This document shows positions 1-64,000 of a stretch of 64,000 nt of DNA, piece by piece. The translations under genes were made by a program, and so were the position numbers. Where the stretch lies: the NCBI GenBank assembly GCA_963555825.3, contig CAUVXB020000002.1, forward strand, positions 128,001 through 192,000, given 5' to 3'. The notes beneath the pieces are model-generated. The model searched no databases. It was given only the letters and a program-made list of their open reading frames with translations, and was not told the origin of the DNA. The first letter of the stretch is position 1, and every line of letters begins with the position of its first letter. The stretch comes from Alphaproteobacteria bacterium (GTDB lineage Bacteria > Pseudomonadota > Alphaproteobacteria > JAAXGF01).

Positions 1-3000
1 CCGTCGAGCGCGAGCGCGTTCGCCTTCCACGAGATGCCGTCGGTATCGATCTCGCCCGCCTGCACTTCGTAGGAGAACACCAGTTCGGCCGTGTCCGAGC
101 CGCGCGCATACGCCGCCTCGCGCGTCTCCTCGCCCAGCATGAACGCGAACGTCGGCGTGCCGGTCACCGTCACCGGGGCGGTGAACCCGACGGTGAACTC
201 GATCGTCTCGCCCCCGAGATAGGTCGTGTCCATGGCCGGCGTCGAGGTCGGCGTCACCGCCGTCACCGACACGGTCTCGTCGTCGTCGATGGTGATGACG
301 GTCGCGCATCTCCCCGCGCCGCCCAGGTCCCGGAGACCGGCAGGGCACTCGAGCCCGAGCGGGGCCTGGCCGGTCACAGCGCTGACCTGCAGGCGGAACC
401 GCTCCTCGCCCTCGAGCAGGCTGTCGCCCACCGTCTCGACCGTTGCCGGAACCGACGCGGCGAACACGTCGCCGTCGGCCGTCCAGTCGCCCGGCTGCAC
501 CGTCAGCTCGACGTCCACCGCCGTGAAGTCGTCGGCGTCCACCGCGCTATCGTTCGTGGTGAACATCCTGACCTTGTAGTCCGCCCGCGGCTTCGGCATG
601 CCCGCCGCCGTCTTCAGCGTCAGCGCGGCCGTCGCGTCCTTGCCCTCGGCCACCTCGTAGGCGTCCTCGGCCCACTGCGCGACGATCGGCGGGTCCACCA
701 CCACCACCTGCACCGTCGCCGCGTTGGCCGGCGCCGCCGCCGGCACGTAGAGGCGCCCGACGCCCGTGACCGTGGCGGTCAGGCCGCCCGACGCCAGGGT
801 GTAGTCATCGGCAATCGGGAACGTCCCGGTTGCCGAGGTCTGGCCCGCCGGAATCGTGACGGTCTGCTCCGTGCTCGCGAGATACGCCCCCGCCTGCGCG
901 ATGGAGAGCGTGACCGCGAGGTCCGACGCCGGGGCCGGCGACGCCGTCAGCCGGAACACCGCATCGGCCAGCAACGGCGCCGCCTTCGCATGCACCGCCG
1001 CGATCGACACCACCGGCAGCACGATCGTCTCGTTGGTCACCGGATGGTTCGTCAGCGCCCCCGCGGGGTTGCCGAAGAGGTCCCGCAGCGGGTTCGCCGC
1101 CGGCACCGTGTAGGTCAGCGTCACCGTCTGCCCGAGCAACGCCGGCGTCGCCAGGGTCAGCGTCACCGTCGTCCCGTCCACCGCCACCGCGCTCACCGCC
1201 TGCGCCGTGCCGCCGTCCAGCGACACCTTGAATTCGCCCTTCTCCGGCACCGAGCCCTCGTCGAGCGCCTCGTCGTAGGTCAGCGTGAGTTCGCCGGTGA
1301 ACACCGTCGCCCCGTCCGGCGCCGCCACCAGCGCCGGCGCCGTGTTGTCCGCGATCCGCGAGCCGTCCACCTTGTGCCCGGACAGCGTGCCGGGAGCGGG
1401 GTGGCTGCGGTCGATGTCGATCCTTTGCGCGACCGTGCGGATGCGGTCGTTCGAGTCCAGCTCGAAGGTGGTGCTGCCGTCGCCGATCGAGATCCCGTCG
1501 GGGCCCATGTCGCCCGCCTGCACCGTGTAGGTGAACAACAGCCTCGTCGCGGTGCTGTTCACCCTGTCGTAGGCGGCCCGCACCGGGTCCGCGCCGATCG
1601 TGAACCGGAACACGGGATCGCCCACGACCTCCACCGCCGCGCTCGCGGTGACCGTGATCACGATCGTCTCGCCGAAACCGTAGGTGTCCGCCAGCGACGT
1701 CGGCGTCGAGGTCACCGCCACGGTGACCGTGGCGGGCGTGACGGGCGTGGTCCGGCCGTCGACCTTGTGCGCCGCCAGGTTCGACTGGGCGGCGTGGGTC
1801 AGGATCGCAGCCACCGCGTTGCCTGTCCCCGCGATGGTGCCGCCGTTGAGCACAATCGCGTTCGCGGCCCAGGAAATCCCGTTCGTGTCCCGGTCGCCGC
1901 TTGATCCGCCCGTTACGGCGTGGGAGAACCGCAGCGTGGCGGTGCCCGAGCCCGCATACCAGGTCGCCGTCGACGCGCCGCCGAGGTCGAAGGCGAAGGT
2001 CGGATCGCCGGTCACCGTCACCGGCGCGTCGAAGGTCATCGAGAACTCGATGTGCTCGCGCGCGCCGTAGGTGTCCGTCGTCTTGCGCGGCGTCGAGGTC
2101 ACCGTGACGCTGAGCAGCGCGGGCTGGGTGGTGGTGGTGACCGTGCCGGACGAGGGATACGCTGTGCTGGTGCGCGTTTCTTCGCCGCTCAGGTTGTCGG
2201 TGAAGCTCACCTTCACCTTGATCTTCTTGCCCGCGTCGGCGGCGGTCAGGGTGTAGGTGGCGGCGGTCTCGCCCGAAATCTCCGTCTCGTTGGAGATGCC
2301 ATCCGGGTCCACGCGGAACCATTTGTAGGTGAAATCGACGCCGGTCAGCCCGTCGGTGTCCATGATGGGGCTCGCGTCGACGGTCAGCTCCTGCCCGGCC
2401 TTCGCCGTGCCGGAAATCGTCGGCTCGCCCGTCGCGGCGTTGTTCGCCGGCAGGCTCAGGTACAGCGTGCGGGTATCCACCGGGGGCGACCAGTCGAAGG
2501 TTGCGGTCCAGGAGTAATTACCGGCAGTTACGCCGGCATTTCTGAAATCGAAGTTCTCATTGCAGACATGCAGCCGGAGCGCGGCCTTTTCTGCCGCCGT
2601 CAATACGTCGAGTGCGGACAAGTTAAAATCGAGTCTCCCTGTACTCACGAGGATCCCGCCAATTGTGTAGTTATTCGAACCGATGGAAAAGTCCGCACTG
2701 TCCGATAGGCTGCCTTGGGAAATAACCATATCGAATCCGTAACTAATATTTCCAGACATCTCATGCCGCTCCACCCCCACCGTGCCGGTCCAGATTTCGC
2801 GCCGATCGCCGAAGCTGGGCGTCCCGCAGGCGATGTTCCTGATGTCGATGGTCATCGTGTAGGCGGTGGCGCTGTCGTCCGTGCCGTCGTTCACCTTGAA
2901 GGTGAAGCTCGCATAGTCGGTGCCGCTCGCGCCGGACGCGGGCGTGAAGGTGAGGTCGCCAGCGTCGATGTCGGCCTTGGGGATGACATCGCTCGCCATA

Positions 3001-3998
3001 ACCGCCGTGCCGTCGAGCGCCAGAGTGCCCGCCCCCGGCAAGCTCTCGATCTTCACGCTCGCGAGCATGTCGCCGTCCGCGTCGGCGAAGCCGAAGTCGT
3101 CCGCCGTGAAGGCGTACGCCGTGCCCGCGATCGCCCTCACCGTGTTGTTCGAGGCCGTCGGGGCAGTGATGGTGAAGGTGTTTACCGTACCCTCGATCTT
3201 TAGAAGCGCACTTTCAACACGCACAGTCCAGCGCGCGGTCGTGTACAACCGCTTGGCCAGTCGGTCGTTGGCGATGCTCCAACCGGACGCTCCGGTTTCG
3301 TCATCAGCCGCCTTGACATTGAGTCTGAACCTTTTGGACGAGTCTGTCCCGTACCCGGCGACGACAAAATACGTTGTGGTCGGGTCCAGCATGACCCCCC
3401 CCAGGGGTGCGCTGAATATGTTTTCCGAATTCGTTGAGGAATCATCGATAGTCGCCGGATTGGTCAACGTAGCGACCAGCATGCCCGGTTCGTTGCTGCT
3501 GTTGCTTTCGCGGATCTCAACCAGCGGCGAGTCGCTAGCATTCGAGGAGTCCACCGACAGTGTGACCTGCGACAGGGTGTACCCCCCTCTGCTGGATCCA
3601 GTAGTGAAGCCCTGGGCCACCACGTAACTCTTTAAATCTGATGACGGCGATAAATTCGAAACCAGTGTTTCGACCGTCTGCGCCGCGGCCTCCCCCGGCA
3701 CACCGAGCGCCAGGCCGGCGAGGGCGGCCAGCGCGAGGGCAGCCGCCCGCGCGCCGCGCGGCTGGGTCGCGGCGTTCTCACGCGGGCGGCTCCGCCGCCG
3801 GAGGGAGAACCGGCGCGGAAGGGAGGCGCGGCCAGGCGCCGATGCGGCGAGGGAACCAGGGTCCGGGGAGCGCGACGCGCCCCCGTCGGGTGGGGGCGGG
3901 GCAGGACGGTCCCCGCACGGGGCGGCGCCCCGGGGACGCCGGGAAGGCTCGGGCGGCCGGACCGGGCCGGTCGTTCGGGTTCCGCTCAGCAGGGGCAC
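1..3998 (-). CDS. Large surface/adhesin-like repeat protein (signal peptide, choice-of-anchor R-like N-domain, cadherin/Ig-like, SwmB-like and Calx-beta-like modules); partial, runs off the left edge; start uncertain
   Basis: Manual translation, same frame at positions 3, 2460 and 3654 (spot checks): ALALAALAGLALGVPGEAAAQ TVETLVSN..VAQGFTTGS..GYTLSQVTL; NNAATGEPTISGTAKAGQELTV; LVFSYEVQAGEIDTDGISWKANALAL. Missing from the ORF track because no stop lies in the window. An in-frame GTG is at 3998; a GGAGG-ATG at 4209 is out of frame. Confidence 0.8.
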   Translation of the reverse strand, partial: MPLLSGTRTTGPVRPPEPSRRPRGAAPCGDRPAPPPPDGGASRSPDPGSLAASAPGRASLPRRFSLRRRSRPRENAATQPRGARAAALALAALAGLALGVPGEAAAQTVETLVSNLSPSSDLKSYVVAQGFTTGSSRGGYTLSQVTLSVDSSNASDSPLVEIRESNSSNEPGMLVATLTNPATIDDSSTNSENIFSAPLGGVMLDPTTTYFVVAGYGTDSSKRFRLNVKAADDETGASGWSIANDRLAKRLYTTARWTVRVESALLKIEGTVNTFTITAPTASNNTVRAIAGTAYAFTADDFGFADADGDMLASVKIESLPGAGTLALDGTAVMASDVIPKADIDAGDLTFTPASGASGTDYASFTFKVNDGTDDSATAYTMTIDIRNIACGTPSFGDRREIWTGTVGVERHEMSGNISYGFDMVISQGSLSDSADFSIGSNNYTIGGILVSTGRLDFNLSALDVLTAAEKAALRLHVCNENFDFRNAGVTAGNYSWTATFDWSPPVDTRTLYLSLPANNAATGEPTISGTAKAGQELTVDASPIMDTDGLTGVDFTYKWFRVDPDGISNETEISGETAATYTLTAADAGKKIKVKVSFTDNLSGEETRTSTAYPSSGTVTTTTQPALLSVTVTSTPRKTTDTYGAREHIEFSMTFDAPVTVTGDPTFAFDLGGASTATWYAGSGTATLRFSHAVTGGSSGDRDTNGISWAANAIVLNGGTIAGTGNAVAAILTHAAQSNLAAHKVDGRTTPVTPATVTVAVTSTPTSLADTYGFGETIVITVTASAAVEVVGDPVFRFTIGADPVRAAYDRVNSTATRLLFTYTVQAGDMGPDGISIGDGSTTFELDSNDRIRTVAQRIDIDRSHPAPGTLSGHKVDGSRIADNTAPALVAAPDGATVFTGELTLTYDEALDEGSVPEKGEFKVSLDGGTAQAVSAVAVDGTTVTLTLATPALLGQTVTLTYTVPAANPLRDLFGNPAGALTNHPVTNETIVLPVVSIAAVHAKAAPLLADAVFRLTASPAPASDLAVTLSIAQAGAYLASTEQTVTIPAGQTSATGTFPIADDYTLASGGLTATVTGVGRLYVPAAAPANAATVQVVVVDPPIVAQWAEDAYEVAEGKDATAALTLKTAAGMPKPRADYKVRMFTTNDSAVDADDFTAVDVELTVQPGDWTADGDVFAASVPATVETVGDSLLEGEERFRLQVSAVTGQAPLGLECPAGLRDLGGAGRCATVITIDDDETVSVTAVTPTSTPAMDTTYLGGETIEFTVGFTAPVTVTGTPTFAFMLGEETREAAYARGSDTAELVFSYEVQAGEIDTDGISWKANALALD

Positions 3999-4379
3999 GG
4001 AACGCCCCGTCGGACAGGGCCCGGCTCCCGGCTCTCCTGTTTCATGACCGCCGCCCGCTTCGCCGATACCCCCGGCGGCGCCTGCCGGATCGGGAGTCCC
4101 GGCGCAACGCCCCTTCCGGCCTCCGGCGGTCCTGCGGCGCGGCCTCTGCCCGGCCGGTCCGCGCTTCCCTGCTTCCGGCGATGGCGCCGAACACTGACGA
4201 AAGACTCATTTCTGCCTCCGACTCCCCCGACTTCCCGGTGGCCTTTCGCCCCGCGCTCACGATTGCGTCCGCCGAGGTCCTCCGCGCTGCATGCCCGCAT
4301 TCCGTGGCGTCCGCACTCCATTCCCCTTGCAAGTTTAGACAGTTATGTGTGACAGTAGTGCCAATTCTCGGGGTTTTGT

Positions 4380-4423
4380 ACGAATTAGACACGAATTCTT
4401 CGCGATTTCTACGCGATCCATCG
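4380..4423 (+). promoter_or_regulatory. Four imperfect 11-bp tandem direct repeats, candidate OmpR/PhoB-type operator (also at 23680-23723)
   Basis: ACGAATTAGAC|ACGAATTCTTC|GCGATTTCTAC|GCGATCCATCG in an AT-rich divergent intergenic region upstream of a wHTH-containing regulator. Confidence 0.4.
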
Positions 4424-4529
4424 GGAATCGGACAGAACCGAAGGAGCCGGACCCCTTCCGCGGTCCGCCGGCGAATCTGTCCCCGGCCGGGCCGGCAACG
4501 CGGTCCGCGGCGGGTGCAGGGAGGATGGA

Positions 4530-6866
4530 ATGACCGACCGCGAACCGACGGCAGCCGAGAACGAGGCGCTGCGCGCGCGCATCTCGGCGCTCAGCGCGGC
4601 GAGCCTGCGCATCAGCGCAAGCCTCGACCTGGAGACCGTCCTCAACGAGATCGTAGACAGCGCCCGGGCGCTCACTGGCGCCCGCTTCGCCGCCATCGCC
4701 ACCATCGACGAGGCGGGCGCGCCCCAGGACTTCGTCACCTCGGGCTTCACCGCCGACGAGCACCGGCGCCTGGCGGAGTGGTCCGAGGGCCCGCGGCTCT
4801 TCGAGCACTTCCGCGACCTCGAGGGGCCGCTCCGGATCGCCGACGTTTCGGCCTATGTGCAGGCGCTCGGCTTCCCGACCGACCGGCTGCCGTCGAAGAC
4901 CTTCCAGGGCACGCCGATGCGCCATCGCGGCGTCCATGTCGGCAACTTCTATCTCGTCGAGAAGGAGGGCGGCGAGGCGTTCACCGACGAGGACGAGGAG
5001 ATCCTGGTGCTGTTCGCCTCCCAGGCCGCGACCGCGATCGCCAATGCGCGGACCTACCGCGCCGAGCAGCGCGCCCGCGCCGACCTCGAGGCGCTGATCG
5101 AGACCTCGCCGGTCGGCGTCGTGGTGTTCGACGCCGGCACCGGCCGGCCGGTCTCGCTCAACCGCGAGGCCAGGCGGATCGTCGAGAGCCTGCGCATGCC
5201 GGGCCGCACCGCCGAGGACCTGCTCGGGATCCTCACCTGCCGCTTCGCCGACGGGCGCGAGATCGCCCTCGACAAGTTCCCGCTGGCGCAGGCGCTGAGC
5301 AGCGCCGAGACGGTGCGCGCCGAGGAGATCGTGCTCACGACCCCCGACGGGCGCAGCATCACCACGCTCGTCAACGCGACGCCGATCCACGCCGAGGACG
5401 GCGCCGTCGCGTCGGTGGTGGTCACCATGCAGGACCTCGCCCCGCTTCAGGAACTGGAGCGGATGCGGGCGGAGTTCCTCGGCATGGTGAGCCACGAGCT
5501 GCGCGTGCCGCTGACCTCCATCAAGGGCTCGACCGCCGCGGCGCTCGGCGCCGCGCGGCTCGTCGCGCCGGCCGAGACGCGCGAGTACTTCCGCATCATC
5601 GACGACCAGGCCGACCGCATGATCGGGCTGATCGCCGACCTGCTCGATGCCGGGCGCATCGAAACCGGCACGCTCTCGGTCTCGCCCGAGCCCTCGGAGG
5701 TCGGCGCCCTGGTGGACCAGGCCCGCAACGCCTTCCTCTCCGGCGGCGCCCGACACGCCGTCCTGATCGACCTGCCGCCCGGCCTGCCGCCGGTGCTGGC
5801 CGACCGCCAGCGCATCGTGCAGGTGCTGAACAACCTCTTGGCGAACGCCGCGCGCCACTGCCCGGACACCGCTCCCATCCGGATCGCTGCGGAACGCGAC
5901 GGGGTGCATGTCGCGGTCTCGGTTGCAGACGAGGGAAGGGGCATCGCGCCGGAGCGCCTCGGGCAACTCTTCCGCAAATACGTCACCGCCGGGGACCGCG
6001 ACGGCGAGGTCGGCGGCGGGCTGGGACTTGCCATCTGCAAGGGCCTGGTCGAGGCTCACGGCGGGCGCATCCGGGCCGAGAGCGGCGGCCTCGGCCTCGG
6101 CGCCCGCTTCACCTTCACGCTCCCGGTAGCCCAGACGGCCAGCACCGGCGCCCTCCCGCGCCGCCCCGGCAGGCCCGGCGCGGAGACCGAAGCGGCGCCC
6201 ATCCTCGTGGTCGACGACGACCCGGAGACGCTGCGCCATGTCCGCGACACGCTCGCGGACGCGGGTTTCGCCCCCCTGGTCACCGGCGACCACCGGGAGA
6301 TGTCGCGCATCCTCCAGGCCGAGAAGCCCCGGTTGGTGCTGCTCGACCTGATGCTGCCCGGGACCGACGGGGTGCAGCTGATGCAGACCGTTCCGGAGCT
6401 CGCCGACCAGCCGGTCATCTTCATCTCGGGCTACGGGCGCGACGAGACCATCGCGAGTGCGTTCGAGGCCGGCGCCGACGACTACATCGTCAAGCCCTTC
6501 TCGCCGACCGAACTGGTGGCGCGGATCCGTGCGGCGCTGCGGCGCAGGGCCGACCCGGTCCCGATGGTGCTGGGCGATCTCGCCATCGACTACGACCGGC
6601 GCCGGGTCACGGTGGCCGGGCGAGCGGTCGAGCTGACGGCGACCGAGTACGAACTCCTGCGCGTTCTTTCGCAGGGCGCCGGCCGTGTCCTGACCCACGA
6701 TACCCTGCTGCGCCGGGTCTGGAACGGGCGGACCGCCGACCCGAAGATCGTGCGCGCCTACGTGAAGCGGCTGCGCAGCAAGCTCGGCGACGATGCGCAG
6801 CGGCCAGCCTACATTCTGACCGAGCGCCGGGTGGGCTACCGCATGCCCGGGCCCGGCGACCCATAG
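4530..6866 (+). CDS. Soluble hybrid sensor kinase/response regulator: GAF-PAS-HisKA-HATPase-REC-OmpR-type wHTH
   Basis: SHELRVPLTSIKG H-box, NLLANA N-box, DEGRGI and GGGLGLAIC G-boxes, ILVVDDD..LLDLMLPG..DYIVKPFS receiver, LTATEYELL..RRVGYR wHTH; GGAGG RBS; no TM segments. Confidence 0.95.
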   Translation: MTDREPTAAENEALRARISALSAASLRISASLDLETVLNEIVDSARALTGARFAAIATIDEAGAPQDFVTSGFTADEHRRLAEWSEGPRLFEHFRDLEGPLRIADVSAYVQALGFPTDRLPSKTFQGTPMRHRGVHVGNFYLVEKEGGEAFTDEDEEILVLFASQAATAIANARTYRAEQRARADLEALIETSPVGVVVFDAGTGRPVSLNREARRIVESLRMPGRTAEDLLGILTCRFADGREIALDKFPLAQALSSAETVRAEEIVLTTPDGRSITTLVNATPIHAEDGAVASVVVTMQDLAPLQELERMRAEFLGMVSHELRVPLTSIKGSTAAALGAARLVAPAETREYFRIIDDQADRMIGLIADLLDAGRIETGTLSVSPEPSEVGALVDQARNAFLSGGARHAVLIDLPPGLPPVLADRQRIVQVLNNLLANAARHCPDTAPIRIAAERDGVHVAVSVADEGRGIAPERLGQLFRKYVTAGDRDGEVGGGLGLAICKGLVEAHGGRIRAESGGLGLGARFTFTLPVAQTASTGALPRRPGRPGAETEAAPILVVDDDPETLRHVRDTLADAGFAPLVTGDHREMSRILQAEKPRLVLLDLMLPGTDGVQLMQTVPELADQPVIFISGYGRDETIASAFEAGADDYIVKPFSPTELVARIRAALRRRADPVPMVLGDLAIDYDRRRVTVAGRAVELTATEYELLRVLSQGAGRVLTHDTLLRRVWNGRTADPKIVRAYVKRLRSKLGDDAQRPAYILTERRVGYRMPGPGDP

Positions 6867-7249
6867 CCGCCCTCGACGCACCGCACGGCGGAATTCCGGG
6901 TCCGCCGCGCGTTCCGTGCCGGCCGCGCTTGCCCCGTCCGTGGGTCGGTGGCCGAATTCGGCCCCGCGGACTCCCGCCGTCTCGATCGGTCGCCGTGCCG
7001 GCCGGACGGAATTCCCGCGCCGCACGACGCTCGATCGGAGGGCTCGCGCTCCGATCGAGCCCCGAAGCCCGCGCCGACCCCCTTCGGCTTGCAGATCCCG
7101 CCCCGTCTGCGCTCGTTCGCTCAGAACTCCCCGGCCATCTGCGGGACGCACCCGTTGAGCATCTCCAGCATCTCCTCGCCATCGCGGTGCGTGCGCCGCA
7201 CCGACGGAAACCCCTCAATCCGCCGCACCGCTTAGCGAAGGGCCGCCCC

Positions 7250-8150
7250 GGCCGGATACACGGGCCGGTTCGGACCCTGGGTCATCGGCGCCGCCGTGGA
7301 CGAGGAAGCCGATTTCGATGTCGGCGCCACCTTCAGGCGCCCGATCGACGACGCCGACTACCGCCTCAGCGTGCACTTCGGGAAGGGCACCGATGCCGTC
7401 GCGGGCGGCTCGCGCAGCTTCGACAGCACCGCCGTCGGCGCCGTCGGCGAAGCCGTCTACGGCAGCACGACCCTCGCTCTCGGTCTGGGCTACGAAAGCC
7501 TGAGGTCGGCCGGCCCGGATGCGGACCGATGTTACGTGTCGGCGGGAATTCGCGGAAAGACGGGCGTGATCGGCTGGTCGCTGGAAGGCCATTACGGTCG
7601 TATCGAGCACCAAGACGAGGTCGTCGGCTCGGCGACGCTCGGCGAACAGCCGGTCCCGGGACGGACCGGCTGCGCCGGGTCGACGCAGAACGTGGAACTC
7701 AGTCCGTCGGCGGTTTTGCGCCGGCGCCCTGATCCAGCTGCAAAACCGCTGGCGCGTCAGCCTCGCCTATTTCGGCCAGTACGCGACCGACGAGGCGCTC
7801 AACGCGCCACCGGACGACGAATACACCGACAACGTGGGGCTTTCGGCGGGCAGCGTCTGGGGCACGGCGGTCGCAGAAAACGTCTCGGGCATCGTCCGCG
7901 AGGGGACCCGCCGAGGGCGCGGCGCCGGCAACGCCCTGCTCGCCTTCGACGATGCGCTCGGCGGGCTCGCGGAATGGGGCGGCGGCTACAGAGGCCGATT
8001 CGGACACTGGGTCATCGGCGCTGCCGTGGACGAGGACGCCGATTTCGATCTCGGCCCCACCTTCAGGCGCCCGATGGACGTCACGGACTAGCGGCTGAGC
8101 GTGCGCTTCGGGAAGGGCACCCATGCCGCCGCAGGCGGCTCGTGCGATTT
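7250..8150 (+). pseudogene. Two degenerate overlapping fragments of an outer-membrane beta-barrel/porin-like gene
   Basis: GRFGPWVIGAAVDEEADFDVGATFRRPIDDADYRLSVHFGKG (~7260) recurs as GRFGHWVIGAAVDEDADFDLGPTFRRPMDVTD*RLSVRFGKG (~7990) with a stop; alternating beta-strand pattern. Confidence 0.5.
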
Positions 8151-8159
8151 CGACAGCAA

Positions 8160-8275
8160 CGGCGCGGCCGACGCGGAGCTCTCGCTCGCCGAGAACGTGG
8201 TGCGGGTCGTCATGCATCCCGCCGACCAGGTGCAGGCCTTCGCGGCGCTCGCCGACGCCGGCGCCGCCCGCTTCG
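8160..8275 (+). pseudogene. ParB-family fragment
   Basis: AELSLAENVVRVVMHPADQVQAFAALADAG resembles the plasmid ParB SLAEN..R..MHP.DQ..AF motif. Confidence 0.6.
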
Positions 8276-8419
8276 GGGTGTCCGAGCGCACCAGGATTGG
8301 GGACTCGACCACCCAGCCGACGCGCCCGCCGAAATAGCGCGTATCGACGATCACCGGCGCGCCCTGGACCGGCCGAGTGCTCGAACAGGCCTGCCCGAGA
8401 GGGCGAGGCCGACGGGGCG

Positions 8420-8704
8420 CCGGTGACCTCGGTGCCGCCCGCCGCGTAGAGCAGGCCGGCGACGGCGTGGCCGTCCGCGGTGACATAGAGGCTGTAGCCC
8501 GCGCCTCCGCCGGCGTGACGAAGTACCCTCGAGCACACCCCGTGCGCCGAGAAGGAGGATGTCCGCGCCTCTGGCGCGCAGCGCCGAGACCAGACCGGGC
8601 TCCTCCCCGCCGCCCGCGGCGCATATGGGGACGGCGAGACTGACCACGGTGACGCTAACGGCGAGCAGGCTCGCCGCAGCCGGGCGATGACAGGACCGTT
8701 TCAT
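8420..8704 (-). pseudogene. N-terminal fragment of a DsbG/DsbC-like periplasmic protein, frameshifted
   Basis: Signal-like MKRSCHRPAAASLLAVSV, then GVLEGYFVTP and YSLYVTADGHAVAGLLY; no CxxC domain remains. Confidence 0.45.
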
Positions 8705-8985
8705 CGAGCCTTCTCCTCCCCGGTGCGGTCGCTCAGCCGGTGCGTCACGACCAGCGCAGCCTCTCCCTCCGCCCGGGCGGCGACGGGCGGGTGCGGCAAA
8801 TGGGCCAGCCCACGGAACAGCGCCTGCACCGCGTCCATGAACCCGCCTTCGAAGGCCGCCGCCGCTTCCAGCCGGTAGCGCCGGTCGGTCAGGAACAGGA
8901 CGTCGACACCTGCCCTCCCGCCCCAGCGAGCCAGCGCGGCCCGCAGCATCTCGCCTTCCCGGACCCGCCATGGCTCTCGGCCGGG
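8701..8985 (-). pseudogene. TcpQ-like domain (type IVb pilus assembly), probably 5'-truncated
   Basis: WRVREGEMLRAALARWGGRAG..YRLEAAAAFEGGFMDAVQALF. Confidence 0.6.
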
Positions 8986-9326
8986 ACTCCCCGGTGCCGA
9001 CATCGAGCGCCGGCGGCACGCAGCCGTACAGCACCTTCCAGGCGATCGCTTCGCCGACACGGACATGCCACAGCTTGCCGCGCCGGCAGCGCTCGGGGCG
9101 TCGCGAGTCCGCTCACACGACGAACATCGCGAATACCGTCACTGAGACGGGTCGCCAAGTGCTCGGAGATTGTCCGAATCGATACCGATGAAGGCCTCAC
9201 CTTTTGGCGGGCAAACCCCGTCCGCCAGGTTGATGTTCGGCTCCGGGACCGCACAACGAGGATTGAGCACCTCGCTTCACCGGCATGAAACCAATGCAAA
9301 TTAGGGTTTACGAACGTCGAACGAAC

Positions 9327-10838
9327 TGTCCGTCATCAAAACGAATGGGACTGTTGAGCGTGTTTCATAAGGGAGGATCTGGCTCATCTTTGTTTGATGT
9401 TAAGCCGCTTGGCGTTGATGGTTCAAGCGGCGGTTTTGGGTGGTCAGTTTTTTGATCCTTTTTCTCTTTTCGATGATGGCGGTGTGGCGTCCAAAGTAGG
9501 CGTCGGCTGGAGTTACGTTGCCGATGCTCTCGTGGTAGCGTTGGTTGTTGTAGTGATCGACGAAGGCGCTGATCTGGTTTTCGAGATCGCCGGGCAGATA
9601 ATAATTTTCATGCAGGATCCGGTTCTTCAGCGTTTGATGCCAGCGCTCGATCTTGCCCTGGGTTTGCGGGTGATACGGTGCGCCCCGAACGTGATCCATA
9701 CCGTGGTCCTCGAGCCATTCAGCCAGATCGCCGGAGATATAGGACGAGCCGTTGTCGCTGAGCAGCCTCGGCTTGTGGACGACATTGGGGCGATTGCAGC
9801 CTGAGGCTTCTAGCGCCAACTTCAGTGTTGCCGTCACATCGTCCGCCGTCATGTTGGTGCAGAGCTTCCAAGCAATTATGTAGCGGGAATAGTCGTCCAG
9901 GATGGTCGACAGGTAAAACCAGCCCCAGCCGATGACCTTGAGATAGGTGAAGTCGGTCTGCCACAGCTGGTTCGGCGCCGTGGTCTTGTCGCGGAACTCA
10001 TCGGCTGCCTTGATGACCACGAAAGCGGGGCTGGTGATCAGGCCGTGGGCCTTGAGAAGCCGGTAAACCGAGGCTTCTTTGAGACAAAGTAGCCCCTGGT
10101 GTCCGTAAACCTGACGGCCAGTTCCCGGGGCGACAGTTGCGTCTCCTCCAGGGCAAGATCGATGATCTGCCCCCGGACATCATCCGGGATCCGGTTCCAC
10201 ACCCGGCCCGGGCTGCTGTTGCGATCCTCAAGACCGGCGTCGCCAAAGGCCAGAAAGCGATCGTACCAGCGATAAAAGGTGGTCTTCGGAATGCCCAGCT
10301 TGTCCAAAGTGGACCCGACGCCCAGGTGGGACTGCTCGACCAGGCGGATGATCTCCAGCTTCTCGGATGCGGGATACCTCATTCCTCGCCTCCCCCATGC
10401 CCGATCATGTTTTTTTTGAGAAGACGGTTCTCCAGCGAAAGTTCGGCGACCAACTCCTTCAAGTCGCGCATCTCCTGGCGCAGGCCTTTAACCTCGCCCG
10501 AGGTCGCTTGGCGCCCGGTGTCGCCGGCGAGCCGCTTCTTGCCCGCTTCCAAAAACTCTCGACCAGCTGTAATACAGACCCTCGGCGATGCCCTCGCGGC
10601 GGCACAAGGCGGCGATGCTCTCCTCGCCGCGCAGGCCCGACACCACGATCCGGATCTTCTCCTCAGCCGTATACTGCTTGCGTGTCTTGCGCCGAATATC
10701 CCGAACCGTTCTCTCCGCCGGGTCGTTCTTGCTCATTGATTTCTGTCTCATCTTCGTTCCCTTCGGTCACTACGATGAGCCAGAAATCCTCCGTTATGCA
10801 ATTACCTCAATTCGTCCCAAAGGCGCTGACGTCAGACA
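9327..10838 (-). mobile_element. IS3-family element with transposase broken into three frames
   Basis: OrfA VRDIRRKTRKQYTAEEKIRIV (10488-10751), MRYPASEKLEIIRLVE (10038-10382), DDE core LWQTDFTY..SDNG..GKIERW (9400-10020); imperfect IRs TGTCCGTCATCA..TGGGAC / TGTCTGACGTCA..TGGGAC; no TSD seen. Confidence 0.88.
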
Positions 10839-11020
10839 GTGTCGGAGCCCGCTGCTACACGATGGAGCAGCACCGAGGCTGCGACGATAAACGTGACCAT
10901 GCCCGAGTAGAGCTTGATCAGATTCTCCCGTGAAGAGGAGGCCTGTTCCGCGAGTTCGGCGTGAAGCGTGTACATGCCGAACAAAGTTGTGGAGTCATGC
11001 TTTTTAGTTTCCTCGCTCAT
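10839..11020 (-). pseudogene. Small membrane protein truncated by the IS3 element
   Basis: GGAGG RBS, MSEETKKH..YTLHAELAEQASSSRENLIKLY followed by a TM helix, ending at the IS boundary; lower GC. Confidence 0.5.
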
Positions 11021-11069
11021 CCGCCCTCCGCCTTTGAGATCAGTTATCCAAACTCAGCCCGGCATATTT

Positions 11070-11393
11070 TCAGAACACCAGGTCGCCATACCCCCATATG
11101 GCCGTGCCCAAGACAATGCCAGACCTGGCAATCCAGTGAAGCCACTTACTCACAACCGAAATGGGTGCTTGTGTCATTACGGGATTACCGCCGGAGGTAA
11201 CGCTCGACCGCGGGTATGGTTGGTTTCTCAGTGCTTGTCGTATTTCTACAAGGACTGAAAACAATACAAGCAGCGAACCAGACCTTTGAAACCACTCCCC
11301 ATCCCCTGACGCGAGGCTGAACAGAAACGAGGCCGTTGCACCTCCGAAGCCAATCAGCAAGCCCACAATATCTAAGAACGACGGCTGTCTCAC
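11070..11393 (-). CDS. Hypothetical membrane protein with about 3 TM helices
   Basis: 107 aa with three hydrophobic segments, WFQRSGSLLV and GTAIWGYGDL motifs; lower GC than flanks. Confidence 0.65.
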   Translation of the reverse strand: MRQPSFLDIVGLLIGFGGATASFLFSLASGDGEWFQRSGSLLVLFSVLVEIRQALRNQPYPRSSVTSGGNPVMTQAPISVVSKWLHWIARSGIVLGTAIWGYGDLVF

Positions 11394-11499
11394 TCCGGCG
11401 AGCCCCTACTTCCGAACAGCCAGCCACCACCATCCACCTGTAGCGCGAGCACCCGTTGTGTCAGCTATACCATCCTTATCATAGACCCCGCCGCGCGGG

Positions 11500-11610
11500 G
11501 CAAGGTGGCGTCCTGCCCGGCCGCACTTGCGGCAACGGTGGCCGTCGCGCTCGAGTGCCTTCCGCCGGACGGCGTGCCAACGCTGGGCGTGATGGTGGAG
11601 ATGACAGCGG
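11500..11610 (-). pseudogene. HNH endonuclease N-terminal fragment
   Basis: RWHAVRRKALERDGHRCRKCGRAGR, then the motif is lost. Confidence 0.55.
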
Positions 11611-11919
11611 CTTATGGTGAGACCGGGATCAGGCGCCGGGGCCACATTTTTCCAGTAGAGCTCTTGCATACTCCTCATCTTCACGACGCTGGCGTTCCAA
11701 AATTTCCCTCATCGAAGCCATGAGTGACTTTAAGTCACCACAATTCTCCTCATTGATCTGTTCCGACATACTCAAAGCCCCGCCGACATCACCCAAGCAT
11801 TCCACCGCATCTTTCCGCAGGTCCGGGGGCAGTCCAGAAGCTACTGGCTGGCATATACCGAGCGGCCCGCATCGGCTGCATAGATGCCGCACTCGGCGAC
11901 GGACGGTGATGTCCCGGGC

Positions 11920-12732
11920 CTAGAACCTGTAGCGGACGCCGACTTCGAGGAAGTGTGCCCGCAATCCGCTGTTCACGTCGATGGTACCCGTGTCGTTCTT
12001 CGCCTCGAACTCAAGATCGCTCGCGGACTGGAAGCGATAGCTCGCCTGGAGGATGACGTTGTGCGTAAGCCGGTAGCCGACCCCGGCGCTGAGGTGGTAA
12101 GCGAACACAGTATCGGTGGTCGAAATCTCCGGCACAGGGGGCAGGTTCTGTGCAAACTGTTGGCCCGCCCTCGCCGCCACGATGGTGCGGAACAGCGTGT
12201 TGGAGTTGTAGTCCAGGTCGCCCTGGTCGACCCGGACGAAGCCGATTCCGCCGCCGATAAATGGTATCCAGTTGGGCCACGTGCCGATGTCGTACCAGAC
12301 ATTCGCGAAGCCACCGAGCTGGTCGGCGGTGCCGGAGATCGGGACGTCCACCTTGCCGACCATGGGAACGCCGGAATAGGTCACCTTGTCGACCCCCGCC
12401 CGCGCGAAGAACAGCTCGCCCTCGACGCGGAGGCCGCCGTCGAACTCGTAGCCCGCCGTGCCGGCAATCTTGAACCCGGTGTCGTACTCGGACGTGGACT
12501 TCGCCTTGTAGCGCTGACGCTCATCGGGCGCCCGAATGTTCAAAGCCTGGGCCCCGGTCGTGGTCGATTCCGTGTCGTCGATGAACATGATCGGCACGTT
12601 CAGCCCGACATAGAACCGACCGTCCGCAGCGCGCGCGTCCGGGATTGACGCCCCCGCGAGACCCAGCGCGATCACTCCTGCTAAGGCGAGGCTCCGATAT
12701 CCAGACCTTAGCAAGCCGAAAATCCTTTCCAT
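11920..12732 (-). CDS. Outer-membrane beta-barrel protein (opacity/surface-antigen type)
   Basis: Signal peptide ending ARA, GRFYVGLN, GTAGYEFDGGLRVEGE, FANVWYD, PFIGGGIG, C-terminal GVRYRF. Confidence 0.88.
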   Translation of the reverse strand: MERIFGLLRSGYRSLALAGVIALGLAGASIPDARAADGRFYVGLNVPIMFIDDTESTTTGAQALNIRAPDERQRYKAKSTSEYDTGFKIAGTAGYEFDGGLRVEGELFFARAGVDKVTYSGVPMVGKVDVPISGTADQLGGFANVWYDIGTWPNWIPFIGGGIGFVRVDQGDLDYNSNTLFRTIVAARAGQQFAQNLPPVPEISTTDTVFAYHLSAGVGYRLTHNVILQASYRFQSASDLEFEAKNDTGTIDVNSGLRAHFLEVGVRYRF

Positions 12733-12929
12733 GCCAGGCCCCCTTCCTTCTCGTGGCTTTGTCAAGTTAACCGGATTCACTCCGAAATCTCAGTACATTG
12801 TCGATGGCTCCTCCACGTAAATTCAATAGCTTAGCCTCATGGAGAAATGCCGAAAACAGCCTACATTCAATTAGCTTGACAATGCCTCCAGATTGCGGCG
12901 GACGCCAAACACAAACGGCTCGCCGAGCA

Positions 12930-13330
12930 GCAGGTCCATAACAAGGTCAGCAATCTCGGTCTATTGGCCGAGACGGCGGTGGACGCCCGGCGGAACCTGG
13001 TCGTCGATTGGATCGACGCGACCGCCGGCGCGGGCTACTTCAAGATCGAGGTTATCGAGGCCTGTGAGAATACCGGCGATGTGCCGCATGTGCCCAAGCC
13101 CCAGCGCGGATCAACGGTGAGCCAGGGGCTCTTTCCCAACGAACGCTTCCGCTATGACGGCGGCGAGGACATTTACATCTGCCCCAACGGCCAACGCCTA
13201 GCGCCATACGGCAAGCGCAAGCGCGGCGATATCTTCTTCGCCAGTTACGCCAATCGCGCCGCGTGCAAGGAGTGCCAACTCAAGTCAAAGTGTAGGAAGA
13301 GAGCCTTCTTTCGAGTTCTGCGCTATGTCG
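12930..13330 (+). pseudogene. IS1182-like transposase fragment
   Basis: FRYDGGEDIYICPNGQRL..ACKECQLKSKC. Confidence 0.7.
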
Positions 13331-13343
13331 GCTTTGTCAAGTT

Positions 13344-13435
13344 TGTTATTCAGCGCGCCAATTTGACCCGCCAGTATCAAGAGGTCTCAACAGGTTAGCG
13401 CGCCGATCGGCGTCGAACCTGCGCGCTGAATAACA
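13344..13435. mobile_element. 92-bp MITE-like element with IS21-type ends
   Basis: TGTTATTCAGCGCGC...GCGCGCTGAATAACA (15-bp perfect terminal IR, TG..CA), internal AATTTGACCC. Confidence 0.7.
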
Positions 13436-13975
13436 CCCAGACCCGCACCCTTGACACCGCCGCTGGCTCTTAAGCTTGTCAACGAGCCCCTGGCCAACAC
13501 CCAACGCTACGACCGCCTGCGGGAGAAGTCCCATGCAGACTGAGGCGATGATAACCACCTTGAAAACACTTAAGCTGAACGGCATGGCCCGTGCCATCGC
13601 TGAGCTGGCCGAGCAATCCTCAGCCGCCGACCGGCAAGCCGAAGGGATCCTTGAGATCCTCCTCAAGGCCGAGCTTGCCGAACGTGAGGTGCGGTCCGTC
13701 AATTACCAGATGAAGAGTGCGAAGTTCCCGGTTTACCGGGATCTGGCCGGCTTCGACTTTACCCAGGCTCAGGTCGACGAAGCGCTCATGCGGGAACTGC
13801 ATCGTTGCACGGTCCTCGACGACGCACAGAACATCGTGCTGGTCGGCGGCTCCGGCAAAACCCACCTTGCCACCGCCCTCGGCGTGCAGGCCATTCGCCA
13901 CCGTCACCGCTGCGTGCGCATTCTATCGGCCCTGGAACTGGCCAATGCCCTGGAGCAGGAAAAACGCGATGCTCG
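13436..13975 (+). pseudogene. istB: IS21 remnant: istA 3' end plus truncated istB
   Basis: MQTEAMITTLKTLKLNGMA..AKFPVYRDLAGFDF..VGGSGKTHLATALG (degenerate Walker A), truncated. Confidence 0.8.
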
Positions 13976-13984
13976 GCAAAGCCG

Positions 13985-14130
13985 ACCGAAGTCGCCAGCA
14001 CGATCTCCAGCCTCTCCGAGCGCGCCGCCGCCATCTAGCTCGCCAGCATCCGGTCGCGGATCAGCGCGTAGAGCCGCACCGCGTCCGACCCGACGGCGCG
14101 CTGTAGGTGCCCGCACCCCGCGAATGCCCG
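13985..14130 (-). pseudogene. Type IA DNA topoisomerase fragment
   Basis: DAVRLYALIRDRMLAS*MAAARSERLEIVL resembles the TopA LY.LI..R.LASQM motif with Q replaced by a stop. Confidence 0.5.
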
Positions 14131-14317
14131 ACCGCCAGCCCCACCGTCGCGCGGGCACTCGCCCAGTCCGCGTCTGAGGCCGCGCCCCGGCACAGGAGGA
14201 AAAATGCCGGGGTGCGGCCGGACACGCCGCCCTTGGCCCGGCGCGACATAGATTCCGCGAATCCTTTCATGCCACCGGCCGCCCAATTTCACGCGTCATC
14301 CGCGAGGCTTCCTCCGG

Positions 14318-15856
14318 CTAGGGCCACATGGCGGCCTCGCCCCGCATCCACGCCCGTTCCGCGGCCGCGATACCGGCGGCGAGCACTTCCGGGGTCATGG
14401 CCTGGCCCGGCGCCGCAGTCCCGCCGGGCAGGATGTCGGCGCCCGCCGCCGCGAAGATGCGGCCGAAGCTCTCCTCTATCTCCACGAAGGCGAGGTCGCG
14501 ATCGAGCGCGGTCCGCACCGCTTCCAGCTCCGCCAGGACCGCCTCCATCTCGTTCATCACCCCGAGCCGCGCGCCGGAACGCAGCTGCGCGACGATGTCG
14601 TCCTGCGTCTCGGCGATCCGGCTGGACGTCGCATACTGCGCCCGCGCCTCCTCGAACCCGGCCAGCGCGACATGGAGCTGGGTCAGCACCGCCATGGCGA
14701 GCGCCTCGCGCCGCGCCCGCTCGAGCGCCACGCCGGCCTCCGCCGCCGCCATCGCCGCCGGCGCCGTGAACAGCTGGGCGAGGTTGAGCGAGACCTGGGC
14801 GCCCAGTGACGCCCAGCTGTCTTTCACCAGGAAGGAGTTGCTGTCGGTATGGGCCCCGGCGCTGAGCTCGATCCCCGGAAGGACTCTCAGCAGCGCTTTC
14901 CGCGCCTCGGCCGCGGCGATCCGCCCGGAGAGCTGCGCCTCGCGCAGCTCCGGGCGCTGCCGCAGCGCCAGGGTCTCAAGCGCAGCGATGTCGAGGACCG
15001 GCCGGCGCGGCGGCGGCAACCGGTCCAGCGGCAGGGCGAGGCGGTACTGCGCGCCGGGGCCGAGGCCGATCAGCTCGGCCAGCTCCAGTCCGATGCGCCG
15101 GCCCTCGCGCCGCTGCCGCTCCAGCGCCTGAAGCGCCTGCAGCAGGGCGCGCCGGTAGCGTAGCGCCTCAAGCGGTGAGCGCACCCGGAGCTCGGCGATG
15201 CGCGCGCTGTCGGCCAGCGCCGCCGTCACGCTGTCCATCAGCGACCCGGCCCTCCGCAGCGCTCGCTTGGCCGCCACCGCCCGCCACCAGGCCCGGCGGA
15301 CCTCGGCCAGCACCGTATGCACGGCCTTGCGCCGGCGCTCATGCGCGATCAGCACGCGGTCCGACTGCTGGCGCGCCGCGTAGTATGAGACCCCGAAGTC
15401 GAGCGCATGCCAGACCGCCGTGAGATCGCCGGTCCGCGTCGTCCGGTCGGACGACGTCGACGCGCTCAGCGACTCCCGCCCGGTCAGCACCGACTGGCTC
15501 GACGAGGCCCGGACGTTGCTGCGCGTCGTCACCCCGTAGCGCGCCGAAAGCCCTGGCAGCAGGCCGAGCCGGGCCACCTCCAGCTCGCCCAGCGCCAGCG
15601 CCTGCTCCATCGCCCGCACGCGGCTTTCCAGGTTGAACAGCAGGGCGTAGGCCATCGCCCGGTGCAGGGTGAGCGGCCCGTCGAGCGCCGGCCGGTTCGC
15701 CGCCAGCGTCCGGCGGTCCTCCGCCACCCGCCGTTCGGTGTCCTGCTCCGTCAGCGGAGACGGCCGCACCGCGCAGCCCGCCAGCAGGGCCAGCGCGGTG
15801 GCGCCCGCCAGGACCGCGCACAGGGCGCCGTACCGAACCGCCATGCCGCGCCTCAC
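14318..15856 (-). CDS. TolC-family outer-membrane lipoprotein of the T1SS
   Basis: Lipobox LLAGC, WHALDFGVSYY, ALRQRPELREA; last gene of the ABC-MFP operon; GTGA overlap with upstream gene. Confidence 0.88.
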   Translation of the reverse strand: MRRGMAVRYGALCAVLAGATALALLAGCAVRPSPLTEQDTERRVAEDRRTLAANRPALDGPLTLHRAMAYALLFNLESRVRAMEQALALGELEVARLGLLPGLSARYGVTTRSNVRASSSQSVLTGRESLSASTSSDRTTRTGDLTAVWHALDFGVSYYAARQQSDRVLIAHERRRKAVHTVLAEVRRAWWRAVAAKRALRRAGSLMDSVTAALADSARIAELRVRSPLEALRYRRALLQALQALERQRREGRRIGLELAELIGLGPGAQYRLALPLDRLPPPRRPVLDIAALETLALRQRPELREAQLSGRIAAAEARKALLRVLPGIELSAGAHTDSNSFLVKDSWASLGAQVSLNLAQLFTAPAAMAAAEAGVALERARREALAMAVLTQLHVALAGFEEARAQYATSSRIAETQDDIVAQLRSGARLGVMNEMEAVLAELEAVRTALDRDLAFVEIEESFGRIFAAAGADILPGGTAAPGQAMTPEVLAAGIAAAERAWMRGEAAMWP

Positions 15857-17391
15857 TCCTCGCGCAGCGCGCGCGTGAAATAGTCGCTCAGCGGCTTGAC
15901 CAGGTAGCCAAGCGGCGAGCGCTCGCCGGTGCGCAGATAAACCTCAACCGGCATGCCCGGCGTCAGCACGAGCACCGACACGGCGTTGCCGGGACCGGGA
16001 CCGGGCGGCGGCAGCGCCCGGGGCCTTTCGCCGCCGCGCCGGCCGGACAGCGCCTCGCGCAACCAGTCCGGCGCCCACTCTTGCCGGGCGATCCAGCGCC
16101 CGGGGCCGTCGGCGTACCCGTCCGCGACGCCGTCCCACTGCCGGCCGGCCCAGGCCGCCACCGACCACTCGCCCTCCGGCGCGATCGCCCGGCCCATCGC
16201 CAGCTCGACCTCGTACCACGCCAGCCCGGTGCGCTCATCCAGGCTCGCATCCGCCGCCACCCTGAGCACCCGGCCCTCGAAGGCCGGCGTCGTCCGCGCC
16301 GGAAACGCCGGGAACAGGACCGTCGCCTCCTGGCCCGGCCACACCTGGTCGACATGGATTGGATCGAGCTTCGCCCGCACCACCAGTGCCGCGTCCTCCG
16401 GCACGATCTTCAGGATCGGCTCGCCCGGGCGCACCACCTCGGCCGGCGCGAACACCTGCATCTCGAACACCTCGCCGGAGATCGGCGCCCGCACCTCCAT
16501 GTGCGCCAGACGGGTCCGCACCGAGACCAGGCGCTCGCGCACCTGGGTCTCCCGCGCCTGCGCCTCGCGCGCCTCGCCTTCCGCCTCCGCGATGCGGTTG
16601 GCGTCGAGCTGCAGGACCTGCAGCTGGAGCTCGGCGATCCGGCTCCGCGCCGCCGCGATCCGCGCGCCGATGTCGCCCGCCTCGCCGTCGAGCCGCGCCG
16701 CCCCCCGCTCGCGCTCCATGAGCCGCTGAAGCTCGACCCGGCCCTCCTCGAACAGTTCGCGGAACGGCTTGAGCTCGCGCGCCAGGAACCCGGCCTGGCG
16801 CCGCACCGCGTCGAGCTGCGCCTCCAGGCTGGCGATCTGGCGCCGGGTCTGGGTGATCCGCTCCTTGAACAGCGCCGCCTGCCCCGCCAGGGATGCCCGC
16901 CTCGCCTCGAACAACCGGCGCTGCCCGTCGAGGATGGCGCGCACCCCGGCGTCCTCGTCCGCCCGCCGGGCGAGCGCCGCGTCCCAACGGATCGCATCGG
17001 CGCCGCGGTACTCCGCCTCCAGCCGGTTGCGCCGCGCCACGAGCTCGGCCTGCTCCGCTGCCAGCATCGCCTCTCCGGTGCGCAGCTCGCCATCGTCCAG
17101 CCGGATCAGCACGTCGCCCGCCGCCACACGGTCGCCGTCCCGCACCAGGACCGCCTGCACCGTGCCGCCGTCGACATGCTCGACAGCCTGCGCCCGGTTC
17201 TCGACCTCGACCCGGCCGGGCGCGATCACCGCTCCGGAGATCGAGGCGAACGCGCCCCATCCGAGCACGCCGCCGAGCAGCACCGCCAAGCTCAGCAGCC
17301 CGAGCGCCACCGGCCTGCGCGAGGAAAACGCGCGCGGAGAACCGAGCCGGGGAGAGAGCGGGCGTTCCAGGTCCGCCGGCGCCCCCGTCAT
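15853..17391 (-). CDS. HlyD-family T1SS membrane fusion protein
   Basis: ISGAVIAPGRVEVE..VEHVDGGTV, VRAPISGEV, LTPGMPVEVYLRTGERSPLGYLVKP..ALREE; true start at the ATGA overlap at 17391. Confidence 0.92.
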   Translation of the reverse strand: MTGAPADLERPLSPRLGSPRAFSSRRPVALGLLSLAVLLGGVLGWGAFASISGAVIAPGRVEVENRAQAVEHVDGGTVQAVLVRDGDRVAAGDVLIRLDDGELRTGEAMLAAEQAELVARRNRLEAEYRGADAIRWDAALARRADEDAGVRAILDGQRRLFEARRASLAGQAALFKERITQTRRQIASLEAQLDAVRRQAGFLARELKPFRELFEEGRVELQRLMERERGAARLDGEAGDIGARIAAARSRIAELQLQVLQLDANRIAEAEGEAREAQARETQVRERLVSVRTRLAHMEVRAPISGEVFEMQVFAPAEVVRPGEPILKIVPEDAALVVRAKLDPIHVDQVWPGQEATVLFPAFPARTTPAFEGRVLRVAADASLDERTGLAWYEVELAMGRAIAPEGEWSVAAWAGRQWDGVADGYADGPGRWIARQEWAPDWLREALSGRRGGERPRALPPPGPGPGNAVSVLVLTPGMPVEVYLRTGERSPLGYLVKPLSDYFTRALREE

Positions 17392-19313
17392 GCGCTTCTC
17401 TCCGGCGGTCCGCCGGCCGGATCGGGGCCGCCGGGCGCCCCGTCGCCGGGCGCAGCCCCGTCCGGCGGCGAAACCTCCACCAGCCGCAGCGTGCGGCTCT
17501 GTTCGGCCCCGTCGCCGGGCGGCCCCGCCATCCGGGTCACCGGCACAACCGTCTCCGGCAGGGCCGCCGCCCGGCGCGGCGCCGCACCGGGCGGCGGCTC
17601 GGCCCGCTGCAGCGCGCCGTCCGCCATCGCCAGCACCGCGTCGCATTCCGCGAACGCGCCCGCCCGGTGCGCGACGATCACCGCCGCCCCGCCGCGCGCC
17701 TTCAGCGCCGCCACCGCGCGGCCGAGCGCCGCCGCCCCCTCGGCGTCCAGATGCGCGTCCGGCTCGTCCAGCACAACCACCGCCGGATCGCCGTAGAAGG
17801 CGCGCGCGAGCGCGATTCGCTGGCGCTGCCCACCCGACAGCGCCGCGCCGCCGGCCGCCACCTCGAAGTCGTAGCCGCCCGGCAGGTCGAGGATCATCTC
17901 GTGCGCGCCCGCATGCCGCGCGGCTTCGATCGCCGCGTCGGCGTCCGGATCCGGGTCGAGCCGCGCGATGTTCTCCGCCACCGTGCCCTCGAACAGCACC
18001 ACCTCTTGGGGCAGCCAGCCGAGGTGGCGGGCGAGCGCCGCCTCGCCATACTGGTCGATCTCCGCGCCGGCGAGCGTCACCTTGCCCGACAGCGCCGGCC
18101 ACACGCCGGTCAGCGCCCGCGCCAGCGTCGACTTGCCCGACGCCGAAGGCCCCGCGATGCCCACCGCCGAGCCGGGATGCAGCGCGAAGGAAGCGCCGCG
18201 CACCGCCGGGCGTTGCGCCCCGGGGGCGCCGACATAAAGCGTCTCCGCCGCCAGCAGCGGCTGCCCGGCCGCCTTGAGCGCCGCCGGGTCGGGCGCCGGC
18301 AGCGGCGTGCGCACGGGCGCCTCCGGGGTCTCCGTAAGCAGCCGCGCGAGCGAACGCCTGCCCTCCAGCGCGCGCTGCAGCACCGGCCACTGCGCTACCG
18401 CCTGGTCGATCGGCGCCAGAGCCCGCCCGAGCAGGATCGAGGCCGCGATCATGATCCCCGGGGTAATCGACCCCTGAATCGCCAGCCAGGCGCCGAGGCC
18501 CAGCATCATCGACTGCAGAAACAGGCGCAGCGTGCGCGTCGTCACGGAGAACGCCCCGCCGCGGTCGGAGGCCGCAATGGTCGCGCCGAGCGCACGGTCG
18601 CGGATCGCGGCGAGCCGCTCCCGCACCGCCGCGCGCATGCCAAGGCCCCGCACCGTCTCGCCGCCGGCCCGCATCTGCTCGGTCAGCTGGAACGCCTGGG
18701 CCGAAGCCTGCCCCGCCTCCTGCTGCAGCCGCGACGTGCGCGCCTGGTTCACCAGCGCCAGCACCAGGAGCAGCACGCCGGCGAACACCGCCAGCAGGCC
18801 GAGCATCCAGTGGAACAGGAACAGCACGGCGAGGAAGATCGGCGTCCAGGGCGCGTCGAAGAATGCGAAGGGACCGGGACCCGACGCAAAGCGCTGCATC
18901 GCCTCGAGGTCGGCAAGCCCCGTCGCCGGCGCCGAACGGGCCTCGGGCGAGCCACCGGCGCGTGTGAGGATCGCCCCCAGAACCCGCGGGTCCATCCGTG
19001 CCTGGAACCGCGCCCCGGCGCGCGCCAGCACCCGCGCCCTGAAATGATCCAGCAGCCCCATCGCCAGGAACAGGAAGGCCACGATGCCGATCAGCGCCAC
19101 CAGCGTCGCCTCCGACCGCGAACTCAGCACCCGGTCGTAGACCTGAAGCATGAAGACCGGGCCGGTCAGCATCAGCAGGTTCACGAAGGCGCTGAACAGC
19201 CCGACCGCCAGGAACGACCGCCCGCTCTCGGCCAGCGCCGATCGGATCTCCCGCGCGCCCGACGCCGCGTCCCTGTCCGGCCCGCCCATGACCGCCGCCG
19301 GGCCTCCGCTCAC
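17388..19313 (-). CDS. T1SS ABC permease/ATPase (PrtD/AprD-like)
   Basis: NLLMLTGPVFMLQVYDRVLSSRS, Walker A GPSASGKST, LSGGQRQRIALARA, VLDEP. Confidence 0.95.
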   Translation of the reverse strand: MSGGPAAVMGGPDRDAASGAREIRSALAESGRSFLAVGLFSAFVNLLMLTGPVFMLQVYDRVLSSRSEATLVALIGIVAFLFLAMGLLDHFRARVLARAGARFQARMDPRVLGAILTRAGGSPEARSAPATGLADLEAMQRFASGPGPFAFFDAPWTPIFLAVLFLFHWMLGLLAVFAGVLLLVLALVNQARTSRLQQEAGQASAQAFQLTEQMRAGGETVRGLGMRAAVRERLAAIRDRALGATIAASDRGGAFSVTTRTLRLFLQSMMLGLGAWLAIQGSITPGIMIAASILLGRALAPIDQAVAQWPVLQRALEGRRSLARLLTETPEAPVRTPLPAPDPAALKAAGQPLLAAETLYVGAPGAQRPAVRGASFALHPGSAVGIAGPSASGKSTLARALTGVWPALSGKVTLAGAEIDQYGEAALARHLGWLPQEVVLFEGTVAENIARLDPDPDADAAIEAARHAGAHEMILDLPGGYDFEVAAGGAALSGGQRQRIALARAFYGDPAVVVLDEPDAHLDAEGAAALGRAVAALKARGGAAVIVAHRAGAFAECDAVLAMADGALQRAEPPPGAAPRRAAALPETVVPVTRMAGPPGDGAEQSRTLRLVEVSPPDGAAPGDGAPGGPDPAGGPPERSA

Positions 19314-22300
19314 ATGACCTCCTCGACCTCGACCGTGTACGTGCCGGTATCGCGGGAATTCCAGGCCTGGACGGAGATGGCATAGACGCCGTTGCTGTCC
19401 GGAGCGAAGTCGAGTCGGCTGTTCCTGCCCGTCCCTCCGTTGTTGTCGGAGCGGTCGAGAGACTCCGGATTTTCTTTACTTGGTGCTGCTGCGCCCAACT
19501 TATACAGTCTGTGAATGTAGGGGTCGGCCAGTGTCCCGTCGCCCGTGTCCGCGCCCTTGACGTGGATCCGATAGGTCTTTCCCTGGTCCAATTCGAACCG
19601 GAAAAAGTCTCGGTCCCATTCGTCCTCCAGGTTCCCCGTCGTGGAGCCGCCCACCGCGACCCTCCCGATATCGTTGGAGTCGGCGTGGATGCGGCGCCCT
19701 GCGCTGCCTGCAATATCGGCGTGATGATAATAGATGCCTCCGACGTTGCCGCCGCCGGGGTAGTCGTCGCCGGCTTTCTGCACCGTCAGAGTGTAGGTTC
19801 CGGTGTGGTTAAAGGCGGTATTGGCGTGACCGGCGGCGATGTAGTAGGTGCCGGCTTCGCCGGAGGTGAAGATGAGCTTGCTGTCCGCGCCCGTCCCCGA
19901 GTTGTTGTTGGAGGTGTCCGCGATCTCGTTGCCATCCTTGTCGTAGACCCCGTGAATTTGGGGGTCCCACAGCGTCCCGGACCCGGACGACTGGCCCTTG
20001 AGGTCGAACCGGTACTCCGTGTTCGCCTCGAGCTCGACCGCGAACCAGTCCCGGTCGCCGTCATAGTCGATGTTCCCCGTCACGAAGACGGGCACCGCGA
20101 CCACCCCTGTGGTGTGGGTGTTCGCCGAGTAGTCGTCGTCGCTGCGGAAAGTGGCCACGGTCAGGCGATAGGTGCCGGTATAGTGGGCGTTGCCGGCCGT
20201 CGCGATGTAGTAGGTGCCGTCTTCCTCCGGCTCGAAGACGAAGCGGGTGTTGTAGCCCACACCACCGTCGTTTTTTTCGGTGCCGGGGATCTTCGTGCCG
20301 TTCGGCTTGTAGATGCCCTGGAGGTAGGGGTCCCGCAGCGTCCCGTCGGTCGTGTCCGTTTCCGCGAAGTTCGCACCCTCGATGTCGATCTGGTATTCCA
20401 CCCCCGCCAGGAGCTGGATCTTGAACCAGTCCCTCTCTCCCGATTGCTCGATGTCACCCGTCGCGGAGCCGCCCACCTCGATATCGGTGGCAGTGTGCTT
20501 GACGACACCGAACACGCTGGTTGCCGTCACGGACAGGCGGTAGGTTCCTCCGGTAAAGGGGTTTGAATTGCCGACGGCGATGTAGTAGGTGCCGTCGGCC
20601 TCCACCCGGAAATTTGAGAGGCGGCTGTCAAGTCCCTCGCCGCCGTCGTCGTCATTCGGAGTCGGGGAGTTTCGTGGCGCCATGCCAGACGCCTAGAAGG
20701 TAGGGGTCGACCAAAGTGCCGGCAAACGTGTCCGAGCCCCTGAGGTCGATCCGGTATTCCACCCCCGCCAGGAGCTCGACCGCGAACCAGTCCCGGTCGG
20801 CGCGGGCATCGGCCTCGATTCGCCCCGTTGCGAAGCCGCCCACCGCGACCGTCCCCGTGGTGCTGGTGTCGCCCGCGTAATCGTCGTCCGATTCTCCTCG
20901 ACACATCCACGCGGTAGGTTCCGGTACCGCCGTCGGCACTGCGCACGGCGATGTAGTAGATGCCGCCGGTCGGCGCCTCGAAAAGGACCCCGGCTGTTCG
21001 TACCTCCGCCGGAGTTATCGTTCGTGGTGTTTTCGATCAGATTGCCGCTCGAGTCGTGGATGCCCACCAGGTAGGGGTCGCGCAGCGCGCCAGCAATAAA
21101 ATCCGAGCCGAGGACATCGATTTCGTATTGCACTCCCCCATCTCGAGCTCGACCTTGAACCAGTCCACGTCGCGCCTGGTCTCGATTTCACCCGTTGCGA
21201 AGCCGCCCACCTCGACCGTCCCGGCGGTGCGGATGTCCGCCGGGTAGTCGTCGGTTCTCGTCACGGACAGGCGGTACCGTCCGCTGCTGCTGCCAGCTGC
21301 GCGGCCGAGGACGATATAGTAGGTGCCTTCGGTCGGCGGTTCGATGTCGAGTACTGCGACTTTGTCACCGCGAAAACGGAAAATGTGGTCGACTTGGTTG
21401 CCGAGATCGTCATAGACGGCAAAAACTGCAGGCTTGGCGAGCGCTCTGCCGGGAAGGGCATCGTCCACGCCTTCCATTTCGATCCGGTAGTTTACGCCCG
21501 CCCCAAGTTCGACCGCGAACCAGGCCCTCTCTCTATCGGAAGCGATTAATCCCGTCGGTGGGTTGTCGACGTCTCCGACCTCGACGGTCTTTGCGGAGGA
21601 CTGATGGTAGAAAACTCTTCGGCTTCCGTCACCGACAGGCGGTAGGTTCCGGTAGACAGTTTTGTATAATACTGGTTTGTATAATACTGCTCGCGGCGAT
21701 GTAGTAGGTGCCGCCAGTGTCCGGAGCGAACAACAATCGGGCGTTCCGACCCTCGCCACCGTCGTTGTTGGTGCTGGTGCCCGGGACTTTTTGGCCCTTC
21801 GCGTCGTAGATGCCGCTAATAGAGGGATCTGGCAGCGTCCCGTGCCCGTCCGGCGCGCTCGACGCGCCCTCGAGGTCGATCCGGTAGGTCCGCCCCGCCA
21901 GGAGCTCGACCTTGAACCAGTCCACGTCGCCACCGGCCGATCCGGTACGCGGCGGCCCGATCACGCCGGTGACCGATCCGCCCACCGCGACCGTCCCCGG
22001 GTGACGATATCGCCCGTGTAGTCGTCGCCGGCGCGCTGCTGCTGGCTTACGAGCGGTTCTGTCCTCGCTGTCGGGGAAAACCTGCGCGTCGGGGAAACCC
22101 GTCTCGAACAAGCTGACGGACAGCGGGCCGGCCTCGCCAAACGGCGGCCGGGTGAACAAGCTGACGGATGGCGGGCCGGCCTCGCCAAACGGCGGCCGGG
22201 TGATTTGCCTCTCCGGCTCCTCCACCTCCGGCACGGGCGTGACATCCGGCACCACCTCCGGCACGGGCGTGACATCCGTCACCACCTCCGGCTCGGGCGT

Positions 22301-23248
22301 GACATCCGTCACCGTGAGCCTGTAGGTGCCCGTCTCGTCGCGGTCGCCCGATGCCTCCACATAGTACTTCCCCGCCTCCGTCGCCGTGAACGTCACCCGG
22401 CTGTCGCGCGAGCCCTGGAAGTCGTCGTTGTAGGTCCGGTGCTGCCCGTCGCCGGTGCTCTTGTTGCCCTCGGCATCCAGGATGCGCCGCAGGAAGGTGT
22501 CCGAGAGCGTGCCGTGCCCGCCCGGCGCGCCCTGCAGGTCGAATCGGTAGGTGCGGCCCGCCTCAAGCTCGACCTCGAACCAGTCCTTGTCGCCCGCGGT
22601 CTCGATCTCGCCGGTGGCCGAGCCGCCGACCGCGACGGCTGCTGTCGTGGTGGTATCAGCTGCGATGTCAGTCACCACCACCGGCACGGGCGCGGCATCC
22701 TTCACCACCACCGGCACGGGCGCGGCATCCTTCACCACCTCCGGCACGGGCGCGGCATCCTTCACCACCTCCGGCACGGGCGCGGCATCCTTCACCACCT
22801 CCGGCTCAGGCGTGACATCCGGCACCACCTCCGGCTCGGGCGTAACATCCGGCACCACCTCCGGCTTGGGCGTGACATCCGTCACCGTGAGCCTGTAGGT
22901 GCCCGTCTCGTCGCGGTCGCCCGATGCCTCCACATAGTACGTCCCCGCCTCCGTCGCCGTGAACGTCACCCGGCTGTCGCGCGAGCCCTGGAAGTCGTCG
23001 TTGTAGGTCCGGTGCTGCCCGTCGCCGGTGCTCTTGTTGCCCTCGGCATCCAGGATGCGCCGCAGGAAGGTGTCCGAGAGCGTGCCGTGCCCGCCCGGCG
23101 CGCCCTGCAGGTCGAATCGGTAGGTGCGGCCCGCCTCAAGCTCGACCTCGAACCAGTCCTTGTCGGCCGCGGTCTCGATCTCGCCGGTGGCCGAGCCGCC
23201 GACCGCGACGGCCGCTGTCGTGGTGGTATCAGCTGCGATGTCAGTCAT
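19310..23248 (-). pseudogene. Secreted protein of tandem PPC (pre-peptidase C-terminal)-like modules, probable T1SS substrate; split by several frameshifts (real or sequencing errors)
   Basis: About 9 repeats of VAVGG..TGEIE...D.DWF.VEL.AG..YRIDL.G..GTL.DP...DD.G...F....GTYYI across ORFs 21629-23248, 21037-21933, 20693-21133, 20652-20939, 19310-20683; GTGA coupling to the ABC gene. Confidence 0.85.
22225..22885 (-). repeat. 30-bp coding tandem repeats (PEPEVVPDVT / PVPEVVKDAA) flanking a near-exact module duplication
   Basis: Arrays at ~22225-22315 and ~22675-22885; 22290-22675 recurs at an offset of 573; a 48-bp duplication (TRPPFGEAGP.SVSLF) lies at ~22105-22203. Confidence 0.9.
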
Positions 23249-23601
23249 GACCGATTACCCCGATATAGTCTGCATGATGTCCTGCCCGATATGCCGGCGG
23301 CCCGGACCCCGAGGCACATCCCCACCCCCGGCCCTGCGCGCCCGGTTGCCGGTCGGGGAAACTCCGGGTTCGGCGTGGAACCTTGCCCCCTTGGAACCTA
23401 ATAACGTCGATGGGTTAGAACGCGGATCGGCGTCGAATACGCACGCCGAACAACAGACGAGCCTTGCAGGCTCAACTTTCACCAACAAACGATCCATGTC
23501 GGTCTCCCATTCCCCCTGACTGCCCGGCCGCTTGTCGCCCCACGCACAACATCACGCACGCCAAGGGCGCCTGAAGCCCGCCGCGCTGCCTGTCCGTAAT
23601 A

Positions 23602-26169
23602 CCGTGGCGTCCGCACTCCATTCCCCTTGCAAGTTTAGACAGTTATGTGTGACAGTAGTGCCAATTCTCGGGGTTTTGTACGAATTAGACACGAATTCTT
23701 CGCGATTTCTACGCGATCCATCGGGAATCGGACAGAACCGAAGGAGCCGGACCCCTTCCGCGGTCCGCCGGCGAATCTGTCCCCGGCCGGGCCGGCAACG
23801 CGGTCCGCGGCGGGTGCAGGGAGGATGGAATGACCGACCGCGAACCGACGGCAGCCGAGAACGAGGCGCTGCGCGCGCGCATCTCGGCGCTCAGCGCGGC
23901 GAGCCTGCGCATCAGCGCAAGCCTCGACCTGGAGACCGTCCTCAACGAGATCGTAGACAGCGCCCGGGCGCTCACTGGCGCCCGCTTCGCCGCCATCGCC
24001 ACCATCGACGAGGCGGGCGCGCCCCAGGACTTCGTCACCTCGGGCTTCACCGCCGACGAGCACCGGCGCCTGGCGGAGTGGTCCGAGGGCCCGCGGCTCT
24101 TCGAGCACTTCCGCGACCTCGAGGGGCCGCTCCGGATCGCCGACGTTTCGGCCTATGTGCAGGCGCTCGGCTTCCCGACCGACCGGCTGCCGTCGAAGAC
24201 CTTCCAGGGCACGCCGATGCGCCATCGCGGCGTCCATGTCGGCAACTTCTATCTCGTCGAGAAGGAGGGCGGCGAGGCGTTCACCGACGAGGACGAGGAG
24301 ATCCTGGTGCTGTTCGCCTCCCAGGCCGCGACCGCGATCGCCAATGCGCGGACCTACCGCGCCGAGCAGCGCGCCCGCGCCGACCTCGAGGCGCTGATCG
24401 AGACCTCGCCGGTCGGCGTCGTGGTGTTCGACGCCGGCACCGGCCGGCCGGTCTCGCTCAACCGCGAGGCCAGGCGGATCGTCGAGAGCCTGCGCATGCC
24501 GGGCCGCACCGCCGAGGACCTGCTCGGGATCCTCACCTGCCGCTTCGCCGACGGGCGCGAGATCGCCCTCGACAAGTTCCCGCTGGCGCAGGCGCTGAGC
24601 AGCGCCGAGACGGTGCGCGCCGAGGAGATCGTGCTCTCGGTCCCCGACGGGCGCAGCGTCACGATTCTTGTCAACGCGACGCCGATCCACGCCGAGGACG
24701 GCGCCGTCGCGTCGGTGGTGGTCACCATGCAGGACCTCGCCCCGCTTCAGGAACTGGAGCGGATGCGGGCGGAGTTCCTCGGCATGGTGAGCCACGAGCT
24801 GCGCGTGCCGCTGACCTCCATCAAGGGCTCGACCGCCGCGGCGCTCGGCGCCGCGCGGCTCGTCGCGCCGGCCGAGACGCGCGAGTACTTCCGCATCATC
24901 GACGACCAGGCCGACCGCATGATCGGGCTGATCGCCGACCTGCTCGATGCCGGGCGCATCGAAACCGGCACGCTCTCGGTCTCGCCCGAGCCCTCGGAGG
25001 TCGGCGCCCTGGTGGACCAGGCCCGCAACGCCTTCCTCTCCGGCGGCGCCCGACACGCCGTCCTGATCGACCTGCCGCCCGGCCTGCCGCCGGTGCTGGC
25101 CGACCGCCAGCGCATCGTGCAGGTGCTGAACAACCTCTTGGCGAACGCCGCGCGCCACTGCCCGGACACCGCTCCCATCCGGATCGCTGCGGAACGCGAC
25201 GGGGTGCATGTCGCGGTCTCGGTTGCAGACGAGGGAAGGGGCATCGCGCCGGAGCGCCTCGGGCAACTCTTCCGCAAATACGTCACCGCCGGGGACCGCG
25301 ACGGCGAGGTCGGCGGCGGGCTGGGACTTGCCATCTGCAAGGGCCTGGTCGAGGCTCACGGCGGGCGCATCCGGGCCGAGAGCGGCGGCCTCGGCCTCGG
25401 CGCCCGCTTCACCTTCACGCTCCCGGTAGCCCAGACGGCCAGCACCGGCGCCCTCCCGCGCCGCCCCGGCAGGCCCGGCGCGGAGACCGAAGCGGCGCCC
25501 ATCCTCGTGGTCGACGACGACCCGGAGACGCTGCGCCATGTCCGCGACACGCTCGCGGACGCGGGTTTCGCCCCCCTGGTCACCGGCGACCACCGGGAGA
25601 TGTCGCGCATCCTCCAGGCCGAGAAGCCCCAGTTGGTGCTGCTCGACCTGATGCTGCCCGGGACCGACGGGGTGCAGCTGATGCAGACCGTTCCGGAGCT
25701 CGCCGACCAGCCGGTCATCTTCATCTCGGGCTACGGGCGCGACGAGACCATCGCGAGTGCGTTCGAGGCCGGCGCCGACGACTACATCGTCAAGCCCTTC
25801 TCGCCGACCGAACTGGTGGCGCGGATCCGTGCGGCGCTGCGGCGCAGGGCCGACCCGGTCCCGATGGTGCTGGGCGATCTCGCCATCGACTACGACCGGC
25901 GCCGGGTCACGGTGGCCGGGCGAGCGGTCGAGCTGACGGCGACCGAGTACGAACTCCTGCGCGTTCTTTCGCAGGGCGCCGGCCGTGTCCTGACCCACGA
26001 TACCCTGCTGCGCCGGGTCTGGAACGGGCGGACCGCCGACCCGAAGATCGTGCGCGCCTACGTGAAGCGGCTGCGCAGCAAGCTCGGCGACGATGCGCAG
26101 CGGCCAGCCTACATTCTGACCGAGCGCCGGGTGGGCTACCGCATGCCCGGGCCCGGCGACCCATAGCCG
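23602..26169 (+). repeat. 2.57-kb direct repeat, copy 2
   Basis: Near-identical to 4302-6869. Confidence 0.95.
23830..26166 (+). CDS. Hybrid sensor kinase/response regulator, second copy
   Basis: 778 aa; differs from copy 1 at LSVPDGRSVTILV vs LTTPDGRSITTLV and KPQL vs KPRL. Confidence 0.95.
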   Translation: MTDREPTAAENEALRARISALSAASLRISASLDLETVLNEIVDSARALTGARFAAIATIDEAGAPQDFVTSGFTADEHRRLAEWSEGPRLFEHFRDLEGPLRIADVSAYVQALGFPTDRLPSKTFQGTPMRHRGVHVGNFYLVEKEGGEAFTDEDEEILVLFASQAATAIANARTYRAEQRARADLEALIETSPVGVVVFDAGTGRPVSLNREARRIVESLRMPGRTAEDLLGILTCRFADGREIALDKFPLAQALSSAETVRAEEIVLSVPDGRSVTILVNATPIHAEDGAVASVVVTMQDLAPLQELERMRAEFLGMVSHELRVPLTSIKGSTAAALGAARLVAPAETREYFRIIDDQADRMIGLIADLLDAGRIETGTLSVSPEPSEVGALVDQARNAFLSGGARHAVLIDLPPGLPPVLADRQRIVQVLNNLLANAARHCPDTAPIRIAAERDGVHVAVSVADEGRGIAPERLGQLFRKYVTAGDRDGEVGGGLGLAICKGLVEAHGGRIRAESGGLGLGARFTFTLPVAQTASTGALPRRPGRPGAETEAAPILVVDDDPETLRHVRDTLADAGFAPLVTGDHREMSRILQAEKPQLVLLDLMLPGTDGVQLMQTVPELADQPVIFISGYGRDETIASAFEAGADDYIVKPFSPTELVARIRAALRRRADPVPMVLGDLAIDYDRRRVTVAGRAVELTATEYELLRVLSQGAGRVLTHDTLLRRVWNGRTADPKIVRAYVKRLRSKLGDDAQRPAYILTERRVGYRMPGPGDP

Positions 26170-26170
26170 G

Positions 26171-26400
26171 CTTAAGTGTTTTCAAGGTGGTTATCACCGC
26201 CTCAGTCTGTATGGGACTTCTCCCGCAGGCGGTCGTAGTGTTGGGTGTTGGCCAGGGGCTCATTGACAAGCTTGAGAGCCAGCGGTGGTGGCAAGGGTGC
26301 GGGCCTGGGGTCCTCGATCAAGCGCATCAGGATGTTGGTGATGTGTAGTTTGGAGACGGGCCGCTGGCAAAGTGCCAGGGTCACCTCGGCCTCCGCCGCC
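26171..26400 (-). pseudogene. IS21 istA/istB junction remnant, inverted homolog of 13436-13573
   Basis: Reverse complement aligns with 13436-13573 with scattered substitutions; SKLHITNILMRLIEDPRP..EPLANTQHYDRLR. Confidence 0.8.
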
Positions 26401-26629
26401 GCCAGGTTGCCCTTCGGCGACGATACCCCCGCCCGTCCTGCCGGCCTTCGGGCTCTGCCGCCTGCGCCCGGACCGATTGCGCATGCCCGATTGCGTTCCA
26501 CTCGCTTGCGCCGGCGCGTGCCCGGTCTCACATGTGGTTCAGGAACCCGGACCGCGAGATCCCGGCGGAGACGATGCGGAGGCGGGGTTCGCGGTCCAGA
26601 GAACCTGACAGGAACGTTTGCAATGGGCG

Positions 26630-26945
26630 CCAGGATGCAGGCCTCCATCCCGAGCCGCCGCGCGGAGGCGGCAGCGATGCGCACCAGGTTCGACTGCACC
26701 GCGCCGGTGACCAGCACCGTGTCGGCGCCGCGCGCCTCAGCTTCGCCGAAGTGGAACTCGATCTGGCGCACCTTGTTGCCGCCGAACGCGAGGCCGGTGC
26801 AGTCGTCGCGCTTGATCCAGAGATCGATGCCAAGCGCCCCGCCAAGGTTCGGCGCGGGATCGAGCGGCGTCGGCGTATGGCCGAGCCGCGCCCGCGGGAA
26901 GCGGGCGATGCCGGCAAGGGAACTGGGCATGACGGGAACAGGCAT
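26630..26945 (-). pseudogene. D-cysteine desulfhydrase/ACC deaminase family, 3'-truncated
   Basis: LGHTPTPL..LWIKRDDCTGLAFGGNKVRQIEF..GADTVLVTGAVQSN; similarity ends after ~105 aa. Confidence 0.85.
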
Positions 26946-27069
26946 GTCCGGTGGCTTCTCCGGGGAAGTGTTTTAGTATGCGCCCAGACAGGCGCCCTCG
27001 CCGGGCGGCCGATGCAAGCGGATTTTGCCGCCCGCGGCGATAACGCGGCCCCCCGGTATTGAAGTCGGC

Positions 27070-27238
27070 GGAGGTACCACGATCTTCATTGCCATGGGAT
27101 CGGGTTTCTCCTTGGCTTGTAAATCAGCCTGGCGCTCCAGCCACTTTGCGAAGACCTCTTCATCGTGGCCGCCGCCGACAGAAGCGCATTCAATTTTCTC
27201 ATCAGACCTTCGGTGAGTACGGTTTCATCGATAGCCAT
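27070..27238 (-). pseudogene. Fragment of a small hypothetical protein
   Basis: AGGA RBS, MAIDETVLTEGLMRKLNAL, frameshift, then EEVFAKWLERQ..KPDPMAMKIV. Confidence 0.35.
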
Positions 27239-27754
27239 TTCCTGAACCTCTCACTTCCAACTTCTTTCACCGTCGAACAGCGGGGCTTTGATAGGACAGA
27301 TTGCCACTGTTCCGCAGCGGTTTACGTGTAATGGCCTGCACGCCTAATAATCACTTTCGTATCTAATCCTCTAAGAATTAAGTCAAATTACGCTACTAGA
27401 TTACCGTCGGCACGGAACTCGATTCTATACCGCCCCTCTTTCATGAAGCGTCTCAACTTTTTTGCGAGACATTATCTGACGTTTCCGATCTATTTCCCGC
27501 CGCCAGATTGTGGTGGTCCCAAAGACATTGTCACGTTATTGAACGGCCGTGCCGCGAATTGGCTGTCAATGGCGGAGCAAAAAGGGACCACCTCGGCGGT
27601 GTAAGAAGGGACCGCTTGGCGGCTGCGGGCTTGTCCCCGTAGTCCACGGGAGGGCCCCGCGCGCGACGCGGCGTGCCCTCAACAGGCTGACGCGGCGGCG
27701 CGCGCGGGAGGGACCTGTGGGCCCACGGGGTCAAGCGTGGGCTGGGTGGTCGGT

Positions 27755-28519
27755 TCAGTTAGCAGTCGGGGTTTGACGCCTGCGGCTCTGGTTGAGCCTG
27801 TAGCTGTCACCGTTCATCTCGAGGATGTTGACGTGGTGGGTGAGGCGATCGAGGAGCGCGCCGGTGAGGCGCTCGGAGCCGAACACCTCGGTCCATTCGT
27901 CGAAGGGCAGATTGGTGGTGACCAGGGTCGAGCCCCGCTCGTAGCGTTGGCTGAACACCTCGAACAACAGCTCGGCGCCGGTCTTCGACAGCGGCACGAA
28001 GCCGAGTTCGTCGACGATCAGAAGCTTGTAGGTGGCGAGCTTCTTCTGGAACCTCAGCAGCTGCTTGTCATCGCGGGCCTCGATGAGTTCGTGGACCAGC
28101 GCGGCGGCGGTGATGAAGCCGACCGAGAGGCCCTTCTGGCAGGCCGCCAGGCCGAGACCGAGGGCGATGTGGGTCTTGCCGGTCCCACTGTTGCCGAGCG
28201 CGATGAGGTTCTCGCGGCGCTCGATGTACTCGCAGCGGGCCAGCTCCAGGACCAGCGCCTTGTTGAGCGAGGGGATGACCTTGAAGTCGAAGCTGTCGAG
28301 GCTCTTGACCACGGGGAAGCGCGCCGCCTTGATGCGCCGCTCGACCATGCGGCGCTCGCGGTCGATCAGCTCGAGCTCGGCGAGTCTCAACAGGTAGCGG
28401 ACGTGATCGACGCCTTCCGAGGCGCACTGCCGGGCGATCTTGTCGTACTCGCGCAGGAAGGTCGGCAGCTTCAGCGTCTTGAGGTGGTGGGCGAGCAGCA
28501 CTTGCGGTGTGTCGGTCAT
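27755..28519 (-). CDS. istB: IS21 helper ATPase
   Basis: GNSGTGKTH, LLIVDELGF, TTNLPF, LLDRLTHH. Confidence 0.95.
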   Translation of the reverse strand: MTDTPQVLLAHHLKTLKLPTFLREYDKIARQCASEGVDHVRYLLRLAELELIDRERRMVERRIKAARFPVVKSLDSFDFKVIPSLNKALVLELARCEYIERRENLIALGNSGTGKTHIALGLGLAACQKGLSVGFITAAALVHELIEARDDKQLLRFQKKLATYKLLIVDELGFVPLSKTGAELLFEVFSQRYERGSTLVTTNLPFDEWTEVFGSERLTGALLDRLTHHVNILEMNGDSYRLNQSRRRQTPTAN

Positions 28520-30015
28520 GCGCCGAGCCCCGACAGCAGGCTCATGTACGACTTGGCGGACGTCATCGCGACCCGGGCGCGCGGCAGATACGGATAGACG
28601 TCGAGGTTGAGCCTGGGCGGCCGCCGCTCGATGCGGCACAGTACCAGGTGCTTCACCGCATCAAAGCCGATTGCGCCGAGCCGCAGGGCGTCGCCGACCG
28701 CACCCTCGACCTCCTCGAGCCGGAAGGTCTCCAGTAGACGGAGCACCTGGACGTACTCGCGCTTGCCTGCCTTGCCCATACGAGCTTCGAGGAGCCGCCG
28801 CAGAGTGATGAAGGCCTCGGGCAGGTCCCAGCCCGCCAATGGCGCGGCCTGGTCGAGGGCGCCGATCTTCTGCTCGATCAAGGGCAGGTAATGCAGCGGG
28901 TCGAAGATCAGGTCCTCGCTGTCGTAGGACCGGCGGTGCCGGGCGATCACCTCGGCCCCGCAGCTGATCACCACCTCATCGACGTAGCCCCGGATGAGCA
29001 CCTCACGGTGGCCGTAGGCCACGGGCACGGAATAGTCGTTGCTGCGGTAACGCACCAGCGACAGCGAACTCGCCCGTCCAGGGCGCTTATCGCAGGCATC
29101 ATAGGGAGCAGGCGGCAATGGCAAGAGAACTTGACGATCCCGCTCGAGACGCTCGCCGATGGTCTCCTTGTGGCCCCGCAGCCGCGCCGCCTGGCGCCGG
29201 CGGCACTGTTCGGCGAGAGCATCGTTGAGGGCCGCGAAGCTCTCGGCACGCGGGACGGGGACCAGGAAGTTCCGCCGGATGAAGCCGACCAGTCCCTCGA
29301 CCTTGCCCTTGTCGTTGCCCTTGCCCGGCCGGCCGAACCTGTCCTCGAACAGATAGTGGGACTGAAGCTCCGTGAAGACGCGCGTTCGCTGCCGCTTCCC
29401 ATCGCCCAGGATCCGGGCAACCGCCAGCTTGGTGTTGTCGTACAGGATGGATCGGGGGACGCCGCCGAAGAAGGCAAACGCCGCGTTGTGGCCATCGCAG
29501 AATGCTTCGGTCGTCTCCGCCGGATAGGCCGCAACAAAGCAACCATCACTGTGGGGAAGGTCGAAGGCAAGGAAGTGGATCTTCCGTAACGCGCCGCCGA
29601 TCACCGCCATCGCTTCGCCGAAGTCCGCCTGGGCGTGACCGGGGGAATGGGAGAGTGGCACGAACACCTCACGCGACCGAAGCCCCTGCTCACGAACGTA
29701 GTCCTTCACGATGGTGTAGCCGCCCGTGAAACCGTACTCGTCCCGGAGGCGGTCGAAGATGCGCTTCGCAGTGTGCCGTTGCTTGCGGTGGCTGGTCCGA
29801 TCGTCTTCCAAGATCCGATCGATGATTCCCGTGAACGGACCCAGCTTTGGCCGCCTCGGCGGCGCGCTTCGGCGATACCCTGGCGGCACCGAGAACGACA
29901 GCATCTTACGGACCGTCTTGCGGTCTACACCAAACACCCGCGAGGCCTCGCGGGTGCTCATCCCCTCGACATGACACGCCCGCCGAACCCGTGCGTACAA
30001 CTCCACCCGATACAT
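28516..30015 (-). CDS. istA: IS21 transposase
   Basis: HTAKRIFDRL, AQADFGEA, ILYDN, KGKVEGLVG. Confidence 0.95.
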   Translation of the reverse strand: MYRVELYARVRRACHVEGMSTREASRVFGVDRKTVRKMLSFSVPPGYRRSAPPRRPKLGPFTGIIDRILEDDRTSHRKQRHTAKRIFDRLRDEYGFTGGYTIVKDYVREQGLRSREVFVPLSHSPGHAQADFGEAMAVIGGALRKIHFLAFDLPHSDGCFVAAYPAETTEAFCDGHNAAFAFFGGVPRSILYDNTKLAVARILGDGKRQRTRVFTELQSHYLFEDRFGRPGKGNDKGKVEGLVGFIRRNFLVPVPRAESFAALNDALAEQCRRRQAARLRGHKETIGERLERDRQVLLPLPPAPYDACDKRPGRASSLSLVRYRSNDYSVPVAYGHREVLIRGYVDEVVISCGAEVIARHRRSYDSEDLIFDPLHYLPLIEQKIGALDQAAPLAGWDLPEAFITLRRLLEARMGKAGKREYVQVLRLLETFRLEEVEGAVGDALRLGAIGFDAVKHLVLCRIERRPPRLNLDVYPYLPRARVAMTSAKSYMSLLSGLGA

Positions 30016-30133
30016 CCCCCCCGCCTTCCAGTCAGAGCAACCCTGACAGAAGGCTATACGCGGTCCCATTTTGGTCCGCCGCAGCCGGATCGACCGGCCG
30101 CTTCAGTGGGGGATTATTGCTCTGCCGTTCTCA

Positions 30134-45554: not shown

Positions 45555-46550
45555 TCAAGGGCGTTCGCCCTCATCCCCTCCGGCTGTATCCGACGCACCC
45601 GAGTGAGCGGCGCGGTCCAGTTCGATACGGCGGACAATCTCCAGGTTGGTCCCGAGCAGTCGCCGGTTAAAGCCGATCAGGTCGGCGATGATCCCCATCA
45701 ACAAGGTTATGAAGCCGATCACCAGAAGGGCGCCGCCCAGCACCAGGGACTGAATGTGACCGCTGCCGCCATCGATGAAAAAGAAATAGAGAAACCGTAG
45801 TATCGGAAATAGCCCAACGCCGATCAGCGCCAAGCCGATATAGAAAAATGTCCGGATCGGCCGGTACATCGTATAGATCCGCAACATCGTCGTGACCGAA
45901 CGTTCGATGAATTTTGGGATGCTGGTGAACAGCCGCGATTCTCGGGTCTTCGGATTGGTTTTGATCGGCACCGATGTAACGGCGGTTCGATCGTGCCCGG
46001 CCTGGATCAAGGTTTCGATGGTGTAGCTGAAATTCGAGACCACATTTATCCGCATCGCCGCGTCGCGCGAGTAGGCGCGGAAACCGCTGACCGCATCGGG
46101 GACATCGACCCGCGACAATCGCCGAACCACGCCGCTGCCCAAGAGCTGCAATTTTTGCTTGGCGGTCGAGAAATTCGCATTGCCGCCGATGCCCCGGTCA
46201 CCGACCACGACATCCGCGTCACCGGCAACGTTCGGTCCGATCAGCTTCGGAATATCGCCGCCGAAATACTGATTGTCGCCATCCGTGTTGACGATGATGT
46301 CGGCGCCAAGACGCAGGCAGGCGCGGATGCCGGTTTCGAACGTGCGCGCCAAGCCCCGGTTGGATTTATGCCGCACGACATGGTCGACGCCGATGGCGCG
46401 GGCGACCTCGACGGTTTTGTCGTCGGAACCATCGTCGATGACCAAAATTTCCACCGACGACACACCGGTCATCTGCCGCGGAATGTCGGCGACCGTCTGC
46501 GGCAATGTGTGCTCTTCGTTGAAACACGGGATTTGGATGATGAGTTTCAT
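45555..46550 (-). CDS. GT2 glycosyltransferase
   Basis: MKLIIQIPCFNEE, IDDGSDD, NTDGDNQY, DAVSGFRAYS; true start 46550. Confidence 0.92.
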   Translation of the reverse strand: MKLIIQIPCFNEEHTLPQTVADIPRQMTGVSSVEILVIDDGSDDKTVEVARAIGVDHVVRHKSNRGLARTFETGIRACLRLGADIIVNTDGDNQYFGGDIPKLIGPNVAGDADVVVGDRGIGGNANFSTAKQKLQLLGSGVVRRLSRVDVPDAVSGFRAYSRDAAMRINVVSNFSYTIETLIQAGHDRTAVTSVPIKTNPKTRESRLFTSIPKFIERSVTTMLRIYTMYRPIRTFFYIGLALIGVGLFPILRFLYFFFIDGGSGHIQSLVLGGALLVIGFITLLMGIIADLIGFNRRLLGTNLEIVRRIELDRAAHSGASDTAGGDEGERP

Positions 46551-46625
46551 CGATGCCTTCGCGACGATTGAGCATGAACCCAGGTGTATCGGGACAAGCC
46601 TAGCGGTTCGACGGGCCTGCCCTAA

Positions 46626-47556
46626 GAGCCCGGCCGGGAATGAATTGTTTGATTTCAAAGCCTTGCGATCCTTCGTGTGAGGAGTTGGATGCTTGCGATC
46701 ATGAGCCAGGCCTCGGCGCTGGCGATGGTGGCCTCGAAGTCTTTGGCGAGACGGCGGTTGCGACCGAGCCAGGCAAAGGTGCGCTCCACCACCCAACGCC
46801 GGGGCAGGACCTTGAAGCCCGTCACGTCGTCGCTTCGCTTGACGATCTCCAGCGTCCACTGGCCGATCTTTTCCAGCGCCTTGCCGAGTTTCGGTCCGGC
46901 GTAGGCGCCATCGGCGAAGACGTGGCGCAGCCAGGGGAAGGCCCATCGGATCGAGGCGAGCAGCGGCGGCGCGCCGTCGCGGTCCTGGATATGGGCGGCG
47001 TGAACCATGCCGGCGACGAGCCGCCCGCCGGTGTCGGTGAGGATATGGCGCTTGCGCCCCTTAACCAACTTGCCGGCGTCGAACCCGCGCGGGCCGCCGC
47101 TTTCCGTGGTTTTCACCGACTGGCTGTCGATCACACCGGCGGACGGGCTGGCCTCTCGGCCCTCGGCCTCGCGCGCGCGCATGAGCAGCTCGTGGTTGAT
47201 CCCGTTCAGCGTCGCCTCGGTGCGCCAAGCGTAGAAGTACTCCTGGACCGTGCTCTTCGGCGGAAAGTCCTTCGGCAACATCCGCCACTGGCAACCCGTG
47301 CGCGCCATGTACAGGATCGCGTTCACCACCTCGCGCAGGTCCGTCGTTCGCGGGCGTCCCAGCCGTTTGCATGGCGGCAGCAGCGGGCCGATCACGCCCC
47401 ACTCCGCCTCGGTAAGATCGCTTGCATAGCGCAGCCCCTTGCGCTCATATTTGGGTCGAGTGGTCTCGGTCCACATCTTGTGCCTCCATCGCTGTTCAAC
47501 CACAACGAAGGAAACACAAGTGACTGATTCCACTCAACTCTTATTCGGCCGGACTC
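46626..47556 (-). mobile_element. IS5-family (IS1031-like) element; transposase 46655-47476
   Basis: IRs GAGCCCGGCCG / GAGTCCGGCCG, TAA TSD; YASDLTEAEW, IDSQSVKT, RWVVERTFAW. Confidence 0.93.
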
Positions 47557-47786
47557 TAAGACATTTCCGCATTCAAAGCAGAGTTTTTCACGGTTCCACC
47601 GCCGTTCCAACGCGATGGAAGACCTGCTCGTAGTTCGGTTTCAAGGAAACTCTTGCAAACCGGCCCCGGCACGCCGACTCTCGGTGGGATGTCCAAGGTT
47701 TCGATCGGCATGCCCGTATACAATGGCGCCAGCGCTCAGCATCCCGACATGATTGCTGCAGGCCGACGCGGCCGGAAGTCGCCGGC

Positions 47787-48321
47787 ATGAAAGTTTGTTT
47801 CGTCACGACCTCATTCATCCGTTCGTCGGAGGATCACTACGCTCGGTTCGTCTATGAACAGGCCAAGAGCCTGCTTTCTGCAGACGAAAGTACTTCGGTT
47901 GTGGTCGTCGCACCTCACGCGCCCGGTCTGGCCACCAAGGAATTTATCGATGGCTTGGAAATTCAGCGTGCCAAATACTTCTGGCCAACCAGGCTCCAAC
48001 GACTCGCCTACCAGCATGAGGGACTGTTCGAAACAATACGGAACTCGCGACTCGCGACTTTACAGTTGCCGCTGCTTCTCATGGCGATACTGTTCAAGCT
48101 TTGGAGCGCGTCCATGCGTGCGCAGATTATTCATGCCCAATGGGTGCCGACCGCTGCTGTCGCGGTCGTTGTCGGCTGGCTCCGGCGCATTCCGGTCGTC
48201 GTTTCCGTGCGCGGAGCGGATCTGAACACGGCAAGGAACTCCCGTATGGGACGCCTGCTGACCCGCGCCATCATTGACCGGGTGAGTTATGTCGTCACGG
48301 TTAGCGACGAATTCCGGGATC
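47787..48321 (+). pseudogene. GT4 glycosyltransferase N-terminal half, truncated by IS21
   Basis: MKVCFVTTSF, IIHAQWVP, SVRGADL, VTVSDEF, then the IS end; no C-terminal half on the far side. Confidence 0.85.
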
Positions 48322-50891
48322 TGTCAATGGCGGAGCAAAAAGGGACCACCTCGGCGGTGTAAGAAGGGACCGCTTGGCGGCTGCGGGCTTGTCCCCGTAG
48401 TCCACGGGAGGGCCCCGCGCGCGACGCGGCGTGCCCTCAACAGGCTGACGCGGCGGCGCGCGCGGGAGGGACCTGTGGGCCCACGGGGTCAAGCGTGGGC
48501 TGGGTGGTCGGTTCAGTTAGCAGTCGGGGTTTGACGCCTGCGGCTCTGGTTGAGCCTGTAGCTGTCACCGTTCATCTCGAGGATGTTGACGTGGTGGGTG
48601 AGGCGATCGAGGAGCGCGCCGGTGAGGCGCTCGGAGCCGAACACCTCGGTCCATTCGTCGAAGGGCAGATTGGTGGTGACCAGGGTCGAGCCCCGCTCGT
48701 AGCGTTGGCTGAACACCTCGAACAACAGCTCGGCGCCGGTCTTCGACAGCGGCACGAAGCCGAGTTCGTCGACGATCAGAAGCTTGTAGGTGGCGAGCTT
48801 CTTCTGGAACCTCAGCAGCTGCTTGTCATCGCGGGCCTCGATGAGTTCGTGGACCAGCGCGGCGGCGGTGATGAAGCCGACCGAGAGGCCCTTCTGGCAG
48901 GCCGCCAGGCCGAGACCGAGGGCGATGTGGGTCTTGCCGGTCCCACTGTTGCCGAGCGCGATGAGGTTCTCGCGGCGCTCGATGTACTCGCAGCGGGCCA
49001 GCTCCAGGACCAGCGCCTTGTTGAGCGAGGGGATGACCTTGAAGTCGAAGCTGTCGAGGCTCTTGACCACGGGGAAGCGCGCCGCCTTGATGCGCCGCTC
49101 GACCATGCGGCGCTCGCGGTCGATCAGCTCGAGCTCGGCGAGTCTCAACAGGTAGCGGACGTGATCGACGCCTTCCGAGGCGCACTGCCGGGCGATCTTG
49201 TCGTACTCGCGCAGGAAGGTCGGCAGCTTCAGCGTCTTGAGGTGGTGGGCGAGCAGCACTTGCGGTGTGTCGGTCATGCGCCGAGCCCCGACAGCAGGCT
49301 CATGTACGACTTGGCGGACGTCATCGCGACCCGGGCGCGCGGCAGATACGGATAGACGTCGAGGTTGAGCCTGGGCGGCCGCCGCTCGATGCGGCACAGT
49401 ACCAGGTGCTTCACCGCATCAAAGCCGATTGCGCCGAGCCGCAGGGCGTCGCCGACCGCACCCTCGACCTCCTCGAGCCGGAAGGTCTCCAGTAGACGGA
49501 GCACCTGGACGTACTCGCGCTTGCCTGCCTTGCCCATACGAGCTTCGAGGAGCCGCCGCAGAGTGATGAAGGCCTCGGGCAGGTCCCAGCCCGCCAATGG
49601 CGCGGCCTGGTCGAGGGCGCCGATCTTCTGCTCGATCAAGGGCAGGTAATGCAGCGGGTCGAAGATCAGGTCCTCGCTGTCGTAGGACCGGCGGTGCCGG
49701 GCGATCACCTCGGCCCCGCAGCTGATCACCACCTCATCGACGTAGCCCCGGATGAGCACCTCACGGTGGCCGTAGGCCACGGGCACGGAATAGTCGTTGC
49801 TGCGGTAACGCACCAGCGACAGCGAACTCGCCCGTCCAGGGCGCTTATCGCAGGCATCATAGGGAGCAGGCGGCAATGGCAAGAGAACTTGACGATCCCG
49901 CTCGAGACGCTCGCCGATGGTCTCCTTGTGGCCCCGCAGCCGCGCCGCCTGGCGCCGGCGGCACTGTTCGGCGAGAGCATCGTTGAGGGCCGCGAAGCTC
50001 TCGGCACGCGGGACGGGGACCAGGAAGTTCCGCCGGATGAAGCCGACCAGTCCCTCGACCTTGCCCTTGTCGTTGCCCTTGCCCGGCCGGCCGAACCTGT
50101 CCTCGAACAGATAGTGGGACTGAAGCTCCGTGAAGACGCGCGTTCGCTGCCGCTTCCCATCGCCCAGGATCCGGGCAACCGCCAGCTTGGTGTTGTCGTA
50201 CAGGATGGATCGGGGGACGCCGCCGAAGAAGGCAAACGCCGCGTTGTGGCCATCGCAGAATGCTTCGGTCGTCTCCGCCGGATAGGCCGCAACAAAGCAA
50301 CCATCACTGTGGGGAAGGTCGAAGGCAAGGAAGTGGATCTTCCGTAACGCGCCGCCGATCACCGCCATCGCTTCGCCGAAGTCCGCCTGGGCGTGACCGG
50401 GGGAATGGGAGAGTGGCACGAACACCTCACGCGACCGAAGCCCCTGCTCACGAACGTAGTCCTTCACGATGGTGTAGCCGCCCGTGAAACCGTACTCGTC
50501 CCGGAGGCGGTCGAAGATGCGCTTCGCAGTGTGCCGTTGCTTGCGGTGGCTGGTCCGATCGTCTTCCAAGATCCGATCGATGATTCCCGTGAACGGACCC
50601 AGCTTTGGCCGCCTCGGCGGCGCGCTTCGGCGATACCCTGGCGGCACCGAGAACGACAGCATCTTACGGACCGTCTTGCGGTCTACACCAAACACCCGCG
50701 AGGCCTCGCGGGTGCTCATCCCCTCGACATGACACGCCCGCCGAACCCGTGCGTACAACTCCACCCGATACATCCCCCCCGCCTTCCAGTCAGAGCAACC
50801 CTGACAGAAGGCTATACGCGGTCCCATTTTGGTCCGCCGCAGCCGGATCGACCGGCCGCTTCAGTGGGGGATTATTGCTCTGCCGTTCTCA
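48322..50891 (-). mobile_element. IS21-family element, copy 2 (istB 48513-49277, istA 49274-50773)
   Basis: Same ends and identical translations as 27564-30133; no TSD. Confidence 0.95.
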
Positions 50892-51103
50892 CCATGCGCT
50901 ACGTGGTCAATCTGCGTGCCCTCGGCCTCAATATCCGACGCTGCGCGGCAATCGCACCATAAAAAACGAAGCCAAGGAGAAGCCAAGGATAGGTAATATC
51001 AGGTTTTATCCACCAGCAACGCGGAGACAGGCAAATATTCTTCACCGAACCGCAAAGACCTGTACAAGCACGCCATCGGCCAACAACTTTTTACCGCCCC
51101 GTC
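50892..51103 (+). mobile_element. Right-end remnant of a second copy of the GACGGGG-ended IS
   Basis: Near-identical to 55635-55846, ending TTTTTACCGCCCCGTC. Confidence 0.88.
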
Positions 51104-51224
51104 GAATCTTGTGTACGGCGTTGAATGGATCGAACCATCTCGCCGAGATCATTCGCGGCGTCAAATTCGTAGATGGAGAACGCCAGGATCGCGCCGCCGC
51201 ATGATCAGCCCATACACAACTTTT
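51104..51224 (+). mobile_element. IS256 3'-end remnant; its terminal IR continues at 55854-55864
   Basis: LNGSNHLAEIIRGVKFVDGE..AA*; CATACACAACTTTT|..|GACAATAGCTC. Confidence 0.75.
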
Positions 51225-51548
51225 GACGGGGCGGTAAAAAGTCGATTCCTCATGAGAGTCGGCTGGATTATAATTGTGCATGTTTACTTTACGCGACCGA
51301 CGGACTGGGGAATTGTTTGATCGCTGGTCCGATTTCGGGGACAAACGTCGGCGCCTGATGGAGCAATCCTGGGCCGGGGTTTTTCGGAACCATCTGCTTG
51401 TCGAACTTCCGGTTGACGATCTTTGCCGTCACCTTGATGAACGCATGGGCCGACCATCGAAGGATCTACACGTTGTCATCGGGGTCTTGCTTTTGCAGCA
51501 GCTGCACGATCTGAGCGATGCAGAGACCGTCGAGGCCCTGGCCTTCAA

Positions 51549-52926
51549 GAGCTATGTCCGAAAGTTGGTGACGGAGCTATCAGGCGGCGTGTTTGGTTAT
51601 CTTGATTCCGTCCTTGAACGGCACTCCTTCGACGAGTTCGGCGAGTTGATTTGATCCGTCCAGCTTCCGCCATTTCCGCCTGGCACTCAAGATCAGTTTG
51701 AAGGCCATGGCGAGCGCCGTCTTGCGGCTCAGGCACCCCTTGGTCTTCACGGTCCTCAGGCGCACCGTGGCGAAGGTGCTTTCGATGGGGTTGGTGGTGC
51801 GGATGTGCTTCCAGTGCTCGGCCGGGAAGTCGTAGAAGCTCAGCAGGCGTTCACGGTCCTTGACCAGGCGCTCTGCGGCCTTGTGGTATTTTGCGCCGTA
51901 GGCTGCGATGAAGAAGTCGAAGGCGGCTTCGGCGTCGGCCCTAGTCTCGGCCATCCAGATGTCGTGCAGATGGCCCTTGGCTTTGGCCTGCAGGGATTTG
52001 GGCATCTGGTTGAGCACGTTGGCGGTCTTGTGGACCCAGCAACGCTGCACCCTGGTCTCTCCGTAAACCTCGCGTAGCGCCTTCCAGAAGCCCAAGGCGC
52101 CGTCGCCGACGGCCAACTCGGGGCCGGTCTCCAAGCCCCGGCGCTTGAGATCAAGCAGCAGTTCCTTCCAGCTTTGCGCGCTCTCTCGATAACCGTCGAC
52201 CATGCCGACGATGTCCTTGTTGCCCATGGCGTCGGCGCCGATGATCACCAGAACACACTGTTTGTCATGGTCCATGCGAGGCGAGAAGTAGACCCCGTCG
52301 GCCCAAAAATAGACGTAGCGCCGAGCCGAAAGGTCGCGCTTTTGCCAGGCTTCGTATTCGTCCCACCAGACCGCTTTCAGCCGGCCAATGGTGCTGGCCG
52401 TCAGGCCCGGCGCGTCCGGTCCCAGCAGCGCCGCCAGGGCCTCCGAAAAGTCGCCGCTGGAGATGCCCTTCAGATAAAGCCAGGGCAGAAGCGCCTCGAC
52501 CGACTTGGCGCGCCTGAGATAAGGCGGCAGGATCGATGACGTGAAACGGATGCGCCCGCCCGTGGCCTGTGGATCTCGGTCTCGCACTCTTGGCCGCTTC
52601 ACCGTCACAGCTCCGATCCCGGTCTGAACCTCGCGTTCCGGCATGTGCCCGTGACGGACAATACGGCGCCGGCCCGAAGCGTCGGTCAAATCGGCATGGG
52701 CTTCAATATGGGCGGCAACTTCCGCTTCAATCGCCTGGCCAAGCAACTGCCGGGCGCCGGCGCGCAATATCTCCGTCAGCGGATCGTCGGAAAATGACTC
52801 TGGCTGGCGCAACGCAACAACTGTATCGTCTTTCATGGCGTATCCCTTTCTTCGGAAAATTGGCGTCTTCATCAACGCCAGGATACGCCGCCTTCATTCT
52901 CCATCACCAAGATTCAGCTATAGCTC
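51549..52926 (-). mobile_element. IS256-family element, intact; transposase 51580-52836
   Basis: GAGCTAT ends, 9-bp TSD GGCCTTCAA; WADGVY, GDGALGFW, QRCWVHK, RTTNPIES. Confidence 0.95.
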
Positions 52927-52994
52927 GGCCTTCAATATGGCGTGGCACTATGCCTTGGACGTGCGCAGCGAAGCGGACAGCTATTTCTGTGAGA

Positions 52995-54414
52995 TGTATC
53001 GCACCCGGTTCCTTGGACACAAGTTTGTCTCATGCGGCGGGCCTGAGTGACATCGCGGTGTGCCACGCCTGACGAGCTTGAGCGGGGCTCAGGTAGCCGT
53101 TCTTCTCCACGATCCACTGGGCATTGTACTGTTCGACGAACCCGCGGACGGCGTTCCGCAGCTCCGCGATGTTGCGGTAGATGCGGCCATGGATGATCTG
53201 TTCCTTGAGCGTGCGATTGAACCTCTCGGCGACGCCGTTGGTCTGGGGCTGTTCGACGAAGGCGTAGGACGGCTGGATGCCCCAGAACTTGATCTGGTTG
53301 GTGAAGTGGTCCGACAGATACTGGGAGCCGTGATCCATCCGCAAGGCCAGCCCCCGCGCCGCACCGGCGGAGGTCGAGGCATACAGCCTCGCAAGCCCCA
53401 TGGAGATCGGCTGAAGGGCGGCGAAGCGGTCGCCTCGCTTGCACACATGCCAGCCGACGCACTCGGCGTTCCAATGCTCGATGGCGGTGAATATCCAGCC
53501 CCAGCCGTCGTCCACCGTGAACACCCGAACGCCGTCCGTGCCCCACATGAGGTTGGGGGCATGGGTGATGATCTCACCGACATGGGGATTTCCGCCACGG
53601 CGGCGGCAGCGATGGGGCGAGAGCAGGTTGTTCTCGCGCATCACCCGGAGCCCCCGCTTGCGGGAAACACGGATGCCACGACAGACCCGAAGCCGAGCCC
53701 AGACCTTGCGGTGTCCCTCGCCCTCCCAGGGGGATGCCTCCAGGTCGGCCTCGATGGCCACCAGCAGAGCCTCGTCCGAGATCGAGGGCTTCGGTCCCCG
53801 GCGCTTTGCTGGTGGGCGCTCAGCGGTGGCCTGCTGCCGGGATTTCATGGCGTAGAACGAGGAACGGGCAAAACCCCAGGCCGCACAGACCCGCTGGAGG
53901 CCGTAGGCCAAACCCGTGCCGGGAGAGGTGGCGGCACTCATCGCCGCGACCTCCGCCGCCCCAAAGGGCCGGACGTCTCCGTCTTGGCCTCCAGCAGTTC
54001 CACCTGCATGATCAACTCCCCGATCCGCTTCATGGCGATGTCCAGTTCCGCCTTCACCGGATCGCCCTTGCGTTCCTTGAGCGAGGCATCGATCCCGGCG
54101 ATCGCCTTCTCACGCCACTGCTCGAGCCGGAAAATCTCCACGCCCAACTGCCGCGACAAAAGTTCCACCGGCTCGCCACGCAAAAGCCGCAGGGCAACCT
54201 CACGCTTGCGCGTCACCGTCCACCGCTGGCCAAGTCCCAGCGGGCCTGCCGGCGAAACCTGGCCCGGGGAAAACGTGGACGAGCCAAGCTCGCCCTCGTT
54301 TACCACAGGCCCATCAACAGCAACTTTGTTCTCAAAATTGTCGGTCATGTTCCGGTCCTCCTTGGACACTTCGATTAAGCCAATTCTGTGTCCAAGGAAA
54401 TCGGGTCCGACTCA
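52995..54414 (-). mobile_element. 1420-bp two-ORF DDE element with 14-bp TSD, copy 2
   Basis: Inverted near-identical copy of 43200-44619; TSD CTATTTCTGTGAGA at 52981-52994 and 54415-54428. Confidence 0.93.
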
Positions 54415-55865
54415 CTATTTCTGTGAGAAAACCCTGCGCAACTATCGCCGTCTGTTTATCGAACAAGGTCTCGATGAATTGCTGTTCCGGTGTTTGACGG
54501 ATCGGCTGGTGCAGGGGTTCTCTGTCGATACCAGCCACCAACGCATGGATTCGACGGCCCTTCGTTCGGCAATGCGGGCGCTGACACGACTTGGTATCGT
54601 TGTTGAGAGCATCTCGAAGTTTGCCCGTGAGCTTGAGCGATATCATCCCGGTCTGCACGAGCAGATCAGCAAGGAGGTGATCCGCCGCTATGTCGATCGC
54701 GAGGGTAATGGCGCGTTCGCGAATACGGCGCCGAGTGTTTCAAAACGGCGCCTCGGCGAAGCGGGTCAGTATCTCCTAGCCCTGGTGCTGCAATTCCGTG
54801 ACACGGCGGCGGCAAAGCTTTTCAGTTTTGCGATCCTGGAGAGGGTTCTGCGCGATCAGTTCGAGATCGTTGATGATGAGTATGGCGATCGTGACGCAAC
54901 GCGCGCCGCGATTCGAGATCCAAAGGATGTGCCGTGCGATACCGTCGGCAATCCGGCCGACCCGGACGCGAGCTACAACGCGCACAAGGGTCAAGGATAC
55001 ATGGCGCAGATCGTCGAAACCTATTGTGAAGATGTCAGTAACGAGGCGGTTGCCGCGACACCGGACCTCATCACCCACGTGGAGGTCCACAAGATGACGG
55101 TGCATGACGGCCATCGCTTAGCCGATGCGCTGGATGATCTGAGCGAGCGCGCGCTGACGCCGGCGGTGATGCTGGGTGATTCACATTACGGTTCCAGTGA
55201 CAACATGGCTCTGACGCGCGAACAGAACATCAATCTCGTGGCGCCCGCACGACCGCCGAAAGGCGCCGTCTCGGGACGGTTGACGTTGGAGGATTTCACT
55301 CTCAACGAAGAAGGCTTGGTCTTGCGCTGTCCCAATAACGTCGAACCGGTTTCAGCCTCGCTCGCCAAAGCCAAGCTGCAGGCCCGTTTCGACCTCTCCA
55401 TCTGCCAAAAATGTCCCGATATACTGCGATGTCCCGTGCAGGCGGCCAAGCGTGACGGCCAATTTTCCCGCTTTCAATATACCCCGGCCAGGGCTGCCAA
55501 CCAAAAGCGCCGGCTTTATGAACAAAGCGATGCCTTCCGCAACGTCTACAGATGGCGGGCCGGCATAGAAGCGACCATGTCGCGATTAAAGTACCAGATG
55601 AACCTGGCTCACCTACGCATTCGCGGCATGCCGGCCATGCGCTACGTGGTCAATCTGCGTGCCCTCGGCCTCAATATCCGACGCTGCGCGGCAATCGCAC
55701 CATAAAAAACGAAGCCAAGGAGAAGCCAAGGGTAGGTAATATCAGGTTTTATCCACCAGCAACGCGGAGACAGGCAAATATTCTTCACCGAACCGCAAAG
55801 ACCTGTACAAGCACGCCATCGGCCAACAACTTTTTACCGCCCCGTCAACTTTTGACAATAGCTCC

Positions 55866-56006
55866 AGACCATTTGGAACAGAGCTCAGCCTGCGCTCAGA
55901 GTTCAGGTACTACGTCGTCTGGCCTAAGCGTACAGTACCGGAGTTCGTCGATCACTTTCGAAACTGGGTTTTGGCAGAGTTTTCAAATCAGACCGGGTTC
56001 CGGTGA
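55866..56006 (+). pseudogene. C-terminal remnant of a LysR (GcvA-type) regulator
   Basis: RPFGTELSLRSEFRYYVVWPKRTVPEFVDHFRNWVLAEF..* directly after the IS256 end. Confidence 0.6.
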
Positions 56007-56429
56007 CGGACTCTACTCAGTTTTGGAGGAAATTATCCTGGGCGTCTAAACCGACCCAGGTGGGTGGTGGGCCCGGCGACGAACGAGCCGACGACCAGCC
56101 CGATCACCATCACGGTGACGACCAGCCAGCTCGCTAGATGATCGGTCGACTTCATGACAAACACAACTACAGCCTGGCGCCCGAAGGGTGTCGTGCCTTC
56201 CCGGCGCCACAAGTTGTCACCCCACGCCAAGGCATTTGGTGCTGGCGTTCCCAGTCGTAGAGGGCCCCGCGTTCACGGTAGCGCCGGTCAGAATCACATG
56301 TTGGTGAGGCTACCCCGATTGCGCCCCACAACCGGCCCGCGGCACGAAATTGACGTTGCATTGGGCGGCGGGGCCGACTAGATCGACAGGGGATCAGCCG
56401 CGCGAAGTGAACAACGAGGGTGAATTTCC

Positions 56430-57134
56430 GTGGTCGACGTTCGAGAATTGCCGCGTCAGGAACTCGAAGGCATGCTCGCCGCCGGCGAGGACATCGTGGA
56501 GTGGTACCGCGTGCTGCAAAAGACCGGCGACAATATCGTCGGCGAGGTGCTGCGCGATCAGGGCAAGTTTTACGAATGGAACCACTACCCGAAGGGCGAC
56601 GTCTACGACAACGAAACCCATTCACAACATTTCTATCACGCCCACCCGACCGACCAGCGGGACGGCGAGCACGGCCATTTTCACACCTTCCTGCGCGCCA
56701 AGGGCATGCCCAAGGGCATCAAGCCTGCGCCCTACGACGGCGACGTCGAGTGGCCCAAGGGCAACGACGCCCTGAGCCACCTGATCGGCATCTCGATGGA
56801 TCGCAAGGGGTTTCCCATCGCGCTGTTCACCACCAACCGCTGGGTCACCGGCGAGGCCTGGTATGTCATGGATGACGTCCTTGCCATGGTCGAACGCTTC
56901 GACATCGACCACGCACGCCCGTCGTGGCCGGTGAACCGCTGGATCACCGCAATGGTCCGCTTGTACCGCCCCGACATCCGTGAGCTGATCGTGGCGCGCG
57001 ACGCCGCCGTCGAGGCGTGGCGCGCACATCACCCGGACCGCGACGTCTTCGAGGACCGCGAGTTCGAGATCGCCTCGCGTCAGAAGATTTCGGTCGACAA
57101 GAGAATCGCCGAAGTGCGGGCGGCACTCAGATAA
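56430..57134 (+). CDS. Conserved His-motif hypothetical protein (DUF6969-like)
   Basis: EWNHYPKGDVYD, FYHAH, EHGHFHTFLR, LSHLIGISMD, LFTTNRWVTGE; strong GC3 bias; family name from recognition, not a search. Confidence 0.8.
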   Translation: MVDVRELPRQELEGMLAAGEDIVEWYRVLQKTGDNIVGEVLRDQGKFYEWNHYPKGDVYDNETHSQHFYHAHPTDQRDGEHGHFHTFLRAKGMPKGIKPAPYDGDVEWPKGNDALSHLIGISMDRKGFPIALFTTNRWVTGEAWYVMDDVLAMVERFDIDHARPSWPVNRWITAMVRLYRPDIRELIVARDAAVEAWRAHHPDRDVFEDREFEIASRQKISVDKRIAEVRAALR

Positions 57135-57227
57135 GCGCCGCCCGCACCCCGGTCGAGGAGAACGCCGTCTCGCTTGGGGGGACGGGCGAAGGCGGCGTCA
57201 CCTGGCGAACGGACTAGCGCGGAATCC

Positions 57228-57488
57228 CTAGTTCGACGTCGCCGCGCAGGGATTGCAGGGATTGCAAGCCGACGCCGCACAAGGATTGCACGGGTTGCAC
57301 GCGCTCGCGGCGCAGGGGTTGCACGCGGCGCACGGGTTGCACGGATTCGACGCCGCGCAGGGATTGCACGGATTACACGCACCGCAGACGGCCGCTGCCG
57401 GCGCGCATGTGGCATGCGCCGGAACGGCGACCGCGGTAACCGCGAATCCGGCCATGCCGGCGGCGGCGAGTAGTTTCTTAACCGACAT
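57228..57488 (-). CDS. Secreted Cys-rich (NPC)n peptide; native 5' codons displaced to 60594-60609 by two ISs
   Basis: [23 protein letters not shown] signal peptide, then a 60-aa mature region with 15 Cys and 9 NPC motifs; repeats vary at synonymous positions. Confidence 0.82.
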
Positions 57489-59123
57489 TCCCCATATACC
57501 ATCCAAATTCGTGGAAATCGTACCACTTTCCCACCGCCAAGGGAACTGTATCCCCTATGCAGCCATCCGATGGCATGATTTTGGTAATCGGCCCGCGCTT
57601 GGAAGGCCACTCGGTCATTTTTCTCGCCATCCAGACACACCTCTCCTGTCGCTTTCTCCTCGCCGTCGATTCCCTCGGCCTACGCCGGAGCGGGTCTTCG
57701 TCGCAGATCATCAATCAAGCTCAGGATTTTCCGGAACAGGTCCCTCGGCACCGCCACCTCAGCCAATTGGAACGTAACGTAGCGGCCATGTCGGACAACC
57801 TTGGCCCCGATCTTCACCAGCTTGTCGCGCAACGTCGTCATCGACCAGTGCTCCACCTCCTTCGGCAAAGCCAGTGTCCTCATGAAGTTGCCCAGATTGT
57901 AGGCCAGGGCGTGAAGCTGGAGCCGAACGGCATTGTTGCGGAACTTGCGACATGACAGACGGGTCCAGTTGATGGCGTTCTTGCCTTCCTTGATGTGCTG
58001 CTCCGCCGTGCCACGGTGATTATAGAACGCCACCACCCGCTTGGTAGGGCGCGACAGATTAGTGACGATGAAACCGACGCGAGGAACCAGCTCGCCGGGG
58101 TGCCACTCCACTTTGGCCACGACACGGCGCTTCTTGTTCCACGATCCGGCCTGATAGCTGAAGCTGGCGTGGAAACGGCGAACATGGTCGGGCGGGCGAC
58201 CGACAGGTCGCGTAAGCAGATGGGCAATGTTCCGCTGGAGAATCGCGTTCGCTTTGAGGCGGATGACGTAGAGTAATCCCTCGGCTTCGAGATATTCGTA
58301 TATCTCCGGTGAGGCGAAGGCGGCATCGCCACGAAAATACAGCCGCACCTTCCTTTCCTTATAGCGCATCACCACCGGCTCCAGAACATTCCGCCATCCG
58401 TCGGCACTGTGAACATTACCGGGGCGCAGGGAACATCTCTCCAAGTCGCCGAACTGGTTGAACAGGAATAGCGGATGCTAGCAGGTACAGCCGAAGTGAC
58501 CATTGTACGCTGTTCCCTCTTGTTCGCCATGGGTCGGGCTGACGCTGCTGTCCATGTCGAGAATGATCATCTTCGGCGGATGGCGGTCATGAACCTTGTC
58601 GATCCACACCCCGTTCATGTCGACCAAGGCTTCAACGTTCTCGTCGGTGGCCAATAGCTCCGTCTCGAAGCGTCCCATCTGGCTGGTGGAAGCGGCCTGT
58701 CTTTCGATGGCCTTGCCGCCAACAATCCAGCGCATGGCGGGATCGCGTCCCAGACGGTCGGCGTCGTTCACATCGTCATAGCCGCCAAGGCGCCCGAAAA
58801 CGGACTGGCGAAACTGACCCGTCATGCCGTGCCATCCGTTCTTGCCGGTACGGCTATCCTGGAAAACACCCTCGGCCATCTCAGTCAGGCCGAGGGCATC
58901 GTCAAGCTCCCGGTAGGCGAGCAACCCGGCATCAGAGGTGATCTTGGAACCGTGGAATTCAAGCTTCAATCGACGGTCAAAAACGACCCGAAGGCACCCC
59001 GGTTTCGATTCACCCATCGGGTGTGCCATATCCGCCGCTCCATGTATGCTACAACTTCATGATTCTTATAGCAGAATCGCCTTCTCGCCGCACTGAATAT
59101 CGACGATACTTGGGAAATGCGGG
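57482..59123 (-). mobile_element. IS1380-family element; transposase 57680-59029 has one internal stop
   Basis: IRs CCGACATTCCCCA / CCCGCATTTCCCA, 5-bp TSD CTTAA; ITSDAGLL, LDMDSS, GCTC*HPLFLF (TAG at 58478), RGDAAF, YNHRGTAEQHIKE. Confidence 0.92.
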
Positions 59124-59128
59124 CTTAA

Positions 59129-60589
59129 CAGCCCGTTGATTAAGTGGCTTTTTCCGGCTCTCACTCCCAGATGAGGAATGCGGCGGCGAAAACCGTCTGG
59201 CCGCTTTGCGAGACCCCCAGTGCGACCAGCATGGCCCCGGTGGGCGTGAGCAGCACGAAAATACCGCCATATCCGCCCGCCACGGCCTCGCGCGGGGTGC
59301 CGGCGCCGATGAGTTGGCGCATCAGCAACGATAGGTTGTGGCCGGCGACGTGGAGCAGGTATCGCTTGTGCACGTTCTCGCGGCCCCGAAGCCAGGTCCG
59401 GCGCATGCCGCCGCGATCGAGGTTGTGGGCGAAGGAGCGCTCGACGATCTCGGCGCGCAGCTTGAAGGCTTGCTTGGCCACCCCCGATAACAGCCGGGTC
59501 CGGTTGTTGGTGACCGCGCGCCGCGCCGCCTCGTCGCCGCGCCAGCGCGCGAAGCCCTTCTGCTTGGGCTCGGCGATCCGGGTCTTCCACGGGCCGTTGT
59601 CCAAGGCCTTCAAGACCGCCCGTGAGTGATAGCCTTTGTCGGTCACACATTCGGCCGGGTCCTCTGCCGTCGGCGCCGCGTCAACGCTCGCAAGGTTCTC
59701 CTTGGCCGTCTCCAACGTTTTGGGAAGCGTCGTCGTGTCGCCCTCGTCGGCCGGGTGCAGCTCGGCGGCCACCACCGCGCCGGTGTCCAGATCCACCGCG
59801 TGCTCGGGCTTGTAGGCCAGATGCGTCGTGCCGTCCTTCATCTTGGCGATCTTGGCCTCGGGGTCGCTCTTCGAAACCCAGTCCTCGTTGGAAAGCTTCT
59901 TGCCCTTGCGCTTGCGGTCCAGACGCGCCAGGTCCTCGGCCGTGGGCGTCTCGATGCCGCTCTCCCGGGCCAGGTGCTCCAGCATCTCCCGGTAGCCTTC
60001 ACCCGTGTCGCGCCGCACGATGTTGCGCAGCGCCGCGTTGGCCTCCATGGTCGAGGCATCCACCCCGATGCGCTCGCCCTTCACCAGACCCGCCTCGCCG
60101 ATCAAGGCCAGAACCCAGTCGAAGACCGCCGCGTGGACTTCATGGGGCAGGCGCGCGCGGGTCTTCGACAGCCAGGAATGGTCCGGCACCCGCTCACGGC
60201 TCCCCAGTCGCAGGAACTCCCGCAGCGACAGGGAATCCGAGCAACGCCACTCCAGACCGCGCTCTGAGTCGATGCCCTCGAAGTAGCCCACCAGGTGCAT
60301 GCGGAAATAGCGCCCGGGCGGCACCGAGGGCGCGCCCATCCTGGCCGCGTAATAGGGCCGGCAGCTCGCCTCGGCAAAGGCGTCGAAGCCGCCCTCGATC
60401 AGCACCGACTGCAGGCGGTCGTAAAACACATGACCCGGCGAGCGCGGCATCTCCGCCCAGCCCACCATCAAGTCCCCCTGACGATCCTTCTGCTGTCCCA
60501 TCGCCATCGGCGAATCCTCCGGTCAAATCAGAACATCAAAGAATCAGACCAGGCCGCTTGCGTCCAGTGCCGACTTCGTCAACGGGCTG
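59129..60589 (-). mobile_element. IS1182/IS5-like element, intact; transposase 59161-60507
   Basis: IR CAGCCCGTTGA, TSD TTAA (59125-59128 and 60590-60593); PDHSWLS, VDASTMEANAA, DKGY, RAEIVERSFAH. Confidence 0.9.
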
Positions 60590-60593
60590 TTAA

Positions 60594-60624
60594 ACAATGA
60601 CATAGGCATTTGGAATGTCTCCTT
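60594..60624 (-). promoter_or_regulatory. Orphaned RBS and first codons of the NPC-peptide gene
   Basis: AAGGAG-9 nt-ATG CCT ATG TCA TTG TTT; joins in frame to AAG AAA CTA CTC at 57481 once both ISs are removed. Confidence 0.8.
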
Positions 60625-60973
60625 GTCCCAGTACGAGATGGCTCCCAGTCACACCGGGACGCAACGGCACGGATGATTGAAATCCTGCGTGTTCGCCCGC
60701 CCCAGGCTGTAACCAATCCATACGGGGAAATATGCCCGGCGCAAAGTCCCCCGCAACCTGCCTCTCGGCATTGTGAACCGTCGTGAGCCCCGCCGCACCG
60801 CGGAGACTGGCTCGGCACCCCTACAGTGTTCCGCACCAGATCACCTGTCGCATGCGATGGTTGCGTTGTGACGCGGAAAGCCGCATAAACCCTCTACAAA
60901 AGGAGACCGTCGGAACGACGGATCGCGCCATCGGGATAGACCGCTCGCCACCAGCGAGCGAGGGGGACCGCCG

Positions 60974-61795
60974 ATGTCCAAACAAAAGCACGACCATCGC
61001 ATCACCGCGCCCGATCTGGCCAAGCGCAAGGGCGCGACGCCGATCGTCTGCCTGACCGCCTACACCGCGCCGGTCGCCAAGGTGCTCGACGCCCACGCCG
61101 ATCTGCTGCTGGTCGGCGATTCGGTCGGCATGGTGATCTACGGCATGGAATCGACGCTCGGCGTCACGGTCGACATGATGATCGCCCATGGCGCCGCCGT
61201 GATGCGCGCGACGCGCAACGCCTGCGTCGTCATCGATCTGCCCTTCGGCAGCTTCGAGGCCTCGCCGCAAGCGGCCTTCGAGACCGCCGCGCGGATCATC
61301 GCCGCGACCGGCTGCTCGGCGGTCAAGCTCGAGGGCGGCGTTGTCATGACCGACACCGTGCGTTTCCTCACCGAGCGCGGTGTCCCGGTCATGGGACACG
61401 TCGGGCTCAAGCCGCAATCCGTCCACGCGGTCGGCGGTTATCCGGTGCTGGGCCGCGGCGAAGCCGAAGCCGAGGGCATCCGCGCCGACGCGCGCGCCAT
61501 CGCCGACGCCGGCGCCTTCGCAATCGTGCTCGAAAACGTCGTAGAACCGCTGGCCCGGCAAGTCACCGAGGATGTCGCGGTACCGACCATCGGCATCGGC
61601 GCGTCGGCCGCCTGCGATGGCCAGATTCTGGTCACCGACGACATGGCCGGCATGTTCACGACCTTCACGCCCAGGTTCGTCAAACGCTATGCCGAGCTCG
61701 CCGAGACCCTCGACGGCGCCGCCGCGGCCTACGCCGAGGAGGTGCGCCAGCGCCGCTTTCCCGGTCCCGAGCACTGCGCGCCGGGCGACGACTGA
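60974..61795 (+). CDS. panB: 3-methyl-2-oxobutanoate hydroxymethyltransferase
   Basis: [47 protein letters not shown]. Confidence 0.96.
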
Positions 61796-61831
61796 GCCGG
61801 CATCCGATCACCAACGACCGAGGAGCGACAT

Positions 61832-63505
<1,674 letters not shown>

Positions 63506-63510
63506 TCGCG

Positions 63511-64000
63511 ATGACCTTCATCCGCACGATCGGCGACGACGAGGCCGAGGGCGCGGTCGCCAAGGTCTACGAGAAGGCGAAGGCGGAGGGTGGCGTCTAC
63601 GAGATCACCCGTCTCCTCAGCCTGTGGCCCGAGGCCATGGTCATGGAGGGCCGGCGCTACCAGACCGTGATGCTCGACGAGACGACGCTGACGCGCGCCG
63701 AGAAGGAGATGATCGCGACCGTCATCTCGGCCAAGAACCACTGCACCTATTGCTGGAAGCACCACATGCAATCGGTCATCGACGCCGGCGGCAACGCCCG
63801 CGTCGCCCGCCAGCTGGTCGACGATTACGCCAACGCCGACATCGACGCGCGGACCCGCGCGATGCTCGATTTCGCGGCCACGGCGCGCCCTCACGAGGCG
63901 ACCGAAGGCACCGTCGAGCGCCTGCGCGAGCACGGTTTCTCGGACCGCCAGATCCTCGAGATCATCATCGTCGCGGGCTTCTTCGAGGACTACAACCTGC
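63511..64000 (+). CDS. Carboxymuconolactone decarboxylase/AhpD-like peroxidase-related protein, partial
   Basis: MTFIRTIGDDEAEG..EKEMIATVISAKNHCTYCWKHH (CxxC..H); open to the window end. Confidence 0.85.
   Translation, partial: MTFIRTIGDDEAEGAVAKVYEKAKAEGGVYEITRLLSLWPEAMVMEGRRYQTVMLDETTLTRAEKEMIATVISAKNHCTYCWKHHMQSVIDAGGNARVARQLVDDYANADIDARTRAMLDFAATARPHEATEGTVERLREHGFSDRQILEIIIVAGFFEDYNL

What the first reader, a model, noticed from the sequence alone, without database searches (positions are those of the whole stretch)
56430..57488. Secreted (NPC)n 15-Cys peptide paired with a His-motif DUF6969-like protein: candidate metal-binding or RiPP-like system
Seen: a signal peptide followed by [60 protein letters not shown] (15 Cys, CxxCxxC spacing), convergent with a 234-aa protein carrying H-Y-P, HAH and HGHFH motifs. 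Known: Cys-rich exported precursors modified by His/Fe-dependent enzymes exist (MNIO/DUF692 systems such as bufferins), and most characterised bacterial metallothioneins are cytoplasmic. Inference: this could be an exported metallothionein-like peptide, or a precursor matured by the neighbouring putative metalloenzyme. I know of no described function for the pair.
Basis: partly seen in the sequence, partly recalled or inferred. Interest (0 to 1): 0.78.

Follow-up and report, generated by a model that had tools for sequence, protein, structure and literature searches.

The report
Exported cysteine-repeat peptide with DUF6969 partner
A gene for a secreted peptide built of repeated Asn-Pro-Cys units lies beside a histidine-rich protein of unknown function, a pairing kept in many bacteria and still unexplained, although in this genome the peptide gene has been cut by two jumping genes.

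Summary
56430..57134(+) is a full-length DUF6969 protein (PF22308, E 3.7e-88). Convergent to it, 57488..57228(-) is an 86-codon ORF with a signal-like N-terminus, 15 Cys and 9 Asn-Pro-Cys (NPC) units.

Two facts are new:
- **The peptide gene is broken.** Two nested IS elements (57483..59123 and 59129..60589) cut it after codon 6. Its ribosome-binding site and first six codons now lie at 60622..60592, and the present ATG is IS sequence.
- **The pair is a fragment of a widespread gene neighbourhood I found no paper on.** It combines DUF6969, a periplasmic FGE-fold protein and NPC-repeat proteins, often with a small cytochrome c and a rhodanese. The NPC-repeat proteins are free peptides, lipoproteins, or arrays on cytochrome P460 and SoxA/TsdA-type cytochromes.

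The linkage is strong. NPC-repeat ORFs lie within 2.5 kb of DUF6969 in 39 of 80 loci, about 130 times denser than further out. Of 49 genomes with NPC repeats, 47 have DUF6969, but 44 of 91 DUF6969 genomes lack NPC repeats.

The high-confidence DUF6969 model matches no solved structure. The genome has no MNIO or DUF2063 gene, so this is not a bufferin system.

My best inference is that NPC arrays are periplasmic thiol arrays that depend on a cytoplasmic His-cluster metalloprotein. This is untested.

The parts
56430..57134 (+). Intact DUF6969 gene, 234 aa. It has no signal peptide and no Cys, and carries seven family-invariant His (52, 70, 72, 81, 83, 85, 117).
   Evidence: PF22308 at E 3.7e-88, model positions 2-201 of 201. 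Invariant columns come from a 20-sequence alignment. The AF2 model has pLDDT 90.8 and pTM 0.90.
57228..57488 (-). Present 86-codon ORF of the NPC-repeat peptide plus its stop codon. Bases 57228..57482 are the native gene body; 57483..57488 (ATG and the next codon) are IS sequence.
   Evidence: Translation. IS boundary and CTTAA duplication from 25 other copies. 555 short homologues at E<=0.01.
60590..60622 (-). Displaced native 5' end of the peptide gene: GGAGA (60622-60618), ATG (60609-60607), codons MPMSLF, and the TTAA target (60593-60590) that splits the next codons.
   Evidence: Sequence, translation and 4-bp duplications at 9 other copies of the IS. The N-terminus resembles homologues.
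57483..59123 (-). IS element 1. Its terminal repeat starts CCGACATT, the 5-bp target duplication CTTAA lies at 57478-82 and 59124-28, and the transposase ORFs are 57680..58444 and 58478..59029.
   Evidence: Flanks of 25 other full-length copies, the blastn table and the ORF list.
59129..60589 (-). IS element 2. Its ends are CAGCCCGTTGA...TCAACGGGCTG, the 4-bp duplication TTAA lies at 59125-28 and 60590-93, and the transposase ORF is 59161..60507.
   Evidence: Flanks of 9 other copies; blastn table.
57109..57152 (.). Hairpin with a 20-bp stem (14 G-C pairs) between the convergent genes, overlapping the DUF6969 stop codon. It looks like a terminator for the peptide strand.
   Evidence: Consensus scan only.
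54415..55866 (.). IS copy that bounds the unique segment on the left. The unique DNA runs from about 55867 to 57482.
   Evidence: blastn against the whole genome.

Best explanation
SHOWN:
- The window holds an intact gene for a cytoplasmic, Cys-free, His-cluster protein of family DUF6969. Its confident model matches no solved structure.
- Tail to tail with it lies the body of a gene for a Sec-type exported peptide made of Asn-Pro-Cys repeats. Two successive IS insertions separated this body from its first six codons, ribosome-binding site and promoter.
- The two gene families are linked across Alpha-, Beta- and Gammaproteobacteria. They usually occur with a periplasmic FGE-fold protein that has an invariant CGxC, and often with a small cytochrome c and a rhodanese.
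- The same NPC repeats also occur as arrays on cytochrome P460 and on SoxA/TsdA-type c cytochromes.

INFERRED:
- NPC arrays are periplasmic thiol arrays that bind soft metals and/or are redox-active. They work free or tethered to haem enzymes.
- They depend on DUF6969, which I read as a His/Asp/Glu-ligated metalloprotein. It would act on the unfolded precursor in the cytoplasm before Sec export, by modifying or guarding the Cys in its invariant N-P-C context. The FGE-fold protein would act after export.
- This is the logic of MNIO/bufferin systems carried out with unrelated parts.
- In this genome the peptide copy is probably crippled. Three other NPC-repeat genes remain elsewhere in the genome.
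For: Family and fold:
- Family assignment.
- AF2 model pLDDT 90.8, with no Foldseek hit at E<=0.001 and a best VIA-align Z of 3.5.
- 23 invariant polar residues, 7 of them His, at 65% mean column identity over 20 sequences. This looks like an active site.

Linkage in space:
- 39 of 80 DUF6969 loci have an NPC-repeat ORF within 2.5 kb.
- There are 55 such ORFs in 366,317 bp near DUF6969 against 1 in 862,753 bp further out.
- In the own genome, one of only 4 NPC ORFs lies 94 bp from the single DUF6969 gene.

Linkage across 401 genomes of the class:
- 36 of 37 genomes with the CNPC pattern have DUF6969, and 44 of 45 with three or more NPCx3 hits do. The union is 47 of 49, against a base rate of 91 of 401.
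- In five families sampled in both states (f4, f7, f44, f128, f129), the member without DUF6969 also lacks NPC repeats.
- The FGE subfamily shows the same dependence: 32 of 33 genomes with it have DUF6969.

Other support:
- Gene order and orientation vary, and the label changes at least 9 to 13 times on the DUF6969 tree. The linkage is therefore kept by selection and is not one inherited arrangement.
- N-P-C is the invariant unit even where there is one Cys per repeat (NPCAAK). That fits recognition by an enzyme better than plain chelation.
- All forms have signal peptides, lipoboxes or signal anchors.
- Haem-enzyme fusions: 70 of the best 120 longer homologues carry P460 and 14 carry the SoxA/TsdA domain (Pfam checks).
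Against: - 44 of 91 DUF6969 genomes show no NPC repeats. This count includes the unpublished genome G251.
- Azospirillum-type loci have DUF6969 between MlaD/ABC-auxiliary genes and DUF2336, with no Cys-rich ORF nearby.
- NPC-linked and NPC-free DUF6969 do not separate on the tree. DUF6969 therefore has a role beyond these peptides.
- In the window the two genes are convergent and so are not one operon.
- None of the 30 most widespread neighbour clusters, nor the clusters enriched at NPC loci, looked like a protease, dedicated exporter or leader-type element, judged by reading the representative sequences. Only seven representatives were scanned against Pfam.
- NPC arrays sit inside large enzymes, which is unusual for RiPP precursors.
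- Two of the 150 best DUF6969 representatives are fused to coiled coil, a membrane helix and SH3_3. This hints at a scaffold or signalling role.
- No metal binding, modification or interaction has been measured.
Confidence: 0.4

Rival explanations
1. Plain periplasmic metallothionein. The NPC peptides bind Cu(I), Zn or Cd through unmodified thiolates. DUF6969 would not be a maturase but a cytoplasmic metal sensor, buffer or chaperone for the same metal, which would explain why it also occurs without the peptides.
For: - Cys density and CxxC spacing.
- DUF6969 is His-rich and Cys-free.
- DUF6969 occurs in 44 genomes without NPC repeats.
- The FGE fold family includes copper enzymes (recalled knowledge; PDB relatives).
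Against: - None of the neighbour clusters I read looked like a copper or heavy-metal transporter or regulator.
- Asn-Pro is as invariant as Cys, and some arrays have one Cys per unit.
- Neither protein hits any Pfam model other than DUF6969 above cut-off, so no metallothionein model matched.
- The fusions are to haem enzymes, not to metal-handling domains.
Confidence: 0.25
2. Thiol arms for haem enzymes. The NPC cysteines carry or exchange sulfur or nitrogen species or electrons, as SoxY's cysteine does for SoxAX. They would serve the attached or neighbouring P460 and SoxA/TsdA-type cytochromes, with cytochrome c as electron acceptor and rhodanese as sulfur transferase.
For: - Fusion partners: P460 in 70 of 120 and SoxA/TsdA in 14 of 120 (Pfam checks).
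- Cytochrome c is present in 13 of 30 NPC loci and rhodanese in 8 of 30.
- The own-genome locus is cyt c, rhodanese, NPC-P460, FGE.
- L034, L036 and L040 have GCG/CGAC-rich arrays reminiscent of SoxY's GGCGG (the SoxY motif is recalled).
Against: - Cytochrome c and rhodanese are only mildly enriched (7 of 37 and 6 of 37 in NPC-free loci).
- No other sox genes appeared among the clusters I read.
- This reading does not explain the cytoplasmic DUF6969.
- The free peptides have no enzyme attached.
Confidence: 0.2
3. Structural repeat. The NPC arrays would be disulfide-stapled hinges, stalks or a cross-linked periplasmic matrix, like antibody hinges or cornified-envelope proteins. The tie to DUF6969 would reflect a shared mobile neighbourhood rather than biochemistry.
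For: - The arrays lie between signal anchors or lipoboxes and catalytic domains.
- LysM co-occurs in 23 of 120 longer homologues.
- There are weak cornifin-model hits.
- A clade of Beta- and Gammaproteobacterial loci nested among alphaproteobacterial ones suggests transfer as a block.
Against: - Genome-level co-occurrence holds even where the genes are on different contigs or far apart, which was the case in 10 of the 30 genomes compared.
- Gene order is shuffled repeatedly while the linkage is kept.
Confidence: 0.1
4. Bufferin/MNIO-type RiPP in the strict sense.
For: A Sec-type signal peptide on a Cys-rich precursor is the hallmark of bufferin precursors (passages of PMC12452194).
Against: - PF05114 gave 0 hits and PF09836 gave 0 hits in a genome that is 99.3% complete.
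- The precursor hits no DUF2282 or Buf model.
- The MNIO survey text has 0 occurrences of CNPC, NPC, P460 or DUF6969.
Confidence: 0.02

Closest known systems
Bufferins and oxazolins (MNIO/DUF692-modified RiPP metallophores)
   Same: Both have Cys-rich precursors with Sec signal peptides. In both, a cytoplasmic non-haem metalloenzyme is thought to act before export, some precursors are long proteins, and the products are periplasmic (abstract and passages of PMC12452194; listing of 10.1101/2024.03.18.585515).
   Different: There is no MNIO and no DUF2063 partner in this genome. DUF6969 has an unrelated fold that matches no solved structure. The repeat unit is N-P-C, up to dozens per protein, and it is often fused to haem enzymes. 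No chemistry is known.
Bacterial metallothioneins (SmtA/BmtA) and the exported copper storage protein Csp1
   Same: Many cysteines in a small protein. Csp1 sets a precedent for an exported Cys-rich metal store (recalled knowledge).
   Different: The peptide hits no Pfam model at all, so no metallothionein or Csp model matched. The sequence is low-complexity repeats rather than a zinc-finger-like fold or a four-helix bundle. Export looks Sec-type rather than cytoplasmic or Tat. The partner genes are conserved.
SoxY carrier with SoxAX cytochrome
   Same: An exposed cysteine on a flexible Gly/Ala-rich arm works with a SoxA-type cytochrome. Here NPC arrays flank a SoxA/TsdA cytochrome c domain.
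   Different: No SoxY model matched, and the window peptide lacks the C-terminal GGCGG. There are many cysteines rather than one, and no other sox genes appeared in the neighbourhood clusters I read.
Formylglycine-generating enzyme and its CxPxR substrates
   Same: An FGE-fold protein with two invariant Cys is the most enriched neighbour, in 24 of 30 NPC loci against 9 of 37 NPC-free loci. CNPC has Cys and Pro in the FGE register.
   Different: There is no Arg at +4. Single-Cys NPCAAK repeats lack the C-x-P register. The nearest solved relatives are ToxD, CalU17 and OvsA rather than FGE. Only 23 of 37 CNPC genomes have this FGE subfamily.

Membership tests
DUF6969 (PF22308) | Full-length match to the family HMM above the gathering score | tested here: met
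   294.8 bits against a cut-off of 27, model positions 2-201 of 201. It is the only copy in the genome.
DUF6969 (PF22308) | Conserved His motifs (HYP, HAH, EHGHFH) | tested here: met
   H52, P54, H70, H72, E80, H81, H83 and H85 are invariant in 20 sequences.
Bufferin / MNIO RiPP system | MNIO (DUF692, PF05114) enzyme encoded with the precursor | tested here: not met
   0 hits in the whole genome, which is 99.3% complete. The positive control matched.
Bufferin / MNIO RiPP system | DUF2063-type partner protein | tested here: not met
   PF09836 gave 0 hits in the genome.
Bufferin / MNIO RiPP system | Precursor of a Buf family (DUF2282, Buf_6/12_Cys, EGKCG) | tested here: not met
   No Pfam or NCBIfam hit for the peptide at E<=1.
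Bufferin / MNIO RiPP system | Cys-containing precursor with a Sec signal peptide | tested here: met
   The native N-terminus is MPMSLF, then two Lys, a hydrophobic core and AHA before Thr-Cys. This was judged by eye; no signal-peptide predictor was available.
Bacterial metallothionein | Match to a metallothionein family model | tested here: not met
   The peptide hits no Pfam model at all at E<=1.
Bacterial metallothionein | Stoichiometric binding of Zn, Cd or Cu by thiolate clusters | not testable with these tools
   This needs purified peptide and metal analysis.
FGE substrate | C-x-P-x-R motif | tested here: not met
   The units are CNPC followed by Ala or Asn, and NPCAAK. None has Arg at +4.
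SoxY-type sulfur carrier | C-terminal GGCGG arm and linkage to the sox cluster | tested here: not met
   The peptide ends CAATSN. The neighbour clusters I read show no sox genes. The motif definition is recalled.
Cupin metalloenzymes (considered for DUF6969) | Double-stranded beta-helix fold | tested here: inconclusive
   The model has about six strands plus helices. No cupin appears among the VIA-align rows and the best Z is 3.5. A missing match does not exclude the fold.

The most novel reading that the evidence does not exclude
DUF6969 founds a new class of metalloenzyme, with a fold that matches no solved structure. In the cytoplasm it rewrites or protects the cysteine of Asn-Pro-Cys motifs in Sec substrates. 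A periplasmic FGE-fold protein finishes the job. The result is a previously unknown thiol-derived metal-binding or redox cofactor array that bacteria attach to cytochrome P460 and SoxA-type enzymes or release as free peptides.
Probability: 0.2. Interest if true: 0.9.

Novelty: new variant of a known kind. Interest (0 to 1): 0.7.

Why it matters
- If the inference holds, it would be a second, independent solution to the bufferin problem of modifying or handling a Cys-rich Sec substrate before export, built from unrelated proteins.
- It would give a first functional handle on DUF6969, which has 1119 clusters at 50% identity in public data.
- It would define a recognisable motif, N-P-C, that marks hundreds of hypothetical exported proteins.
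- It would show that many marine and symbiont cytochrome P460 and SoxA/TsdA-like enzymes carry dense thiol arrays. That bears on how these enzymes handle hydroxylamine, NO or sulfur species.
- Cultured carriers exist (Denitrobaculum tricleocarpae, L075; Pelagibius sp., L107), so the question can be tested directly.
- For this genome the finding also shows an IS storm cutting a gene while leaving an open, possibly transcribed, chimeric ORF.

Tried and rejected
- **Co-fold of DUF6969 with the peptide:** no verdict, score 0.00. It counts neither for nor against binding.
- **Fold searches with the DUF6969 model:** Foldseek against PDB gave 0 hits at E<=0.001. VIA-align against 48,161 chains gave a best Z of 3.5.
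- **Profile against PDB sequences:** only a chance-level row at E 0.63.
- **ESM Atlas:** returned only DUF6969 clusters.
- **PADLOC:** nothing.
- **Rfam on 55800..57650:** nothing.
- **Sigma-70 promoter scan:** 0 sites.
- **P460-like domain of the own genome against PDB sequences:** no hit at E<=1. I therefore could not check the Lys cross-link.
- **RNA cover:** no contig of the four RNA runs lay on 55922..56348.
- **Ideas dropped:**
  - DUF6969 as a cupin: neither the secondary structure nor the fold search supports it.
  - NPC as a haem-attachment site: there is no His after the CxxC.
  - NPC as a haem-regulatory Cys-Pro motif: the order is Pro-Cys.
  - FGE motif as the general recognition element: there is no Arg, and the single-Cys repeats lack the register.
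  - The C1 and C2 loci as two halves of one split locus: both keep a copy of the same 200-bp segment at about 75-80% identity, so they are paralogous.
Full report
**1. What is at the coordinates**

- ORF 56430..57134(+) encodes 234 aa and matches Pfam DUF6969 end to end (E 3.7e-88, 294.8 bits against a cut-off of 27). NCBIfam has no model for it.
- It is the only DUF6969 in the genome, which is 6.04 Mb in 2 contigs and 99.3% complete. The window is C2:128001-192000.
- The open frame is only 236 aa, so there is no room for a signal peptide. The protein has no cysteine.
- I aligned it with 19 relatives, taken from the 23 places after leaving out three partial matches. The invariant columns include H52, P54, D57, D60, Q66, Y69, H70, H72, E80, H81, H83, H85, R89 and H117. 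Mean column identity is 65%.
It hits no Pfam, NCBIfam or PADLOC model.

**2. More than chance**

- NPC occurs 658 times in 12.08 million six-frame residues of this genome. The ORF has 9 in 60 residues.
- Only four ORFs in the genome have five or more NPC.
- Tandem Repeats Finder sees imperfect periods of 9, 18, 27 and 33 bases.
- The units differ at synonymous positions (Asn AAT 6 / AAC 4; Pro CCG 5 / CCC 4 / CCT 1). The other five frames are Arg/Gly-rich junk. The peptide frame is therefore the conserved one.
- The same holds in other genomes, where the matched DNA varies mostly at third positions.

**3. The peptide gene is broken**

- The genome is full of near-identical IS copies. The stretch 52.5-60.6 kb consists of IS elements, apart from about 55867..57482.
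- Flanks of 25 other full-length copies define IS element 1 as 57483..59123, with a 5-bp target duplication. Here that duplication is CTTAA, at 57478-82 and 59124-28.
- Flanks of 9 other copies define IS element 2 as 59129..60589, with a 4-bp duplication. Here it is TTAA, at 59125-28 and 60590-93.
- Directly beyond IS 2, the minus strand reads GGAGA, eight bases, then ATG and the codons MPMSLF. The TTAA target then continues in frame into the Lys-Lys-Leu-Leu of the gene body.
- This N-terminus resembles those of the nearest homologues.
- IS 2 therefore landed in codons 6-7, and IS 1 then landed on the junction. The present ATG (57488-86) is IS 1 terminal-repeat sequence.
- Contigs from RNA libraries of sponge metatranscriptomes lie over the gene body in 3 of the 4 runs laid, from two studies: 56905-57507, 57072-57505 and 57127-57481.
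- These are assembled contigs. They show neither strand nor start, and DNA carry-over cannot be excluded. I treat this as a weak hint that the chimeric ORF region is still transcribed.

**4. The pairing is conserved**

- *Near relatives.* 7 of the 19 full-length DUF6969 loci, each with only 1.5 kb of flank, have an NPC-repeat ORF beside the gene.
- *Named public contigs.* A scan returned 80 loci with up to 10 kb on each side.
  - My first motif filter missed DUF6969 in 13 of them. I added those by their listed coordinates.
  - Of the 80 loci, 39 have an ORF with at least 3 NPC and at least 6 Cys within 2.5 kb.
  - There are 55 such ORFs in 366,317 bp near DUF6969 against 1 in 862,753 bp further out.
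  - Order and orientation vary. The window's convergent form accounts for 6 of the 55.
- *Even sample of 401 genomes of the class.*
  - The strict pattern (two CNPC within 24 bases) is present in 37 genomes; the backwards control hit one genome.
  - DUF6969 is present in 91.
  - 36 of the 37 pattern-positive genomes have DUF6969. The exception, G093, is 79% complete.
  - A looser pattern (three NPC) has three or more hits in 45 genomes, and 44 of them have DUF6969. One or two hits are noise: the backwards control hit 5 genomes, and several single hits are plain DNA repeats.
  - The union is 49 genomes, of which 47 have DUF6969.
  - In five families sampled in both states (f4, f7, f44, f128, f129), the member without DUF6969 also lacks the repeats.
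  - Of 30 genomes that have both and whose places were listed, at least 20 have them within 2.5 kb. I made this comparison by hand.
- *The converse does not hold.* 44 of the 91 DUF6969 genomes show no NPC signal. This count includes the unpublished genome G251.

**5. What else belongs to the neighbourhood**

I clustered ORFs within 6 kb of DUF6969 in 67 loci. The 13 late additions were not included.

| Neighbour | Loci (of 67) | In NPC loci (of 30) | In NPC-free loci (of 37) | Source |
|---|---|---|---|---|
| Exported FGE-sulfatase-fold protein, directly upstream on the same strand | 33 | 24 | 9 | |
| Small class-I cytochrome c | 20 | 13 | 7 | |
| Exported rhodanese | 14 | 8 | 6 | |
| DUF2336, downstream | 27 | - | - | |

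- The FGE-fold proteins are 56-73% identical to the copy in this genome and share an invariant KGGSWDDxGCGxCR. That alignment used 29 of the 33 cluster members plus the own-genome copy.
- Their nearest solved relatives are ToxD, CalU17, OvsA and pFGE, not FGE proper.
- This FGE subfamily is in 33 of the 401 genomes. 32 of those have DUF6969, and 23 are among the 37 CNPC genomes. DUF6969 is thus the hub on which both depend.
- Azospirillum-type loci read MlaD, ABC-auxiliary lipoprotein, DUF6969, DUF2336, with no Cys-rich ORF.

**6. The NPC repeat is a module, not only a peptide**

- Short homologues: 555 at E<=0.01. None of the 120 listed has a Pfam domain, and those with a source name are all called hypothetical.
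- Longer homologues: 737 at E<=1e-5. The best 120 break down as follows (my count from the table):

| Domain content | Count |
|---|---|
| Cytochrome P460 (17 of these also carry LysM) | 70 |
| SoxA/TsdA cytochrome c domain | 14 |
| CCP_MauG only | 2 |
| LysM only | 6 |
| Cornifin model only | 1 |
| No Pfam domain | 27 |

- Pfam scans of examples confirm P460 and SoxA/TsdA. In L082 and L101 the repeats lie on both sides of the haem domain.
- Some members are lipoproteins or signal-anchored.
- The invariant unit is N-P-C. Beta- and gammaproteobacterial arrays are NPCAAK, with one Cys per unit. L034, L036, L040 and L077 add CGAC/GGCG arrays.
- The own genome keeps three more NPC genes. One is a 36-NPC array on a P460 domain at C1:2111139-2112794(-). 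It lies divergent from the FGE-fold gene and next to rhodanese and cytochrome c, and that locus is itself hit by IS630- and IS21-type elements.

**7. DUF6969 itself**

- The AF2 model is confident (pLDDT 90.8, pTM 0.90). It shows about six strands and long helices, and the His motifs sit on a beta-hairpin.
- It matches no solved structure in either fold search, nor by sequence profile.
- The family has 1119 clusters at 50% identity at E<=0.001, nearly all standalone proteins of 200-290 aa.
- Two of the 150 best are fused to a coiled coil, one membrane helix and an SH3_3 domain. This places DUF6969 on the cytoplasmic side.
- I built a tree of 77 rows (the window plus 76 loci). Four loci were dropped because my motif filter did not find the EHGHFH string.
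- On this tree the label 'NPC ORF within 2.5 kb' needs 13 changes, at least 9 of them forced by well-supported branches.
- The association is therefore not the property of one subfamily. A clade of Beta- and Gammaproteobacterial loci, all NPC-positive, sits nested among alphaproteobacterial loci.

**8. Reading**

- Shown: the two families are functionally tied; NPC proteins are exported; DUF6969 is cytoplasmic; the tie is asymmetric, since NPC needs DUF6969 but not the reverse.
- Inferred: DUF6969 is a His/Asp/Glu metalloprotein that handles these Cys-rich Sec substrates before export. NPC arrays act as periplasmic thiol arrays for soft metals or redox and sulfur chemistry, alone or on haem enzymes.
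- I give this 0.4. The rivals are a plain metallothionein with DUF6969 as a metal sensor or chaperone (0.25), thiol arms for the haem enzymes (0.2), a structural disulfide repeat (0.1), and true bufferin membership (0.02).
- Bufferin membership is excluded because the genome has no MNIO and no DUF2063 gene.

**9. Literature**

- Full-text searches found 0 papers for 'DUF6969'.
- They found 0 for 'CNPC' with 'cytochrome P460', 0 for 'formylglycine-generating enzyme' with 'cytochrome P460', and 0 for 'cytochrome P460' with 'cysteine-rich'.
- 'CNPC' with 'periplasm' gave 3 unrelated papers, judged from titles and abstract openings.
- For the MNIO survey PMC12452194 I saw the search listing and the passages returned by 'find'. 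The terms CNPC, NPC, P460 and DUF6969 occur 0 times in its main text. I did not look at its supplements, which could list minor precursor families.
- Subscription journals are outside the library searched.

Noticed in passing
window 52500..60600 and the whole genome: The genome is saturated with near-identical IS copies. The element at 52995..54414 alone has more than 100 copies at 99% identity or above. 52.5-60.6 kb of the window is five IS elements around 1.6 kb of unique DNA. The stretch is held in sponge metagenome and metatranscriptome runs, which fits a recently host-restricted symbiont.
   Followed up: partly
window 56033..56155 (-) and G000:C1:2113793 (-) = L112 about 8675..8794: These are two paralogous small ORFs with one hydrophobic helix (MKSTDHLASW... 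and MKFTDHFGSW...), plus about 100 bp of conserved upstream DNA at roughly 75-80% identity. One lies upstream of DUF6969 and the other just downstream of the FGE-fold gene. There are only these two copies in the genome, and none in the other loci.
   Followed up: partly
L112 (G000:C1:2105000-2120000): The other half of the canonical neighbourhood lies on contig 1. It reads TRAP transporter, universal stress protein, cytochrome c, IS630-type insertion, rhodanese, a P460 protein carrying 36 NPC units (-), the FGE-fold protein (+), then an IS21-type element where DUF6969 would be expected.
   Followed up: partly
G000:C1:817223-817561 (+) and G000:C2:2987400-2987762 (-): Two further NPC-repeat ORFs. 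The first has a lipobox (LATAGC) and 7 NPC. The second has 5 NPC followed by a non-repeat tail. I did not examine their neighbours.
   Followed up: no
L082:7739-8422, L101:8017-9000, L051:3990-4928, L071:1206-2033: In Beta- and Gammaproteobacteria, NPC arrays flank a single SoxA/TsdA-type cytochrome c domain on both sides.
   Followed up: partly
L100:3580-4272: An NPC array is fused to a C-terminal domain of about 100 aa with four Cys that hits no Pfam or NCBIfam model.
   Followed up: no
L034:7952-8920, L036, L040, L077: These are variant arrays rich in CGAC/GGCG units, mixed with CNPC...EEDPCNPC blocks. They also lie next to the FGE-fold and DUF6969 pair.
   Followed up: no
L057 13612..14157 (-) and five other NPC-positive loci: An exported protein of about 180 aa is found in 6 of 30 NPC loci and 0 of 37 NPC-free loci (cluster 46). 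By eye it looks cupredoxin-like. I did not scan it.
   Followed up: no
L066, L071, L053: Nearly identical DUF6969/NPC loci are filed under a Phycisphaerae MAG and a Salibacteraceae MAG, and another locus under a cyanobacterial assembly. On the tree they sit inside proteobacterial clades, which suggests binning or contamination errors.
   Followed up: no
P0262, P0310: These are rare fusions of DUF6969 to a long coiled coil, a membrane helix and a bacterial SH3 domain. P0310 has lost several of the His residues.
   Followed up: partly
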